A stretch of 64,000 nucleotides of DNA, from NCBI GenBank assembly GCA_000182565.2, contig KQ257470.1; one strand, given 5' to 3'. The notes beneath the pieces were generated by a model. It did no database searches and had not been told where the DNA came from. It saw nothing but the letters and a program-made list of their open reading frames with translations. This stretch comes from Spizellomyces punctatus DAOM BR117 (Eukaryota). The position numbers were made by a program, and so were the translations under genes. Positions within the stretch are counted from its first letter, which is position 1; every line of letters begins with the position of its first letter. Of this stretch, positions 1-64,000 are shown in pieces.

Positions 1-5
1 TTCAG

Positions 6-1659
6 ATATATCCCGAGTGCACTTTGGCCAATCCTAGTCATCATACCGCCTGTGGTACCTTTCAAACAGTCGGTTCGAAGTCGGGCACCGTTACGTGGCC
101 AGTTCATCGAGCCGGCCGTGGTAAATACTCGCGCCACGATGCACCTTTTGCGTGGGACGAGAGTGGAAAGCCATGTTATCTATCTCCTACTGTAAAAGCA
201 CTCGTTGCCACAGGTGGCACCGTGGCAGCTCATATCACATGCAGTGAAGAAAGGAGGGAAAAACTATTACGTCGTGTTGGAACCGTTTGGGAAGTCGTGA
301 AGAATCGCGTCGTGACGTTAGGTGATCCCGCAGGTGGCCAACCGCTTGCTAAGGTAATTCACGAAAGTTCGAAGTCATCGCTCCAAAACTTGGAGGCATC
401 TACATCATATTCCTTCAATCAACCCGCTGGGCTACCTTATAAATCTACTCGCCCGATAACCCAATATTTCGCCGGACAGTGGGCGACTACCACGAATTCA
501 CTTGTCGATGGTTCGTTGAGGGACGTAAACTTGTCTACTATTTTGAGCAATGTCGCACAAACTGTTCCCTCGAAGGAGTCACTTGGTATTCAGAAGCATG
601 CAGATCGTGAGGATTCGGGAATGGGCCTGGAAGAACAACCCTCGGTAATTGAGGAAGTTCGATCGGTCGTTAATAGTGTCCCGGTGCAAACTTCAGGTAC
701 AAAAGAAATCCCACCCGCCACGGAAAATCACAACTCTCCAGTGCCCGGAGCATGCACCGGGACTACCCGCCAATCAAAACCGGTGGAGATCGTGGAAGGG
801 TTGGATGTGATAGCAGATGTCCACGATGCACAGGTCTCTAATTATTTGGGTCTCTGTGCACTGAAATTGGAAAGAGAGCATGGGCAGAAGAAGAAGCAGA
901 AAAAGGAGATGGCTGTTACCCCAGCTGTGGAATTTTTTGAATCCGCTGCTGAACGAGACTCGGCATCAGCTGCCTATAATGCTGGTCTTTGCCATGAATA
1001 TGCAATTGGAGGAGTTAAACGCGTGGATTCAGTGCGCGCGGTGGTGCTGTACCGTCAAGCCGCCGTCGCGGGCCACAAGGCCGCGCAATACAACTTGGGA
1101 ATCCTTCTGTTGCGCAGGGNNNNNNNNNNNNNNNNNNNNNNNNNNNNNNNNNNNNNNNNNNNNNNNNNNNNNNNNNNNNNNNNNNNNNNNNNNNNNNNNN
1201 NNNNNNNNNNNNNNNNNNNACCCTGCAAATTGAGGACGATTTGATTGATGCGTTGAAAGACATCCTCTCAATCTCGCCCAGGAGTGTATGCGACGCGAAG
1301 ACGATCAACTCACCGCGTATGTAACCGCAGCTAAGGGTGGCTCGCGACTTGCGGCATATAATGCGGGCGTTATTTGTGAAAGGAGAGGGGATATTGGACG
1401 TGCAATCCATTGGTACAAGATGGCGACAAATTCTGCAGATGTGGACATTCAGAGAGGTATGTGCGCCAGGAGATCTCTTCATTGGAACAACACATGTTTC
1501 TGAACTGCGTGCCCGACAGATGCCCACTACAATATCGGTGTTTTGCTGAGGCACACGGATGCGGTAGATGCAATTAAACACTTGAAGGCAGCATCAAGAC
1601 TAGGAGACACCGAAGCACGTGCCTGCCTGAAAGAAATGGGACAGCTACATAAATTATAG
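6..1659 (+). CDS. Sel1/SLR-repeat protein (DELE1-like architecture), 5'-partial, spans assembly gap
   Basis: Sel1 motifs AAYNAGLCHEYAIGG, YRQAAVAGHKAAQYNLG, AAYNAGVICE and AHYNIGVLL. GT-AG intron ~1457-1519; TAG at 1657-1659; N-gap at 1120-1219; start lies upstream of the window. Confidence 0.75.
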
Positions 1660-1871
1660 CAATACACATGAAGGATAATGGGACCTGGAGCGCTGGGACG
1701 TGCTTCAGGTTAAACTACTGTTGGTTGGGAATCTGGGACAATGGCATATCACTATGATTAGATATTCGTATATAGAGGGAAGGTCAAGGATATTGTGTAC
1801 ATATACTGGCATATATCGAGTCTATTTCTTTTGTCGCCAAGATGCTCTTATTTCTTTTGACTGTCGTTTCA

Positions 1872-3484
1872 TTATCGCCCTTTGAAGTAGGTAAACCTTG
1901 ACGTATACATTGTTTGTTGCCCGACTTTAAACATTCTAGCGTATTTTAGGAGGATGGCATCTAGCTGCTTGGTCGTCGGAGCCAAATCCGAAACTAGCAA
2001 CAGATAATGGTTGCTACAAATTGCCAGAGATATCAAAACATTGTCAACTTACTGTAAGGCACAATATCTTCATGAGCCCATCGTTTGCGTACTTGGAATA
2101 GAGCTTCGAATCGTGGCTTTTCGTGCATGGGCAATAGGTCCTTGGGGTAATATTGGATGACGGACCCATTGGGTTCCTCCTCTAATAAAAAAAGACCCTA
2201 GAAGTCCAAGACATCACCTTTTAGCAATCAGAGTATGCGACTATTTGTGCAGCGGAGAACTCACTTGCAGCATTGGCAGATCGATATGAAATGGTTCAGG
2301 GACAGCTTCTCGCCATCGATTTAGAAATGTGCTTAATTTGGTCCGTCGAGTCTAGAACCCCAGCATGAATACCTAGACATTTCGCTAGATGAGAACAACG
2401 GAGGGACCTCACTTCAGCATTGGCCAGCAGCTGTTTGCCAAAAAACCGCCCAATTTTATGTTCCGAGAGCTTGAATATTGGGTCTGCCGGAATGATTCCA
2501 GTTATTTCCCATCATTCCTGCGTGGGTGTAATAAGTTGATCTACCTCTGTCACCCGATACGTCTGGGCTCTCCGAAAAGCGTATCAACGTATGCCGCACT
2601 ATGTAATCTGGTGCATCCGCTTCTGCCATCATCGAAACACAATGCGACAGAGGCAGTCGATCAAAGGGTATGTCGTCCGCCACAGCTGATACTAATAAAA
2701 ATTTGAGGATTGACTCTTGATAGCCGGGATCGACCAATCGCCAGAATCCTGGATGATGATCCCTACTTTAAGTTTGATATTGTATCATTTATTAGAGTAG
2801 AGGCTTACCATCAATCTCCAAAGCCCCTAAAGTTTCCAGTCCTTGCAACAGTTCAGCATCACTTGCTTGAATAATGTTTTGAAGAGACTTTGTCGTATGG
2901 AGCTCGACTTCCTCATTCTCTCTGCTCTATGAATAATTCCAGAAATATTCGCTCCTCAGCATCGGAGAATGACCAGAAATGTTTCCATTGCCTCTTCACC
3001 TACCCGTCGGGCCTGCGTTCTGGCCTCCTCAGTTGGCCCTCGGTATGGCGCATCTTCCAACACCGTTCGCAACCGATCCACCCTCGGCTGACATGGTGTC
3101 AGTTCCCAATAAGATGATAAGGAATCTTGAATTTCATAGCCAGTGTTGAGGGTTGGTTGTGAATGGTCGCCTGTAGGTCGCGCGAAGAGCATTGTATTTG
3201 AACTTTGCACATTGCTTATGGAATAAGTCATTGTTTTGGTGCACACTACAGCATTGTCCGTCTCGAGGCCCCTTATTATAAGACTTGGTGATAGTGGAGC
3301 TCCTAGTTAGGTTCCTAGGACCCTAGATCTCCTGAATAACTAAAATCACACACCTTCCCGAATTCTCATTCTCATTATTTGGCAAGTGATCCAAGACTTC
3401 TTTTGGTAGCTCAATTAGGGTATATTCATTGATGTTGGGATGGAATTGTGGCGAGAATATCAATGCGGCTTCCTGTCCAGTCAT
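1872..3484 (-). CDS. DCC1: Sister chromatid cohesion protein Dcc1 (Ctf18-RFC subunit), multi-exon
   Basis: Spliced product contains IIRGLETDNAVVCTKTMTYSISNVQSSNTML and a C-terminal RFEALFQVRKRW...LLKYAR, both typical of Dcc1. ATG at 3484, TAA at 1872-1874. Confidence 0.85.
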
Positions 3485-3577
3485 GGTTATGAGATAGGCA
3501 TGTAATTGGCCTTTGAGAAGACGAGGCGGAGATCCTGGTGGTCATGACTCAGCACTATCTGTCCAGATCAGTCGGAC

Positions 3578-3589
3578 ATCACGCGTGAT
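3578..3589. promoter_or_regulatory. Palindromic ACGCGT (MCB-like) element upstream of DCC1
   Basis: Perfect palindrome ATCACGCGTGAT about 95 bp upstream of the DCC1 ATG; ACGCGT is the fungal MluI cell-cycle box. Confidence 0.35.
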
Positions 3590-4191
3590 TTCTCGCACTC
3601 CTGCCGTAAAATCCCACATACACGAGTTGCCAACACTACCCTTGGGTGACGCTATTACCGCAACTCCCCAATGCAAAGACCATTGACCATGCGCATGCCC
3701 ATACACTCGTTTACCAAGATATGGGGAATGAACTAGCATTAATGTTTCTGGATTTCTATGTTTTGCAGGCCACTTTCTTTCGAGGCCACTTTGCCAGCAA
3801 TCTCGAGCGGAGTATGCATAAGGTCCAAGCGCTCCTCCAGTACCACTAGCAGTGTCTGAATGTCACTACGTAAGGGGTTTGCCGGTCTGCGCCAATAGAA
3901 ACCAGCAGGATATCACGCATAGTTTTAGCAGAGCGACAGCCGTTGTTGGACGGCACAGTGTAGAATATGAGGCTTGCACAAAGCCGAATACTATTCTTAC
4001 AATACGGCCGGCAAACTAATTTACTACTACGCTGTCGAACGGCAATGGTCGTGTTTACCAATATTCTACGAGTTTCCTTGTTGCTATGGAAACCACGAGA
4101 AGGATCTGGACGAGATCGTCAACTCAAGATGGGGATCTGTCATTTAACTAGCCTTCTCCCAACCTGAACTTCAAGTGTTCTGCCAGCTAGA

Positions 4192-5634
4192 ATGTCACAG
4201 TACGTACCGCTATGGAAGTTGATGCTTTAAAGCAAACCAGGCATTAGCCACTCACTGTCATTTGTAGCCCCCGCACGTTCTTTGACATAACAATTGGAGA
4301 CGAGCCGGCGGGCCGCATCGTGTTTGAGCTTTATAACGATGTGGTTCCTAAGACAGCCGAGAACTTTCGTGCCCTCTGCACCGGAGAGGTGACATCCAAG
4401 TCGAGAGGAGTGCCATTGACGTATAAAGGAAGCACCTTCCATCGCGTGATAAAAGGGTTTATGATTCAAGGTGGCGACTTTACAAGGGTAAGTGTGCTTA
4501 ATGCTATGTACTTTGCAGCTTTGATTGATCTTCTACCTCCTGGAAAGGGTGATGGAACCGGAGGAGAGAGCATTTATGGGGAGAAATTTGAAGATGAGAA
4601 ATTCGAATACGTCCATGATAAACCTGGCTTGTTGAGTATGGCAAATGCTGGTCCCAACACGAACGGAAGGTAAAGATTTGTCTTCCTGCATTTGCGAAAA
4701 CTGGATTCCTCAAACAATTTTCAGCCAGTTCTTCATCACGACCGTCCCGACGCCTCATCTCAACGGAAAACACGTTGTGTTCGGTCGAGTCTTGAAGGTT
4801 AGCTGTCATGAACGACGTTACTCATTACGATAACTATAATTTCTGACTGCTCCTCACGTAGGGTATGAACATTGTAAGACGTATTGAAAACCTCCCAACC
4901 AAAGCGCAGGATCGACCAGAGGAACCTGTCGTTATCGCGGACTGTGGAGAGATTGCCGAAGGTGCCGACGACGGTGTTCCACCACCGACCGATGGCGATA
5001 GTTACGAAGAATATCCAGAAGATATGGGTGAAGAGAAACCCGCGGACGACCTATTGAAGATTGCTGGAGAAGTCAAAGCTTTGGGTAACGAGAAGTTCAA
5101 GAAAGGCGACTATAACGCAGCAGCAGAGAAATACAGCAAGGCTGTCCGCTACCTTAATGCAATACATCCCAGTCCAGAAGACGTGAAGGAATTATCTTTG
5201 GAACAGAAGAAAACTTTCTTTAGTACAAAGACGTCTTGTCTGTTGAACACTGCGATGGTATAGTAGCGCTTTGTGATTCTGCTAATCGTGTATCATGACG
5301 CAATGTTCTCACATTCACGGTAAAGTGCCATCTGAAGCTGACTTCATGGCGGAAAGCTGCCTCCTCAGCGACTCTTGTCCTTGACTTGGCAAAATCTCTA
5401 GAAAACCAGACAGATTTGAGCGTTTCATCGGGCGATTTATGCAAGGCGTACTTTCGTAGAGGGCAGGCGCTAGCCAAGTTGAACGATTTTGAAGGGGCGC
5501 TCGTGGATCTCCAGGCGGCGCAGAAATTATCCCCAGAGGATAAACTGATTCAGCGGGAGGTCGCTCTTGCACAGAAGGCAATAAAGGACAGAGTGGAAAA
5601 AGAGAAGCGCACGTACGCAAAAATGTTTGCATAG
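4192..5634 (+). CDS. CPR6: Cyclophilin-40-type peptidyl-prolyl isomerase with C-terminal TPRs
   Basis: MSHPRTFFD after splicing; [42 protein letters not shown] and HVVFGRV; TPR region [13 protein letters not shown] and AYFRRGQA; ends YAKMFA*. Confidence 0.93.
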
Positions 5635-5875
5635 TCGACCACTGCTGAAGAAATGACTGCCTATTACACTGGGATTTGTCAAGATTTACTTGGAAGTAGA
5701 TAGATTGTGTTGCAACCAGTGGTGATTTAATCAATGTACACTCATGCATGGGAGTGTAATGAGAATTGTGAGGTAATAATAATATATTGCTTCAATATTA
5801 TTCCATTGGCTGTCCCTGATAACTCCCTTATTTATAACTACATGGACGTGGGATCCATTTATACCTCGACCGTCT

Positions 5876-7504
<1,629 letters not shown>

Positions 7505-7707
7505 AGTGGATGTAGTTCAGTAAAAGGTGTGTATAATCTGGGATGGACGCCGAAGGCCTTGACGCCTCAAGAGCATCTGAAGAATGGATATCCGCTTTGT
7601 TTGGTCATCGTAAGCGACGCGACGGGTTAGGTCAGCGCTTGAATGGGAGAGTGTTTTGGCATTTGACTGTGCAAAATCCCCATCTTGCTGCTTTGGTTGC
7701 TACAGCC

Positions 7708-8176
7708 ATGGGGACAGCGAGCGGATCGACTAGTGCTCCAACGGCGCGGCCACTGTCTGCCCATGTCATCGATGCCGCCATGCAAGAGAAACTCAATCAT
7801 GACAAGGTAGTTATCTCGTGCATTTCGCTTGCAGGTCTTTCGCTCTGCAATGAAGCCGATAGGCAACTCTTTGGGTAGATCCAACTACGAATAGAAAATG
7901 AGCACTACATTCGAAAGCATCCAGAAATCAAACATATTCTGGACTATTTCATGACGGAAGTTTTGACCCATCAACCGAGTAACGTACAAGAATTTGCCGC
8001 AGGTGGGGATTTAATAAAGTTCAGAACGAACGTCTATGCACATCAATGAGTGACAGGTTGACATTCTTCTGTCCTCAGCTGTACTATCCGACCCAGATCT
8101 GCGGGCGAAGGTGGAGAAACACAAAATCCAGGCTCAGCAGTTTGATGAAACACTTGGCCACAGCGATAAACCCTAA
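7708..8176 (+). CDS. RIIAD1: RIIa (D/D) domain protein, RIIAD1-like, 3 exons
   Basis: Spliced sequence KIQLRIENEHYIRKHPEIKHILDYFMTEVLTHQPSNVQEFAA..LSDPDL; GT-AG introns; TAA at 8174-8176. Confidence 0.72.
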
Positions 8177-8491
8177 CCCGCGTTGGTAACCATCCCGTCC
8201 CCAATCATCACTACCATCCGAATACCATTTTCTCGTCCACGGCTATGGAACGGACGTGCGTCGATACGTTTCACAAAGTAAATATATAAGGACTACTGGG
8301 TAGCATTCCGCGACAGCTATTACCACGCGCCATCGACTTCCAGATAAAACACCTAGCCAGTCTGCATGTTGATAAACTAACTACAATTATATACAATCAT
8401 TTGCTCTTGCAACTCAGTTGGAAATCAGATTCCTGAATTTGCCCCGAGTCCGCTGTACGTGTCGTTCCGTCTGCCACTCTCCCTTTCGCAA

Positions 8492-9525
8492 TCACGTTCG
8501 GCTATCGGAAGGCGCCTTCCCAGCATCAGTTTCCCCAGCAGGATGTCCCAAATCTAGGGAATCCCTTTCAACAACGCCGTTTGGTTTTCCAGTGTCAGCA
8601 TCCCTCAAAAGAAGTTGTGATTTAAGCTCCTCATTCTCGTGTCTAAGATCATCATTCTCATCCTCTAACTCCTTGATTCTTTGTTCGAGTTCCATAACAT
8701 ATGTTTTTTTCTTCTGCCGACATTCTTTCGCAGCAATTCGATTTCGCATCAATCGACGCTGTCGTCTTTCTTCCTGAGAAAGACTGCGGGATACCCGATG
8801 TGTGCCCGTTAAAGATGGTGGCGCTGGTGCAATGGGTAAATGTTGGGGAAGGAGCGTGTTGGAGGTCGCGGGCGGAGGTGCAACTTTTGAATTGGCCTGC
8901 GTCTGAAACGGGTTGCCGGTGGCGGACGGGAGGGTGAGACCAGAGAGAAGTGGGATCGCATTGGCTGCTGGGTTGGCGGCAAGTACGCTTGTGGCCTTTA
9001 ATTAGCCAAAAACTAGTTGATAAGAGGAGGAGCAACCAATTGAAATGGCCAAGGTGACGTAAATACCTGAGAGAGGCGATGCTGTAAGACCGCGGTGTTT
9101 ATAGCATGAAGCAATGCGGCGTGTGCCTGAGCGTGCATTGTCTCGGAAGGTATGTTGTGGGGAATCCCAATGCCAGGTATGGAGGACGTTGTGTGGGGCC
9201 TATTGATCATGCCATCGTTATGCGACTAAAACATACGCAAATGTCACAAACGAGTTCCTCCAAAGCCTTGTACAAGTCCACGTTTTCTACACACCTGTTC
9301 ATCAATGTGACCATGCTGGGCTTCCGCATGTTTCTCGGCTTCGTCAATGTGCTCGTTTGATGCCGCCTCAGCAGAATTTGATTGCAATATCATATCGCTG
9401 TGAGCGTTGGGCAGAGCCATTTGTTGTGCCATGTGCGTCTCAGCGACATGTCGGTGAAGAGAAGCGCTGTCTAAGGTATGTGATAACGGTTGTGATAGGC
9501 CAAGTTGTAAGACTTCCGTCGACAT
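8492..9525 (-). CDS. bZIP transcription factor (CREB/ATF-like), multi-exon; start approximate
   Basis: Basic region RRQRRLMRNRIAAKECRQKKKTY followed by leucine zipper LEQRIKELEDENDDLRHENEELKSQL; upstream low-complexity exons with GT-AG ends. Confidence 0.82.
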
Positions 9526-10014
9526 ATTCACTATCCCAATCGACTAACTGTAAGGGACCAGCAGGCGGGAGCTTATAAGCAACAAGCGCGCTCGGGAAAC
9601 CGTTGATGTGTCTGCGGAGGGGTGTTATCGGTATGCTGTACATCGAAGGGTACTCAGAGTCAGGATTGCGAGGAAGCCGGCAAATGCGCCGGGGTTTGAA
9701 GTTGAAGAGAATTCGGAACCCTACAGACAGGAAGGAAAGGGCAGAAGACTGTCGTCTAGAAAGAATGGCTGTATTCTTTATGGTACCAGTAACGGTGAGA
9801 AGAAGATGATGCTGGTGATCTCGCAAGTTCAATCCCAAACGGTTTGGGCACCGCGACGATCGGGGTCGACTGAGGTGGCTTTACGTGAGATGCGTTAAGA
9901 CTGGTTTAAAAATGATGACGGCGTGTGGCGCAGTGAGGCGCTGACAAAGCGATCGCGCAGACTCTTTGACTTGCCGCTCCTCCATGTGGTGTCCATTACA
10001 TTCTCACGCTTCAG

Positions 10015-11088
10015 ATGAGACTTTGGATTCGCTATCAAGATGCACCGGATGCTAAACCGGTCCTAGTTCCTGATAACGCAGAGTTTTGCGTTCACGATTT
10101 GAAGGTTTTGGCATTGTCTACGCGTCGAGACCTGGATGCACAGGACCCATCTTTTCTAGTGGTTTGGGAGGATAACAGGAGAGTAAGGCCCGGAGAGCGG
10201 GTGCGTGAACTACAAGGTGGATGGGATGACAGGAGTGCGTTAATTATAGGGTGGTCCAGAAGAGATTCTATGGACGCGCCGGTCAAAAGCGAAGGAAAGG
10301 ATGCAGACAGCACACTCAAAACTGGGCGGAGCAGGGTGACTACCGAGATTGGGGAAGGTCTTGACAGCGGAAGCAAAAAGAGGAGAAAGGTTGATATGAA
10401 GGCCAAGGAAACCAGTATGGCCCGACAAAGTCAAGTCATTGATTTGGATGCGTTTGACTCTGCCAACGCAGTTGATGGAAAACTGACCACATCCGCGAGT
10501 GTGGCATCACCGAAATATTTAGCCCCTGCTTCAAATCTACATATCACATCCGCATCGCCCGCTTCTCGCTCTCGGTCCACTCCGAAAACACCCACCTCAG
10601 CTCGAGACTTATTTGAAGTGGTTTGCATTAACTATACCGTGTGTAAGTCGTCGACACTCCTTCCGACATCTGATGCTGGACGGCAACGCTACGTCTGCGT
10701 CAACCCTATTTGCAAGCGTGTACAAGCCCCGACTTCTCGTGGGCTTCTTTGTAAGATTTGTGGGACCATGTGCAACCAGAGCGGTGGAATGTCCAGCAAA
10801 AACAGCTATGTAATTCACGCGTGGGATTTGCACCGAAGTTTCATGCCGCCCGATCCCAGCACAGGATATCTAGATAAAGCTGACAATGACGCGAAATTGC
10901 GATCCTTGAGTCCTGCAAGTATGCTGCTTGATGCAAACTCAAAGGACCGACCAAAGAGGAGGCCTTCTGCAAATCCACATATCTGTAACCCCTCCATCGG
11001 TCAACCGTGCTGGTTCTGCAGTCGGGTAAATGGTCGCGAACTGGACAATGATCGACGCCTGAACAAAAGGGATAGTCCGCTGTCATAG
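10015..11088 (+). CDS. Hypothetical intron-less protein: ubiquitin-like/CRN-type header, NLS-like basic patch, Cys-rich motifs
   Basis: 357-aa ORF. The N-terminus LWIRY...VHDLK...RPG...GG...ALII resembles fungal Ubl/Crinkler headers. KKRRK patch; CxxC pairs (CVNPIC, CKIC, CWFC). Confidence 0.65.
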   Translation: MRLWIRYQDAPDAKPVLVPDNAEFCVHDLKVLALSTRRDLDAQDPSFLVVWEDNRRVRPGERVRELQGGWDDRSALIIGWSRRDSMDAPVKSEGKDADSTLKTGRSRVTTEIGEGLDSGSKKRRKVDMKAKETSMARQSQVIDLDAFDSANAVDGKLTTSASVASPKYLAPASNLHITSASPASRSRSTPKTPTSARDLFEVVCINYTVCKSSTLLPTSDAGRQRYVCVNPICKRVQAPTSRGLLCKICGTMCNQSGGMSSKNSYVIHAWDLHRSFMPPDPSTGYLDKADNDAKLRSLSPASMLLDANSKDRPKRRPSANPHICNPSIGQPCWFCSRVNGRELDNDRRLNKRDSPLS

Positions 11089-11243
11089 TCGCTAAGCCAA
11101 GCTTTTGAATGCCACATCAGTAGCAATTGTACCGATGAGAAGCAAACCATTCATGGCAGCCCAAGTAGGCATGCGCTGTTAGTGTGCGTCTTGCTGTATT
11201 ACGCTTTCAATTTGTAAAAAAAGTTGCAATATGATAGTTTGAA

Positions 11244-12713
11244 CTATAAATGGAAGTCAACGAGCTTTATCCTAGCAGGATTTTGCTCATCCCGCTCAAC
11301 CACGTCCGCTCGAAGCAGCATCTCCACATGGGGAGGATAATATGTTCCGTTCAAAAGAGTGATATATGGATCATCAGGTGTCGTTTCGAATTGCTGTAGC
11401 AATTGCTAATGGAAATCATGCTCAGAGATGTGATCACGGACCCCAATAGATGTGCTACTTACGTCGATAATATTCATCAGAGACAGTTGGGTGACTGAGT
11501 GACATGTTTCAGGAGCGAGCTCAGCTCCATCGTCACGCTCCAAAGGTCGCTTTCGCTCACTCTAATTGCGCGATGTGAGACCAACTGGTGGGCCCTTCTA
11601 CATTATTCAACTAGTACGTACGCCCATAATTGCCGGAAGAGGATAATGACGCTGAACGAAAGCACGGAGGGTCTTTTCAAACTCATTGCATTCCTCCTGC
11701 AACCGTTCCTTGACTTCCTTTTGTTTTCTGTCGACAGGGGCGTAACGTTATGAACAAAGTCGAAAATAGTGGGCGTGGTGTAACATACTGTAAGATTGCA
11801 ACGTTAGCTCCTTTTGCTTTCACTGTATCTTCGACGCAATTCCGAAGATCATCCCGCTTCTGCTCCAGAAATTGTTCAATGCCTTGTTCGCTGCATGCGG
11901 TTACAAGACAGTTAGGTCATTGCAAAATTTGAAGAAACCCGCACAATATAACCGTACCTCTCCTTCCGATTCAGCTCTTTCCACAACTGGTTTTCCAGTG
12001 CAGTCAATCCTTCATCAGACTGGTATTGATCCACAATTTCTACAACTTCCTTTCGAACTCGTGCGTCCAGAACAATTTCATCATCATTTTCAAAGACTAG
12101 CATATCTGAGAGGCACACATCGCTCAATCACCAAATAGAGAAGTGTACAAATTGCATCATCTTGCACACCTCGCTTCCTCTGCTCAAGTTCTGCTCTTAG
12201 TGCCCGTTCTTTCTCCTGCAAAATTGCTTTACGTTGTGCCGCATTCATCCTCATAGCTTCCTCGCCAGATACGGTTGTCCCGGGAATTGGACTTTTGAAA
12301 ACATGGGGTCGTTGTGATCTTGATCGAAGTTGCTTTTGAACCTGAGATGCGGTAACAACGTGCATTAGAACTACTCGCGGCTACATAGCGCTAAATATTA
12401 ACTCGCCCACCTGTTCGAGTTGTTCCAGGGCATCTTTACATTGTTTTTTCACCTTCTCCAGTGCAATATCAACACTCTCCAGATAGCCTGTTTCCAATAT
12501 TGAAGGTGCCGTGGACTCGGAAGCATCTGGTTCGAGAGCTTTGGCAATTCTATCTTCATATGAAAATGAAAACGAGTCAAGAAGACGGTTGACTTGCTCT
12601 TCCTTCAGGACTGTCTTGACTGGGTGAGAGCGGGGCTTCGTAGGACTGGGGACATCTTTGGAAACTTGAGAAAGGCGACGGTTTTGCTGCGACAGAGGTG
12701 TTGAGTGGTCCAT
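11244..12713 (-). CDS. CENPK: Centromere protein K (Sim4/Mcm22 family), multi-exon
   Basis: Coiled-coil exons ending DPYITLLNGTYYPPHVEMLLRADVVERDEQNPARIKLVDFHL*, matching the CENP-K C-terminal signature. Confidence 0.8.
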
Positions 12714-12853
12714 GATATGAAAGTTAAGCAAGCAGACCCTCATCTCCAATGCGCAGCACTGTGACTCAACTGTTTCCTTGGCAACCGCAAGAGATTGACT
12801 TGACGGGATGGCTAGCATGCAAAAAGCAGCAAATCCATATCACCATAAATACC

Positions 12854-13324
12854 ATGGCACCTGTCCACAATCTCTGCTCACAAATACAGAACAGCTTTCG
12901 ATGGAAGCTCCGCCGTGTTGCGGTCCCACACAGCGCGACCAACCGAGCGATCTGCCAAATTTTGTATGAAGAAGGTTTTGTCTCTACGCTAGCATCCGGG
13001 GATGAGACAGGACCTTTTCAGAGAGGAGTAGAAGTTCCGATAACTCCAGACAATATTGCACGACGAAAGATCTGGCTCGATCTGAAGTACCGAGATGGAC
13101 AGGCGGTTCTACAGAAGATGCGGGCCGTCTCCAAACCATCGAGAAGAATATTTGCATCTGTGGAGGAGCTACAGGCGATTGCAGCGGCCAGAAGAGCGGG
13201 ACCTTTGCTGAAGGGACAAGAAGTCGGACAAGTCACCATTCTAGACACACCATACGGAATTATTGAGCTGAAGGAAGCGTTGACGAAAGAGGTGGGCGGT
13301 GAAGTCTTGTGCATAGCAGCATAG
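12854..13324 (+). CDS. MRPS8: Mitochondrial ribosomal protein uS8m
   Basis: HNLCSQIQN, ILYEEGFVS, WLDLKYRDG, VSKPSRRIF and GGEVLCIA: S8 family, fungal mitochondrial type. Confidence 0.9.
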   Translation: MAPVHNLCSQIQNSFRWKLRRVAVPHSATNRAICQILYEEGFVSTLASGDETGPFQRGVEVPITPDNIARRKIWLDLKYRDGQAVLQKMRAVSKPSRRIFASVEELQAIAAARRAGPLLKGQEVGQVTILDTPYGIIELKEALTKEVGGEVLCIAA

Positions 13325-14786
13325 ATTTGCGCTGGTGATGAACGACTACGGAGAGATAGTGGAACAGCAAGGTTTACTGCTCACAGGATAGACATTGTAG
13401 GAAAGATTGGAAATGGAGCGGGGTTTTGGAGGGCGTGTTGGATATTTGCATGGAACACTATTGTATATTACACTTATTAGACGCTGTAACATGCCTGAAG
13501 GCTGGTGATCTTCAAGACAACAAGCGCTCAAAGGAATAACGCTATCATGATGATGGTTCTGTCCCTTTCTCCCCTGAAAGAGTGTAAGCATATCATTCGC
13601 CACGAATCATCAAGCATATTGGAATGGACAGGCTGGCCTGTTTAAACTTCCACCTTCTTCTTCACATACACGTTTGTCACTCATTCCTTACCATTCTCCC
13701 GAGAGCGTCAGTAGTCATTCGGTAATAATTCATGTAGCATCTCACATTACAAGGTATGTCCTATTCCGCAAAAGAGCGTGCGTTCGATGGTCCAAGTGTC
13801 TTCATAAACAGATCAAAGTGCATCCTTTTGCGGTTGAGATCCTACTGCAAGAAGGTTGGTGTTAAGGTCATCCATGCGCTCGGATCGTTGATTGGAACCG
13901 TAATCATGCTGCCTGTATGCATTCCGATTCAAGAAGGATAGCTGAACCTTGCACTATATCGCCGCTTACTGTCCAACCAATTTCTTTGATGCAAGCTGTT
14001 CCATCTCAGGCTTCCATGACATCATGTGATGATAAATGTCGCAACCTTGCTGCTGGCGTGTTCAACACGACGGTTCCAGAAAAGATTTAGGCGGCTGCAA
14101 TGACACCTGGTGATGTGGAGGAGAGGCTCTTGACAAAAAGAAAATGATGACGGACTGCCTGGAGCTTTCCAGAGCGAAAAATCTGAGTTCATCAGGAACC
14201 AGCAAGGAGTGTGCTAATGTTGTGGAAGTATCGAGGCAGTGCCAACCAGCTGTCGAACACACCACGCTCGTTGCGGCCAAAATGGTGTGCAAATGCTGCT
14301 CTCACCGGAGCTTTGCACCTGTCGGCAGCGCTCCTTTTTGTCAAGCACGAGCTGCACGACGTTTTTACTCCTTACAAACAATAGTCATGCATCGATTAAG
14401 GTTCATCTACCGCCCTCCAAAAAAAAACCCCAACGCATAAAAGTCAACACCCAACTTCCCGACCTGCCAAATACGCGCTGGTTGTTTTCCATTTTTCTAT
14501 TTTTTTTTAGACGGCGGCCTAAAGAAAGAAAGCCAGAAGCCAAAACACGTTTTAAGGAAAGGGCCGCCTTGGAACACTCAGAACTGATTAAAGTTATGCG
14601 CAGTGATTGCGCATATTCATAAAAAAAAGAAGAGAATTAAAAACCAAAAAAAAAAAAAAAAGTTGGACCAAAGTCAGAATCGGAGCTCTTTGAACGTTGA
14701 GGTTCTTTTGGCGCTCATCGATTCCATTTGTTTGGCGAGAGCCCAGCATCTGTCCAGTACTGAAACCCTCACAATTTGACTGTCCA

Positions 14787-17109
14787 ATGTCCCTCTTTGA
14801 CGACTTTTTCCACCCTGCCCGTCAGTCGGCGACGGGCAATCCTGTCCTGCGTGATCCAGCGATGGTGGAGCCCCACGGCAGTACCATTGTCCTTGGTACC
14901 AGTCCAACCCGCACGGGTTTTCATCGCCGGACGAGCAGTGGTACCACTCACATATCCCATCATCGCCGACGTCCAAGTATGGCACCAGGAATGGCTCAGA
15001 TAGAAGAGATCGTCGTATCAGTAGATGTCCCTTCACGAACGATCGAGACACAAGATCCGACCGAGCAGAACAGTCCGCCCCATGTAGAAACACAGAGTCA
15101 ACCTATTCAACCTCACACCCCAGACAGCATTCTACCGAGGTCTCCTGCATCTGAGACTGCGGCTCCAGGAAAAGGCTTGCCATCACCTACCGGCCAGCCA
15201 TCAGATGTGCTTTACCGCGGCATGTCTCGGGACAGCGAGATGACATATGTAGATTCAAAACAAACCAATTACCTTGCAACCATTGCGTCGATCTTGGGAA
15301 ACCGATCTAGAAAATCAGACGATGATAATGCCACGGTTAGAACAGCACCCTCGATTTGGACATCCAGCCGAAAATCCAGTTATTGCTCAACTTGCGATGG
15401 TTACGATGTGGAAAAAAGTAAAGATCACCGATCTGAGCACACAATTATCAGTGGTAAGTCCAAAGTATGAAATGTACTGATTTGTATCCAAGCTGATGCA
15501 TGAACCACAGGAATCGATACTGTAGATCTGGTAAGTAGGTCTGGTCGGCGTCTGCAGAAACCAGACCTCCTAGAGAACTCAATTTGACATCCTCGTCAAC
15601 TCAGTTAAAAAAGCGTGATTTCTTGATCAAGCTGTCGAGAGCTTTCGCAATGTACGGTGCGCCAAGTCATCGACTAGAGTTCCATTTGAGAACTGTCTCA
15701 GATGCACTAGAAGTTGAGAGTAACTTTATTGTATTGCCTGGTAAGCTACGTTAGGTATATGATTTCTGCGTACCACATCTTTCTTATGGTAGGAGGCTAT
15801 CTAGGTCTCATCCTCATTAGCTTCGGGAACGAAGATCACTCATCTACCACGCACCTCGTCAAAGCCCCACAAGGTTTCAACATGTCGAAACTTTCCGCCG
15901 TCAATGCACTATGTCATGTGCTCGAAACAGGCGAGATATTGATTGATGACGCTCTTAAGCGGCTCCAAGATATTCGCTCAGAAGCCGAGTACTCTCGTCC
16001 CCTCTTCCTGTCTACATTCCCAGTCGTTTCCTTTGGCATCAGCATCATTGGTTTTGGAACAAATTGGGTTGAAGCCGGTGTTTCCGCCTTTTTTGGACTG
16101 GTTGTCGGTTGTTTATGTTTGGCGGCTGCTCGCTATCCAAGCTTCACGTATTTGCTGGACTTTGCGTCGGCATTAGTGGTCAGTTTCTTGGCACGGGTCT
16201 TCAAAAGCATTTCCCGTGATGAGTGCTTCCATGAAACGCTTGTTACTCTCAGTGCACTTGCGGTGCTCTTACCGGTAGGTAAAGCCCTGGAACTCATGTC
16301 AAGGTGCCTCTTCTCATCATGCTCTGCATGCTTTACAGGGTCTGTCGCTCACAATCAGTATCATCGAAATATCCACACGCAATATGGTGTCTGGCACAGT
16401 GAGAATGTTTCATGCACTTTTTACTGCTATGCTTCTTGGTTGGTATCTGCTTTATCGATTCCGACTCGTTCATAGGCATTTGAACTCATATTATATTTAC
16501 ATAGGTTTCGGAATGTCTGTCGGTCCTCTATTGTTTGGCCAGCAAGCGAACACCTCACAACCCGCCTACTGCGGCACGAACGACCCCGTCTCCCCATATT
16601 GGTACTTTTTGCTCTTCCCGCCAATGTCTATCTGCATTTGCATCTTCTTTGAAGCACGGCCTCGACAATGGACCATCATGACCTTCGTTTCCGCGTTGGG
16701 ATTTGTCGCCTATTACTTCTTGAACCAAATACCGTCTCTCCGTGCCAATGCGCAGCTTCCAATGGTTCTTTCTGCTCTCGTGATTGGGCTCTCTTCGAAT
16801 ATCTATGCCCGAATCACCCACGATGCCGCCGTCGCGCCTATCCTGGCTGGTATATTGTTGTTGGTCCCCGGTAGTGTGGGAGTTAGAAGTACCCTTGGTT
16901 TTTTGGGAGCGAATGCGTCGGATGGTACGAATTTCGCGTTTCAAATGCTCATCATTGGAATGAGGTGAGTGTGCAGAGTGTGTTTACGGTCCAGTTCCCA
17001 AGATGTTTACTCTTCGAGCTCGCAATCTAGTATCACGATAGGACTATTCACCGCCTCCCTCATCGTCTGGCCTATCAGGGGCCCCAAACTCAGCAACATG
17101 ACCATTTAG
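14787..17109 (+). CDS. ThrE-family (DUF1212/PRM10-like) membrane exporter, multi-exon
   Basis: Disordered N-terminus, then FLIKLSRAFAMYGAPSHRLE, LLPGLSLT, MVSGTVRMFHA and ILLLVPGSVGVRS with ~10 hydrophobic segments; TAG at 17107-17109. Confidence 0.85.
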
Positions 17110-17410
17110 TACCCAAGTCAACACAGAAAAGAGAACCTCATACATCCTCGAGAGGGGTTTAATTTTAATTGTACATATTGAACGGCAGCGGGAAATGTCT
17201 CTAATAACATAATGATCACGGCCTCCAATATTGCGACAAAAGCAAGGAAGCGGATATGTATCGTCCGGATGCTCCTTAGGTTCTTAGATGGCCCGCAAAA
17301 TGCAAGCGAGTTACCACCGGTATTTGGGAGAGCTATATTCTTAGGGCTCCCGCAAACATCATTATTTACAAAACTATCGTGTGGCCTCATTATGGCTTCG
17401 AGCGGTGTTC

Positions 17411-19174
17411 CTAACTGGAAGTACGATCGCGGCTTTTTGACGGCCGCGCTGACGGTGTGGGCGCCCTTCCACTGTGAGATGTGCGCCGGGTATCAGAGCC
17501 GCGCACCGAATCATGGTTTGACGGGGGCCTTGCGTTGGAGACTCGGCGTGTATGGTCTCGTGGAGTTGGTGGAGCCTCTGCAGGCAATGGTGGTGGCGGC
17601 TGGTGGGAGCGTAGCGGTTCTGTAGGGAGAAAAGGGGAGGAACCACCAAGAGGCGGTTGGGATTGAGTTGTGTGATTTGCTGTGCTCCATGGGGCAGAGT
17701 GGTCACTGAATCGGGGGGATGTTTGCTGTGGAGTCTTAGAGGGACTTGAAGGGGAGGGTGTCACTGGAGTAACCTGACGCACCACGGAAGAAATTCGTCA
17801 GTTATGTCGCTTCACAGGAAGATGAAATATACAAAGAATTCACCTTGGCACGTTTACTCGGACGATCGTTGACGTGGTGGCGTTTACGTTTACTCTTGAG
17901 TAAGGTGGTTCGTTCCTTGACAATAGCTCTGACTTTCTTTTCGTCTTTGGCACAGACGATTTCGTACGCATAAGCTATAACAGTGGCGCCTTGTTAGAAT
18001 GCCAAGGACACATAGTGCATAATCAACTGCAATCGACGCACCTTGCATGCGGCGTTTCTCGATACCGAGTTCCTGCCACCACTGCTGACCATCCCGTTCA
18101 AGTGGCTCATTCAATTTAAAAGAAGCCAAATATATAGCAGAATGCGCAATATGTTCTGATCTTGCTCGTACGGTCAGAGTGGTGAGCAGGCTAGAGGAAA
18201 AGGCATAGCAGTAGATTATCAGAGCTCTGTATATGTCCAGCCGAAGGCTGTAAACTCTTTAGAGGCTCGATAACTTACGCATCGTTACAGTATTGGAAAG
18301 CTCTTGATTGGAGCTCCTTGGAACCTGTACAGCAGTAGTGATTTAGTATGTCACTTCTGAGGCCGCTTGCTGCAAGAAAATCGACGTTTCCACAAAAATC
18401 AGACACGCACCATGGAAATCCTGTATTATTTTCATTGCATGGCCGTGTGGCAGGTCCACCAGTAGATCGAAAGAGAGTCTGTAAAGAAGCTCACCCTCCC
18501 AAAACTTGATTCTATTGGTCCAGGTTTGAAGATCCTTATTTGTATGATGTCAGCTCCGAAGAATTTCTTCGGGTAGGATACCAACATGTGTGTCACAATA
18601 CCTTTTCATTGACAGGGGCCTTTTTCGCGGAAAGAGCACATCGCAGGACAACATCTGAAAGGGCTCTCGCTTCTCTGCCTTCTCCCATCTTGGCGCACAA
18701 GTACAACAGCGCTCCGCATACTTCGTGATAATGACTGTCTTGGAAGGAACTACACATGTAGAATCGATGTAGTAGAACCTTCGCGGTGCTCACAAACTTT
18801 GGTTTACTGCAAAAGTAGATATTGGAGAGTCAGCACCGTCCGTACCCATAACTGACACAACCAGCAATCGAGATTTGAAAAGTCGCCGAATACAAGACTG
18901 CATCATACGCCGGTGCCAGCACTTACAGGTCTAGTCCTCGCACACGGCCGTTCTTCATCATGTGTTGGTCACCCTCTTTGCTTCCAACTCTATCAAGAAA
19001 CATACAGGCGCGATGACGGCACCATGTCTCCTCCGCCAGAGACATTGGCCGCTGATGTCTTGTGCTTGGGACTTCCAACAGTTGAGAATCCTTGAACAAC
19101 CACGGGTTGCAATAGTCGGTAGCGAAACGATCCAAAACGGGTAGGGGCCCACATGACAGAAGCGGTGCCGGCAT
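17411..19174 (-). CDS. Transcriptional cyclin (cyclin T/K, Pch1/Bur2-like) with Pro/Ser-rich tail, multi-exon
   Basis: NPWLFKDSQLLEVPS...EETWCRHRACMFL, STAKVLLHRFYM, ALLYLCAKMGE, ELLYRLSFDLLVDLPH, IAHSAIYLA and WWQELG. Confidence 0.8.
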
Positions 19175-20071
19175 CGTTAAACGTCAAAGGAAATGTGATG
19201 CAAGCGATGCTTCAGTCCCAAAACTCTTCTGCGCGCAAGGGTGCAGTCTGGCAAGTCCAAACCCTAAACATGATGGCTTAGCAGCTTAGTCATCAGTAGA
19301 TCATGTGGATAGGGGCATCACAGTAAACACACTGCTTCCTGCAGCAACACATCCGGGAGATACTGGCGGCCTGGTCTTGCGATCGGGACTTCAGTTCTGA
19401 TGCCCGCAAGGAGCATTCAAGCGTATTCCTCTTGGAGGATTCCGCCATATGCCCCATGCTACAGTGTAGTAATTGAAGGTTATGTTCGGATTATCACCTG
19501 CACGTATGTCTTTATTCAATTACGATTCAGGCCACTTTGAGTCCAATAAGCTTTTTGCCACACTTGGGGTGTTATTGGATCTCTTCAATGCATAAAAGGG
19601 ACATTGCTTGGCAGAATATCTTCAGTGCTACTCGTCATCTGCGATCTAGACAACCTGCCGTTACTGTAGCTTAATGATGGGCGATGCTTACTCAGCAATA
19701 AACCCCAAAAAGGTTAAACGAGATATCACTTATGGGATTGCGGGATTGCGGGAGTGTGCCGGGCAACGCCAGCGATCAAGGTCATTTATCCGATGTTTAG
19801 GTTGCAAATACCTAAACGGCCACTCCTGGCAGACGATCTGTGGGATATCGCACTACGCTAGAATCAAAAGCTTTCTCGATAAGCGCTAATGATCTATCCT
19901 GCTGGAAGTATCGAACCAACCTGCTCTCAGCACTTGGCACTGGAAAAGAGGGACGCATACGCTGGATAGGCCCGGAAGAGAAGTGCAGCAACTGGTAAGC
20001 GATGTCGATGCATCAATTGTGACCAACTGCTTGCAATCTCACCTGGCTCAGGTTAGCGTAAGGAGATAGGC

Positions 20072-23000
20072 ATGATCAGCGATGACGAGTTGTTTGCAGA
20101 TTTGGATCTGGACGACGATGCGTGTCTGCAAGCTTTAGCCAATGTTGAGCGTGAATATGGAAGCGTTGATGGTAGGACAGTCAAGGAGTCGGAGAAAAAG
20201 AATCCGTCAAGTGTACCAAATGGCGACTTCACTGATTCTGGAAAGCGCCAAAGGACACTGGGGCAATTCGTTCGTAAACTGAACGCCAATCAAAACGGAA
20301 TTGGTGCGGCGCAGACAGGGACCTCAGGAACTCGATCAAACGAGACGAGTAGTGGGTCTCATCATCCTCAAACGTTGAGAACCTTCAGAGCTGCGCTTGC
20401 AGCTCCTGCTTCACCATCATCAGAATCTGTGCCTAGCTTCCACCCAGTTGACCCGGAGGCCATAAAGACATGGATTTATCCGACCAATGTTCCGGTTCGA
20501 GACTACCAATTCAACATCGTCAGTCGATGCCTTCACGTAAATACGCTGGTCTCTCTGCCGACTGGTCTTGGGAAGACATTCATTGCGGCTGTGGTCATGT
20601 TTAATTTCTTCCGCTGGTTTCCTGACGGAAAAATCATATTCATGGCCCCTACAAAGCCCTTAGTCGCTCAGCAAATTGAAGCTTGCTACAAAATTACAGG
20701 AATTCCACAGGTACTCCAAAAAGCTGTTGAGTTTATTCATCCTCGTTAACGTACGTCGTCTCTCACAGGACGCAACTGAGGAACTGACGGGAACGACGTC
20801 ACCCGATGCTCGCCGCTTGAGTTGGATTCATAAGCGAGTCTTCTTTCTCACTCCTCAAGTTATGCAAAACGACTTGAATCGCGGAACATGTCCTTCGCAA
20901 AATGTGGTTCTCTTGGTTGTTGACGAAGCGCATCGTGCGACCGGAAATCACGCTTACTGCGAAGTCGTCCGTGAGCTGCGACTAAGGAACCAGCGCTTTC
21001 GAATTTTGGCATTGACAGCAACCCCCGGCTCAGACACCAAGACAGTGCAGCAAGTCGTTGGGAATATGTTAATTGCAAGGATTGAAATTCGAACAGAGGA
21101 CTCTCTCGACATAAAGCCCTTCATTTTTCAGCGTGCTCTCGAGCTCGTGACAGTTCCTCTTTCAGATGCCATCACATCTCTTCAAACAACGTTGAACAAG
21201 GTGACGCAGGTCTTCATCAACCGACTCTGCAAAGCCAAGGCTTTTTATCGGAATGACCCTCAAAACGTGGGCAGATACGAGCTTCTCCTCGCTAGAGACC
21301 GGTGGCGACAGGAATTGCGAAATCAGCAAGGGACGCAGGGAGTAATGACCCCAGGACGCGCTGCATCGCTCGAAGGAGATTTCGGGGTCGCCATGACGGT
21401 AGGGTTCTTACTTGCGAAAATGTCTTCTATTTCAAACATTTAATTTTATTCTTTGTTATAGCTGGCGGCCGCAATGCAATTCTTGGTGGTGCACGGGATT
21501 CGCACATGTTATAGCCACCTTCACAGTTATGTCGAAGAGGCTCAGAAGTCGGGGGCGCGCATATCAAGATCCAGAGCAGAGCTTCTCAAGAATCGCGATT
21601 TTCTCGGACTGATGAGTCGCATAAAGCAATTGATGGGATCTCCGACCTTTTCAAGTCACCCAAAACTTGACAGGCTTGTCTCCTTGGTTGTTCAGCATTT
21701 TGTTGAACATGCTGAGGAAACGCAAAGGCTTACCGAAGACGGACGCAGCACAGAGTGTCGAGAGACTCGCGTGATGGTTTTTTCTCAGTTCCGAGAAAGT
21801 GTAGAGGAGATTAAGGCAGCTTTGGAGCAGCATAAGCCAATGATTCGTGTGATGTCTTTCGTTGGCCAGTCGGCCGGTGGAAAGGGAACAAAGAAGGGAT
21901 TTTCTCAGAAAGAGCAGCTGCGGGTGAGTGACCACTCTGGGCATTTACTTAACATTCACCCCAGATGAACACGCCTTCGCAGGTTCTATCTGAATTTCAA
22001 AAAGGCAACTATAACGTCTTAGTGGCCACGAGCATCGGAGAAGAAGGACTAGACATTGGAGAGGTAGATCTGATTTTATGCTATGACGTTCAAAACTCGC
22101 CGATCCGCATGTTGCAACGAATGGGACGTACAGGGAGAAAGCGTCAAGGGAAAGTCATACTGCTTCTAACTGAAGGAAAGGAGGAGGACGCTCACCGTCG
22201 TTCTCAAGCCCAATACAAAACCGTACAAAAGGCCATTACTGACCAGCAAGGAAAAAAACTGCAGATGTTTTCGGAAGATCAGTGTCGTATGTTGCCACCA
22301 GGAACGAAGCCAGTATGCGTAAAGATGCAGCTTGATATTGCTCAATATACTGCTAAAAATGGCTCCAAGCGACCGAAGCGTGTCAGTGATGCCACGCACG
22401 AGGCTGAGGACGCCGAATGTGTCGGCCCATTCTTGACAACAGAAGAGCAGAAAGATTATGACCGCCGCTATCGTGTCTTGGAACATGAAGCGCGGACGGT
22501 GGATATCGCACGTTACACGTACTGGCAAACCCAGGAGTTACCAGAGCTCAAGATTCAACGCTCTCGACGATGCCGAGCCTTCGTATCGAGTGTCCAGCTC
22601 ATGGAACAACTTGCTCTAGATGAAGAAGAAGGAAAACCCAGCACGTATGCAGAACAAATTGGCCAATGGTTGGATTTGGGAGACGTAAATCAACATGACG
22701 CCGGCGTCCGGCGAATGCAGACCGTTGCAAATCAACGAGAAACAGATGACTGCGCTCAGTTCCAAGAACCTTTTCATAGCGAAAATCTCGAGAAGATGGA
22801 CGATGTTCCAATACTCCTTCCCAGTGCAACAGGATCAAAGCCTCAGCGACCTATCCTGGGTCTCTCAGATATACATGACATTTTAGAAAGTGAATATGAA
22901 AACCACGACGACCTTGACGACCTTTTGATGCAAGAAATCCCAAGCGCAGTGGATACCGTTACCACTCGACAAGCGGTCACCCCGCGACTAGTATCTACAG

Positions 23001-26000
23001 AGGGGCAATCACTGCGTCCGCGTTGCAGACTACAAGCGAAGAATAAACCCCTTTCGATGTTATCTCGCACACCGAAGCTGGTCGCCGGCAGCACCGCAGA
23101 GGAAGTGCCTAAAGCGAATACTCCCGAATTGTCCCAAAATTTTGACCCTGTCGAATACGATGATGACTGGAGTCACGATGAGGCATTTCTTGTGTATGAA
23201 TCTCCTTGTCGGGCTACGGCGTGCGCGAAGGATGAGCCGCTGGTTACATCCAGTTTGCTTCGACAGCCAATCACCGGCGAACGACCAACTGTAGCGATTG
23301 GTGATCCTACAGAGCTTGAGAATCGTGATTCTGATGTCATCCAAAACATGGACGAAGCGGTCAATGAGCTTGATCCTGTTAGCCCTGCAGTCGATGCGGA
23401 ATATCACATTGACAATTCTTTTCTTGCTGAGCTCGACAAAATGGAACTAGATGAAATTTGCTCGTCTCCCAAACCTCCTTGCCAAAAAATCGTCTTCAAG
23501 GTCCCGGAATCGATTGCCGCAGTCAAAATGCAAGCTAACCCTGAGCACGGTTCTCGGGGAGCGAAGTCCCCATCCTCCCCGAAAAACGATGGCATGGCCT
23601 TATCCCAGTCTCCCATGCTGGCTGGTAAAATGAGATCCAAATTCCGTATTGATGATTCCCCTTCATCACAATTGCCCGTCCTATGCGAGCAAGTGAACGG
23701 ACCAGGTTCTCCGGACGCTGGAGCAACACAGTTGGCTACGCAAAGATCGGGCCGAGCGATGAAAAGGCTGCGCAGGGTTAAGTCTTTATCCAGGCACACT
23801 CCATTAGGATCATTAAGCAGATTACGAGGTAGTCAGTCGATACGGAAAGGCCATTTGAGAGTAGCTGGTCTAATGAAGAAGTTGAATCAAAAGAAATTGC
23901 CAAGAGGGCCACCAATGGAACGTGGAAGACAAGTCGTTGAGAACATGAATAGCAGACAACGCCAGCAGGAAGGAATTCGTATACCCCGGAAACAGCAGCC
24001 CAAACCTTCAGGAGAGGAAAATCCCTTTCTCGACCATGAAGTGGAGGTTTCCGCTGATGAAGCAGATGAATCTGAGGATGAGGATCCAGGGGAGGAGGAT
24101 TGGGACCAAGATTTGAGTGGGTTTGTTGTAACGGACACACAAACTCCATCACATGTGGCCGTTTCGTCGTCTAATGTGTCGTTCGATGTTGAAGAGTCAC
24201 CATCCGATAAAATGGCATTTTATCAAAGATCTCTGTTGAGTCCGGCGATGGGAGGATTTGGCACCCGGAAGGCGGGTGGCTACAAATTTGCTTGGGGCAG
24301 GGTGACACCCGGGAAAAGGAGGTTTGGCGACACACCCGAGCGTGTGAGGGAAAGTGAGCTAAGCGAAGACGAGGACACTACATTAAGTGGATTCATTGTC
24401 TCCGACGATGATCTGGAAGAGGAGGATATCAGTCAGCCGGACGACGGAGCTAATTCTGCAAACTCTAGCCAAAATGACACCGGTTTTGTACGACTATTAA
24501 AACGAACGGTGATCGAGGATGATTCAGAGGTGGACATTGAGTCTCCATCCAAGAAGATACGCATAGAAGGATCGGAGCAGCATGACGAAGTCCGCTTAAA
24601 TCTACCCCAAGAAAGAGTTACCAAACCCCTAGCGGCTGGCCCTGTGGCCCATCAAACAGGAGGTGTACTTAGTGACAACAGTAAACAACCCCTGCAAAGT
24701 CTGCCTGTGGGCATTTCCGGGAATATTGGTAGCGGTGACATTTCACATGAGCGATCTTCACTACAGTGCATTAAGCCGTGGCAGAAGTCAGTTAATGTTG
24801 TAAAGCTATCTTCCGGCCAATCAAACACGGTGCGAATAAGTACGGTACCATCGAGACAACAAGAGCCGATAGCAGAATGCAAAGTTGAGCTAGATGGTTT
24901 AGCACGGGCCGCAGTGGAAGACGCCATGCAAATTGACTGGGATGATGATGATTGGGAGGATACCGACCTTCAGAATGACAATATACCAGTACATCCTGGC
25001 CAACTAGAGATAGCAGAGACAGCCGCCTGTTCTTTTCTCGACCCCTCCAGATTGAACCTCAACGGCAAATCCGAAATGCCATCATCCGAGACAGCCGAAC
25101 AGATCGCTTACAGCCCTTTCAAGATGCAAGGTCCCTCACCCCTGAAAGATATTGGCGCCTTATCCAAGAAGCAGAGGGTTTGTAACACTAAATCTGAATG
25201 CACCGCCTCGTGGCAAGTCTAACCAAACGCTCCCCGCCATTTTAATCAGGAACTGTTGTTTATACATGAGAGTCCAACTGCGCACATAGAGAAAGTTCAG
25301 CAACATTCTGGGAACAAACTAGTTATCCTCGTAGACACACGTGAAATGAGGTCCTCGGTAGGTCTTTGCCACATTCAGTTCGCATTCTGGCACTATCGGA
25401 CATACCGGTCGCTAAAACGATTGGTCAGATATGCTCCCTTTTGAGGAACAAATTCAAGTTGAGAACAGAAATCCGACAGTTGGCCTTTGGAGACTATGGT
25501 GCGTCGCTTGATGATCCCCGCTGTGTGTATATCAACGCTGAGCCCGTTCCTATTGTTCAGTTGTCAGCAACCGTGTTGCAGTAGAGCGCAAGACGAAAAC
25601 AGGTAAGAAGGCTGATGCAACTCGTAGATACCGGCAGGCGTCGATGCTTATTGGCATTTTTAGATCTGTTAAACAGTGTCTATAATAAGCGGGTTTTTGA
25701 GCAGATTGAAAACCTCAAATCCATGTGCGAGAAGCCTATCTTGATTGTGGAACAAGAGGCAAGCGAAGGACAGCAGAGCATGTAGGTTTAGGGGCCCGTA
25801 CATTCTTATGAATCTCATCTTACCCATGACACCGTAATAGGGCGGCAACTACGCAGTTCGAAGGCATTATAGCGTCCTTGATCAGAATGCAGATAACAGT
25901 TCTGTTCAGTGACTCCGCTGGTAGGCAACATATGAGCGATCTATTACGATGAAGCCTTCGTAGCTAAACCATCTTGGTCGTTGAATAGAGGAAACGGCCC

Positions 26001-26438
26001 AGCTACTCTACAACTTTGCGATGGCGGAGGCGGAAGAGGGTGCACGTATAGACGTCCCAGATTTACTTCCAGACAAGAAGAATCAGGTATGCATATTTCT
26101 CCTTTTGTCCCACGCCCATGGCATAGAGCTTAGAATATCTTGTGATCTTTCCTCCAGTTTTTGCAATTTCTCCTGTCCATTCCGGGTATCAGCGACGTGA
26201 CGGCCATGGCCATCATGAATACTCGAGTAAAGTCCGTAAGGGAATTTGTAAATTGGTTAGTATCACGTATTTTGAGTACCGTAGCAAGCCCAATCTCCTT
26301 AACATGTTCCGCCTTAGTGATATCGATGACATAATAAAAAAGATCCCTGGTATGGGCAGCAGCCGAGCTCGAACTATACACAAGTACCTGCGGACCAAGT
26401 ATCGCGACAATGAAGTAGGGGATTCTGGGCCAGTGTAG
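20072..26438 (+). CDS. FANCM: FANCM/Mph1 DEAH helicase with long linker and C-terminal ERCC4 + HhH2 domains
   Basis: [47 protein letters not shown] and QRMGRTGR. Linker motifs FLDHEVEVS and [13 protein letters not shown]4 VDTRE...GDY...VERKTKTD; HhH IPGIS and IPGMG. Confidence 0.93.
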
Positions 26439-26516
26439 TTAGGTGTTTGCTTCCATTTGTACATGTTTAATTTATATATCAGCATCCAGCCTCTGAGTAA
26501 TCAAAATCCATCTTCG

Positions 26517-28217
26517 CTACATTTCTATCTCAATTTGGGCCCCTTGTCTAATCGTTTCCTCGTCCAGATTAAAGATCGCATCATGGAGGGCCACTTTAAA
26601 GCTACCGGGACCAGATATGCCTTTCTTTGCTGCCAGTTCTGCCGCTAGTCCCATACAAATTAGGCCTCCAATGGCAGCCACCAAGCGATCACTTTCCACA
26701 GCAGCAAAGCATGCTACCAAGGTGGTGGTCGAGCAGCCAGTTCCAGTCATTGTACCTAGCCATTCATTGCCGTTCTTTACCAACACAGTGGTCTTCCCAT
26801 CTGATACGTAGTCTACAGGTCCTGATATGGCAACACATGTTCCAACTTTACGTGCGAGAGAACTGGCCACCTCTGCTGGGTTCGACAGCTTCCCGACACT
26901 CTCTACCCCCCGCATTTCCACCCCTTCTAACCCGGCGATGGCTCCCACTTCGCCCGCATTGCCTTTGATAATGTGAATATCAAGGGCATGGATGAGGTCC
27001 ATACACGCTTTCTTACGATAAGGTGTGGCACCAGCACCTACGGGGTCCATAATGATGGGAACAGAGAGCTCGTTCGCCTAATTTTACTTTCGTAAACATT
27101 ATGCTGTACCTCTAACCCCGTAGCTTACCTACCTTTTTGCCAGCAATCTTCATTCCCTCGACCCACTGGGATGATAGCGTGCCAATATTGATGACCAATG
27201 CTTGCGATACAGCCGTTATATCTGCTACTTCCTCGACGCTATGGGCCATTACGGGCAGCCCGCCCAATTGCAGAATCGTGTTGGCTGTGTCGTTCATAAC
27301 AACTTTTCAAGCGGAAGATGTTGGACGTGAGTGTTTTCCGAATCCTCCAGTGACCATGCGCCAAAGTAATCTTTACCGTAGTTTGTGATATTATGAATGA
27401 GAGGTTTCCGTTCGCGTATACGATTGAATGCAGATACGACTCTTTCCACAAGCACTTGGACTTCCGCGCTGCGATGTGTAGAAGAGATTGACCGAGGCCT
27501 TGTAATTGAGCGTGTAAGACCACACGAGCGGATCTTTGCAGCCAGTTGGGCCGAAGCGGCTCTGGCATCTATTTGGGCGATGATAGCGGAGACCACAGCA
27601 ACCCCAGCCAAGCGATATTCCGGTCCTTCGGGTCCAGCTGGCAAAACGGTCTTTTTCAGTATATCTTCCACGTTACTGATACCGACTCCACCTATTGTTG
27701 TCATTGGGATATGATATTTCCTTACGGCGCGCATGAGATCCTGTACACCTGCGATGCCAAGCGGTTTAAAAGACGCCGGGTGCTTTTTAGTCCCTGTCGG
27801 AAAGATGGCTGCAGTTCCAACATAATCCGCTCCATCTGCCACCGCCCGCACTGCTTGTTCTGCGGTTTCAACTGTCACTCCCACTATCTTATTTGGGCCT
27901 ATCAGCTGGCGGACGATTGGAAGCGGCATATCATCCTGTCCGATATGTACACCATCGGCATCCACTGCAAGCGCCACATCAACTCGATCATTGATAAGCA
28001 GAGGAACGTTGGAAGCACGGCAAGTCTGCAAAATGCGACGGGCAATGGCGACAAATGACTTGGTATTCAACGTTTTTTCCCGGAGTTGGACCAACGTCAC
28101 ACCTCCTTCTATTGCGGCTCGAACAGTATCGACAAGATCATGTCCTTCCGGAAGAAGGCTTTGGTCCGTTACCAGATATAATGACAGGTCAAAGGGTGGA
28201 GGTTTGATATCGGGCAT
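26517..28217 (-). CDS. THI6: Bifunctional thiamine-phosphate synthase / hydroxyethylthiazole kinase (ThiE-ThiM fusion)
   Basis: LYLVTD, VQLREK, INDRVDVALAVDADGVHIGQDD; then PLIHNITNY, ALVINIGTL, DPVGAGATPYR, IKGNAGE, TGTGC and GPGSF. Confidence 0.93.
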
Positions 28218-28739
28218 CGTGGAACAAATGTTGCCCTGATCTTGCCATGGCACCCTGTGCGCCGCGATTCATGTTTGATGTCCCTCGTGAAATGGGTTCC
28301 AACCATGTTTAACCATCATAACCACATCATCCATTATAAACAAACCCCCAATGCACTGCGAACATTGAACATATTTACCGATTCATTCCCAGCAACTCGC
28401 TATCATGAGTTTTTGAATAGCGCCTGAACCATCATTTTTCTTTGTGCACTTTACCTATTGAATATCTTCAGGATAGTGTAAACGGGCAGAGCATCTGTAC
28501 AGAATATGTTTGTTCGGACGTTTTACCAGCCCATTTCGGTGGTGGACCGATGATGCACCGGATATGCAGGCATTTGGGACATTAGCGTTCGTTAGACGCT
28601 GACAGCCCACCAAGCGACTCTGCAGGGCATTTGCGCGGATTGACAGGTGCTTGTTGCCAAGGCAACAATGACAACATTGCGGCGACACGGTCATCATTCC
28701 CGAGGTTTCGCCGGACTTTAGCCAATCCATCTCAGCAAT

Positions 28740-30102
28740 ATGGCTTCCTCAGGCAACCCCGCAGCACAGCTCGCGAATGTCTTCTCCAATTTTGGAGACA
28801 AGTTGAAGCCTTTTGGGTCCCAAGTAGGCAAGCAGTTCAGCCAGTTTCAACAGGTAAACGAAAGTTACAATGGTCTTTTCAATAACACGTTGCCACTTAC
28901 CTCACATATTTGGACATCGCCAGTATGCCAAAGAACGGATGGGAAACGTCGGAGATATAACGGAGCTTCCTGCTGAATACAGGGAGTTGGAATTGGTACG
29001 CAACCCTTTCCATAAGCACGTACTTGGGCTGTCAAACGTGCTAACATAGTCAATCACATAGAAAGTCGACAAAATCCGTATTATGCACGAAAACCTGGTC
29101 AAGATTTCGCGCAACTATACGCTTCCGCACTACGATTACGAACCTCCGCTCAAGGACACTGTTTTTGACTTTGCTACGTCGGTCGGTGATCGGGCCACCT
29201 CCTTGGCTGCCGCTGGTGCTAGAGCAGCAGGTGTTCAAGCGCCCCCCCTTTCTGGAGGGCGCACAAATCGGGATGAAATACCACCTAGCTTGGCCCACGC
29301 TTTTGCCCGCGCCTCTCTCCACTCGGCGGAGGAGTTGGGCACCCAAGAACCAATTGGTATGTTATGGCCTTGTTCTTGTATGTGCGCAAATGACTCATCC
29401 GCAATATGCGTAAGGCGCTGCATTGAAGAAATTTGCCGCCGTAGAAGAGAAGGTTGGAAATGCCCGGCTTAAACTTGTAAGTATCGAATTTGTGTGATAG
29501 ATCGTCACATCATGGTCATATCTGACGCCGGGTAATTAGGATGCCGATGCAACCGCCAAGTTTTATCAACCATTCAATGCGATGTTGACCACAACAATTG
29601 CGAATGCAATGGTGAGTGGACGACAGCTGCTTCTCTATATGCTCTGGTGCAGGTGCAATCTGCTAAAATATCCATTTGCCTCGCTTGTTGTAGAAAGCGC
29701 GCAAGAATGTTCAGTCCGTTCGTCTTGCATATGACGCATGTCGCGCACGTTTGAAGGCTGCAAAACCAGAGAACGTGGATGTTGTTCGAACAGAAATGGA
29801 GGCAGCAGAAGAAGACTTCGTGGCGGCAGTTGATGACGCGATGGGGAAAATGAATGCAGTTGTTGAGAACCCCGAGCCACTTAAGAATTTGGCAGATTTG
29901 GTAGCTGCTCAGCTAGCATACTTTAAGGTACGTTTAATGCCACGTTTAAACATGCGCCGGACCTTCGGATCTGTCTTTGCTCCTGAGACGTACTGATTAA
30001 AATTTCTCACAGGAGGCTTATGAAGCCTTAGCGGAAGTGAGCCCTGAGATGGACGAACTACAGGTGACCAACGAAGCGCTCCTCAGGCATCCCACTTCTT
30101 AG
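28740..30102 (+). CDS. GVP36: BAR-domain protein, Gvp36-like, multi-exon
   Basis: QYAKERMG..DITELPAEYRELE, SLAHAFARAS, RLAYDACRA and EDFVAAVDDAMGKM...EPLKNLADLVAAQLAYFK; TAG at 30100-30102. Confidence 0.78.
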
Positions 30103-30629
30103 GCTACTCCCCTGTATCTGATATGTTGTTTTTTTGTATTGTGATGATATGCAATGATAGTATTAGCGAACCGCTAGGATGTATTTCTTTACTGGGACTA
30201 CTTGATTAATTGTTAACCGACAGGCTTCGCCTGAAGCTTCTGTTACATAAATAGCTCAGCTATCTCTGGGTAACTCAAGCACGTTCTTACGCTAATTTTG
30301 ACGTGGTGAAATGGGTCTTGGTGCTTTGTGGATTACGAAGGGCAATTAAAGTTGTATCCAAATTCTCATGACTGAACCTTCGCAGGCACAAACTGAAACT
30401 TGCTTTAGCCAAGCTAACACGCCCACAAGTCAGACTATCTTCGCCCATTTGTGCAAATTCAACACGATATTGACATTTTCTACTGAGTTAAGTATGACAT
30501 TGATTGTGTCCTTAGCGATGGTTGGTCTTTGCCCTTTATGGGTGAATGCCAAGCAGCTGATGCTGGTTTATATCTTCGTTTGGTGGTACTATGTCTACAT
30601 ACACTAATCCGCCTACCTAATGTGCGTAC

Positions 30630-32228
30630 TTACAACTTTGCTTTCGTCTCGCTGAGCTTGCTCAGCCACTCTGCAAGCATCTCATTAAGCTCAGCCGTTC
30701 TTTCCATTTGCACCCAATGAGCCGCCTCTATCGTCTGCAATAATATTGGATGCAATCGGTTAAAAAAAGGTACCGGCATGTGAAGGCCAAAAAGTGACAA
30801 TACCTTCAATTCCATATTCTTAACATATTTATTCATTTTGCGAGCCATGCTCACAGGCAGAGCAGGGTCTGCGGTGGCAACAATCTACTAACATTGTTAG
30901 AGACGAACCTCGAGATGCGGGATAATTGCTGCTGACTGCACCATTAATGCTTGATGGGAAACCTCCCGAGGACAGTCTCGTTCGTCGTCGAAGTTCACTC
31001 GGCGAGTACGGTAATAGTTCAATCCACCATGAAACGACCGACGGGCAAATTGTCGACAGTAATATTCAAATTCCTTTGAAAGGTTACATTGTTGAATTTG
31101 GCACCGTTGTCGTAATAAGAATCTAATTTACCTGCTCTGACAGCGCTAGCTTTGAGCTTAGCGGAAGATTCCTGGGCAGTTCGTTGAGGGAGCACTGGTG
31201 TACCAGCGCTGTATCCTCGCCAACACCACGGTATATGTTCCGCAAAAAGGTGCTCACGTTATTATCGAGCTCTTCATCCGTCGCGGGATCTGTAAACCAA
31301 ATCTATGATGCCAAAGGACCCCGGTATCAGAAAGGCTATGTGCCATGTTGTGTTTCCACCAAGAAAAACAAAGGTCGCCCACCTGGTACTGGAATTGGGG
31401 CCAAGTTTTGACAAGCTGCTCTAGGGCAATGTACTGAGTGTTTGGAGGAGAAAATGCGGTACAAATGGCAGCTACTGCTTTGACCCGTTCCGGATAGTGC
31501 AGGCACATCCGCCAGACCTTGAATCACGATCACCCAAGATCAGTTAAAGCTGGCCAAATGGCATGCATCCGTCATACGTACGGTCATGCCTCCCCTATCA
31601 AATGGTACCATCATCAATTCATTGCTCATGCAATGCACGCGCTTCCTCTAGACGCTTACCAGTCGTGGCCAATGAAGATCGCCGAGGTCCCTTTGCCACC
31701 GACATGATCCAGGAGTTCAGCCAGATCTTTACAGATATTTTTCAGGCCGTATGCTTTCAGGCCGTCAACGTCACCCGGCTTCACATAAGGTGCATCTGTC
31801 TCCCCATAACCCCGAAAGTCAGGAACAATGACTCGGTAGTTCCTGGCCACAAGATACGGAATCTGGTATCGCCAGCCTGGGTAACGCGACATGAGAAACT
31901 GGGAGTCGGTAGGTAAGTGCATAAATCCAAGGCACTTACCATACCACATCTTTCACGAGAAGCCCAAAAAGAACGTGAGTACGGCAATGTATGGAGTTTA
32001 ACCTCGCGCTACATAACCTACGTCGGGAAATCCATGGCACAGGACCACTAACGGTCCCTGACCTTCGTCCACATAGTCTTCGTAGTGAAAAGCCACCGCG
32101 TGTGAGAATTCGCTAATATTGATTGCACGATGTAAAATGGACCTACGATATCGTATGCCGTTGATCCAAGCGTACTTGTGGTTGAAACTTTCCGGCTTCA
32201 ACGGGTCGAGTTTGGTTGATATACTCAT
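30630..32228 (-). CDS. Epoxide hydrolase-like alpha/beta hydrolase with PTS1 (AKL)
   Basis: LCHGFPD, WRYQIPYL, PDFRGYGETD, IGHDW(G), HYPERV, LNYYR and AHWVQME; C-terminus -AKL*. Confidence 0.88.
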
Positions 32229-33050
32229 ACTGTCCAATATGAACGCGCTTTTGTTTAGTTAATGCAATCAGCAAGACTGTTTAAGGCAGTACACTATGAG
32301 GATATATCATGTACCTTGCGTAGATGCTCCTGCTGCTGCTGTTGGAGATTGTTGAAGGATGGAGAAACGGAGGAACGGAAGACGGTGTGAGCTGATCGGC
32401 GGCAAAAGGATTATCCAGTTGTAGCGCCCTGTCACATGTGCAAGCCATAAGCTTATGTGACTTCATCAAATGTCTCCCATTACAGATGGACTATTCTTAA
32501 GAATACATTCTGAAAAGCCAGTGGATGGTGAAAGATGCGCAACTGCAAAACGATAAGATTACAAGGGTGACTCTGTCCGCATCTTCTCCTCGGTGATCTT
32601 TTGGGAATTTTATGTGGTACGCCCGCGCGGGAGATATACCTCTCAATCTGCTGAGGCAAAGTTAACGTTAACCTAGAGTTAGAGGATACCAAAGCTGGCG
32701 GACACGACCTATTTGGCTCAAGGACGAGCAAGGTTCCTATCGGAGCTCACCAACGTGAGGTAATTCCTTGACAATAGAAAGGCAGATTCACAATGGGTTT
32801 TCTAAAGGATGTCAGCTGAAAGTAACAGGATTTTTGCACAGCTACAGTAGACTTGCTACTCATTAAAAGACGTTTCGAGTGACCTCGTATCCGCATCACC
32901 AAATTGTTCTTTTACATTTTCATGCTCTGGCTATTGCCGGAAAATTTACGGAGGGTGGTTCGTCAGTCACGTGTCCGACTTTCCAAATCACAATCTGGCT
33001 GTAAGCAATTCGTCGTCCAATGTGATCGCGCTGGGATCGCACCGCCAACT

Positions 33051-36000
33051 ATGGCCTTCCCGGGGGGCTTCAGGGAGTATATGGCCGTTAAGCGGCGTAA
33101 GCTCGAGGTCCAAGGACAGGAGATTGCTGCAACAGGGTCTCAATCTTCTGTCCTAACTGGACTAACATTATACTTTAACGGTGAGTGTGCCTCGTTGATA
33201 ACAAAATAGCAGCCATCTAAACATTAGGACGTTTTTCGTCCTACGCTACAGGATACACTGGATCCAGCGATCTGACAATGATTCAATTCAAAGAACTGGT
33301 AGTGTGCATACTGGACGGAAGACAGTGTGTGATGCTGCATTATTTACACATATGGTCAGGTTCTTGTTCATGGCGCATTGGTTCGTGATAAGCTTGAACC
33401 CGATGTCACACATATTATTGCAACACAGGTATGCGTCAGATTATCATGGGGTTGACATTCTATTTACTTATTATCATCTTATATAATTGGTAGATGACCG
33501 ATCAAAAAATGAGAAATTTGCGGAAGCCTGTGGTGAAGCCAGAATGGCTTCTCGACAGCATCAAGCGTCAGAATCTCTTGCCATGGCTTACGTACCGCCT
33601 TTATACGGATATAGCTCCAAGCCAGCAGACTTTGGGTGGCTTCTTCAGTGGAGGGACAAGTCAGTCCAGGGATCAGCCGTCATCCACAAGTACACATGGA
33701 GGAGAGGATGAGCTGATTACATCAACAAAAGGCAGTTCGGAGAAGCAAAAAATGGGCACAGCGTCGGAGAAGCCGCAGATCGAACATGTAGATATTGGGG
33801 AAGAGGCTATAGCAGATGAAGGTGAAGGAGAAGTTGAAAGCGATGTGTCCGAATCAGAAGATGTGAGGACCCGACAGGGGGCAGATCCGGAGAGTGAGTG
33901 GGTAAAGGCAAACATTTGCACAGCCCCAGGATTTCTCCAGAAATTCTTCGCGTCTTCTCGATTGCATCACCTCAGTACATGGAAGGGGGAGCTTCGAGAT
34001 TTCGTATATCGACAGGGACCACGTCGAAGGACGAATGCAACAGCACACTCAAAACGCGTCATCATACACGTTGATATGGACTGTTACTTTGCCTCAGTTG
34101 CCCTGAGAGACCGTCCGCATCTGCAATCTTTACCTGTCGTTGTCGCTCACTCGGTTGGACTCGCCGGGCGATCGACAGCTGACGTAGCCTCCTGTAATTA
34201 TGTAGCGCGCTCACATGGTCTAAGAAACGGAATGTCTCTAGGGCGGGCTCGTGAAATCTGTAAAGACCTTCATGTGTTGCCCTATGAATTCGAAAAGTAC
34301 GAAGCTTGCACGAAAGCGCTATACAATGTCTTACTCCGTCAAGGAGACGAGGTAGAAGCTGTATCTTGCGATGAAGCCTATGTGGATATTACCTCGCTCA
34401 TCAAAGAAAGCGGGCAAGAAATTCAACTGGCTGAAAAGCTTCGCGGTGAGATTTTTGAGGTGACGGGAGGCTGTGCAGCAAGGTCAGCGATCACTGTGGG
34501 TTGTATCATCGGTACGTCTCTCACGCTGCCAACTTCTGGTACTTGTTAGCATAGGTATCGGTCCGAATAAGCTACTTGCAAGAATGGCTACAACACGTGC
34601 GAAGCCAAATGGCGTGTTCCAAGTAAAGCAAGAAGAAGCCCTTCAATTTATGGAAGGACAACTTGTGAGGGAGCTGCCAGGTGTGGGATGGGTTCTGGCG
34701 GACAAGGCTGCTAAGAGGAACATCAAAACTTGTAAAGACCTTGCTGTATTATCTCTCCCTCGACTTCAAGCCGACTTTGGGCCGAAGACCGGTTCAATGC
34801 TCTATAACGGTAAAGTCTGGACTATTACCACGACGGCTAGCTAAATCTAGCGCTTTTAATCGTTGACATCTCATTCAGCTTGCCGTGGCATCGATATGAG
34901 ACCGCTTGAAAACAACCCAAGGCAAAGTGTGGGTGCTGAGGTGAATTGGGGCATCAGATTCACAACTCAAGACCAAGTCGAGCACTTTATCCGCGAATTG
35001 AGTCAGGAAATAAACAAGCGAATGAAATTGGCGTCAGTAGGTGGGAAATTGTTGACGGTAAAAGCGAAAAAGAAGAGATATAAGGGAGAACCGCAGAAAT
35101 TTCTGGGCTGTGGGGATTGTGGTAAGTATATTAAGTCTTAATGTAACCAGAGTCGTTTAATGAGCTGGAACATGACAGATAACCTATCAAAGTCATGGAA
35201 TGCGTCAAATTGCATTAATAGCTGGGAGACAATTTTTCGAGAAAGCTATCGTTTGCTCTGTGAACTACAGATTGAACCAACTGACATTCGCGGTGTTGGT
35301 ATTCACGTATCAAAACTATGCAGCGATTCCCTTCCTTTCCCGGGTCATCCGGTACGTGAACAGTCTTTCTTAAACTTTGAGGGCGCCGCTACCGATGCCC
35401 AGGAGCGGAATAATCCCCCTCCGCCCAAATCGGATGACAACAGGAAAACTCTCGGCGAGCATAAAACCACGCTGTCTGAATACGGTATTAATCCGGAGGA
35501 GATTGACTTGGACGTTCTCAAAGAGCTGCCTGAGGAGATTCAAGCTGATCTTCTACCATACCTTAAGGCGCGAGAATCTCACGATCGTCCTTTACAAATC
35601 AATGCCAGGGCAGGATGTTCTTCCTCCACTTCAACCAGTAAGCCCAGTGAGGGTCAACCATATGACCCATCGTGTCTGCTGCCAACTGCTTCTCAAGTGG
35701 ATCCAGAGGTGATGAAAGCTCTTCCTGATGAGATACGAAAAGATTTGGAAAAAGCTATAGGCATGAGACGCGGTGCGGCCGGAAGAAGTATATTTGGGAT
35801 GCGTAATGCACCTAGGCGAGGAAAAATCCTTGGCAAGATTTCCCCAAGCAAAGGACAAGTGCAATTTCAATCTAGGCGTCAATCCATCACATGCAAGGCC
35901 ACTCCTGTCCCACGTCCATCTCCCAGTCTTGGCGGGCAGTCAGATTTTGGATCTGTTCGCTGTATGCTGGAAGATTGGGTGAGCACTCGGTTGCCGCCCA

Positions 36001-36251
36001 CAGATGATGATGTGAACGCCTTCTTACGCTACTTGGAAAGTCTTGTCGATGAGATGGAACTCGAAAGATTAGAAACCCTATTAAAGTGGTTTTTATGCAG
36101 AGTGGGGGTTGAAAATTCGGTAATCAACAGTAAAGGAAAAGGAAATGCCGAATGGTCCAAGGTAGCTGAGATGTTAACAACACATGTCAACGAAATGGTG
36201 AAGAAGAAGTATGGATGTCAGATCAAAGGACTGTGTGGGTTGCAGAGATAG
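33051..36251 (+). CDS. REV1: Y-family translesion polymerase Rev1 (BRCT, IMS, UBMs, CTD)
   Basis: GFREYMAVKRRKL, BRCT ending VVKPEWLLDSI, SRLHHLSTWK, HVDMDCYFASV, SCDEAY and SVGAEVNWGIRF; UBM-like DVLKELPEEIQ and EVMKALPDEIR. Confidence 0.95.
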
Positions 36252-36312
36252 ATCTAAGTATAAGAATGTAATTATAATTGTAATATTTAAAATTGTTCAT
36301 GCATATCGGCTG

Positions 36313-39300
36313 TCATTCACGTAAAACCGCCACTATTTTCTTTTTGGCGACCAAGCTGTATACCGGACTCGTCGTTGAAGCCAAGGCAGAGAGAAGGGAG
36401 GCACCAATGATGACTCCTGTGATATCCCATGGAAATGGAAAAGCGATAGGGACTTGGGTCATGATGGCACGCTGGGCGGCCATAGACCATCCAATTGCAG
36501 CACCTATCAACGTCTGGATAACTTTTGTCAGTTATCTTCCTTAGAGGCAAGGGTAAATGCGTTGTCACTCACTCCAAGGATTCCAGATGTGCAGGTGAGG
36601 ACAAAGGCTTCATAAGTATATAATCGAAATATTCCCCATTTCGTAAGGCCCAGAGCGCGGATCACTCCGAGTTCCTTCCCCTGCTCTGTTATGTTCGTAT
36701 ACATGCACCCGTTGAGACTGAATAACGTAATAAGCATAACCAACAGCGTCGCAATATTAAATATGGTGCTTAAAAGTGCCCGCGAAGAACGAATGTCAGC
36801 GAGTTCTTTTGCAAGAGTCTTTAGAGTTACAGTGCTCGTTCGCACTATATTTGTCAATGCATCAGCCAAATTTCGAAGCTTCGAGTCGTAATTCGCGGCG
36901 TTAGTGTCTAGAGCAATATGTATGCTGCGAATTGGTACCTCCTCAACGGATGTAATTCGGCCGTTAGACAGATCGACCAGCGTCGGGAACGAAACAAGGG
37001 CGGTTGTCCGTCCAATGGCTGGGAATTTTGTCATGGATGCGTAGGGTGCGGAATCTAGGAATGCAAGTGGTTGAAGAATACTATATTCTACGACCCTATT
37101 GCCTCCACCGGTCACTGTCGTTTTCAGGAGAAAAGGATCGCTAAAATTCGTTCGGCCGCCATCGAGCGACTGAATTGCCAAGTCCTTGTGCAGTATTGTA
37201 CTTATCGCTGCCGAGCGATGCCCTTTGGCCGTGTACATCTGCTCGGAGATCGACTTGTATTCCGTTAATAGAACAGGGTCCGCTTCATGCACAATCAAAA
37301 GAGCATTGTCTGGTTGTGGTATGTTGAGCCAATTGGGCGATACTGCCTCGACATCAATCTCGTAAGAAACTATTCGACCTAGATTCGCAACTTCAGTATC
37401 TTCCACGGTAGATACAAAGCTTCGTATTGGAGTCGATGTGACAGCCCAATCAATCACGAACGGCTTTGACTGATTCAGAAGGGTATCGACCTGAGCCACA
37501 ATGTTCGACGGTATTCCACCGTCCGCACTGGTCGATAATCGCAGCTGACCACCTATCCGTATCATCTGACTGTAAGTTTGTCGATAATCAGTTTTGAGCC
37601 CATCATGTCCGACGAAACATAGGCATCACAATTACTTGAATTCCATGGCATGTAGCTCGACACCAAGATTGACAGACAAGAAGATGATAAAGGCGATCGA
37701 GAAAGAGAACATCGTCGCAGTTTTTCGATTCCGCATACGATGAGCAATCAGATTTTGTGCAACTAAAGAATGAATTGCAGCATTTTCAAAGAATGCAATC
37801 ATCAGCATTAATGTAAGTAGCAACTTCTCAGCAAGGGGTTGGATGTTGAAGCTCAACATGACCAAGCCAAACAACATTCCGAGAAGCAACGCGATAAAGA
37901 TGTTGAATAGCATCTCGAGATTGTTATCGATGAGAGCTTTCGGAACTAGATAATAAATGCAAAACCCGAGGCCTGCAAGCAATGCTCCAGTAAAAGCCAA
38001 CGGGAAGACGTCTTTCAAGGACCCCGGCCCGCTACGTTCAATCGAAATGATCACCGGTTTCACTCTACTATGTCTTTTATCAAGGGAATCTCGAAGATTT
38101 CCTGAAAGGGCTTGTCGAATTGGAAGAATCGCTGCGATGATAGGAACTGCGATTCCTAAGACTGTGGCCAAAGCTATGGATGGAGGGCTTAGCCATGGAG
38201 CGATTTGAACGGTAGCAATCTTCTCCAAAAATCGCTTTCCTAATCCAAACAACAGTTGAGCGAGCATCAGGCCGATTGCCCAAGCGGGAACGGAGTACGT
38301 CGCTGCTTGGACCTGACGGGATTAGTGAGCAACGAGATATACACCTTCTCGGATGATGCAAGCTGTGGTCCACTAACCAGGAGCATTTCAATAATACCCT
38401 TTCGAGTTTGTCCGACCATTCTCAAAATCCCCAGCTCAAACGTTCTTGTTTCAACCGAAACCATCAACAGGTTGTATATCAAGAAACAAGATAATCCAAC
38501 AAACAATGCCACCACAATTGACGAGATTAGAGATAGGAACTGAGAAAACTTGCTGACGCCTTCCAGAGAGTCTAGTGTGTCAAGGCTAGCTTCTAAAAGA
38601 TTAATTCCAAGCCGATATTTAATATTTGACGCCCATTTGATCATTTCGTTGGCCACTCTGCCAAAGTTGCTATCAAGATAACACCGATGTCGTGGTTGAT
38701 CACAGGCAAATACGATTGAGCCCGCTTCTCCGTACTGTGCACCGTTTTTCGACGCTTCTGTCAATGCTTGTCGGAAGGAGCTTGGATACCGAGGATGATA
38801 GTAAGGTGCCACGCTCTCTAATATCGTCCCATATTCGAGAACAGCTATAAATTCAGTCCTCACCCATTGCGGAAACTTATTCGTTTCAGTTTCGTCAAAG
38901 ACAGCAGCCACTTTCAATGGTATATTCACTATTGTGGCGTCGGCAAACGTCGGGTCAGTTATCGAAGCTGCCTTAGTTTGTTTATAGACGGAGTCAAACA
39001 CGCTACTGTCGTAGCTCATTATAACCCAGTCACCCTCTGATACCCTCAGAGAATTTGCAAGGAGTGCGCCGAGGTATACTGAATCCTTAGGAACTGGCCC
39101 TAGTTTCCACGCTCTTCCTATTCCAAACCGTTGTTCGCGTTCAGAATCGATGATCCAAGTGCTCACAGAAACCGAACCCGAACACATCCTCGTAACGCAG
39201 TTATTGGGATCGGCATTGCAACTGTTTTGAGTGCTTTGTTTAGTTGCTGCCACAGCGGGACTATCTAATGGTTGCAGGGGTGGGCCCACGTAGGTGAAAC

Positions 39301-40345
39301 CATTCTCGGTCGGGTTCTGGGAGTTCCATTCTTGGCAATTTTTTGCCTTGTAGAAAGACAGGTGTTGATCAGTGACCCGCGGTGTATGATACGACAGTGT
39401 GCTCTTGTCAGTCAGCAATGTTCGTGCAAGAGTGTAGTTGAGCCGGGTGTATCCGGAACCCCATCGAGTCCAAGTTGTCAAGTCTGTTTCTCCCGCTGTT
39501 CGTTCGGCAATAGTTAAAAACACGACGGGCATGATTGTCATGACGCTCATAAGCACCGCTGTAGCAAAGACTACGAGACAAACAGACGTGCACCCTATAC
39601 AAAATTGCGATTTCTGACGAGAGGTTTCGCGTATTGAGTAACGCCATATGTTCACGGCACTCGAGCCGGCGGCGAGGAGTGATCGACCTCGAGGATGACT
39701 AGGTGGGAGTTGACGAGGAGTGGATACATTCCCAATAACAGCAGATTTGATAATGAGAGAGCCCGCTCTCGTTCCATTGCTTGATTTTGATGTAGCAGTC
39801 TCCTCGCCGGTTGATTTAGTAACAGGTGGCATCTCGTTTGTCAGTTTGGCGATTGGCAGAATAGAACCCTTTGATTGGTCGAATGAATCTACTGGATAGA
39901 CCGTATTGCAGTTCTTGGGTAGTCTGGAAAATGATCGATGGGTAACCGCGCTTGGATTTCGAACAGGTACGAAGTTAGCGGAGAGTGCACGTCGGACCTC
40001 CAGATGACCGTCACTACCGTCGTAGGCCGAAGACCGATAGTCAGAGCCTGTAGTCGACGATTGACTGCGTCCTTGTGATGTTATTTCTCCCTGTACTGAA
40101 GAGCGTACACTGCCAAGTTGAGAGGAGTTGACGATGGTAGAGTTGCCGGACGCCGCAACACTGGTTCTCGACTCTTCTTGGTTCTTGGTTGCCGACGCGG
40201 TACTGCTACGATTACTACGGTCGCCTTCCGAAGCCGTAGCAGGTTCTAGTGACGAAGTACGGTATATTGTGCCAAAGTTTCTTGCGGTTGCTTGCTGCTG
40301 ATTATGAGATTGACTCCTTTCTTCAGATAATGGCGACTGAAACAT
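36313..40345 (-). CDS. FtsX/MacB-like (type VII ABC) permease with two FtsX domains
   Basis: LIYNLLMVSVETRTFELGILRMVG and MYTNITEQGKELGVIRALG...YEAF (duplicated FtsX signature); large extracytoplasmic loops; HRMRNRKT motif. Confidence 0.85.
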
Positions 40346-40948
40346 TCCTGGGCAAACAATCACAAGGTTGCTTGCAGCGAGGATGTAGCAGGTGTCATTA
40401 GTGTATCTGTCCGGGGAGGATTCATCAAAGAAGATATTCAACAGTGATACTCGTTGGTCTGCCTTACCGAATGGGGCTTAGGTACGCGTATGGGATCGCG
40501 TCAAGAACCCGCAGCAGTTACTCGAAGCCCAAAACTCGTTCTTGGTTCTATACCATTATCCCTATCAGTTTGTCCAGGCTTAAGCAGGCAGAGTTCCTTG
40601 CTATCCTACCATGTTAGAACAGCCAACCTTAGAATTTCAAATGGCCTGCAATTATGGTACTGGTAGTGATCGGCGATATCACCGTTATGTTTCTACCACA
40701 AGACGTGGACATGTCACTGCCATCATTCATTACACAAATCTTCACTTGTTTATATGGCGGCGAGTTGCAATGGAGACAATTAATGGAGGATGTCTATGGT
40801 TTGTCACGAGCATACGTCCATTAACATAAAAGGGCGACCCTGCCTTGTGTGGCTGGTAGCGTGGGACGCCATGTGTTGTATGCATGTCATGGCTATATTT
40901 TATAGTCTACCTAGATACATCCCTCCGGTATACTCTTGTCAATGCAAC

Positions 40949-41992
40949 TTACAATAGCATAGCCCTAAACTGAGTAGCTGTTGGCGGTGTGCTGTCGAAG
41001 ATAGAATGCAGAGCCTTTCTCAAATCTGGACAGGAGTGGAGGCCGGTTAAACGAAAACCTAAATAAAACAGCTCAATATTTAACTTGCAAGTTTACGCAC
41101 CAGCTGGAATCTTTGTTCCCTGCTTATCCAGTAATCTCAGACCCTCAATGTGGCTCGTGTCAAATTCGCCATCTTTTGCCACTCGACCTACCAGCATTTC
41201 GATAAAAACTCGGGCCAATCCCCTCACATCCTCACCGAGCACATCAAGTGAATCTTCCCCCTCTCCCCCCACATGTCTCGCCATTCCCAGGTCTACCAGC
41301 TTGGCAATTGAGCCATCAACATGGACATTTGACGGTCGGACGTCGCCGTGTCTTATGCCTCGGGCATGAAGATAGATTAAAGCGCTAGCCAGCTGTCGCG
41401 TCCATTGCAGCGCAGTTTCAAGTGTCGGCCGTCCAAAGGTGTCCATATATGTACGTAGTCGATGCCCAAATAGTTCCATGACAATAGCCAACGCTGGCGG
41501 TGTCCCACCTGGAGGTACATCGAACGATGAAAAATACCGAACAATATGCGGATGCGACAGATGGGGAGCGGTTTCTGATTCAAACGAATACTGGAGAATG
41601 GGATCAAAGTCGTCTTTGGGTAAAAACTTAATTGCATACTACAAAAGGGTTCAGTTAGCTGACCAGGTTCCACCATTGTTCAGATTGTGGCGACGCACCT
41701 GCCTCCCAGACATCTTATTTGTTGCTTCGTAGACTTCTGTAAAGGCGCCTGCTCCTAAAAATCTCCCCAACTGATATTCGGCCAAGAGTTGTTGGGGCAT
41801 TGGAAAGCTGCATGGGACCTTGTCGAATTGTGCCTCAGCCGGAAGTGCTGTGAGAGTGCTCATAGGTTGCACTGCCTGGCACAGAGAGGTTCTGGCTAAC
41901 GACCGCCCACAATAACGTGGTGCTATCGTACATCCATATTGCAAGGCCGCACAAATAATCTGTCTAGGTCTTACTTTCAAAAGCATGCTCAT
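40949..41992 (-). CDS. Small Ser/Thr protein kinase-like protein, 3 exons (start may be 41863)
   Basis: LGAGAFTEV, YAIK, HPHIV, IVMEL, HGDVRPSN and LVDLG; no recognisable APE motif. Confidence 0.8.
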
Positions 41993-42460
41993 CGCTGACT
42001 AGGTCAAGTCAAAAGACGTTGACACGTCGGCATTACGATCCTGGTATGGTGGCTTAGGCGCATGATTGCGTAAGATCTCTTCATCGGTACTTCGAGTTAT
42101 CCCCATTTTCAGCTCTGTGGAATATTTATTGCTTATCGCTGGCGAAAAGACCGCTTAACATTTCACGTTTAACACACTTTTTATTCATTGCACTAAATTG
42201 AGGTCAAAAAAGTTCGACCGAACTCTCTCAGGTCGCGTGCACAGTAACAAATAGCCATAGGGAAGGCTGGCAGTGATTTGAAGTCGAGGCTACGAAGGTG
42301 ATCACCGGTAAGCTATGGGCAACTCTCCGCGAGAAACGGTGGTGCCCATTTTTTGGACGTTGACGCAAGCTTTGACGTGATTCCGTCAGGGTAGCCTCGG
42401 CGTGCATTCGTCGTAAGGAGGGGTAGTCTTTGAAAAGCTCCAGAAGGATCACACGTTGTC

Positions 42461-45400
42461 CTAGCTTTTTCGGCCCTTGTGCTCCACTGACGTCTTTCCA
42501 GTGCGAGGTGTCCGAGGTACCTTATCAACCACCTCGATGCCCATGGTACGAGCTTTAAGCTTCATATTCACGTCGTCCGTAACCAAAACAACGGGACTCG
42601 CAGTTCCATCCTTTTGATTGTCCTTGTGATATTGACAGCACTTCAAGATCACATCATCGTTGTTCTTTCTTCTCTCATCTGCTGTGCTCCGAGTTGCCCA
42701 GTTTTCTGTGCGAACTCTAAGATCAAAAAGGAAATTCCCTTGACTAGTTTGCAACTTTAGCCAAGGCTTCCGTCGCCGACCACCGGTAGAACTCGTGCCA
42801 TCTCCAAATTCCTCTTCCAAGTACTGGACAGCATGTAGAGCTTGGAGTCCCTTTTCATCATCGCTGATTTTCAATCCGTCAAGCTCCGTAACCACTGCGT
42901 CCAGCCACAGTGACGGTTATTAGCACTATACTCAGTAGCCACTGGTAGACATGGTCTACTTACCGACTAACGGGATGCTCACTATCCAGTCACCGGACTC
43001 AATAACGTGTTTTACTTCTTGCAAACGATGCAGGAATATATTTGTGTCAAACACAATGACTGTCTCTCCGGGGACGACTCTGACAGAAGTCGTTCTCTTG
43101 TCACGCAGTTGAGTAGGTGCCATCGTGCGCTGTTGTGAAGTGAGCGTGCCATGAAGCTTTTGACGAAGCGCCTGCAACAAGGAATAGGCATCAGAATGTG
43201 CATATTACTCTCCAGATGGGTAGGCCACGATATGCAGACCTTTAGATGCTGCACTGTGTGATCAACTTCCACGGCGTCCGATTCTACGCCATTTTGCGTC
43301 TCGAAAGGATACGGTTCATAGTCAACCTCCTCCTCCTCCTCCTCTTCCTGGACATTGTCGTCCGACTAAAGCAGTGCCCTTGAGCGACATGAATTCAGAA
43401 AATGTTTCAGCAAACTATCAAACCTTTGCTAATTCTGGGGCCACCGATTCGACCATATCAAGTGTCTGTTTTCTGTAGGAGAAGCTCTTCTGTTCTGGGT
43501 CATAGTAGAACACCGGAACTTTCTGGAAAATAAAACTTAGGATAAGTACAAACCGCACTTGAATATATATATGTATGTGATTCAATATCACCTCAGCAAG
43601 AATTCGGGCCAACACAAGGATCCGAAGTGAGCGCACACTGGCGTGCTGCTGGCCTGCTTGTTGGAACTGAACGTTTCCCGCGACATCAACGTGCTCAGCA
43701 ACAAAGCGGTCTATTTCGACCGCGCCTTGGGTCATAACAGCGTCAAACCCCGGTATCTTGTTATGGCTCTCCTTGAATGGTAGCGATCCTCGCAACTCCC
43801 TATGCAAATATGAGGAAGCAGCACTAGTGGTGAACAGTTCCAAATACTGACCAGTCCTCTGGCAAAAGCCGAGAGCTTATTATCTCTGATACGGATAACG
43901 GGTTCCTGACTTCTTCGTTCAAGGCCCTTGCAAGACTATTGCAGAGAATCGCCATAGAGGACCAGAATCTGCTATACTTCTGCTCAAGCGAAAAAGAACA
44001 ATTAGCCAAAGTTATCGGGGCAAGCGTGTGCTGGCGACTCACCTGTACAGTGATGTACGGTACCCATACCGATGCTGTGTTGATCAACCAAAGGATTGTC
44101 ACCTCAATGTATAGGAGACCTGCTGTCACGGGAACTTCTTGACGGAGCTCCGCATTGTCATATTCAGTGTGCAGGGCATTAATTTCCTCCTTCACAGCCA
44201 CATCCAGAATATGAATGCTTGTTGAAATTAAATTCTCTCGGATTTGGTCCAGACCCCCGTCTTTTTCCATCGCAGGATTGATCTTGGAGAGGTACGACAT
44301 TGAAGCATTTACGGCCGCAAGTCGAAACCACACACTGAAGTTTTCGTCTGAAGGTATACGCAACATTGATGATACGTTGTTCAAATGTGCCGCAAACATA
44401 GCGAAATATTCAGTGAACCGCTCCGTGCTAGCGCATCATCAGCATATTATCGCAGAGTTCCATAGCGTGTCTACAACATGCAAGTAACATACCTTATCTT
44501 ACTATAAAAGATCTCGTGTAATCTCACAAAGAGGTTGAGCATAATCGCAATCGGCTTTCTGTCCCCGGAGATACAAATGTTATCTGAAGTCTTGCGTGAC
44601 CTGGAGAGAGTTTTCACGCTATTCACAGCGGCAGTAGGCCGACCGTCCGCGATTTCGATACATTTCCGGTTGGATTCAAATAAAAATGTCAGGGAATCGC
44701 GCGCGTTTGCAAATGGGGACCTCACAGTCAGACTGCGAAGGTAGTAATGAAGCGCTTCTAGGTGACGCTCCTCATACATTGACGTAATCGCAAGTTGGTT
44801 GTAGTAAAGGCCTTTCGAGAGCTGGTGTCAGAAGTTCGTAATGAAATCTGAATACGAGTAGGCCTTACCATTATGGGGACACAGAAGTGCGGCTTCCTTA
44901 TAGAGTCTCTTCGTGACAGACCAGTCCTTATCACTTTGTACTGCAGAGGGTTTCTCATACAGATACAAGGTGTTGTAGCGTGCTAAGTCTGCAAGACAAT
45001 TCAAGCTGCGGTGCCAAATTGGCGAGGACGATTCTGTCTTTGTCCGGTGACGCTTCAATCTACCAATCAAGAGTCTGTAAAGCACTTGCGCCCCAACAAT
45101 AAAATCGATCCAAGCGGCATGGACAGGCGGGCTTAATTTTCCGCTCTCGGCTGTAACATTGGCACGTAAGCTCTCTATACAGCTATACACGCTGTTTCGC
45201 CATAGCCGTGTCTCCAAATCGTATTTGATTCCAAGGTTATAATCACTGCCAATGATGTCAGCGTACAGCTTACCCAGACTTGGAATTGAGGAACAGAAGA
45301 GACGGTGTGAGCTTCGTGGTGCGACGCGCAGACACTTCGAGTTGGCGACATACCTCAGCCGAGTTGCTGTCCGCTTACGGATACTTTCTGTCTGATAATC

Positions 45401-46541
45401 AGACCGGGTAACCATCACGGACTTTTTTTCGTTGGCGAGAGTTTCTTCAATTTTGCATATTGACTTGTACATCTGTTTGAGTTGATCAAAGAAATATGGG
45501 GCTTCATCCTAATATCAACGAGAATGGTGGCAATCGTGTCAAGGAATGTTACGGAATACCACTTTACCAGCGGCGACTTACCCGTAACTGAAGCCTCTCT
45601 AGTTCCTGCACCACGCTAACTTGCGGGTCTTCTGACCGGCGACCGGGCCGACGCGGGCCCAACGCTCCTTGGTTCGCTTTCCCATTCTCGCCCTTTTTAG
45701 AGAATAGCTCAAAAGAATGCGGCGAGGCCACACCAGATTCCACATTCCGATGATCGAGCGGGCGATCACGCTCAGAGCGCTTAAGCACGCTACGCCGGGT
45801 TGTGTCCTCTTCAGGTCGGGAACCATTACCGTTACGACTGATCTTGCTCTCGGTGACACCTTCGATAGGTCGGTTGAGCTTCGTTACCGTGCTTCGAGGA
45901 TCATACAGGTGTGGATTCGCAGGATGGTTGCGCCGGAACACATCTTCTTCGTGGTCGGTGGTCGAATGTCGGCCCTTCCTGTCCCTTGCTCGACCATGCC
46001 TGCTGGCAACGTGATCCTGCGAGGAAGGCAACTTCTTGGACGACTGCGTATGGCTTCGTTTGAAAGTCTGAGAGTTACGATCCACGATAAGATCGGAGTA
46101 CATTCCTCCGCCTACAGCACCGCGGCCGCGCACTTTACGTATAGATGTCGCAACTGTCTTTATCTCTTCTTCTGCGGCCTTATCGGCATTTGTCAGGTCT
46201 GGAGCGCAGTCAGACTCATCCTCACTCTCGGATAGACTATTGTCGGACGAGGATTCTTCAGAAAAGATGCAGCTTTCGCTGTGTTACAAAGCACCCATAT
46301 CAGCTCTAGTCCATATCAATAGGTTTTGAGTAGGCCATCACCTGTCTTCTTCTCGGTCAACCGAATCTGGTGCTTCGTCGTCCGACTGGGCATCCTCCGA
46401 GCTGTCCTTTGCGCAAGACGACTGTTTTTGGCGAAGATATCCGCGAGTGTGAGGTGAAACTGAACCGTTCTGGCTCAATGCCGTTAAATTAGATAAACTC
46501 TTGATTCCGATACGTGAGTTGCCCGAAATTACTTTTGACAT
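42461..46541 (-). CDS. SMG6: SMG6/EST1A-like NMD factor: Est1/TPR domain plus C-terminal PIN nuclease
   Basis: LETRLWR, CLADLARY, P.NG, ALHYYLRSL..PFANARDSL and FVRLH; PIN domain VFDTNIFL, VTELDGLK, NNDDVIL and LVTDDVNMKLKA. Confidence 0.85.
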
Positions 46542-46628
46542 TTACAAAGGAAATAATAGCTGCTGGACAGTTATTTTCGTAAGGTCAAGACGCTGCTGGA
46601 AGACCAACCGGGCGGATGACGAGATCGC

Positions 46629-49600
46629 GTGGCACAGAAGCGCAGTGACAATTCCACTGTTGTCATGGCAACTAGCAGTACCTCTGGGACATTGTTCAAA
46701 ATGCATGTTGAGATCTCTCCAACAGAAATAATGCATTGTTGCAGACATGCCAGGGTGGCCTTTTCACCCGGCTCGCCCTTTCACCATCTCATTGGCGATG
46801 TCGCGGGACTCTGGACAGTGCGCCGCCCTTTTGGCGTGGCGTCTTGCCTACGAAGGCATTTGGACCCACCGGTGTTCTCATTTGCCAAATGGACGGATAA
46901 CGCACCCGACAACAGCAATTTAATAATACGGATATTGAACTCCCGGGATAAAGAACGCAAATCCTCAAAATCCCGGAGATCTAAGAGTGAAGAGCACCCA
47001 AAGCACCTACTCAGGGCTCTTGAAGGAGTCATCCGTGCGCGGGACCAGGCTGAATTCAATACCCTTTGGATGGACGTCAAATCTCTTCTAAAAGACCATG
47101 AGAAGCTTGACAAATGGATATCAAAAATCTCTCTTGTAAATTGGGTAGAGTTCTTAGGAGGGGTCTTTAACAGACCAGAATTAGAATTGGAAGCCAAAGT
47201 CGGGAACCTCACGGTTCTCGTCCGTGCTATGGCAAGATATTACCCTTCGAGTCTACTCGACGTTCTGGTCTTTCAGGCACTGTGGGGTTCAAGAGTGGAC
47301 GGCCATTCAATGGCCGATGATCCTTCAGCAGCAGCTAGATTTCTTGCAATCTGGGAATATACGAAGAATATAGTTGGTGACTCCTCACCGAAACCGACGA
47401 ACGCTCCCATAACCTTACGGGCCGCCGATTTGAAGGGCCTCGATACAGCGCTTCAGTCGGTTTTTCGCAATGCAGCACGCATCAAGTATTTACCTGAATA
47501 CACTCCAAGTATTGTGGAGGCTTGCTGGCAAATGTTTGATCGATTGTGGACTGAGCTGGAAGTCATTCGGCCCTTGCTGACGCCTGCCGCGGACTATAAA
47601 GCACTCCTCATCGTACTACAGAGGCACAGTAACGTAAATTACGTTCGGAAAGTCGTCAGCCGAATGCGGATGGTGGCTCCTCTGAGTACATTCGAGTACA
47701 ACGCTCTTCTCAAGGTCGAGGGGAGAACTGGGAATGTCAGTTCGCTAGTTTCAATCTGGCAAGAAATGAAAGCTGGTGGTGCTCACTCGGCGCCAAACTC
47801 TGCCAGTTTGGAAACGGTTGCACAGGGACTAAGAGCGGCCATGGTGCAGCTTTTGCGTGCTGACGATGTTGAACCGGAAAATCTTGAGGCCGTCTGGAAC
47901 GCATTCCAGGTCTTGTGGAATGACATTGGGGATGTCCTAGACTCTGACCACTACAAGCAACTTCTAGCACTGGTGAAAAGACGGCCGGTTGATGGGGACA
48001 TGCAAATTGTACGGGTTAGATGGGTGCTTGATAGGATGCGGGAAACTGGTATCGACACCCGAATACATGAGCAAGTGTTGCTTAAGTCGGGAGACTCTCC
48101 AGATCCGAAAATAATTCTGCAGATATGGAAGGAAATGCAAGCGACTGGCACCCAGCTAGATAAGGATGCCAGCAAGCGAGTTCTTTTCGCCTATACCCAA
48201 ACAGGAGATTACGCAGGCTTTCTGAGCTTGGCTAATTCCTTGCAGAGAGAAGGAGTGACGTTGGAAGGATGGGCTTTATCACCTGCGTTTAACAACGCGC
48301 TACGTTGGTTTGGAAAACGCCGCAAATTGACAGAATTCACAGAAGTTATTACTCTTATGCAATCCCTCGGGGTAAAACCAACTTCCCATACTCTTGACGT
48401 CACGATCGCATTCTATGCGAAAGAGGGGTTTCTCCAGAAAGCGGAAGAGATTTGCTTTACTGAGAGGAATGATGACGTTAGCCCAAGTATTGTCGGGTAT
48501 ACTTCCCTCCTTGCTGCATATTTCAAGCACAATGAATCAGAACGGGCGCGGAACTTACTGGAGGAGCTAAAAACCCGACAAATCCAGTTTGATGTGGTCA
48601 CATACGGATCTATCATCCACGGTTATACCAAAATGAAAGATATGGACTCTGCAGAAGAGTGGGTCAGAGCAATGGCAAAGACAGGGCACGAACCAAATGA
48701 AATTGTTTACGGTCACATAATCAACGGGTACCTTAATGCAGGAAACCCGGAAAAAGCGAGGCAAATACTTCACATGATGAAGGAGAATGGCATTGTTCAA
48801 CCTGGCCACATGTGCTACGCACCGCTAGTCAACTACTATCTCAAGGCAGGTCAGTGGGAGAACGCCGAGGAGTTAAAACTTGAAATGTCAAACTTGCCTT
48901 CAGTGCATACTCGGTATCACAGTATATACAGGCCGTATATTCAGCATCATCTGGATTGTGATGAGGTCGCTTCCGCGGATAAGTTAGTGGACGAACTACA
49001 GGGCGCTGGTATTCCCCTGGACGAACGTGTGTACGGCTTGTATATAACCTACTTTGCCCGACGACTGGACTATGCGCAAGCGTTGCAATGGTTGCACCGT
49101 GCTGAGCAAGCCTCGGAAGCATCCTATCCCTGCTATAGTTCTCTCCTCAACAGTTACGCTCGCCGCGGGCGAGTGGACGATGCGGAAGCTCTCTTTGAAC
49201 GTATGATGGCGAACGGCGTACAACCGAATGCTGGAACTTTTGCCATAATGATGAGAGCCCACGGCCGGGCTGGAAATCCGCAGAAGGCCGTTCTGATTTG
49301 GGAACAGCTACGAACTCTCAAGGTGGCCCTGGACGGACGCATTGTGGGGCACTTTCTCAGCCTTTGTAAAGAATCGGGTTTGATGGACTTTGCCCGCTTG
49401 GAGTGGCATGTATTGCGGGAGAGTGTCACACTTAATGCGTCGCATTACAAAATCTATATTGAAGGACTGCTTCTGAGTGGTATGCTGGACGAGGTGAAGC
49501 GAGTTCTTGTGGACGATATGCGCAGTGAGAATATTGTGCTCAGCGAGGACTTGTGGACGAATGTATTTAGAGCGATGAAAGCTGCCGATCGGCACCAAGA

Positions 49601-49685
49601 TATGCAAGATCTCAAAGCATATAAGAGCTACTTGAGCCAACGGGACGAAAGCGATAGACGGAAGATCATGTACCTTGATGATTAG
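46629..49685 (+). CDS. Pentatricopeptide-repeat (PPR) protein, intron-less; true start may be ATG 46701 or 46731
   Basis: Many PPR motifs, e.g. VGYTSLLAAY, VTYGSIIHGY, IVYGHIINGY, CYSSLLNSYARRG and GVQPNAGTFAIMM. Confidence 0.9.
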   Translation: MAQKRSDNSTVVMATSSTSGTLFKMHVEISPTEIMHCCRHARVAFSPGSPFHHLIGDVAGLWTVRRPFGVASCLRRHLDPPVFSFAKWTDNAPDNSNLIIRILNSRDKERKSSKSRRSKSEEHPKHLLRALEGVIRARDQAEFNTLWMDVKSLLKDHEKLDKWISKISLVNWVEFLGGVFNRPELELEAKVGNLTVLVRAMARYYPSSLLDVLVFQALWGSRVDGHSMADDPSAAARFLAIWEYTKNIVGDSSPKPTNAPITLRAADLKGLDTALQSVFRNAARIKYLPEYTPSIVEACWQMFDRLWTELEVIRPLLTPAADYKALLIVLQRHSNVNYVRKVVSRMRMVAPLSTFEYNALLKVEGRTGNVSSLVSIWQEMKAGGAHSAPNSASLETVAQGLRAAMVQLLRADDVEPENLEAVWNAFQVLWNDIGDVLDSDHYKQLLALVKRRPVDGDMQIVRVRWVLDRMRETGIDTRIHEQVLLKSGDSPDPKIILQIWKEMQATGTQLDKDASKRVLFAYTQTGDYAGFLSLANSLQREGVTLEGWALSPAFNNALRWFGKRRKLTEFTEVITLMQSLGVKPTSHTLDVTIAFYAKEGFLQKAEEICFTERNDDVSPSIVGYTSLLAAYFKHNESERARNLLEELKTRQIQFDVVTYGSIIHGYTKMKDMDSAEEWVRAMAKTGHEPNEIVYGHIINGYLNAGNPEKARQILHMMKENGIVQPGHMCYAPLVNYYLKAGQWENAEELKLEMSNLPSVHTRYHSIYRPYIQHHLDCDEVASADKLVDELQGAGIPLDERVYGLYITYFARRLDYAQALQWLHRAEQASEASYPCYSSLLNSYARRGRVDDAEALFERMMANGVQPNAGTFAIMMRAHGRAGNPQKAVLIWEQLRTLKVALDGRIVGHFLSLCKESGLMDFARLEWHVLRESVTLNASHYKIYIEGLLLSGMLDEVKRVLVDDMRSENIVLSEDLWTNVFRAMKAADRHQDMQDLKAYKSYLSQRDESDRRKIMYLDD

Positions 49686-49859
49686 ATAGTTTGCGTTAAT
49701 TAGGTGGTGAGAAACCAGGCTCCTGTACAGATTCTCAACACCATCACATGTAAATAGGAATCATAAAGCTACATTCGGGGAATAGTAATCGGCCCTCAAG
49801 AAAAGATGAGAAGCGCCTTCATGGCAAGAACTCTATTAACTCTAACAAAAGCAACCGCT

Positions 49860-50877
49860 CTACTTGTCTTGACTCGTCTTGACTGGTGTTGGATTGCTTA
49901 CGTAGAACGTTGTAGCCGGTTGTATCTTGCCTTGCGCCTGGCATGCCTTCAAAAACTCTGGACTAACAATTGGAATATTCCATTCTACGGCCTTCTCATA
50001 TTTTGGACCCCTCGGTACCGTGCATACCAAATGTGTGTTATCCGTCGTCAGATCATCAGTGTAATGCGCACCCATTCGTCCGAGCACATCGATCAGCGCT
50101 TCGATATCCGTATTATTCGAGAACGTACCGAATGAAACATTGATTCCAGTCAAATTCTCCATTGCATGTGTCTTGACGTGTACCCTGTTGCTTTGGAGCG
50201 CTCCAGCTGAGGTTCGGATAACTAACCATATCTCATACTCGTGCGATACGTCTAACCCTGATAGTTTTGCAGACGTAGCGGTATTTGCAACGTTGAGAGA
50301 GAGTTTCTGCCCGTTTCGATACACGTCAATCCCTCGAACGTCTGCGGCGTGAAGAACTAAAGGCTTCCAGGTGATGATGATCGAGGTTTGAGTGACGGAC
50401 TTGACGGAAACTTCAGGAACTTCAGGTGGTTGCGAAAATGAATAAAAGATTTCTTCCTGAAGGGCGAGGAAGTCTTCGTGCTGTCGACGTTCCTCCTCGT
50501 GGTTACGTTCGATAGTGAGGTTGACTATAGAGCCTGTTTTCACGCCATCCTGAGACAAGCATTAGTTAAACATTAGCGTATGGGGGAAGGTGTAAATGTG
50601 GCTGTCGAGATCCCGCCCTCTTCTGTCGTCCCCTCGCGTGGCTACTACCAGCCTCCTCAACGGACCGTTCTCTTCCTTTCACAATTATCAAGCATGAAAA
50701 GCATACCGGCAGAATTTGCGCTGGGAACTCAACGGTGTGGTGATGCGGTGACAGGAGAATCGCCATTCCCGCGTCGATCTTGCCGATAGTGAACTACAAT
50801 TGGCATATACTAAGTAAATATCGCATAAACTATGCACCGGACATACCTACCTGCACTGAAGTAACCTCTTGCAGCAT
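49860..50877 (-). CDS. CHS5: Exomer subunit Chs5 (N-terminal dimerisation, FN3 and BRCT domains)
   Basis: Spliced [23 protein letters not shown]...[23 protein letters not shown]...RTSAG; BRCT THLVC...[11 protein letters not shown]. Confidence 0.9.
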
Positions 50878-51355
50878 CGTTGCAGTTATAGATGTAGGGA
50901 CAGGATGTGGATGGCGGCCTGGTCAAGCGGTGGTTAGCGCCGTGATTGTCGGTGATCAATTTATACCCACTGGAAATATCGCTGGCTGATGTCAGCAGAG
51001 TTTTGACCAACGTCGCCGTTGCCTTCGAACAGAACCATTAACAAACGGTGTGCTTGCTGAATCCCTTCACATCTGTTCAGATGCAGGCCGTCTCATACCC
51101 AACGGACTCAATCTACTGTGGCAGGCAAAACTTCGACTTTAACCGATCGATTAAAAGAACAAGAAATGTATATTGTGAGGGCGAGACCGTAAAAATGGCA
51201 AGGGCTTATCGCTTGCAAGATTCAGGAAGAGGAGAGCAGATATCGCATAATGAGTAGTTGGACAAGGACATGGAATTGATACACAGACGGAACCGTAGCA
51301 GAATATCTATTGCATGCAAGTTTATACAATGACTACAGATCTCACTACTTGCTAC

Positions 51356-52108
51356 CTACGAATTCAAGACCCTCCTCGGCAACTCAAAGCCGTCTATGAC
51401 TCTTCCATACATGACACCACCCAACCTGGAAACAGGTCTGTATTCCTTCAAATCTACAACACCGGTTTCCTCGTTGTACACCCCTTTCTTGACGTGGATA
51501 CGGACTATTTCACCCAGCACAACGCCAGAGGTCGGTTTGCCCTCCTTATTGTGCAGAATGTTGATGTGAGTTACCTTGCATTCAAAGGACACTGCGCTTT
51601 CGGCAATACGAGGGGGACGAATCACATCGGACGGCACAGCCGTCAGACCCGAGTCCGGAAGTTCAGAAGTGTGAGGTGGGTAATTGGTTGTGGTATGGTT
51701 GGCAGATTCCACAAAATGCTCAGACATTGTGTTCACAACGAACTCTGACGAAGAAAGGATATTTCGTAGTGTATCTTTCTTGCCGTTCCGTCCGTAGTTG
51801 ATGGATACCATAACCGTCGGAGGGTCATGACATACAACATTGAAATACGAGAATGGTGCCACATTGACAATGTTTGTTTCGGGATCTTGGGTACTAACTA
51901 GGGCAATGGGGCGAGGAACCACGCTGCTAATGAGGAACTTGTAGCAGGACGGTTTCGCGAGCTGTAACGGATCTAAAGTGAGAGTCTCGCCGTGGGATGG
52001 CGGGGCAGGTTGGTTGATGCCCTCTGTCCACGTCGGGTGCGGAGGTGTGGTGAGATGGAAGGCGGCCGCTTCATCAAAAGGCGGGACGCCAGTGGTAGTG
52101 GCTGTCAT
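51356..52108 (-). CDS. Flavin reductase-like FMN-binding protein (DIM6/NTAB family)
   Basis: SSVVPRPIALVST, NVAPFSYFNVV, KDTLRNI, EFVVN, PPRIAES..FEC and SRLGG. Confidence 0.9.
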   Translation of the reverse strand: MTATTTGVPPFDEAAAFHLTTPPHPTWTEGINQPAPPSHGETLTLDPLQLAKPSCYKFLISSVVPRPIALVSTQDPETNIVNVAPFSYFNVVCHDPPTVMVSINYGRNGKKDTLRNILSSSEFVVNTMSEHFVESANHTTTNYPPHTSELPDSGLTAVPSDVIRPPRIAESAVSFECKVTHINILHNKEGKPTSGVVLGEIVRIHVKKGVYNEETGVVDLKEYRPVSRLGGVMYGRVIDGFELPRRVLNS

Positions 52109-52263
52109 GCTTCCTAATGAACGATGGTAATTGTTTGGGGGAAAGCAAAATGTTATTCCTACAGCTGGCAGATAAAGTCGTGGCACTGTGGTGCTTAGCA
52201 AACCGCCAACTGTTCTTTTACACTTGTTGTGAGGTTTAGAGATCAGCATTTAGCAAACCCATA

Positions 52264-53167
52264 ATGACGGTGAAGAGCGTTCAGCGCCTGGTGGTATGGA
52301 CTGGCTGGTTGACAAAAGTAAAGGAGACCACGTATTGAAACTGAACTTCCCAGATTGTCGGTTTGGGTAACCACACACATCCCTATACTCGACACAATGT
52401 TGGAATGATGGCACTCGACTTTTCGGTCAAAAAGCTTCTAGGTCCACAGGCCTGGAAACCGTCAAAACCGCTCAACGCCATAATATCAGAAACTATTTTG
52501 AATGCAACTGCGGTACCGGGTGTACCGGAGGGGTGGAGCACCCACGTTGTTTTCGTCAAGCCGAGGACTTACATGAATTTCAACGGAAGTGTTGTCTTGA
52601 AGGCTGGTGAGTAGAAGTAGCTCGGATAGCTTGTTTCTTTTAAGCTGTGCTAAATCATTGACGATACAGTTCGAGAATATGGGGTGCGACCCAAAGATGT
52701 TATCATTGTGCATGATGATCTCGAACGGAAATTGGGTGCGATATCCGCTAAAAAGGGAGGAAGCGCAAAGTATGTTAGAATCCGTATCCTTTGTCGAATA
52801 CCCGGATGAATCCTCATATATTCTGTCTTTCCGATCCAGTGGACATAATGGGGTCAAGTCTGTCATTGCATCTCTAAAAACTGATGTAAGATTGGAAAAA
52901 ATCCCCATCTGTTTTGGTTCATTCTAACGCCTCGTCCAGCAATTTCCACGTATCCGCATTGGAATTGACCGTCCAATCTCTAAATCTCATTCCGACGTGG
53001 CTGCTTTTGTGCTCACCAAATTCTCGGATGAAGACACGGACTTGTTGAAAGCAGAAGGATTCCCGGCCTACCATCGCGTCCTGCTGCAGATGATCAAAGG
53101 TCATGCTAACGCGCAAGGTGAACCGGAATCTGCCCCAGAAGCCAGTATCGATGCTGCATCTAGCTGA
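52264..53167 (+). CDS. PTH1: Peptidyl-tRNA hydrolase (bacterial-type Pth1), multi-exon
   Basis: IVGLGN..YTRHNVG, KPRTYMN, VHDDLE, GGSA.GHNGVKS, RIRIGIDRP and FVL.KF; TGA at 53165-53167. Confidence 0.9.
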
Positions 53168-54212
53168 TTCCAGCAGTTGGTGGAAACGTGCTTGCCATCT
53201 GCTTCGGCAGATGTATGCTCACACCGCGCCCCGACGCTTTGGCGAGCCATTGGGGTTCGCCATACTAGCTTTCTGGTGATCTGACTGACCCTGATGACCA
53301 ACAATACCACGAATGAGTATCGCCAAAAGGCATGGATAAAAAATGGCCCGCAGACCCTGAACGATAGCGATTAGAGGACAACTTCCGATTCGGTGAACTC
53401 TTTTGGCGTGAAAAGCAGATGTTACAAAACGTAGGAGGGCCGGCCAGAACGTTCGTCTGTCCTTTGGCATCACACTGGTTTCACCCGCGATGCATAGTCA
53501 TTTGTCGCTCGAAAAGCGCAATGTGCATCTACATTAACATGAACTTGAGAGATGAAAGTCATAGCGCTAGCGCTCAAACACTTGATGCAGGGCACATCAC
53601 CTTCATGGCATTAAATTTTTTGCGTTCAGTAGCCAATAGAGGCAATCTTAAGATGGTTATTGGGCGATCTACATACGTATCATGCAAAAATTGTTCGTGC
53701 CAAGTTTCCAGTATAGCTTCCCCAGAAACGCACGAGTACTAGATGGATAAAGGGGAAGTGTGACGATTGGATCGCTTATCAAAGGCAAGAGAAACTTGTT
53801 CCAAACCAGTTTCGTTTAGCATTGCCCTGCGTTGGTGGGCACCCATTTGGAGCAAGTGTTGTGTACTTAAAGCCAGCTCGGATATGTGTTCAAGCAAAAC
53901 TCATTCTCAAACCACCATGCGCACCTACAGCTAAAAACCTAAAAATTGGATGACCATACCCGACCACCACATACTGCTGCGGGTGGCACTACTGGTCTGT
54001 AATTACTTCATCCAAATGAATTGTGGACTCATCCCCACTCTGGTAACAGTAAATAATACTGGCAGTTCCCCGGCTGTTAGTGACATGACGCTCGCATATT
54101 AGCGCTAGGAATGGAAATCTGGTTGTGGTCGCAAATGGAGAAGACATGCATGAAACAAGTGATTAACATCACAAGCACGCGTAGTGTGAAACGAGGTCTG
54201 ATATCTGTCTTT

Positions 54213-54219
54213 TATATAA
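54213..54219 (+). promoter_or_regulatory. TATA box of aspartic protease gene
   Basis: TATATAA about 47 bp upstream of ATG 54266. Confidence 0.45.
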
Positions 54220-54265
54220 GACTAGAGTCCAAGGTTGACATGTCTCGCCGTCTCACTTGCACTCA

Positions 54266-55720
54266 ATGATATTCACACACTTCTTTGCCATCATCAGTTT
54301 GGTTACTGCATCGGTCGCTCTGCCGGCAGCCGTTCCAGGGATCATAACCGTTCCGCTTGATCGCGTCGACTCGACAAGTGATCTCAAAAATGCCGGCTCT
54401 TTCGCAGCTCGGGCTGCCAACCGATATATCTCTAGGTCTGTCGAAACACGGTCGACTTTACCTTCCAAATTGATGCCGCGTCAAGTTGCTTCCAAGGAGG
54501 AGGGTTTCGCCAGCATTTTCCGTAGACAGAAAGGTGACGACGGAATAAATACTGCAAAGAATGTAAACATGTACGACTCTTTATTGTTTGAATACGTCTT
54601 GCACTGTATATCTGACTTATTTTGTAGCACCGTACTACAAGGCGGCGCCCTTCGGATGAGAATTGATGTTGGAACTCCTCCACGGCCCTATGGTGGTAAG
54701 TAAGCGCATTGCTGGCTTGTATGTGTCGTGACAGTTTGTACTAAAGCATTCTATAACGGTCAGTCGCCCTTGATTCGTCATCGGCAGATCTATGGCTAGC
54801 ATCGCCAGATTGCAAAACATGCGTTGGATAGTAAGTGAGTGAAATTGTGCGTCATCGCAAATTCGTTAAATGATGATTGTTTGCCGAGCAGTGAGCCCTA
54901 CGTTGCTTCCAAGAGCAGCACAGGCAAGGTATCTGACAAAAAGTTTGTCGTTGCCTATAACGAGGGCAGCCTCCGTGTCGATGTGACGGGAGTCACCGAC
55001 GACTTGATCTTTGGTGGATTTCCTATCAAACAGCAGCCATTTGCTCAGGCAGACAAGATTCCAAAAGGGTTTCAAGACGTGCCTTTTGACGGTGTCCTTG
55101 GGTTGGCTTTCTCAGCACACTCCGAACAAAAAGCTCCACCATTGCTTCAAAGCCTCGTCGATCAAAAAGTGATCAAATCAGCATCGTTTGCTCTCCATAT
55201 CCCTGCTGGAAAGAAACAGGCGACAATGACAATAGGGGGTATTGATCCTACAAAGTTCTCTGGCGAGATTGACTTTGTACCTGTCGACAATGCTGCTGGA
55301 CAATGGGGCCTGAATATCGATCAGATTGTGGCACAGGGTAAAGCAGTAGATGTTGGGACTAAGAAAGGCATTCTGGACACGGGGACATCGGTTTTGCTTG
55401 GTCCAATGGAGGACGTGCGAAAAGTGTTTGCGGCGATCCCTGGCTCTGCGGAAATGGCGAACGGCACATTTACCGTTCCCTGCAATCAAGATAATTCTTT
55501 TGCGCTCAAATTGGGAGGCAAGGACTATGGTTTGAATGGCGTAGACTTTCTCGATGAGATTTTCTCGGTAGCTGGGCCGAACAATGCAAACTGCGTCGCT
55601 GCATTGAGCGGAGATCAAAAAATCAAGTCATGGGTTATCGGAACGCCTTTCCTCCAGAAATTTTACACCGTCTGGGATCTGTCCGTTCCACGGTTTGGGC
55701 TAGCTAAAAAAGTCGAGTGA
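54266..55720 (+). CDS. Secreted pepsin-like (A1) aspartic protease
   Basis: Signal peptide MIFTHFFAIISLVTASVA; VGTPPRPY, ALDSSSADLW, FDGVLGLAF, ILDTGTS and WVIGTPFLQKFYTVWD. Confidence 0.88.
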
Positions 55721-56174
55721 AGAAACGGGACGCATGAGCGACACGCGATAGCAACCAAAGAGCGTATAGATCACAGCTATCAAGTCGCTCCAGAGGCCAG
55801 CAATGGCTTGATCACATTACGGCAGACCGTTCCTCTATCCAGGCTGCATTCTCTACATATACAATATTTCAACGGAAAAAGACTGGTTCTTGGTGTTCTT
55901 TGGGAAATAACAGTGGGGAGTTATAGACGTTGGAGGTACCCAACAATTGTTAGTTTTAGATGTGTGTTAAAAAGTATTCTGTTCAAATTCTTGGGCAAAT
56001 AAATGTGTTGAATGGTGTTTTCGTGTGCTGTTTCCTGGCAGTTGCGTCGCGCGACTAAGCCCTTTGGGTGTCACGTGGAGCAGCGCTTTCTAGCAAAGCT
56101 GCGGAGGCATTTGCTGTCTACCAATATCTCTGCATGTGTCAGCCATATCCAACAAAAGTCTATACAGCCAGAAG

Positions 56175-58297
56175 CTAATCTGATTCGTCACCACTGCTCA
56201 TGGCGGCGCTACTCGTCCGCACCTCTTCAAACCCTCCTACCCACACTTCATAAGTTTTTGGATCACAGTACTTGCCAACGACCGTTTCCTGGATTTGTTG
56301 TGCGTAGTCAAAGTCCTGCTTAGCTGCTGGTACCTCTGATAACGGTCTCATTCCCCATTCTCGTAAGCCAGCGGCGGTGACAGGGGCAACAGAAGAATTA
56401 CGGCCCACTTTGCGAACATTTGCCCATATCCACCGTAACGGTGACGGGCGTAGCGGGAGTCCTTCCGGGGAAAGAACAAGGTTTGTGAAATCGTGATGCA
56501 CTTGGTCAAGGACTATTTTCCACGCAAACCCTCGCTTTCGTGTTTGGTGACCAATTGCAAGTACATTGTCCAAGTCGCCCGTTTCCATGTTCCAATCAGC
56601 CAGCATAACGGAATAAATCGTCCGCTTTCCGCTACTTTCTTCCCAGGTACTTCCACCAGGTGTATGGGCCGACGCACTTCGCTTTGGTCGCAACCATTTG
56701 ACGACAAGATATCTCCGACAGATCGGCCTCATCTCTTTATCTTCACCATACACCATCTGTCGCATTTCCTCTCGCACATGCTCGATATTTCCATTGAGCT
56801 CATCCCACGTTTTACAATTAGGTATGTGCTCCATAATTTTCGGTTGTGCATGTGCATGCAACATAATATCATCGACGGAGGCAAGGATAGCTGAGATCAA
56901 GTCTTGCGAGGGCGGTTTTGAAAGCGCCCGGGAATTTGGCATATGCGCGGGGTTAGAAATCAACCGTATGTCGCTGTGCACTTCAGAGTGCACACCAAAC
57001 CGTTCGTGTGACAAGGAGCACGTAAGACGATTAGCGGCAAAGAGTTGTGTTGGCCTCCATTTGCCTGTTCGATACTTTCCTCCACCGCCGCAATCACTAT
57101 TTACAAAATGCTATCAGAATCAAAAAGAGACCAATGATTGGTAGCTGTATGTAAAATACCTGCATAGAGAATACTTGTTGTGGCACTACAATCGGATATC
57201 GGCCAGGTGACATCAGCAAAGATCCATCATGTGCAAACGTTGAAAATAAGCGACTTACGGCGATGCAAACTACCTCCCACCGCAAACCCGGGTTCCCCCG
57301 TCGATCCCGCGCTTATCATCGCACTGTGTACTCCTCCCACTCCAGCCTTTCTTTTGCAAACATCGCAGCCGAGAGATTTGTCGCTAGGTCCCAATAGTGA
57401 CTCCTTTCGCTTCTTGTATGGCGGCTCGGACGAGGTGCTCTGCTTCGACGCTCCTCCTTTTTCCCGTGCAGCACACGATGTACACCGTATATTAACGACA
57501 TAAGGCTCAGCAAGCTGTTCTTCCGTCCCATGCAAATACAAATGCGCTACAGGGGTCGAACAATCCCGGCATGTGGCATCAGTCTCCTTCATCTCACGTT
57601 TGCGGCGTCTTCGGCCATTATTTGTTTGCGCTGTTTGCGGTATGTCACTCTTGCTGGACGGCAATGATGGTGACGACTGCCCTATGCTAGCATACGGGGA
57701 AGAGGACGAGGATGCATTTTCCAATGCATAGTCTGCCCAGTTCTCGTCAACCAAATTCCCCTCAGCATCCTGGACGTTCAGATCGTCCTCCATCATTGGT
57801 GTGAAGAGATCTCTGGTGAAAGACATTTGTCCAACCCAACCATCCAAAAAATTGTTGTGTGAGAGTTCCGGGGTGTCCGATACAGAAATGGAATTTAATG
57901 GCACATCCGATGCATAGGAGGTTGGACTATGGGAGTATTGGCCAATGTCAATGGGAAGGTGGACCGATGCTCCCCATGACTCAACGTTCGGCACGGGAGC
58001 AGAAGGTTCGGGAGGTGTTATGGGCAAGAGGTGCAATGGCTGGGCCATAGAATGTGTACCAGTTGAATGCCCTGACGTCGCCACATTCCCCAACCCACTT
58101 GCATCAGAAGCTAGCGCCCTTTTCTCTCGTATTATCTCCAGCTCCAGTTCTTTGGCTTTTCTTTCTTCCTCTTTTGCCGCCTTCTCCGCTTCCTTTGCCA
58201 GTCTATGCTCTTGCAATATGGAGAGAATGAGCTGAAGAGAGGTTTCCGACGCATCGGAGGGTATCCTGTCGATAAGAGCTGTGAACGGGTCCGCCAT
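56175..58297 (-). CDS. Uncharacterised fungal Cys-rich (multi-CxxC) protein; apparent +1 frameshift at ~57276-57278
   Basis: CRDC, CTSC, CDVC, then EVVCIA|CHNKYSLCS|DCGGGGKYRTGKWRP...TCSLSHER across two GT-AG introns. A continuous frame requires removing one base. Confidence 0.65.
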
Positions 58298-59304
58298 TCT
58301 CTAGTGGTCTTTCTACCACCCAACGTCCGGTCTATCGTCATATGCCCAACCAAAACACTCCAATTCCAGCGAGAAATATTTTGGGCCGTTTCGGAATTCG
58401 ATGTGGAGTAGCACTAGAACCACACTTGGTAGGCTTTGGAAGCGTCGAACCATAGATTGGAATGCTTAAATCTGCCGCTGGCTTGATCGTCCGTTCCATT
58501 GGACTTGACCGTTCTTTACCTCTTGAGATTTACATCGGTGTGCAGTTGGCATAATTGAAGAAACTAAAATCCAAACAGTTCTCGCTCAAGCAGAAAGACA
58601 AACTGTATAGAATAATTTATTACATTCTGTGAAGGCTCTTCCGGAGGCCAGCCAAGGTCAGTCCATGGCGAATCTCATCTGACCATAGTGTAAATAGACA
58701 TATTTCTCGATTGCAGAATGCTCTCATGGAGGATGGTAAGTTAATATCAAATGGATATTTATGATTTGTATATGTCAGATGTGAAGCTGTATATTTTGGA
58801 GGCCGGTAAGCTGACACACTCCGAGTTAACCGCGGCTGTTCCAAATCGCTGTCGCCATGATGCTTTTAGATGGGTATGTGACGGAGAACATAGCGGCACT
58901 GTTATCTTATGAAATGACACAGACATGTAAATCCTCTCTACGTATCGCATGTCGAGTGTCGGCGTCCTGTTTCTAATATCCAACAACTACCAGAAACATT
59001 GTTAAGATTTCCTATTTGTCGTCAGCGAACAGCAGTTTACTGTAACAGAGGCTGATACCGCTGAGGATGGAACAGTAGCGGCTAAGTGGGAGAAGCACCT
59101 AGATATTTTTTTGATGCAGAGAGACTAACTATGCAATCAGAAAGAGATAATTAGAAGAAGAAAAGCCTGATACCGCATAAAGGAGGTATCTTTGTTCGTA
59201 GTTATAAGCAGCTAGTAGTTTGCAACGATTAAGTCGCATGCAGATTTAGGATATCATGAAATGTTTTCAATATCCATTCCATAATTCTCCTTCGAACATT
59301 TATA

Positions 59305-59332
59305 GTGCGGAGCCGATGGGTATTGGCACTAG
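59305..59332 (+). repeat. Left terminal inverted repeat of the Fanzor element (GTGCGGAGCCGATGGGTATTGGCACTAG), preceded by TATA
   Basis: The reverse complement CTAGTGCCAATACCCATCGGCTCCGCAC-TA matches, from recall, the 3' end of the SpuFz1 omegaRNA scaffold/right TIR with one mismatch. Confidence 0.75.
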
Positions 59333-59405
59333 TACATATTCCAACCAATTTAATCATAATTTTACTCGATTTAGACTCATGAACTATGGTTTGATCCAAA
59401 AATCC

Positions 59406-59412
59406 TATATAA
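59406..59412 (+). promoter_or_regulatory. TATA box upstream of the Fanzor ORF
   Basis: TATATAA about 52 bp before ATG 59464, inside the element. Confidence 0.5.
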
Positions 59413-59463
59413 GTTGTCGTCGCCCATTTTCCCAGGCTTTCATCTTTTTCTACAGATATCATC

Positions 59464-60393
59464 ATGCCACCAAAGAAGAAGCAAAAGCTTGAAAAACTCG
59501 ACAAACCCACTTTACATACCTGCAACAAGACTTCCTTTGCAAAAGCTTTCCTGCCAAACTATCACCAACGGCTTCGAGATTACATCGCCATCATCCATCA
59601 ACTTGCTGATCATGCTTCCCACGCTCTCAAATTCTACATCCTATCTGCACCAACCTTTCCCACAGTAAATGAAGATACAATCGAAGCCATACTGTATCTT
59701 CTCAACAAGGGGGAGGCTTGGCAACCAAGAATGGATGCAAAGAAGGCGATACGCGGATGCTTGTTGCCATATGTTCAATGGTACTGCCAAATTGTCGGCT
59801 TCTTTCACCCAAATCTACGAGGCGAGCAGCAGTCAATCAATTACCTGACAGCGAGTATGATGACAAACCTGAAGGTCAACGTTCAAGAACATTTCATGAT
59901 GATGCTGCTCCGATATATCAATCTGCGGCTTGACGTGAAGGGACGGAAAGGGCAACTGCCACCGAAAAGCGATGCGCGAAAAGCTTTCTTTACTCGGCTA
60001 CGCTATTTAAAGTCAGTTTTTCTTTTTGATATCGTGCCCGAGTCGCTGGATGACTTGACTGCTGAAGAGAGTGAGCTTCTAGAAGAGATCTGGACACTTA
60101 ACCTGCCATTTCCTGATCAAGACAAGCTGCTTGCCTACCTCATTGCCATTGACGCGATGTCCTTCTTTCCTGCATACTGTTGGTTGTCAAGCCTATATGA
60201 AAAGCATGGATTTCGATGGTTCAGTGCCATACCTCTGCCCCGCTCACTCATCCAAAGCCACATTCGCATCGACTCCAAAATCCTGTACCAGCATATCCTT
60301 TGCATCACGCAGCGAGAAGCAGAAGCTGTAGAGAAGGTCGATTTATGGTTGCACGTCTGTAATCTACGTACCAAAGCTTTTCGGTCTCGCTGA
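59464..60393 (+). pseudogene. Fz1: Fanzor1 RNA-guided endonuclease (TnpB/Cas12-related), truncated 309-aa N-terminal WED/REC half
   Basis: MPPKKKQKLE (NLS-like), LHTCNKTSFAKAFLPN, IIHQLADHASHALKFYIL, MMTNLKVNVQEHF, FSAIPL.RSLIQSHIRID and TKAFRSR closely match the N-terminal half of Spizellomyces SpuFz1 as recalled. The stop codon is formed at the junction with the repeat array. Confidence 0.87.
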
Positions 60394-60572
60394 TAATATG
60401 ATATACCCGGCTTATAATATGATATACCCGGCTTATAATATGATATACCCGGCTTATAATATGATATACCCGGCTTATAATATGATATACCCGGCTTATA
60501 ATATGATATACCCGGCTTATAATATGATATACCTGGCTTATAATATGATATACCCGGCTTATAATATGATAT
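60393..60572. repeat. Tandem array, 21-bp unit ATAATATGATATACCCGGCTT, 8 full copies plus a partial copy
   Basis: Directly visible; copy 7 has CCTGG instead of CCCGG; no spacers. Confidence 0.97.
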
Positions 60573-60589
60573 TAATAAGCCGTATTGAA

Positions 60590-60657
60590 GTGTTTGCCCA
60601 ATGCATTGGAGTGTTTCAAAGTGTTTCAAAGTGTTTCGAGTCTTCCAAGGTGTTTGT
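60590..60657. repeat. Short GTGTTT(C/G) iterated repeats, including a 10-bp GTGTTTCAAA tandem
   Basis: GTGTTTGCC, GTGTTTCAAA x2, GTGTTTCGAG and GTGTTTGTCC just inside the array. Confidence 0.75.
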
Positions 60658-60899
60658 CCAAGTCCGGGACTATTGATGAAGGGATGTGCGCATCTACGCC
60701 GAAAATTTTCTCTGACATACACGTAAAGTTTTACGCATCTAATATTTCGCATGTCCAAACTCCACCTAATTCAAAGTCAACACTGGTTCTAACTTGACAT
60801 TCGCTTCTTCTCAAGACTCCATGGTTCGTGTTCCCTTGGGCGGTTCATTTGGTGATTTTACTTGAGCAAATTCTTGCCACTAGGTTCAAATGCCACACT

Positions 60900-61446
60900 T
60901 TATGAAATCACTTTATCTTGGGACTCCATCTCTCCACCTTCCTTTACTGATGGTACTCGGGAGACCTTCAGTCTCAACACTTTTCGTTGTTTGCGGTAGA
61001 TTGTGGAAATCTCCATCACTTGGTCTTCTGTATATCCTGCCTCCATCAGCCCCTGCTTGTCTTTTGCTTAAACAAGCCCCATTGCTTCTCCTCGGCGAAA
61101 GATGTTACATACACAGCTGCCTCTTGTGGAGATAAGATCGTCCTCACAATATGCCCGCCAGCAACGTAGCAGTTGGATTCAATGTACGGTTGAGCGCTTA
61201 AGTGCTAATACGTAACGTTGATTGCAACACTCCGAAGCCAGACCCTGCATGCATCTCAGCTGTGGTGATTCAACAGTCNNNNNNNNNNNNNNNNNNNNNN
61301 NNNNNNNNNNNNNNNNNNNNNNNNNNNNNNNNNNNNNNNNNNNNNNNNNNNNNNNNNNNNNNNNNNNNNNNNNNNNNNGTGAGTTGGTAGAACCTCTTCA
61401 TCTCATTTAGCTCTTCTTCACTTGCTCGCCTCATCATTTTCTCCAT
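60900..61446 (-). pseudogene. Possible degraded ORF of unknown function spanning an assembly gap
   Basis: Begins MEKMMRRASEEELNEMKRFYQL before the gap. After it, YIESNCYVAGGHIVRT...WGLFKQK and DKQGLMEAGYTEDQVMEISTIYRKQRK lie in different frames. Confidence 0.3.
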
Positions 61447-61729
61447 TGTTAATTGCAGCTGTATTCGAATGTTGTATATGGAATCGTTTTTGAAAAGAAG
61501 GCTTCGAGCTGGGGAGACCGGCGACCCTCTTTTATAAACGGAAAAGGAACTCTCCCATCTTATCGATATGATGGCCTTCTTTTATGTCCCATCTGATCCA
61601 TATGTTTCCTTATGTTTCCTTTGAAGAATAATGATTCTATCGATACTTTCCCTCATATTTCATGTGACCTTTCTATCGACAGTAACCTTTCACAAAAAAG
61701 GGAAACTAATGGAGATGCTGGAAAAAATC

Positions 61730-62059
61730 CTAGAACTAGGGCTTTTTCACAACATGCCCATTTTCGCTCACTGCTCCACAAAAACAGCTCTAGAATCCTA
61801 GCCCTTTTTTTGCCCGGTCTTCTCTACTTTTCAAAAAATTTTCATTTTTTTTTTTCAAAATTGAAATTTGATTCCATTTGTGAGATTTGACCCGGGAAAA
61901 TGGGCTAGAATGGCTAGGATTCTTGTCTTTTGCTATGTAGGGTATTTTATACTACTAATAAATAAATATATATATTCTTATATGTTAAATTATACTACAT
62001 ACATGTAGAGAGAACAAAACCTAGCCATCGAAAAACTAGGATGAGCTAGGATGTACTAG
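61730..62059. promoter_or_regulatory. Origin-like non-coding region: 10 CTAG iterons, 12-bp perfect inverted repeat, AT-rich cores
   Basis: AGAATCCTAGCC (61792-61803) and GGCTAGGATTCT (61912-61923) flank a T/A-rich core; CTAGGA repeated at 10-bp spacing at 62036, 62046 and 62056. Confidence 0.5.
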
Positions 62060-62143
62060 GAATTCTTTTTCCTTTCACTGCTTTAGCTTCTTACTCCTAC
62101 TTTTTCTACCATCTCTACCTTCAATTGTTCTCGCTTATACCCC

Positions 62144-62808
62144 CTAGCGCCTTTTGTAATGTTTTATGCAGTAGATTTTCCATGCTGGCTCTGTTAAGTG
62201 GATTCTTTTCTTGCAGCCTTCCTGTGCACAATCTCTGGTTTTCCTCCGACTTGTCCTTGCAGAACACGTGGTGGTAATAGCCATCCCTTTGCTTTTCTGC
62301 CAGTCTGGTAGACACATTGTCTTCCATGTACGCTCTTTTTCATCGGAACANNNNNNNNNNNNNNNNNNNNNNNNNNNNNNNNNNNNNNNNNNNNNNNNNN
62401 NNNNNNNNNNNNNNNNNNNNNNNNNNNNNNNNNNNNNNNNNNNNNNNNNNTCTGGGAATGACAAAAATCACATACTTCATTGTTGAGCGCACCTTCTTTC
62501 TTATACTGTTTTTCACACAGTAAACATTTCCGCATCGTATTGACAAGTTCCTGTCTCATCTTGGCTGCCCTTTCCACCTCTTCATCTGGGAAAAACCGCT
62601 TTATACAGCAGTTGCCAATGACAAGTACCTTTCCGGTATAGATGTTCTGGACAAAACAGTTCTCTTTGATGGGATGTGTACAAAGGCAGCGGTTTTCCTT
62701 GTCTAAGCGAAAACTCTCAACCTTCCATTCCCGAATGGCTTCCTCAAATAAATCGCTCAAAGATTCATTCGGTAGTTCCCTTGTGAATGTATTGAAATAT
62801 GATGTCAT
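62144..62808 (-). CDS. Cys-rich Zn-binding protein of large-DNA-virus type, spans assembly gap
   Basis: EAIREW...RCLCTHPIKENCFVQN..TGKVLVIGNCCIKRF, CLLC and CDFC; after the gap, CAQEGCKKRI...WKIYCIKHYKRR*. Confidence 0.6.
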
Positions 62809-62848
62809 GCGTGTTCAATATACTTACCACTGTTTATTGTCTATATCT

Positions 62849-63055
62849 TTAAATGGCCGTTTTGTCTGTTTTTGGTACCCTACTTATTGTTATAAAATCA
62901 TGCCACAAGGTTCTCTTGTCGCCCATGACCAACTTTCTAACCGTTAGGTGACATAATGATAGGTCTTTGGCGAGTCTCCTTATCGACGGTGTGCGGATCG
63001 AGGTCTCATTACCGAATCGGTTCACCGTGGCAATGTAGTCAAATTTCGAATGCAT
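62849..63055 (-). CDS. Small basic protein with HTH-like segment
   Basis: 68 aa containing SIRRLAKDLSLCHLTVRKLV; tightly packed with the Zn-protein gene and divergent from Prim-Pol. Confidence 0.4.
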   Translation of the reverse strand: MHSKFDYIATVNRFGNETSIRTPSIRRLAKDLSLCHLTVRKLVMGDKRTLWHDFITISRVPKTDKTAI

Positions 63056-63205
63056 TAGTGGTATGTTGTTTTACTATACTAAGAGGCATATCATTTAAGT
63101 AGTGTCTTTTTTTTCATCGCATTTGTCGAGTTTTTCTGGAACAAAAAAAAGCTACTTAAATACATACGTCCGTGTGTTATACAGATATATCACCAAATTC
63201 AAACC

Positions 63206-64000
63206 ATGCCACAAACACTGCTTTTCCAAACTGCCAAGAAAATGAAGCATGCTAATCCTTCATTCAATCCTATCCCCGCATCTGTCGAGGACAAACGTCC
63301 TTTAGGCAAGTGGAGTGGTACTTCATACCTGTTCGAAAGAGATTTTCCTAAACGTGAACAATGGCAACCGGATTGCAATCTCGGTTTACTGGTATCTGAT
63401 GACTATATTGTCGTGGATGTTGACGCAAAGCCACCCGCGCAACGATCCAAAAGTAAAATCTATAGTGAAGCCCTCGGAACAGTCGACTTTGCAGAACTGG
63501 TTGAGCAAAACGAACCTTTGCCCACTACACTCTCACTCACCACACCCAGTGGAGGAAAACACTTTTACTTTTCTTTGAGTGGTAAGGATGGCGAAAGTAT
63601 CTTGAAAAATTGGACAGCATGCATGACGCGGGAAGACGGCTCTGTTATCGCAGTCGACATTCAGACAAAAGGCGGTTACGTAATGGTTCCACCCAGCAAG
63701 AAGGGATGTCAACGCTATGAATGGGACACAAAGGATGGTTTCAAGGTGCCGATGGCTCCTTTGCCAAACTGGATTCTTAAGAACATTCTTGATGCACATG
63801 GCAAACATCCTCAACATTTTGAGGCTCAGGAGTTTACAGAATCGCCGCACTTAAACAATGAAGTCAGCAATGAAGACATTGAAATGTTCAAAAAAAGCGA
63901 GTTCTGGAAAGACTGTTTCTCCATCTCTTCAAGACCAGATCACAACAATCTGTACATTATCACAGCAAGTGTGCCCTATGATTGCTCAATTTGCAACAGA
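63206..64000 (+). CDS. Bifunctional DNA primase/polymerase (Prim-Pol, AEP superfamily), 3'-partial
   Basis: Hand translation from ATG 63206 is open for 265 codons to the window end: DKRPLGKW, CNLGLLV..YIVVDVD, TTPSGGKHFYF, VDIQTKGGYVMVPPS, YEW and APLPNW, then CSIC at the edge. Confidence 0.88.
   Translation, partial: MPQTLLFQTAKKMKHANPSFNPIPASVEDKRPLGKWSGTSYLFERDFPKREQWQPDCNLGLLVSDDYIVVDVDAKPPAQRSKSKIYSEALGTVDFAELVEQNEPLPTTLSLTTPSGGKHFYFSLSGKDGESILKNWTACMTREDGSVIAVDIQTKGGYVMVPPSKKGCQRYEWDTKDGFKVPMAPLPNWILKNILDAHGKHPQHFEAQEFTESPHLNNEVSNEDIEMFKKSEFWKDCFSISSRPDHNNLYIITASVPYDCSICNR

Follow-up and report, generated by a model that had tools for sequence, protein, structure and literature searches.

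A Fanzor1 relic beside a probable polinton-like endogenous virus-like element in Spizellomyces punctatus

The Fanzor1 transposon SPu-1 has been described as an element of about 2.1 kb with 33-bp terminal inverted repeats, a single 633-aa ORF and a guide RNA at its 3' end (PMC3627910, PMC10432273), and 42 Fz loci, 19 full-length and 23 partial, have been reported in the genome of S. punctatus (PMC10432273). [quoted passage not shown] According to these sources, both partial Fanzor loci and an integrated PLV are already on record for this species, and the reversed nesting that a preliminary description saw in the locus presented here, a virus-like element within a Fanzor instead of a Fanzor carried as cargo, is unremarkable in itself.

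The window, that is, the whole stretch of 64,000 nt of contig KQ257470.1 (assembly GCA_000182565.2, strain DAOM BR117) that was analysed, contains at its right end a compound junction in which host genes are followed by a Fanzor relic, a tandem array and AT-rich DNA. Ordinary host genes are found up to about 59.3 kb, the upstream context including a FANCM-like helicase, REV1, thiamine-phosphate synthase, a PPR protein, an aspartyl protease and a flavin reductase. As the preliminary description had stated, the DNA past the array is AT-richer, with a GC content of 0.414 for 60573-64000 versus 0.478 for 1-59302. We consider that the whole is probably best read as a Fanzor relic that adjoins an endogenous element resembling a virus, itself probably polinton-like, with the right-hand DNA most likely being the edge of an element of the PLV kind known from chytrids, rather than of the undescribed class that the preliminary description had thought possible. 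The locus is real but fairly ordinary, chytrid fungi being already known to carry the kind of integrated virus-like element whose edge it probably is.

The left 1,090 bp of a Fanzor1 transposon of the SPu-1/SpuFz1 type, at 59303-60392, includes the following features:

59303-59335, plus strand: left inverted repeat of the SPu-1-type Fanzor1 (boundary from the reads; 33-bp length as given in PMC3627910)
59464-60393, plus strand: truncated Fanzor1 ORF of 309 codons, about the first half of SpuFz1, with a stop codon made at the junction

The Fanzor left end and the open 309-aa ORF of the preliminary description were borne out by the protein match and by the read boundary at 59303. In a phmmer search of the PDB, the ORF product matched SpuFz1 (8gkh_P) with an E value of 3.1e-160, residues 2-309 of the query aligning with 396-711 of the chain, a 1032-residue MBP fusion in which the aligned stretch corresponds to SpuFz1 residues 2-317, and the same search matched the Parasitella Fanzor1 (E value 1.1e-7). 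The N-terminal REC/WED region homologous to that of SpuFz1 is present, and P0014 (605 aa), its best relative in the library, shows 86% identity over residues 1-309 and continues where the window copy stops. Reads lost their match just before 59302/59303 in all four runs; the loose letters agreed poorly among themselves (0.42-0.81), as expected when multiple copies of one element lie in many different surroundings. Depth jumped from 59340 at this end, and the Fanzor part, which three ChIP libraries cover 28-116 times as deeply as the PrimPol region described below, is highly repeated. The 17 nt of the left end occur a single time in the window, with both strands searched at up to 3 mismatches, and homology to other Fanzor copies extends to 60392, where an X5 contig has its loose end.

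The truncation of this copy falls at codon 310 of about 635. When three full-length relatives were used as tblastn queries against the 64 kb, only 59464-60390 was retrieved, the C-terminal RuvC/zinc-finger (TNB) half being absent; no reverse-complement match of the left-end 17-mer that could mark a right inverted repeat was found in the window at up to 3 mismatches, and the window holds no inverted repeats of at least 40 nt. No Rfam match was obtained in 58500-64000, and the Fanzor guide (omega) RNA region is absent from the window. The window copy therefore resembles SPu-1/SpuFz1 in its repeat-family left boundary, leader and first 309 codons but differs in comprising 1,090 bp only. As everything beyond the cut is missing (RuvC/zinc-finger half, guide-RNA region, right inverted repeat), this copy is a dead relic that can neither cut DNA nor supply a guide. 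The preliminary description had nuclease and guide removed by the inserted element; tblastn and the 17-mer search agree that both are gone from the window, and their loss may be due to such an insertion or else to a deletion, to illegitimate recombination or to an assembly error at the array.

At the opposite end of the junction lie the genes of the right-hand DNA:

62121-62808, minus strand: cysteine-rich ORF broken by the second gap (62351-62450), with its N-terminal part at 62452-62808 and its probable C-terminal part at 62121-62339
62849-63055, minus strand: 68-aa ORF
63056-63205, unstranded: AT-rich intergenic stretch between divergent ORFs, holding an inverted repeat of 23 nt (63093-63115 / 63139-63161, 83% complementary)
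63206-64000, plus strand: first 265 codons of a PrimPol-D5_N-SF3 helicase gene, the ORF being open at the window end, which falls inside the gene at codon 265; the D5_N and SF3 helicase domains are read from relatives of 778-849 aa

The Prim-Pol gene that had been described downstream of the array is indeed there, a virus-type primase in DNA that looks foreign. The product of 63206-64000 matched PF09250 (Prim-Pol) with an E value of 1.3e-19 (71.7 bits, cut-off 22.8), and its catalytic motifs are intact, with D71 and D73 (DVD motif), SGGKH and VDI, both aspartates being invariant among 9 sequences. Thirteen relatives of 465-2000 aa were collected, 12 of which align over 95-100% of the query with 50-66% identity, and those with the full PrimPol-D5_N-helicase architecture (Prim-Pol, D5_N and DUF5906) measure 778-849 aa. 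The source names the organism for eight of the 13, all chytrids; two relatives occur in one Phlyctochytrium arcticum assembly and three in Rhizophlyctis rosea, and four further relatives of 145-464 aa include sequences from Geranomyces and Thoreauomyces. The family thus extends across the chytrids, and the window ORF is uninterrupted and colinear with its relatives. Other parts of the preliminary description fared less well. Its intron-less right side has a single gene fragment as its basis; its virus-type Zn protein (62452-62808, minus strand) is cysteine-rich but yielded neither a family nor a homologue, a weak language-model lead being the sole sign; and its HTH-like ORF (62849-63055, minus strand) reached an HTH_36 E value of 0.19 (12 bits, cut-off 25). 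No homologues of the small ORFs were found.

When the family profile was compared with solved structures, the best match was the ASFV C962R primase-helicase (E value 1e-29), and poxvirus D5/E5 was matched at 1e-11. The chytrid family resembles these proteins in its D5_N and SF3 helicase region and in the order primase, D5_N, helicase, a likeness that comes from the chytrid relatives, the helicase part of the window gene lying past the window end. In contrast, the window primase is of the Pfam Prim-Pol type (PF09250) common to phages and plasmids, whereas the closest IMG/VR relative, on a 20-kb contig (L001), is of the AEP_C962R type. Besides its C962R-type primase-helicase, that contig has an A32-like ATPase match below the threshold, and the identity in the helicase part is only 24%. 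IMG/VR gave no match when the single PrimPol protein was the query and no close relative with the PrimPol alignment (at most 29% identity), and nothing was found in two JGI metagenome scans for PrimPol relatives. As regards integrated PLVs, the locus agrees with them in host group, in its compact AT-rich module, in the primase-helicase and in a possible repeat-bearing terminus, the likeness to the published S. punctatus PLV being one of description, not of sequence. In the 3.4 kb seen (60573-64000, stopping at primase codon 265), no capsid, minor capsid or packaging ATPase gene and no protein-primed PolB or rve integrase, such as mark Polintons/Mavericks, was found, the replication gene there being the primase-helicase.

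Three features mark the join between the relic and this DNA:

60389-60572, unstranded: tandem array of a 21-bp unit in 8.8 copies (98% matches), its first 3 bases (GCT) being common to the Fanzor sequence
60555-60582, unstranded: imperfect palindrome (hairpin) at the inner array end, with a 12-bp stem and one bulge
60589-60656, plus strand: five direct RGTGTTTS motifs, the window having 12 matches of which these 5, all on the plus strand, fall within 68 bp

The earlier observation that the Fanzor ORF stops exactly where the array begins was confirmed, the TGA stop at 60391-60393 being created by the join from the Fanzor TG and the first array-specific base. The hairpin stretch gave a z-score of merely -1.82 for the whole 131 nt, and a 10-bp repeat in 4.7 copies was detected in the motif cluster, which may represent putative iteron-like protein-binding sites. 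Some 2.6 kb to the right there is a compact, AT-rich, apparently intron-less gene module in which small minus-strand ORFs face a plus-strand gene of the PrimPol-D5 type. We infer that array and PrimPol gene are parts of one element and that this element is viral or mobile. According to this model, the array and the motif region would act as a terminal or origin region, and the primase-helicase would initiate replication of the virus-like element.

Whether the join arose by insertion into a Fanzor copy or by a later deletion or illegitimate recombination is, in our view, about evenly balanced. A true bisection, with the PrimPol element and its array-bearing termini lying inside an otherwise intact SPu-1 copy and the missing Fanzor half at the far end with a target-site duplication, is possible, although we regard it as rather unlikely. 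This was the main reading of the preliminary description, and it is a special case of the explanation that we prefer. It agrees with a clean break at one base, where Fanzor and array overlap by 3 bp only, and with the 309 upstream codons still being open. In X10, 30 of 61 reads show one more A following 60572; the inner array edge thus exists in no fewer than two versions, as would come from two termini of one element, and integrated PLVs of oomycetes are described in PMC7805220 with terminal inverted repeats and duplications of 5-7 bp. Nevertheless, unrelated paralogues explain the variant flank copies equally well, no Fanzor 3' half is present within 3.6 kb downstream or elsewhere in the window, and the far end lies outside it, the array being the only candidate terminus in view.

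A somewhat more doubtful possibility is that the array and 1-1.7 kb of flank form a separate repeat family, e.g. a minisatellite-bearing non-autonomous element, lying between the Fanzor relic and a PrimPol cluster that would then not be repeat-capped. It bears on the following stretch:

60657-62120, unstranded: AT-rich stretch with no convincing ORF in the ORF scan, containing the first gap (61279-61378); reads bearing the same species label include several variants of it

The depth of 60510-60977 and 61446-61679 was 3.9, 4.7 and 5.7 times that of 62148-64000 in X9, X10 and X11, respectively, and that of 61680-62147 was about twice it, so that all three raw-read runs step from about 4-6-fold to 2-fold to 1-fold; these are ChIP libraries, in which depth is a poor measure of copy number, and in all three the PrimPol region fell below the roughly expected mean. 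Reads contain variant joints (60757>60791, 60820>60902 and 60915>60872), and one X5 contig joins both sides of the first gap, 60872-61059 with 61379-61574, with 171 other letters in place of 61060-61378. Moreover, no ORF in 60573-62120 matched a protein family, and two gaps of 100 N each separate the array from the PrimPol genes. However, a long terminal repeat of one element together with a few degraded copies would yield the same depth pattern, and array, hairpin and direct motifs are arranged in a way that would suit a terminus or an origin.

An assembly artefact that joined unrelated regions at the array or across the N gaps seems improbable to us. A 184-bp tandem array is a classic site of false joins, the Fanzor part exists in tens of copies, and the two gaps follow downstream; as the reads measure 38-51 nt, none can span the array, nor does any contig, and the join rests on the assembly without independent verification. 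On the other hand, 59303-61278 is free of gaps in the assembly, and the X5 contig supports the order and orientation across the first gap in at least a paralogous copy. The non-majority reads at 60353 (4/314 in X9, 28/532 in X10 and 3/318 in X11) roughly fit the low downstream depth, but they are weak evidence because sequencing error yields similar numbers.

Domestication, with the PrimPol-helicase and the adjacent genes inherited vertically in chytrids and neither mobile nor viral, is quite unlikely: relatives at 50-68% identity do occur across several chytrid orders, in part on contigs of 305-908 kb, and the catalytic motifs are kept, but two species have at least two copies per genome, many entries are partial, all named matches are chytrids, the architecture is of phage or virus type, and the AT-rich DNA has short intergenic spacing and adjoins a transposon relic. 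Equally remote is an alternative in which the PrimPol-helicase module and the 21-bp array constitute a chytrid-specific self-replicating mobile element, non-PLV and capsid-less, with tandem-array termini and a preference for landing in, or recombining with, SPu-1 Fanzor transposons, which, if true, would mean that two element families interact.

A single truncated transposon beside an endogenous viral fragment is common in eukaryotic genomes. If the join is real, the locus would be a dated landmark of a virus-like element arriving at a Fanzor copy that retains an open frame, or undergoing rearrangement with it. Attention is also drawn to a primase-helicase family that occurs in several chytrid orders, the elements bearing it having hardly been described. 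From the mapping of complete copies it could be learned whether fungi harbour polinton-like viruses that bring a replication module of their own, and whether encounters in the genome between such viruses and RNA-guided Fanzor transposons are more frequent than expected by chance.

The window from its start to ~58.3 kb carries ordinary host genes, and a FANCM-type helicase, REV1, thiamine-phosphate synthase, a PPR protein, an aspartyl protease and a flavin reductase were found in this host part with Pfam. Three runs of 100 N are present, and the first of them (1120-1219), near the window start, falls within an open frame. The features to the right of the host genes, with the other two N runs, are the following.

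59303-60392, plus strand: left part of the S. punctatus Fanzor1 transposon SPu-1
59464-60393, plus strand: Fanzor ORF of 309 codons, N-terminal half of a Fanzor1
60389-60572: tandem array, 8.8 copies of a 21-bp unit with 98% matches (Tandem Repeats Finder)
60555-60582: imperfect palindrome at the inner end of the array
60589-60656: five direct RGTGTTTS motifs
61279-61378: gap 1 (100 N)
62121-62339, minus strand: probable C-terminal part of a cysteine-rich ORF (Zn ORF)
62351-62450: gap 2 (100 N), which splits the Zn ORF
62452-62808, minus strand: N-terminal part of the Zn ORF
62849-63055, minus strand: ORF of 68 aa
between the small ORFs and 63206: AT-rich spacer of 150 bp with a 23-nt inverted repeat
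63206-64000, plus strand: PrimPol ORF, open at the window end

The Fanzor ORF was recognized by neither Pfam nor PHROGs. A HMMER pass that covered all 1.84 billion representatives returned 132 related proteins at E ≤0.001, 79 at ≤1e-10 and 27 at ≤1e-30, and the best of them, P0014 (605 aa), is 86% identical, with residues 1-309 of the query lying on its residues 1-309. The first halves of many relatives of 598-660 aa match the ORF in the same way, and the relatives run on directly past its last residues. When the ORF was compared with the PDB, two distinct sequences were matched, namely SpuFz1, the SPu-1 protein (8gkh_P, E 3.1e-160, residues 396-711 of a 1032-residue MBP fusion against query residues 2-309), and the Fanzor1 of Parasitella parasitica (E 1.1e-7), and P0014 matched both over its full length. 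These PDB matches and the first-half alignments of the relatives identify 59464-60393 as the N-terminal half of a SpuFz1-family Fanzor1. Because Pfam was weak on 10 of the relatives (a sub-threshold Cas12f1-like TNB match in one, spurious weak matches in two and none in seven), the identity rests on the PDB match.

The extent of the Fanzor part was analyzed by mapping a contig set (X5) and raw reads of three ChIP libraries (X9, X10 and X11; 38-51 nt, same species label) on 57000-64000 at 92% likeness. In all four sets many reads, 212 of X11 and 112 of X10 among them, lost the match just before 59302/59303, and their unmatched ends agreed poorly with each other (0.42-0.81). Therefore, the left end is fixed at 59303, and 59302/59303 bounds a multi-copy element whose copies lie in different surroundings. 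The placement of this end and the SpuFz1 match bear out the Fanzor left end and the open 309-aa ORF of the preliminary description. Mean depth, both strands summed, was ~262 (X9), 570 (X10) and 302 (X11) over 59340-60275, and ~4.0, 20 and 2.6, respectively, over 62148-64000. Although depth in ChIP libraries is a rough guide to copy number only, the Fanzor part is clearly present in tens of copies, in line with the counts given for S. punctatus in PMC10432273 (42 Fz loci and 134 'ghost' loci). Many reads, 184 of them in X11, follow the Fanzor left end for ~30 nt and at 59332-59338 pass into one other sequence common to them (agreement 0.95), suggesting that a second abundant family has this inverted repeat as well, and this family may correspond to the published 'ghost' Spu-1 loci.

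The stretch 58300-59302 was also considered as part of the element and was rejected, since its ChIP profile is sharply unlike that of the right side and it adjoins ordinary host genes. X9 and X11 show ChIP peaks over the intergenic/promoter stretch at 57.7-58.9 kb (57700-58870), where X10 is depleted; X10 is relatively enriched over the Fanzor part and the flank of the array (59340-62150). Given this sharp difference between the profiles, the right side may be in a different chromatin state.

With three full-length Fanzor relatives as queries, tblastn matched the window solely at 59464-60390. With up to 3 mismatches allowed, the window has a single occurrence, both strands counted, of the 17 nt that open the left end, and inverted repeats of at least 40 nt were not found in it. 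The nuclease half, the guide-RNA region, whose place in the SpuFz1 family is given in PMC10432273, and the right inverted repeat are thus all absent from the 64 kb. A search of 58500-64000 against Rfam gave no match at E up to 1. Since the published SPu-1 element, as described in PMC3627910, is ~2.1 kb long with 33-bp TIRs, the window copy holds ~52% of its length, and it is most likely a dead SPu-1 relic.

On its right side, homology to intact Fanzor copies ends at 60392/60393, because the match of one X5 contig stops at 60392, past which its letters differ from the window and look like the continuation of a Fanzor relative. The array begins at 60389, in agreement with the preliminary description, which had placed its start where the Fanzor stops. 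The first unit of the array carries a non-consensus base at its fourth position, where the Fanzor sequence has its last base, and the two sides overlap by GCT only. In the TGA stop codon (60391-60393), the T and G belong to the Fanzor and the A is the first base specific to the array; the ORF owes this end to the join. A derivation of the array unit from the Fanzor sequence at the break was dropped, the resemblance by eye being merely loose.

The whole 131-nt stretch folded with the palindrome has a z-score of only -1.82, and the motif cluster holds 5 of the 12 RGTGTTTS matches of the window, a window total that does not exceed chance. The layout of array, palindrome and motifs would be in keeping with a terminus or origin region. 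Neither IMG/VR nor the JGI metagenomes gave a match to a 37-nt array piece. An inverted copy of 17 nt (60603-60619/61222-61238, 82% complementary) of sequence from the motif cluster lies ~600 nt from the cluster, just before gap 1.

The DNA to the right of the array is indeed AT-richer, as had been described, with a GC content of 0.414 in 60573-64000 versus 0.478 in 1-59302. No ORF with family support was detected in 60657-62120. Depth over 60510-60977 was 3.9 (X9), 4.7 (X10) and 5.7 (X11) times that over 62148-64000; it was similar over 61446-61679 and ~2-fold over 61680-62147. Variant joints were observed in reads within 60757-60915, an additional A past 60572 was present in 30 of 61 X10 reads, and an X5 contig links 60872-61059 with 61379-61574, with 171 other letters in place of 61060-61378; therefore, this flank has several variant copies. 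The same contig is evidence that the two sides of gap 1 are correctly ordered and oriented, at least for a paralogous copy. A short Met-starting frame (61379-61446, minus strand) enters gap 1 and could open another small gene, the rest of which would lie in the gap. Several short direct and inverted repeats around CTAG-containing words, e.g. 61792-61806/61909-61923 and 61910-61921/62017-62028, occur in the AT-rich stretch 61700-62060.

The join may have arisen by integration of the element into an intact SPu-1 copy, the bisection proposed in the preliminary description, and such an event agrees with three observations: the break is clean, with an overlap of 3 bp, the 309 codons are still open, and the inner edge of the array has two versions. 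However, these three points are also compatible with a deletion or illegitimate recombination between neighbouring elements, which may have made the join as well, and with a false join at the array during assembly, which may be the case too; the 184-bp array is crossed by no read (38-51 nt) or contig shown, and the join of Fanzor to flank rests on the assembly. Given the fall in depth from flank to genes, the array and its flank may also form a separate repeat family.

As to the genes beyond the flank, the ORF at 63206-64000 matched PF09250 (E 1.3e-19; residues 20-189 on profile positions 9-158 of 158) and five PHROG primase families, and the invariant acidic and histidine motifs are kept in an alignment without interruption. 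The predicted Prim-Pol domain is thus clear, and its location downstream of the array is upheld. Among proteins of 465-2000 aa, 13 relatives were obtained at E ≤0.001 (481-849 aa long, full-length forms 778-849 aa), 12 of which are 50-66% identical to the query and span 95-100% of it. The eight named ones are all from chytrids (three from Rhizophlyctis rosea, two from Phlyctochytrium arcticum, and one each from Nowakowskiella, Gaertneriomyces and Borealophlyctis). Four more relatives, including Geranomyces and Thoreauomyces proteins, were found at 145-464 aa, and none is identical to the window protein. The full-length relatives combine Prim-Pol, D5_N and, below threshold, DUF5906, and, of the 8 PDB sequences matched by their family profile, the best were African swine fever virus C962R (E 1.1e-29) and poxvirus D5/E5 (~1e-11).

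The Zn ORF had been called a virus-type Zn protein. No Pfam family was assigned to it (best E 0.098 and 0.5), the search for homologues among proteins of 65-209 aa yielded one candidate and no hits, and none of 23 pattern matches in IMG/VR was confirmed. In the ESM Atlas the first match (0.92) was a viral cluster, with Preplasmiviricota the commonest, at a recognition value of 2136, below the threshold of 2300; this match is a lead only. Because of these negative searches and the sub-threshold recognition, the virus-type label is not established. The AlphaFold2 model of the N-terminal part is poor (mean pLDDT 52.1). Similarly, the HTH-like character attributed to 62849-63055 found no support (HTH_36, E 0.19).

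None of the 17 pattern matches of the window PrimPol in IMG/VR, or of the 343 of alignment A1 in the JGI metagenomes, was confirmed. Of 357 candidate viral stretches from IMG/VR, 196 were confirmed, with no identity above 29% in the 80 loci retained, and when the small window ORFs were compared with these loci by tblastn, matches came from the PrimPol query only (24-28% identity). By these identities, the nearest IMG/VR viral contigs are distant. The best of the loci kept, L001 (20 kb, compact), shows 24% identity over the helicase part. Ten of its 18 ORFs of at least 120 aa were scanned, revealing a 917-aa AEP_C962R-PriCT_2-D5_N-DUF5906 primase-helicase, a DUF2738 protein and a sub-threshold A32-like ATPase, and it is probably a polinton-like virus (PLV) or virophage-size genome.

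In Bellas and Sommaruga (PMC7805220), one PLV is described as integrated in the S. punctatus genome, and a helicase-primase and a tyrosine recombinase are called typical of PLVs. Presumed virus regions in many chytrid genomes are reported in a 2026 preprint (10.64898/2026.06.19.733378), and giant-virus remnants in zoosporic fungi in PMC13533422. In the literature searched, supplements aside, no paper described this junction or treated the chytrid primase-helicases as a family. Most likely, the right part is the border of an endogenous virus-like element that has a primase-helicase as its replication gene. Both a chytrid PLV and truncated Fanzor loci have been published before, and the Fanzor relic next to a virus-like element adds an instance but not a new kind.

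Follow-up and report, generated by a model that had tools for sequence, protein, structure and literature searches.

The open frame annotated as SPPG_08446 in Spizellomyces punctatus DAOM BR117 is the 5' half of a Fanzor1 gene that ends at an insertion junction. We hold it very probable that this Spu-1 copy was split by a Polinton-like (PLV) element and is decaying, and that it is an ordinary relic. The window analyzed here is a stretch of 64,000 nucleotides of contig KQ257470.1, and the coordinates of its features are collected in Table 1.

In the proposed mechanism, a Polinton-like element, bounded by long terminal inverted repeats and bearing a palindromic terminus, would have hit the Spu-1 copy at codon 309/310 and produced a 5-bp duplication. 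The first bases of the element would form an in-frame TGA, which would give the 5' half the appearance of a short but complete gene. It would simply keep the ordinary start, the NLS-like motif and the TATA box of its family. The 3' half with the omegaRNA end would have reached another scaffold, probably by recombination through, or mis-joining at, an inner Ty3. Both halves would have decayed neutrally since then, largely through CpG transitions. If a product is made, it would consist of a folded REC lobe whose WED is unfinished; it would fail to load omegaRNA and would most likely have no function.

Table 1. Features of the SPPG_08446 locus and the adjoining element (window coordinates; a dot marks a feature without assigned strand)
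Feature	Position	Strand	Basis
Spu-1 left-end inverted repeat, 30 nt	59303..59332	+	annotated as 'end' at the corresponding position of supplement file 6, Saito 2023
Flanking dinucleotide TA where CA is conserved	59301..59302	+	sequence
TATATAA box in the element 5' region (putative promoter)	59406..59412	+	sequence
5' half of SpuFz1 paralogue, SPPG_08446 / XP_016604334.1	59464..60393	+	translation, homology, fold
PPKKKQK, basic NLS-like motif (predicted), family default	59467..59487	+	alignment A1
5-bp target-site duplication CTCGC	60386..60390	+	same 5-mer between element terminus and Fanzor 3' half, supercont1.3
Terminal inverted repeat, ~1.3-1.6 kb, begins TGATA	60391..61975	.	by eye against NW_015971539.88 positions 5452-6791
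Sub-terminal tandem array, 21-bp unit, 8 full + partial	60393..60572	+	TRF, 8.8 copies, 98% matches
Imperfect hairpin, inner end of array	60555..60582	+	DNA fold of 60530-60600, centroid structure
Small-ORF pieces inside the inverted repeat, homologous to SPPG_02192 of the partner end	60900..61446 (approximate)	-	peptides match both ends of the SPPG_02192 translation, by eye
Small Cys-rich ORF running into N gap	62452..62814	-	no Pfam or PHROG match
Prim-Pol / D5-like primase-helicase gene start, SPPG_08447, 833 aa	63206..64000	+	PF09250, E 1e-19

Identity and left end of the SPPG_08446 frame

Translation of 59464-60393 gave 309 residues followed by TGA with no internal stop, beginning with MPPKKKQK and ending with FRSR. 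The 309 codons free of stop or frameshift and the SV40-like PPKKKQK N-terminus reported in the earlier note were both borne out. In a phmmer search, residues 2-309 matched the SpuFz1 chain of PDB 8GKH with 536 bits (E 3e-160), and the alignment ended at FRSR. The frame covers residues 1-317 of the 638 of SpuFz1, comprising the N-terminal WED segment, the whole REC and part of the C-terminal WED, without RuvC or NUC/TNB. None of the four RuvC catalytic residues (D383, N385, E541, D606) lies within it. The statement that SpuFz1 continues past FRSR for about another half, RuvC included, was accurate, and the copy is indeed inactivated.

A fold comparison (VIA-align) of the fragment model with four SpuFz1 entries gave Z of 21.8-22.7 (rmsd 4.7-7.4, 266-285 aligned), while the best unrelated row reached Z 4.5. 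The suggested alignment to other genomic copies showed 79-92% identity to ten named longer paralogues, with P0026 the closest (92%). The Pfam search of the fragment returned no family and Rfam had no match within the window; a precomputed listing gives PF26935.1 for SPPG_08446. The proposed Fanzor1 identity is confirmed, and SPPG_08446 is a Fanzor1 / Spu-1 member by descent.

With up to 3 mismatches allowed, the left-end repeat of Spu-1 matched the window once. A CA motif is conserved before the Spu-1 left end (Saito 2023, PMC10432273), whereas the left flank of the SPPG_08446 copy reads TATA instead of the CATA TAM. Insertion of the copy into a host TATA box is one possible reason for the TA in place of CA. 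Inside the element, the TATATAA noticed upstream of the frame is present and starts 58 nt 5' of the ATG; two other Spu-1 copies have a similar or identical TATA box (by eye).

Several minor observations concern the upstream side. The left junction of the element forms a minus-strand TATAAAT at 59298-59304. Reads of RNA run X21 lie over 59004-59263 at a depth of about 4-6, oriented opposite to the Fanzor reads, and may start ~35 nt from this TATAAAT. Two host-like minus-strand ORFs are located farther upstream, at 56175-57110 and 57227-58300, and neither had a Pfam or PHROG match.

Saito et al. 2023 (PMC10432273) reported 42 Fanzor loci in the S. punctatus DAOM BR117 genome, including 19 full-length ones, and the Spu-1 element of this genome is covered by Bao & Jurka 2013 (PMC3627910). 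The exact protein SPPG_08446 / XP_016604334.1 is listed in supplement file 6 of the former on supercont1.21, with a match labelled 18-317, and the locus is thus already known and catalogued. SPPG_08446 resembles SpuFz1/Spu-1 in family, left-end repeat and fold (Z 22). It differs in ending at 317, in lacking RuvC, NUC, the cis omegaRNA scaffold and the right end, and in its TA flank.

The junction, the 3' half and the inserted element

The 3' half was located by searching the Saito supplement for the reverse strand of the 21-bp unit, which gave one array match in file 6. This partner locus, NW_015971539.88 (supercont1.3), carries a Fanzor match of 316-638 and a right end, and no 5' half. The published matches are complementary, fz 18-317 on supercont1.21 and fz 316-638 on supercont1.3. 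By-eye comparison showed that window 60391 to ~61975 is present as an inverted copy in front of the partner 3' half. This copy differs from the window by ~five changes in the first ~500 bases past the array, and window 61060-61279 is a more diverged variant relative to it. The order at the partner end is the inverted copy with two full repeat units, a 38-nt palindrome (13-bp arms), CTCGC and the Fanzor frame, which resumes with the conserved R-G-M-Q-F-E-G-S. The TGATA that directly follows CTCGC in the window is the reverse complement of the last five bases of the partner's element.

Because the partner's element terminus adjoins the duplicated CTCGC, the break is placed between 60390 and 60391, and on this comparison of the two ends the whole TGA is the first three bases of the inserted element. 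The earlier note was right that the junction makes the stop. Its placement of the junction within the codon (TG|A) did not stand: some paralogues do continue with a Cys codon (P0026, P0033; an X1 loose end falls at 60392), but this placement leaves the duplication unexplained.

The window holds one repeat only, and neither an omegaRNA scaffold nor a right end follows the frame in cis. The right end is on supercont1.3, and neither a 3' half nor a right end of the SPPG_08446 copy is listed in the published 21.6-kb locus. A second Fanzor 17 kb downstream was considered as the missing half and rejected, because that sequence belongs to a different copy, SPPG_09538, and represents its 5' part in inverted orientation. 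The available loci of file 6 contained no third array or terminus, although short matches could escape such a search. In DNA run X22, the array bin had a depth of about 5 and the partner's unit variant at 60409 was found in 3/8 reads; therefore, both array forms appear to be present in that DNA.

The terminal inverted repeat contains one N gap in the window, and an N gap in NW_015971539.88 determines how far to the right it could be followed. The array at the partner end is shorter, with 2 full 21-bp units and a partial one. The hairpin at the inner end of the array had a minimum-energy fold with z of -2.6, and 5 of 200 shuffles were as good. The 21-bp unit had no exact match in IMG/VR. A telomere reading of the array was rejected, since the X22 depth was about 5 on the array bin against 8-44 on the unique flank, and since the unit recurs within a sub-terminal repeat. 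The element left end in the window (60391-60572) is without the 38-nt terminal palindrome of the partner end. Such an end would result from loss of sequence at a short ATA match. The hairpin may have been lost in the cell, in cloning or in the assembly, which look alike here.

The gene content of the element was followed at both ends. SPPG_08447 had PHROG primase matches, which supplies the element with a replication gene. Among its 13 longer homologues, 7 are named chytrid proteins and 10 carry PF08706. No relatives were confirmed among 17 candidates in viral_contigs or 146 candidates in metagenome_contigs. The Cys-rich ORF at 62452-62814 presumably resembles proteins of large DNA viruses. 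The partner end contains a long repetitive gene, SPPG_02194, which is fibre-like by our own reading and has a homologue within a PLV-like gene set at a third Fanzor locus (by eye). Terminal inverted repeats and a target-site duplication were both found, by eye and with the two ends on different scaffolds. Judged from these repeats, the duplication and the primase-helicase, the insert is probably a Polinton-like element.

As side observations, ~330 bp at window about 61715-62050 recur as a direct repeat after the primase-helicase gene (published locus 7640-7970). SPPG_08448 is cut by a Ty3 LTR and has a 54-bp tandem repeat upstream. A RING-finger-like Cys/His pattern occurs in a stretch of SPPG_08448 that is annotated as an intron (by eye).

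In the 21.6-kb supercont1.21 locus, the frame is followed by SPPG_08447, SPPG_08448, Ty3 and a second Fanzor, which is inverted, truncated on its 3' side and has a left end as well. In this published locus, NW_015971557.14, 17 kb of virus-like and Ty3 DNA thus lie between two 5' Fanzor parts that face inward and have one left end apiece. Both of its listed 'ends' are left ends of broken copies, and it has no right end. The Ty3 inside the element has unmatched 5-bp flanks (by eye), so that the split between scaffolds is most simply explained by recombination between Ty3 copies or by a mis-join at this Ty3.

Long terminal inverted repeats together with a 5-bp target duplication are the anatomy of an insertion, probably made in a single event. 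Alternatively, one element family could have inserted twice, independently and at an identical site, into different Spu-1 copies, meaning a virus-like element that targets the Fanzor gene. This reading would agree with the two halves lying on different scaffolds. It would also agree with the third Fanzor locus, where the PLV-like gene set and the homologue of the partner's fibre-like gene were seen by eye. We consider this unlikely, as the available published Fanzor loci show only one end of each polarity, so that two events would need two separate losses, and the inner Ty3 offers a simple route to the split.

An assembly artefact at the junction, with the gene intact in the cell, is scarcely credible. 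It would draw on the N gaps in the inverted repeat, on a Fanzor-array junction for which no bridging read or contig was shown, and on an array uncovered by X6 and X1 contigs, although contig holes prove nothing. However, an artefact does not explain the matching 5-bp duplication at two separately assembled junctions. The X22 DNA reads on the array bin and the stops carried by the 3' half itself also speak against it. A single insertion of a PLV-like element thus remains the preferred reading.

Integrated PLVs with inverted repeats and 5-7 bp duplications have been described, among them an 'S. punctatus group' (Bellas & Sommaruga 2021, PMC7805220), and the insert resembles them in its terminal inverted repeats, its duplication within 5-7 bp and its primase-helicase gene. 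The S. punctatus PLV published there (NW_015971538, 154-bp repeats, pPolB) is a different element, with another scaffold, other repeats and pPolB. In Halocafeteria PLVs and virophages, palindromes adjoin the duplication, preferentially together with non-pPolB replication genes (bioRxiv 10.64898/2026.07.28.741278). A palindrome likewise adjoins the duplication at the partner end, whereas the left end in the window has no palindrome and a longer array. Within S. punctatus, the Ty3-split SPPG_09322 / SPPG_09323 shares an open RuvC-less N-half, the MPPKKKQK start and an intact left end, according to the available annotation. SPPG_08446 differs in that its insert is a DNA element of virus-like type and its 3' half lies on another scaffold.

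The two halves appear as separate loci in the Saito supplement, in which we saw no statement linking them. Literature searches on Fanzor listed no work on a truncated Fanzor inhibitor or on a PLV inside Spu-1. Linking the two halves and naming the insertion is therefore a small addition, at least relative to the literature searched. As a broken copy of a well-studied element, the locus has little significance, and its value is in annotation: two published partial loci are halves of one copy into which a virus-like element probably inserted, and a locus published as 'IR-bounded' consists of two left ends.

Family comparison, decay and expression

The intact look of the frame was compared with other family members. 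MPPKKKQK was exact in 15 of the 18 S. punctatus rows with an N-terminus (alignment A1, by eye). Five other annotated S. punctatus proteins are also RuvC-less N-halves that start with MPP, ending at SpuFz1 positions 207, 233, 250, 296 and 373, and one of them is annotated, in the available record, as split by Ty3. In a simulation limited to random substitutions and without frameshifts, the ORF stayed free of stops in 59-65% of cases at 10 substitutions and in 35-42% at 20. Because these motifs are the family default, other N-halves exist and stop-free survival is frequent in simulation, the NLS-like motif, TATA box and open frame are not beyond expectation for a 5' half of this family. As a warning, any such half should by default be expected to show an NLS, a TATA box and an open frame.

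The end at 317 was seen in no other of the 25 proteins compared, where RuvC-less ends fell at 207, 233, 250, 296, 309, 360 and 373, and the same inactivation is not conserved across the clade. As a separate observation, P0007 of Spizellomyces sp. 'palustris' is an annotated Fanzor N-half that ends at SpuFz1 309, near the SPPG_08446 break.

SPPG_08446 and P0026 differ at six positions within residues 147-309, and five of the differences are on the SPPG_08446 side (P222L, R240W, R252W, R259P and R297H). Four of these five are single CpG transitions according to DNA reads. R252W corresponds to R260 of SpuFz1, a target-DNA contact, and P222L and R297H are also found in other copies. Strict private amino-acid changes numbered 8 in SPPG_08446 compared to 2-15 in 13 other copies, and four of the 8 are in a block resembling another subfamily (around residues 87-98); this count neither shows nor excludes decay. 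At nine ORF sites at least 80% of DNA reads differed from the copy, five missense and four silent, which is too few to call.

The partner 3' half has two in-frame TGA codons where paralogues have Arg (by eye). Two stops in a half of similar length are consistent with the same slow clock. The suggestion that inactivation was recent therefore holds loosely: the 5' half shows several CpG-type missense changes, and the partner half its two in-frame stops.

The RNA-seq check proposed earlier had a divided outcome. About 6% of RNA run X21 was read (1,029 million letters, at 97% likeness); its reads are short and mostly only partly aligned, and the sample is not established as carrying the insertion. 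At six private positions, 0/24 site-reads carried the SPPG_08446 base, and three further private positions had no reads; private sites of the copy include 59576, 59803, 60128, 60181 and 60353. A search across sequencing runs listed no RNA run with the sequence, which carries no weight in either direction. The X21 depth was 0 over 59784-59939 and 60304-60440. In the DNA run, private bases were found in 34/415 site-reads at the same six positions, and compared to this the 0/24 in RNA is no significant deficit (P 0.13). Run X1, whose kind is not on record, gave contigs identical to the copy across private sites at a depth of 2-2.5 (59546-59606, 59717-59833 and 59844-59930), with none on the unique flank or the junction. 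This pattern is consistent with low-level transcription as well as with thin DNA coverage. The expression of SPPG_08446 is unsettled and low at best.

Retained contacts and the proposed trans-acting fragment

The contact residues of SpuFz1 were taken from the list in section 10 of Saito 2023 (PMC10432273). The fragment keeps 3/25 omegaRNA-scaffold contacts, and the 22 that are gone belong to the lost RuvC/NUC part. It keeps 4/6 guide contacts, 4/8 target-DNA contacts and 4/6 TAM contacts. In SpuFz1 numbering, R96, Q129, Q130, N133, K312, R315 and R317 are kept, while R260 is W and R291 is Q, the latter in common with P0026. Everything past 317 is lost, including the conserved F-E-G-S-I-T-T-D-G-x-S-V-S-V-Y-L stretch, the rest of WED and Y345. 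According to Xu et al. 2024 (PMC11423790), the omegaRNA interface is located on RuvC/TNB as well as at the RuvC-WED junction, the guide is positioned by four beta-sheets of WED, and Y345 stabilizes the unwound DNA.

In the AlphaFold model of the fragment, REC had pLDDT of 70-94. By contrast, pLDDT was below 50 at 1-23, 253-287 and 291-309, which are all of the WED segments, and no beta strand was formed; there was no valid full-length control. Structure prediction thus returned a folded REC and gave no folded WED, and the model is suggestive of an unfinished WED fold. Binding of omegaRNA by the fragment is unlikely, and weak guide-free DNA binding by REC is conceivable.

The dominant-negative role put forward in the earlier note would have the fragment expressed as a nuclease-dead decoy that acts in trans on omegaRNA or TAM DNA and damps intact Fanzors. 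We rate this as very improbable. In its most specific form, equally improbable, the insertion would supply a clean stop, and a weakly transcribed REC lobe with the NLS-like motif would occupy CATA sites guide-free and damp the homing of intact Fanzors. Such a REC-lobe product, created by an insertion, would be the eukaryotic equivalent of nuclease-dead TnpB regulators, and this genome may have several N-halves of the kind. Were the fragment an expressed inhibitor, eukaryotic RNA-guided transposon nucleases would have a means of limiting themselves, and SpuFz1 editing would have a natural off-switch.

The decoy reading is favored by the open frame, NLS-like motif and TATA box, by the folded REC with its seven retained residues named above, and by the private alleles at low depth in run X1. 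There is also a bacterial precedent in TldRs, nuclease-dead TnpB derivatives (bioRxiv 10.1101/2023.11.30.569447), which SPPG_08446 resembles as a RuvC-defective derivative of an RNA-guided transposon nuclease. However, TldRs as described there form clades with conserved inactivation, retain their overall fold and RNA-binding interface, and have an adjacent guide RNA. SPPG_08446 is instead a single broken copy without most of the interface and without a cis guide, and a retained RNA-binding interface with a complete WED was not found in it. The loss of 22/25 scaffold contacts, of Y345 and of the remaining WED, together with W at R260, argues against the decoy, and no RNA read on record carries an allele of the copy. 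SpuFz1 is described, in the sources available, as a single protein chain with RNA and DNA, which would leave no subunit interface to poison. The break points of other Fanzor fragments are scattered.

Follow-up and report, generated by a model that had tools for sequence, protein, structure and literature searches.

In Polinton-like viruses (PLVs), an AEP-SF3 module stands where Polintons have a protein-primed polymerase. In the proteins of this module a single polypeptide begins with an AEP primase and ends with an SF3 helicase, and PLVs are described as integrating elements of 14-40 kb found in unicellular eukaryotes (Bellas & Sommaruga 2021, PMC7805220; Bellas et al. 2026, preprint 10.64898/2026.06.19.733378). 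These reports record one integrated PLV in Spizellomyces punctatus (PMC7805220) and PLV-type A32 ATPases in numerous chytrid genomes, with the AEP-SF3 fusion given as a common PLV replication module (10.64898/2026.06.19.733378), and a third work mentions distant matches of a PLV helicase in chytrid fungi (PMC11296320). Two further groups of proteins are comparable. The first consists of ORF904 of the archaeal plasmid pRN1 and the primase-polymerase of phage NrS-1, which belong to the Prim-Pol clade of AEPs, show DxD, sGxH and D motifs and carry a helicase fused in the same protein. The second consists of the P4-family primases (TIGR01613) and the D5-like proteins of Nucleocytoviricota, which share a half made of D5_N and an SF3 helicase.

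We compared with these systems a gene that lies at the end of a 64,000-nt sequence of S. punctatus DAOM BR117 (GCA_000182565.2 KQ257470.1; this whole stretch is called the window). The gene probably encodes the replication protein of a virus-like element residing in the nuclear genome of this chytrid, and a PLV is the likeliest carrier, considering the PLV reported in S. punctatus, the ATPases and the AEP-SF3 module recorded in connection with chytrids and PLVs, and the distant helicase matches in chytrid fungi quoted above. We infer integration, the helicase half of the window copy, the mechanism set out below and the PLV nature of the element, the last because the window stops short of the capsid and integrase genes, of the ends of the element and of the helicase half. 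The locus thus differs from described PLVs in being known from its primase part alone, with the capsid module and the element ends out of view; the DNA of the window that can be attributed to the element amounts to about 0.8 kb of gene and, at most, about 3 kb upstream. It may be the same element as the S. punctatus PLV recorded in PMC7805220, or another one. The features discussed are collected in Table 1.

Table 1. Coordinates of the features at the end of the window, counted from its first nucleotide.
Feature	Position	Strand	Evidence
Truncated Fanzor (SpuFz1 family), N-terminal ~310 residues only	59464..60393	+	80-83% identity to many S. punctatus proteins; tblastn ends at 60390
100-N scaffold gap between primase gene and host flank	61279..61378	.	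sequence
100-N scaffold gap separating the primase contig piece from the rest	62351..62450	.	sequence
Cys-rich ORF, oriented divergently to the primase gene; 119 aa up to the 100-N gap	62451..62808	-	ORF scan
Inverted repeat, imperfect, with 23-nt arms and a 23-nt spacer; 45-113 nt before the primase ATG	63093..63161	.	83% complementary
Primase-helicase gene, first 265 codons: Prim-Pol (AEP) domain and start of Zn motif	63206..64000	+	ORF; PF09250 at 71.7 bits; 50-66% identity to 13 longer proteins; 67/67 invariant columns
AEP motif I, D71-V72-D73, metal-binding DxD	63416..63424	+	invariant in 10/10 aligned sequences
AEP motif II, S115-G116-G117-K118-H119, nucleotide-binding His	63548..63562	+	kept in 9/10 aligned sequences
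AEP motif III, D151, then G156-G157-Y158-V159-M160	63656..63685	+	D151 in at least 90% of 10 sequences; GGYVM invariant
C260-x2-C263, first half of C-x2-C-x3-H-x5-H; His half past the window	63983..63994	+	C260 and C263 invariant

The ORF scan gave 265 codons from an ATG, with the frame (63206-64000, plus strand) open through the last base of the window. Since tblastn alignments of 13 homologues are collinear with all 265 residues, and the full-length ones place their residue 1 on the ATG at 63206, the visible part of the ORF has no intron and its start is conserved, in agreement with the initial annotation, which had described an intron-less frame open to the window edge. The same annotation had assigned the product to the Prim-Pol AEPs and had proposed a search with the corresponding Pfam profile. 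Prim-Pol (PF09250) matched residues 20-189 over profile positions 9-158 of 158, with 71.7 bits against a cut-off of 22.8 (E = 1.3e-19), and five PHROG families of primases or primase-polymerases also matched the ORF (best 7.7e-14). With the 265-aa fragment as query, no NCBIfam family was matched, and a sequence search of the PDB returned two matches, both at chance level (E of 0.16 and 0.43).

The catalytic motifs of AEPs are DxD (I), sGxH (II) and hD (III), and a 10-sequence alignment revealed all of them in the window ORF. The segments on which the original assignment had been based were all found in the translation: DVD at residues 71-73, TPSGGKHFYF at residues 113-122 (nt 63542-63571), DIQTKGGYVMVPPS at residues 151-164 (nt 63656-63697) and the CxxC of the edge at residues 260-263. 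The one aligned sequence in which motif II is missing, P0012, has a 22-residue gap at the site. The PF09250 match and the motifs, taken together, are far beyond chance. The C260-x2-C263 pair is seven bases short of the window edge. In nine homologues C259, C262, H266 and H272 (P0005 numbering) are invariant, and the CxxC therefore opens a conserved Zn-type motif, C-x2-C-x3-H-x5-H, in line with the Zn-domain fusion mentioned in the initial annotation. All 67 alignment columns that do not vary among nine full-length homologues are retained in the window copy, as are 33 of the 37 columns in which eight of the nine agree, and on these grounds the visible third of the gene looks functional.

The relatives indicate what the rest of the protein should look like. 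A search of proteins of 465-2000 aa yielded 13 homologues with 50-66% identity to the window ORF; eight of these carry an organism name, and all eight belong to chytrids (three to Rhizophlyctis rosea, two to Phlyctochytrium arcticum, and one each to Nowakowskiella, Gaertneriomyces and Borealophlyctis). Full-length relatives measure about 800-850 aa (778-849) and consist of Prim-Pol, Zn motif, D5_N and SF3 helicase. When six homologues were scanned, Prim-Pol was above its cut-off in all six and D5_N in five, with P0004 at 21.8 against a cut-off of 22.4; DUF5906, the core of D5-type SF3 helicases, was present in all six below its own cut-off (E from 1e-5 to 4e-3). The C-terminal domain matched TIGR01613 ('phage/plasmid primase, P4 family') above cut-off in both homologues scanned for it, and a Walker A motif, GxGxNxKS, is found in the homologue alignment downstream of the Zn motif. 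The window segment 63206-64000 would therefore encode the N-terminal third of a primase-helicase of about 800-850 aa, whose helicase half is, for the window copy, predicted from these relatives. Of the fusion partners named at the outset, the SF3/D5 helicase is borne out by full-length relatives, which carry D5_N and an SF3/P4-type helicase, whereas PriCT is not: neither PriCT-1 nor PriCT-2 was detected at E ≤ 0.01 in the six homologues scanned, in which the C2H2-type motif occupies the PriCT linker region. Pox_D5 and AEP_C962R were likewise not detected in any of the six at E ≤ 0.01.

The Prim-Pol part was also analysed by structure prediction. Five models were obtained, the best having a pLDDT of 70.6 and the other four of 42-51. 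All nine PDB structures matched by it at E ≤ 0.001 were pRN1 ORF904 (1rni, 3m1m, 9aam) or phage NrS-1 (6a9w, 7rr4) primase-polymerases, which are thus the best matches among solved structures; the probability of these matches was 0.98-1.00, but with a model of moderate quality TMq was 0.29-0.39, at 16-17% identity. The predicted structure has the AEP catalytic fold. Among viral models, the BFVD gave 84 structural matches at E ≤ 0.001, at the head of which stand a primase-polymerase of Bodo saltans virus and Prim_Pol proteins of phages. With respect to pRN1 ORF904 and NrS-1, the S. punctatus protein shares the Prim-Pol clade, the three catalytic motifs and, judging from its homologues, the fused helicase; it differs in its low identity, in the eukaryotic host and in the Zn motif, which here follows the catalytic domain and has the form C-x2-C-x3-H-x5-H.

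By analogy with pRN1 ORF904, NrS-1 and the D5/P4-type enzymes, the protein might work as follows. At the origin of the element, the SF3 helicase of the C-terminal half would assemble and unwind the DNA. On the strand so exposed, primers would be made de novo by the Prim-Pol domain, with D71, D73 and D151 binding the metals and H119 the incoming nucleotide, and the domain could possibly extend them as well. The Zn motif may help to hold the template, as it does in pRN1 ORF904.

A profile built from nine homologues retrieved 29 proteins at E ≤ 1e-5 among 8000 candidates scored. The top 22 form one clade (E ≤ 3e-110, 46-100% identical to P0005), which is tight, with identities of 46-66%, and sharply delimited, the next profile match falling to 25% identity. 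Organism names are available for 12 of these 22 proteins, and all 12 are from chytrid fungi. An exhaustive profile search collected 54,050 relatives at E ≤ 0.001; the superfamily is huge, yet the chytrid clade appears well separated within it. The clade is patchy, and several diverged copies of the primase are found per chytrid genome. In a quick tree, computed on the first 300 residues of 28 rows and with weak support, the window protein belongs to the clade, with P0002, P0012 (Gaertneriomyces), P0001 and P0009 close to it, the four R. rosea copies are distributed over three places and the four P. arcticum copies over two. Multiple diverged lineages within one genome are more in keeping with a mobile or viral family than with vertical inheritance. 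For several homologues the contig measures 18.8-24.9 kb, the size of a PLV, and others are located within host contigs of 0.3-1.8 Mb. Two protein searches, which together covered lengths of 427-2000 aa, found nothing more than 66% identical to the window protein and nothing labelled S. punctatus, and the gene is therefore apparently unannotated.

A protein of Spizellomyces sp. 'palustris' (P0200) has an N-terminal module of Prim-Pol and CxxC that is 31% identical to the window protein, and P0133, which the quick tree places as sister to P0200 with an SH-aLRT of 99, has an equal domain layout. Both carry another SF3 helicase half, devoid of D5_N, which in P0133 is papillomavirus-E1-like. The presence of a related N-terminal module on a different SF3 helicase points to module exchange. 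A bolder reading, which we regard as doubtful, is that the chytrid-only clade stands for an undescribed family of DNA viruses or episome-like elements of zoosporic fungi, about 20-25 kb long, that swap helicase modules of two SF3 types; the window copy, in a chytrid amenable to genetics, would then be latent and still replication-competent, and might have landed in the Fanzor gene broken at 60390.

Searches of viral and environmental collections brought no closer relative. P0005 gave four pattern matches in IMG/VR, none of which was confirmed. With a homologue profile (A2), 148 of 357 IMG/VR matches were confirmed and 80 were kept, among which none exceeded 29% identity over more than about 100 residues. 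Since no close IMG/VR relative was found (29% at best), the likeness of the S. punctatus protein to PLV replicases is so far one of architecture. Two of the 80 loci were inspected: L002 is an NCLDV-like contig with AEP_C962R, and L003 belongs to a tailed phage. In metagenome contigs the same profile gave 343 pattern matches, one of which was confirmed at 21% identity (L001).

The surroundings of the gene are those of a fungal scaffold, as had been noted initially. From 1 to 58 kb the window contains ordinary eukaryotic nuclear genes, encoding FANCM, PPR, REV1, thiamine-phosphate synthase and flavin reductase domains, and a neighbouring ORF (the Fanzor fragment of Table 1) is 80-83% identical to many S. 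punctatus proteins. The GC content is about 0.48 (0.45-0.50) in this part and 0.32-0.46 after about 58.3 kb, where a block begins that takes in the truncated Fanzor, a tandem repeat, both scaffold gaps and some 2.5 kb of AT-rich sequence devoid of long ORFs. The GC3 of the primase ORF (0.438) is inside the host range of 0.435-0.527, so composition gives no foreign mark for it. The linkage of the primase piece to the host flank crosses both 100-N gaps. In the segment from 58 to 64 kb, we saw no double jelly-roll capsid, penton, packaging ATPase, integrase or target-site duplication, and no convincing partner for a terminal inverted repeat, the other end of the element lying beyond 64000; apart from the self-match of a tandem repeat, this segment has no second copy elsewhere in the window. 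No tRNA was found in 54-64 kb and no Rfam family in 56-64 kb, hence a tRNA integration site is not visible. The claim that the gene is the replicase of an inserted element finds support in the family, which behaves like a mobile or viral one; an element with a definable left border is not visible in the last 6 kb. As regards the features that distinguish a PLV, the helicase-primase module that replaces protein-primed PolB is represented by the Prim-Pol domain in the window and by the helicase in the homologues only.

The same protein could serve a capsid-less mobile element, such as a self-replicating transposon, an integrated plasmid or a transpoviron-like element, which we consider unlikely. 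The combination of Prim-Pol, D5_N and SF3 is used also by plasmids and phages, as indicated by TIGR01613 in both homologues scanned and by the tailed-phage locus L003, whose three domains are identical in layout to those of the chytrid homologues; moreover, the window has no capsid gene and IMG/VR holds no close relative. The reach of the window is, however, too short for the absence of a capsid gene to count. Homologue contigs of 19-25 kb fit PLVs, and capsid and ATPase genes of PLV type are recorded from S. punctatus and other chytrids (PMC7805220; 10.64898/2026.06.19.733378), which argues for a PLV rather than for an element of this sort.

Derivation from a giant virus (Nucleocytoviricota, e.g. 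Mycodnaviridae) that became endogenous, the gene being its D5-like primase-helicase and a fragment of a much larger viral insertion, is distinctly improbable. A D5-like helicase-primase is a hallmark gene of these viruses, giant viruses are reported in zoosporic fungi (PMC13533422), and the best BFVD matches include primases of giant viruses, with three Bodo saltans virus proteins among them, but phage Prim_Pol proteins match the fold about equally well. The chytrid clade shares with P4-family and D5-like proteins the D5_N and SF3 half present in the homologues. It is set apart from them, as from all others, by the fall in identity from at least 46% to 25% and by its domains, the AEP being of the Prim-Pol type (PF09250) and not AEP_C962R, with neither Pox_D5 nor PriCT in any of the six homologues. 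Furthermore, the homologues are located on contigs of 3-25 kb or in large host contigs, and not on viral ones of 200-350 kb, and no giant-virus hallmark gene was found among the 14 ORFs of the window that were scanned.

Sequencing reads bear on the remaining explanations. Reads from two ChIP DNA runs (2026) and contigs of a 2020 run, all under the same species label, were mapped over 54000-64000, together with reads of one RNA run. The primase gene is covered by both ChIP runs and by the 2020-run contigs, which come from different samples. The ChIP depth over the gene relative to the flank at 54-56 kb was about 0.5x in run X16 and about 3x in run X17; as these values disagree and the ChIP targets are unspecified, depth was rejected as a measure of copy number. 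About one in two X17 reads departs from the window sequence at positions 63249, 63296, 63443 and 63934. An 876-nt contig (X1, 63107-63982) has 21 differences from the window, against none in four X1 contigs from the flank and from 61.5-61.9 kb. There must therefore be another copy of the gene, about 97.6% identical, or else a divergent allele. At the protein level the four variant sites give H15R, R31C, R80stop and R243S; R31 is invariant in the family, and three of these changes are CpG transitions. The other copy is a pseudogene, whereas the window copy is intact over its visible part.

In the RNA run, about 6% of which was read, depth was 0-0.06 over 60.7-64 kb, compared with up to 53.6 on a host gene at 56.0-56.3 kb, 7 kb from the primase gene, and 82 on the 5' region of the multi-copy Fanzor. 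The primase gene is without detectable transcription in this one RNA sample, at the fraction read. This result, and the decayed second copy, add to the multiple diverged copies and to the patchy clade in supporting the view, already expressed in the initial annotation, that this is not a standard fungal gene. A domesticated or vertically inherited chytrid gene, in which a viral-type primase has taken up a cellular task, is accordingly very unlikely. Its frame is intact with all 67 invariant residues kept, its GC3 is host-like, and the family is chytrid-restricted among the named matches; but no RNA reads fall on it while host neighbours are covered (in that single run), the other copy or allele has a stop at codon 80, the diverged copies of each genome are placed at odds with host relations, the locus sits in a repeat-rich and AT-rich block, and the protein is apparently unannotated in the collection searched. 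As for a contaminant or a mis-scaffolded foreign contig of bacterial, phage or prey DNA, an alternative raised at the beginning to which the two 100-N gaps and the phage- or plasmid-like architecture and family names might lend colour, it is scarcely credible, given that coverage in independent DNA runs of different samples argues against a one-off contaminant, that the closest relatives (50-66%) are in five other chytrid genera, some of them inside contigs of 0.3-1.8 Mb, with relatives outside the clade falling to 25% identity, and that GC3 is host-like.

Genes of this kind are already known, and so are elements of the kind to which, in our preferred reading, it belongs; full-text searches of the literature gave papers on PLVs and giant viruses only, and none describing this primase gene. 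Since both kinds have been described, the finding extends the catalogue and opens no new question. What is new is an apparently unannotated copy in S. punctatus, intact in its visible part; a sharply bounded, chytrid-only clade of replicases with module exchange; and the decayed second copy or allele, together with the location of the gene next to a truncated Fanzor transposon. It is only of late that DNA viruses, the PLVs and Mycodnaviridae, have come to be known from zoosporic fungi. S. punctatus can be transformed in the laboratory. A gene that looks intact in its visible part, in a culturable chytrid, would offer a handle on whether such elements still replicate, and the locus could help to study how they are reactivated and whether there is any interplay with giant viruses. 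The chytrid-restricted replicase lineage is a possible marker for finding such elements, and the analysis flags a gene apparently missed by annotation.

Some features near the gene deserve mention. The Cys-rich ORF on the opposite strand (62451-62808), which may belong to the same element as the primase gene, could be assigned to no family of Pfam or PHROG. In the ESM Atlas every one of the nearest clusters is viral, with Preplasmiviricota at the top (0.92), which we take as a lead only. A Pfam search of the ORFs at 62194-62808 (minus), 59464-60393 (plus) and 57227-58297 (minus) gave nothing at E ≤ 1. The inverted repeat at 63093-63161 lies in the divergent intergenic region and is possibly regulatory; a scan of 62451-63300 for promoters and terminators of bacterial type, which is ill-suited to a eukaryote, found none. 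The truncated Fanzor is a separate transposon, outside the primase gene. A member of its family, P0016, matched the S. punctatus Fanzor structure (PDB 8gkh) with E = 0, and PF26935 is the Pfam entry listed as precomputed for the Fanzor family. At the Fanzor breakpoint begins a tandem repeat, with a 21-bp unit present in 8.8 copies.

The N-terminal Prim-Pol and CxxC module of the primase in the window is shared, with 31% identity, by P0200, a more distantly related protein from Spizellomyces sp. 'palustris'. In P0200 and in P0133, its sister in a quick tree, which has an identical layout, this module precedes a different SF3 helicase half that lacks D5_N; the helicase half of P0133 is papillomavirus-E1-like. 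This suggests that modules have been exchanged between related elements, one of which resides in another Spizellomyces species.

Reads of X17 (a ChIP DNA run) and X1 (contigs of a 2020 run) contain a second copy or allele of the primase gene, about 97.6% identical to the window over 63107-63982, which carries a premature stop (R80stop) and the substitution R31C. CpG transitions account for three of the four differences from the window that are listed, and this hints at a methylation-linked decay of repeated copies. When compared to the flank at 54-56 kb, the primase region was about 3-fold enriched in X17 and about 2-fold depleted in X16, the other ChIP run, values that refer to ChIP read depth and not to chromatin state. 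Within 56000-59300, the ChIP peaks of the two runs differ in place (57.3-59.3 kb in X16 and 56.0-58.0 kb in X17).

Divergently from the primase gene lies a Cys-rich ORF (see the table). The longer ORF listed at 62194-62808 (-) is an artefact that reads through a 100-N gap, real sequence being confined to 62451-62808. The Cys-rich ORF matched no Pfam or PHROG family, and a common Pfam family is missing from all 30 ESM Atlas clusters nearest to it. The top three clusters are wholly viral, and the members of the best one (score 0.92) are assigned to Preplasmiviricota. The divergent intergenic region contains an inverted repeat, ahead of the ATG of the primase gene at a distance of 45-113 nt, which may be a regulatory site.

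Coordinates of the features in the window
Feature	Position	Strand	Remark
Scaffold gap	1120-1219		exactly 100 N
Scaffold gap	61279-61378		exactly 100 N
Scaffold gap	62351-62450		exactly 100 N
Truncated Spizellomyces punctatus Fanzor (SpuFz1) family copy	59464-60393	+	breakpoint 60390
21-bp tandem repeat	60389-60572		8.8 copies, 98% match
Cys-rich ORF	62451-62808	-	divergent from primase gene
Inverted repeat, 23 nt	63093-63115 / 63139-63161		imperfect, with A/T run

Only the N-terminal part, about 310 residues, is left of the Fanzor copy, and the window lacks its RuvC half. RNA reads cover the 5' part of the family well, these reads mapping to many copies. The copy breaks exactly where the tandem repeat starts, and at 60392 reads of other genomic Fanzor copies continue into sequence unlike that of the window. 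Because of the tandem repeat, spurious repeat-peptide ORFs appear on both strands at this site.
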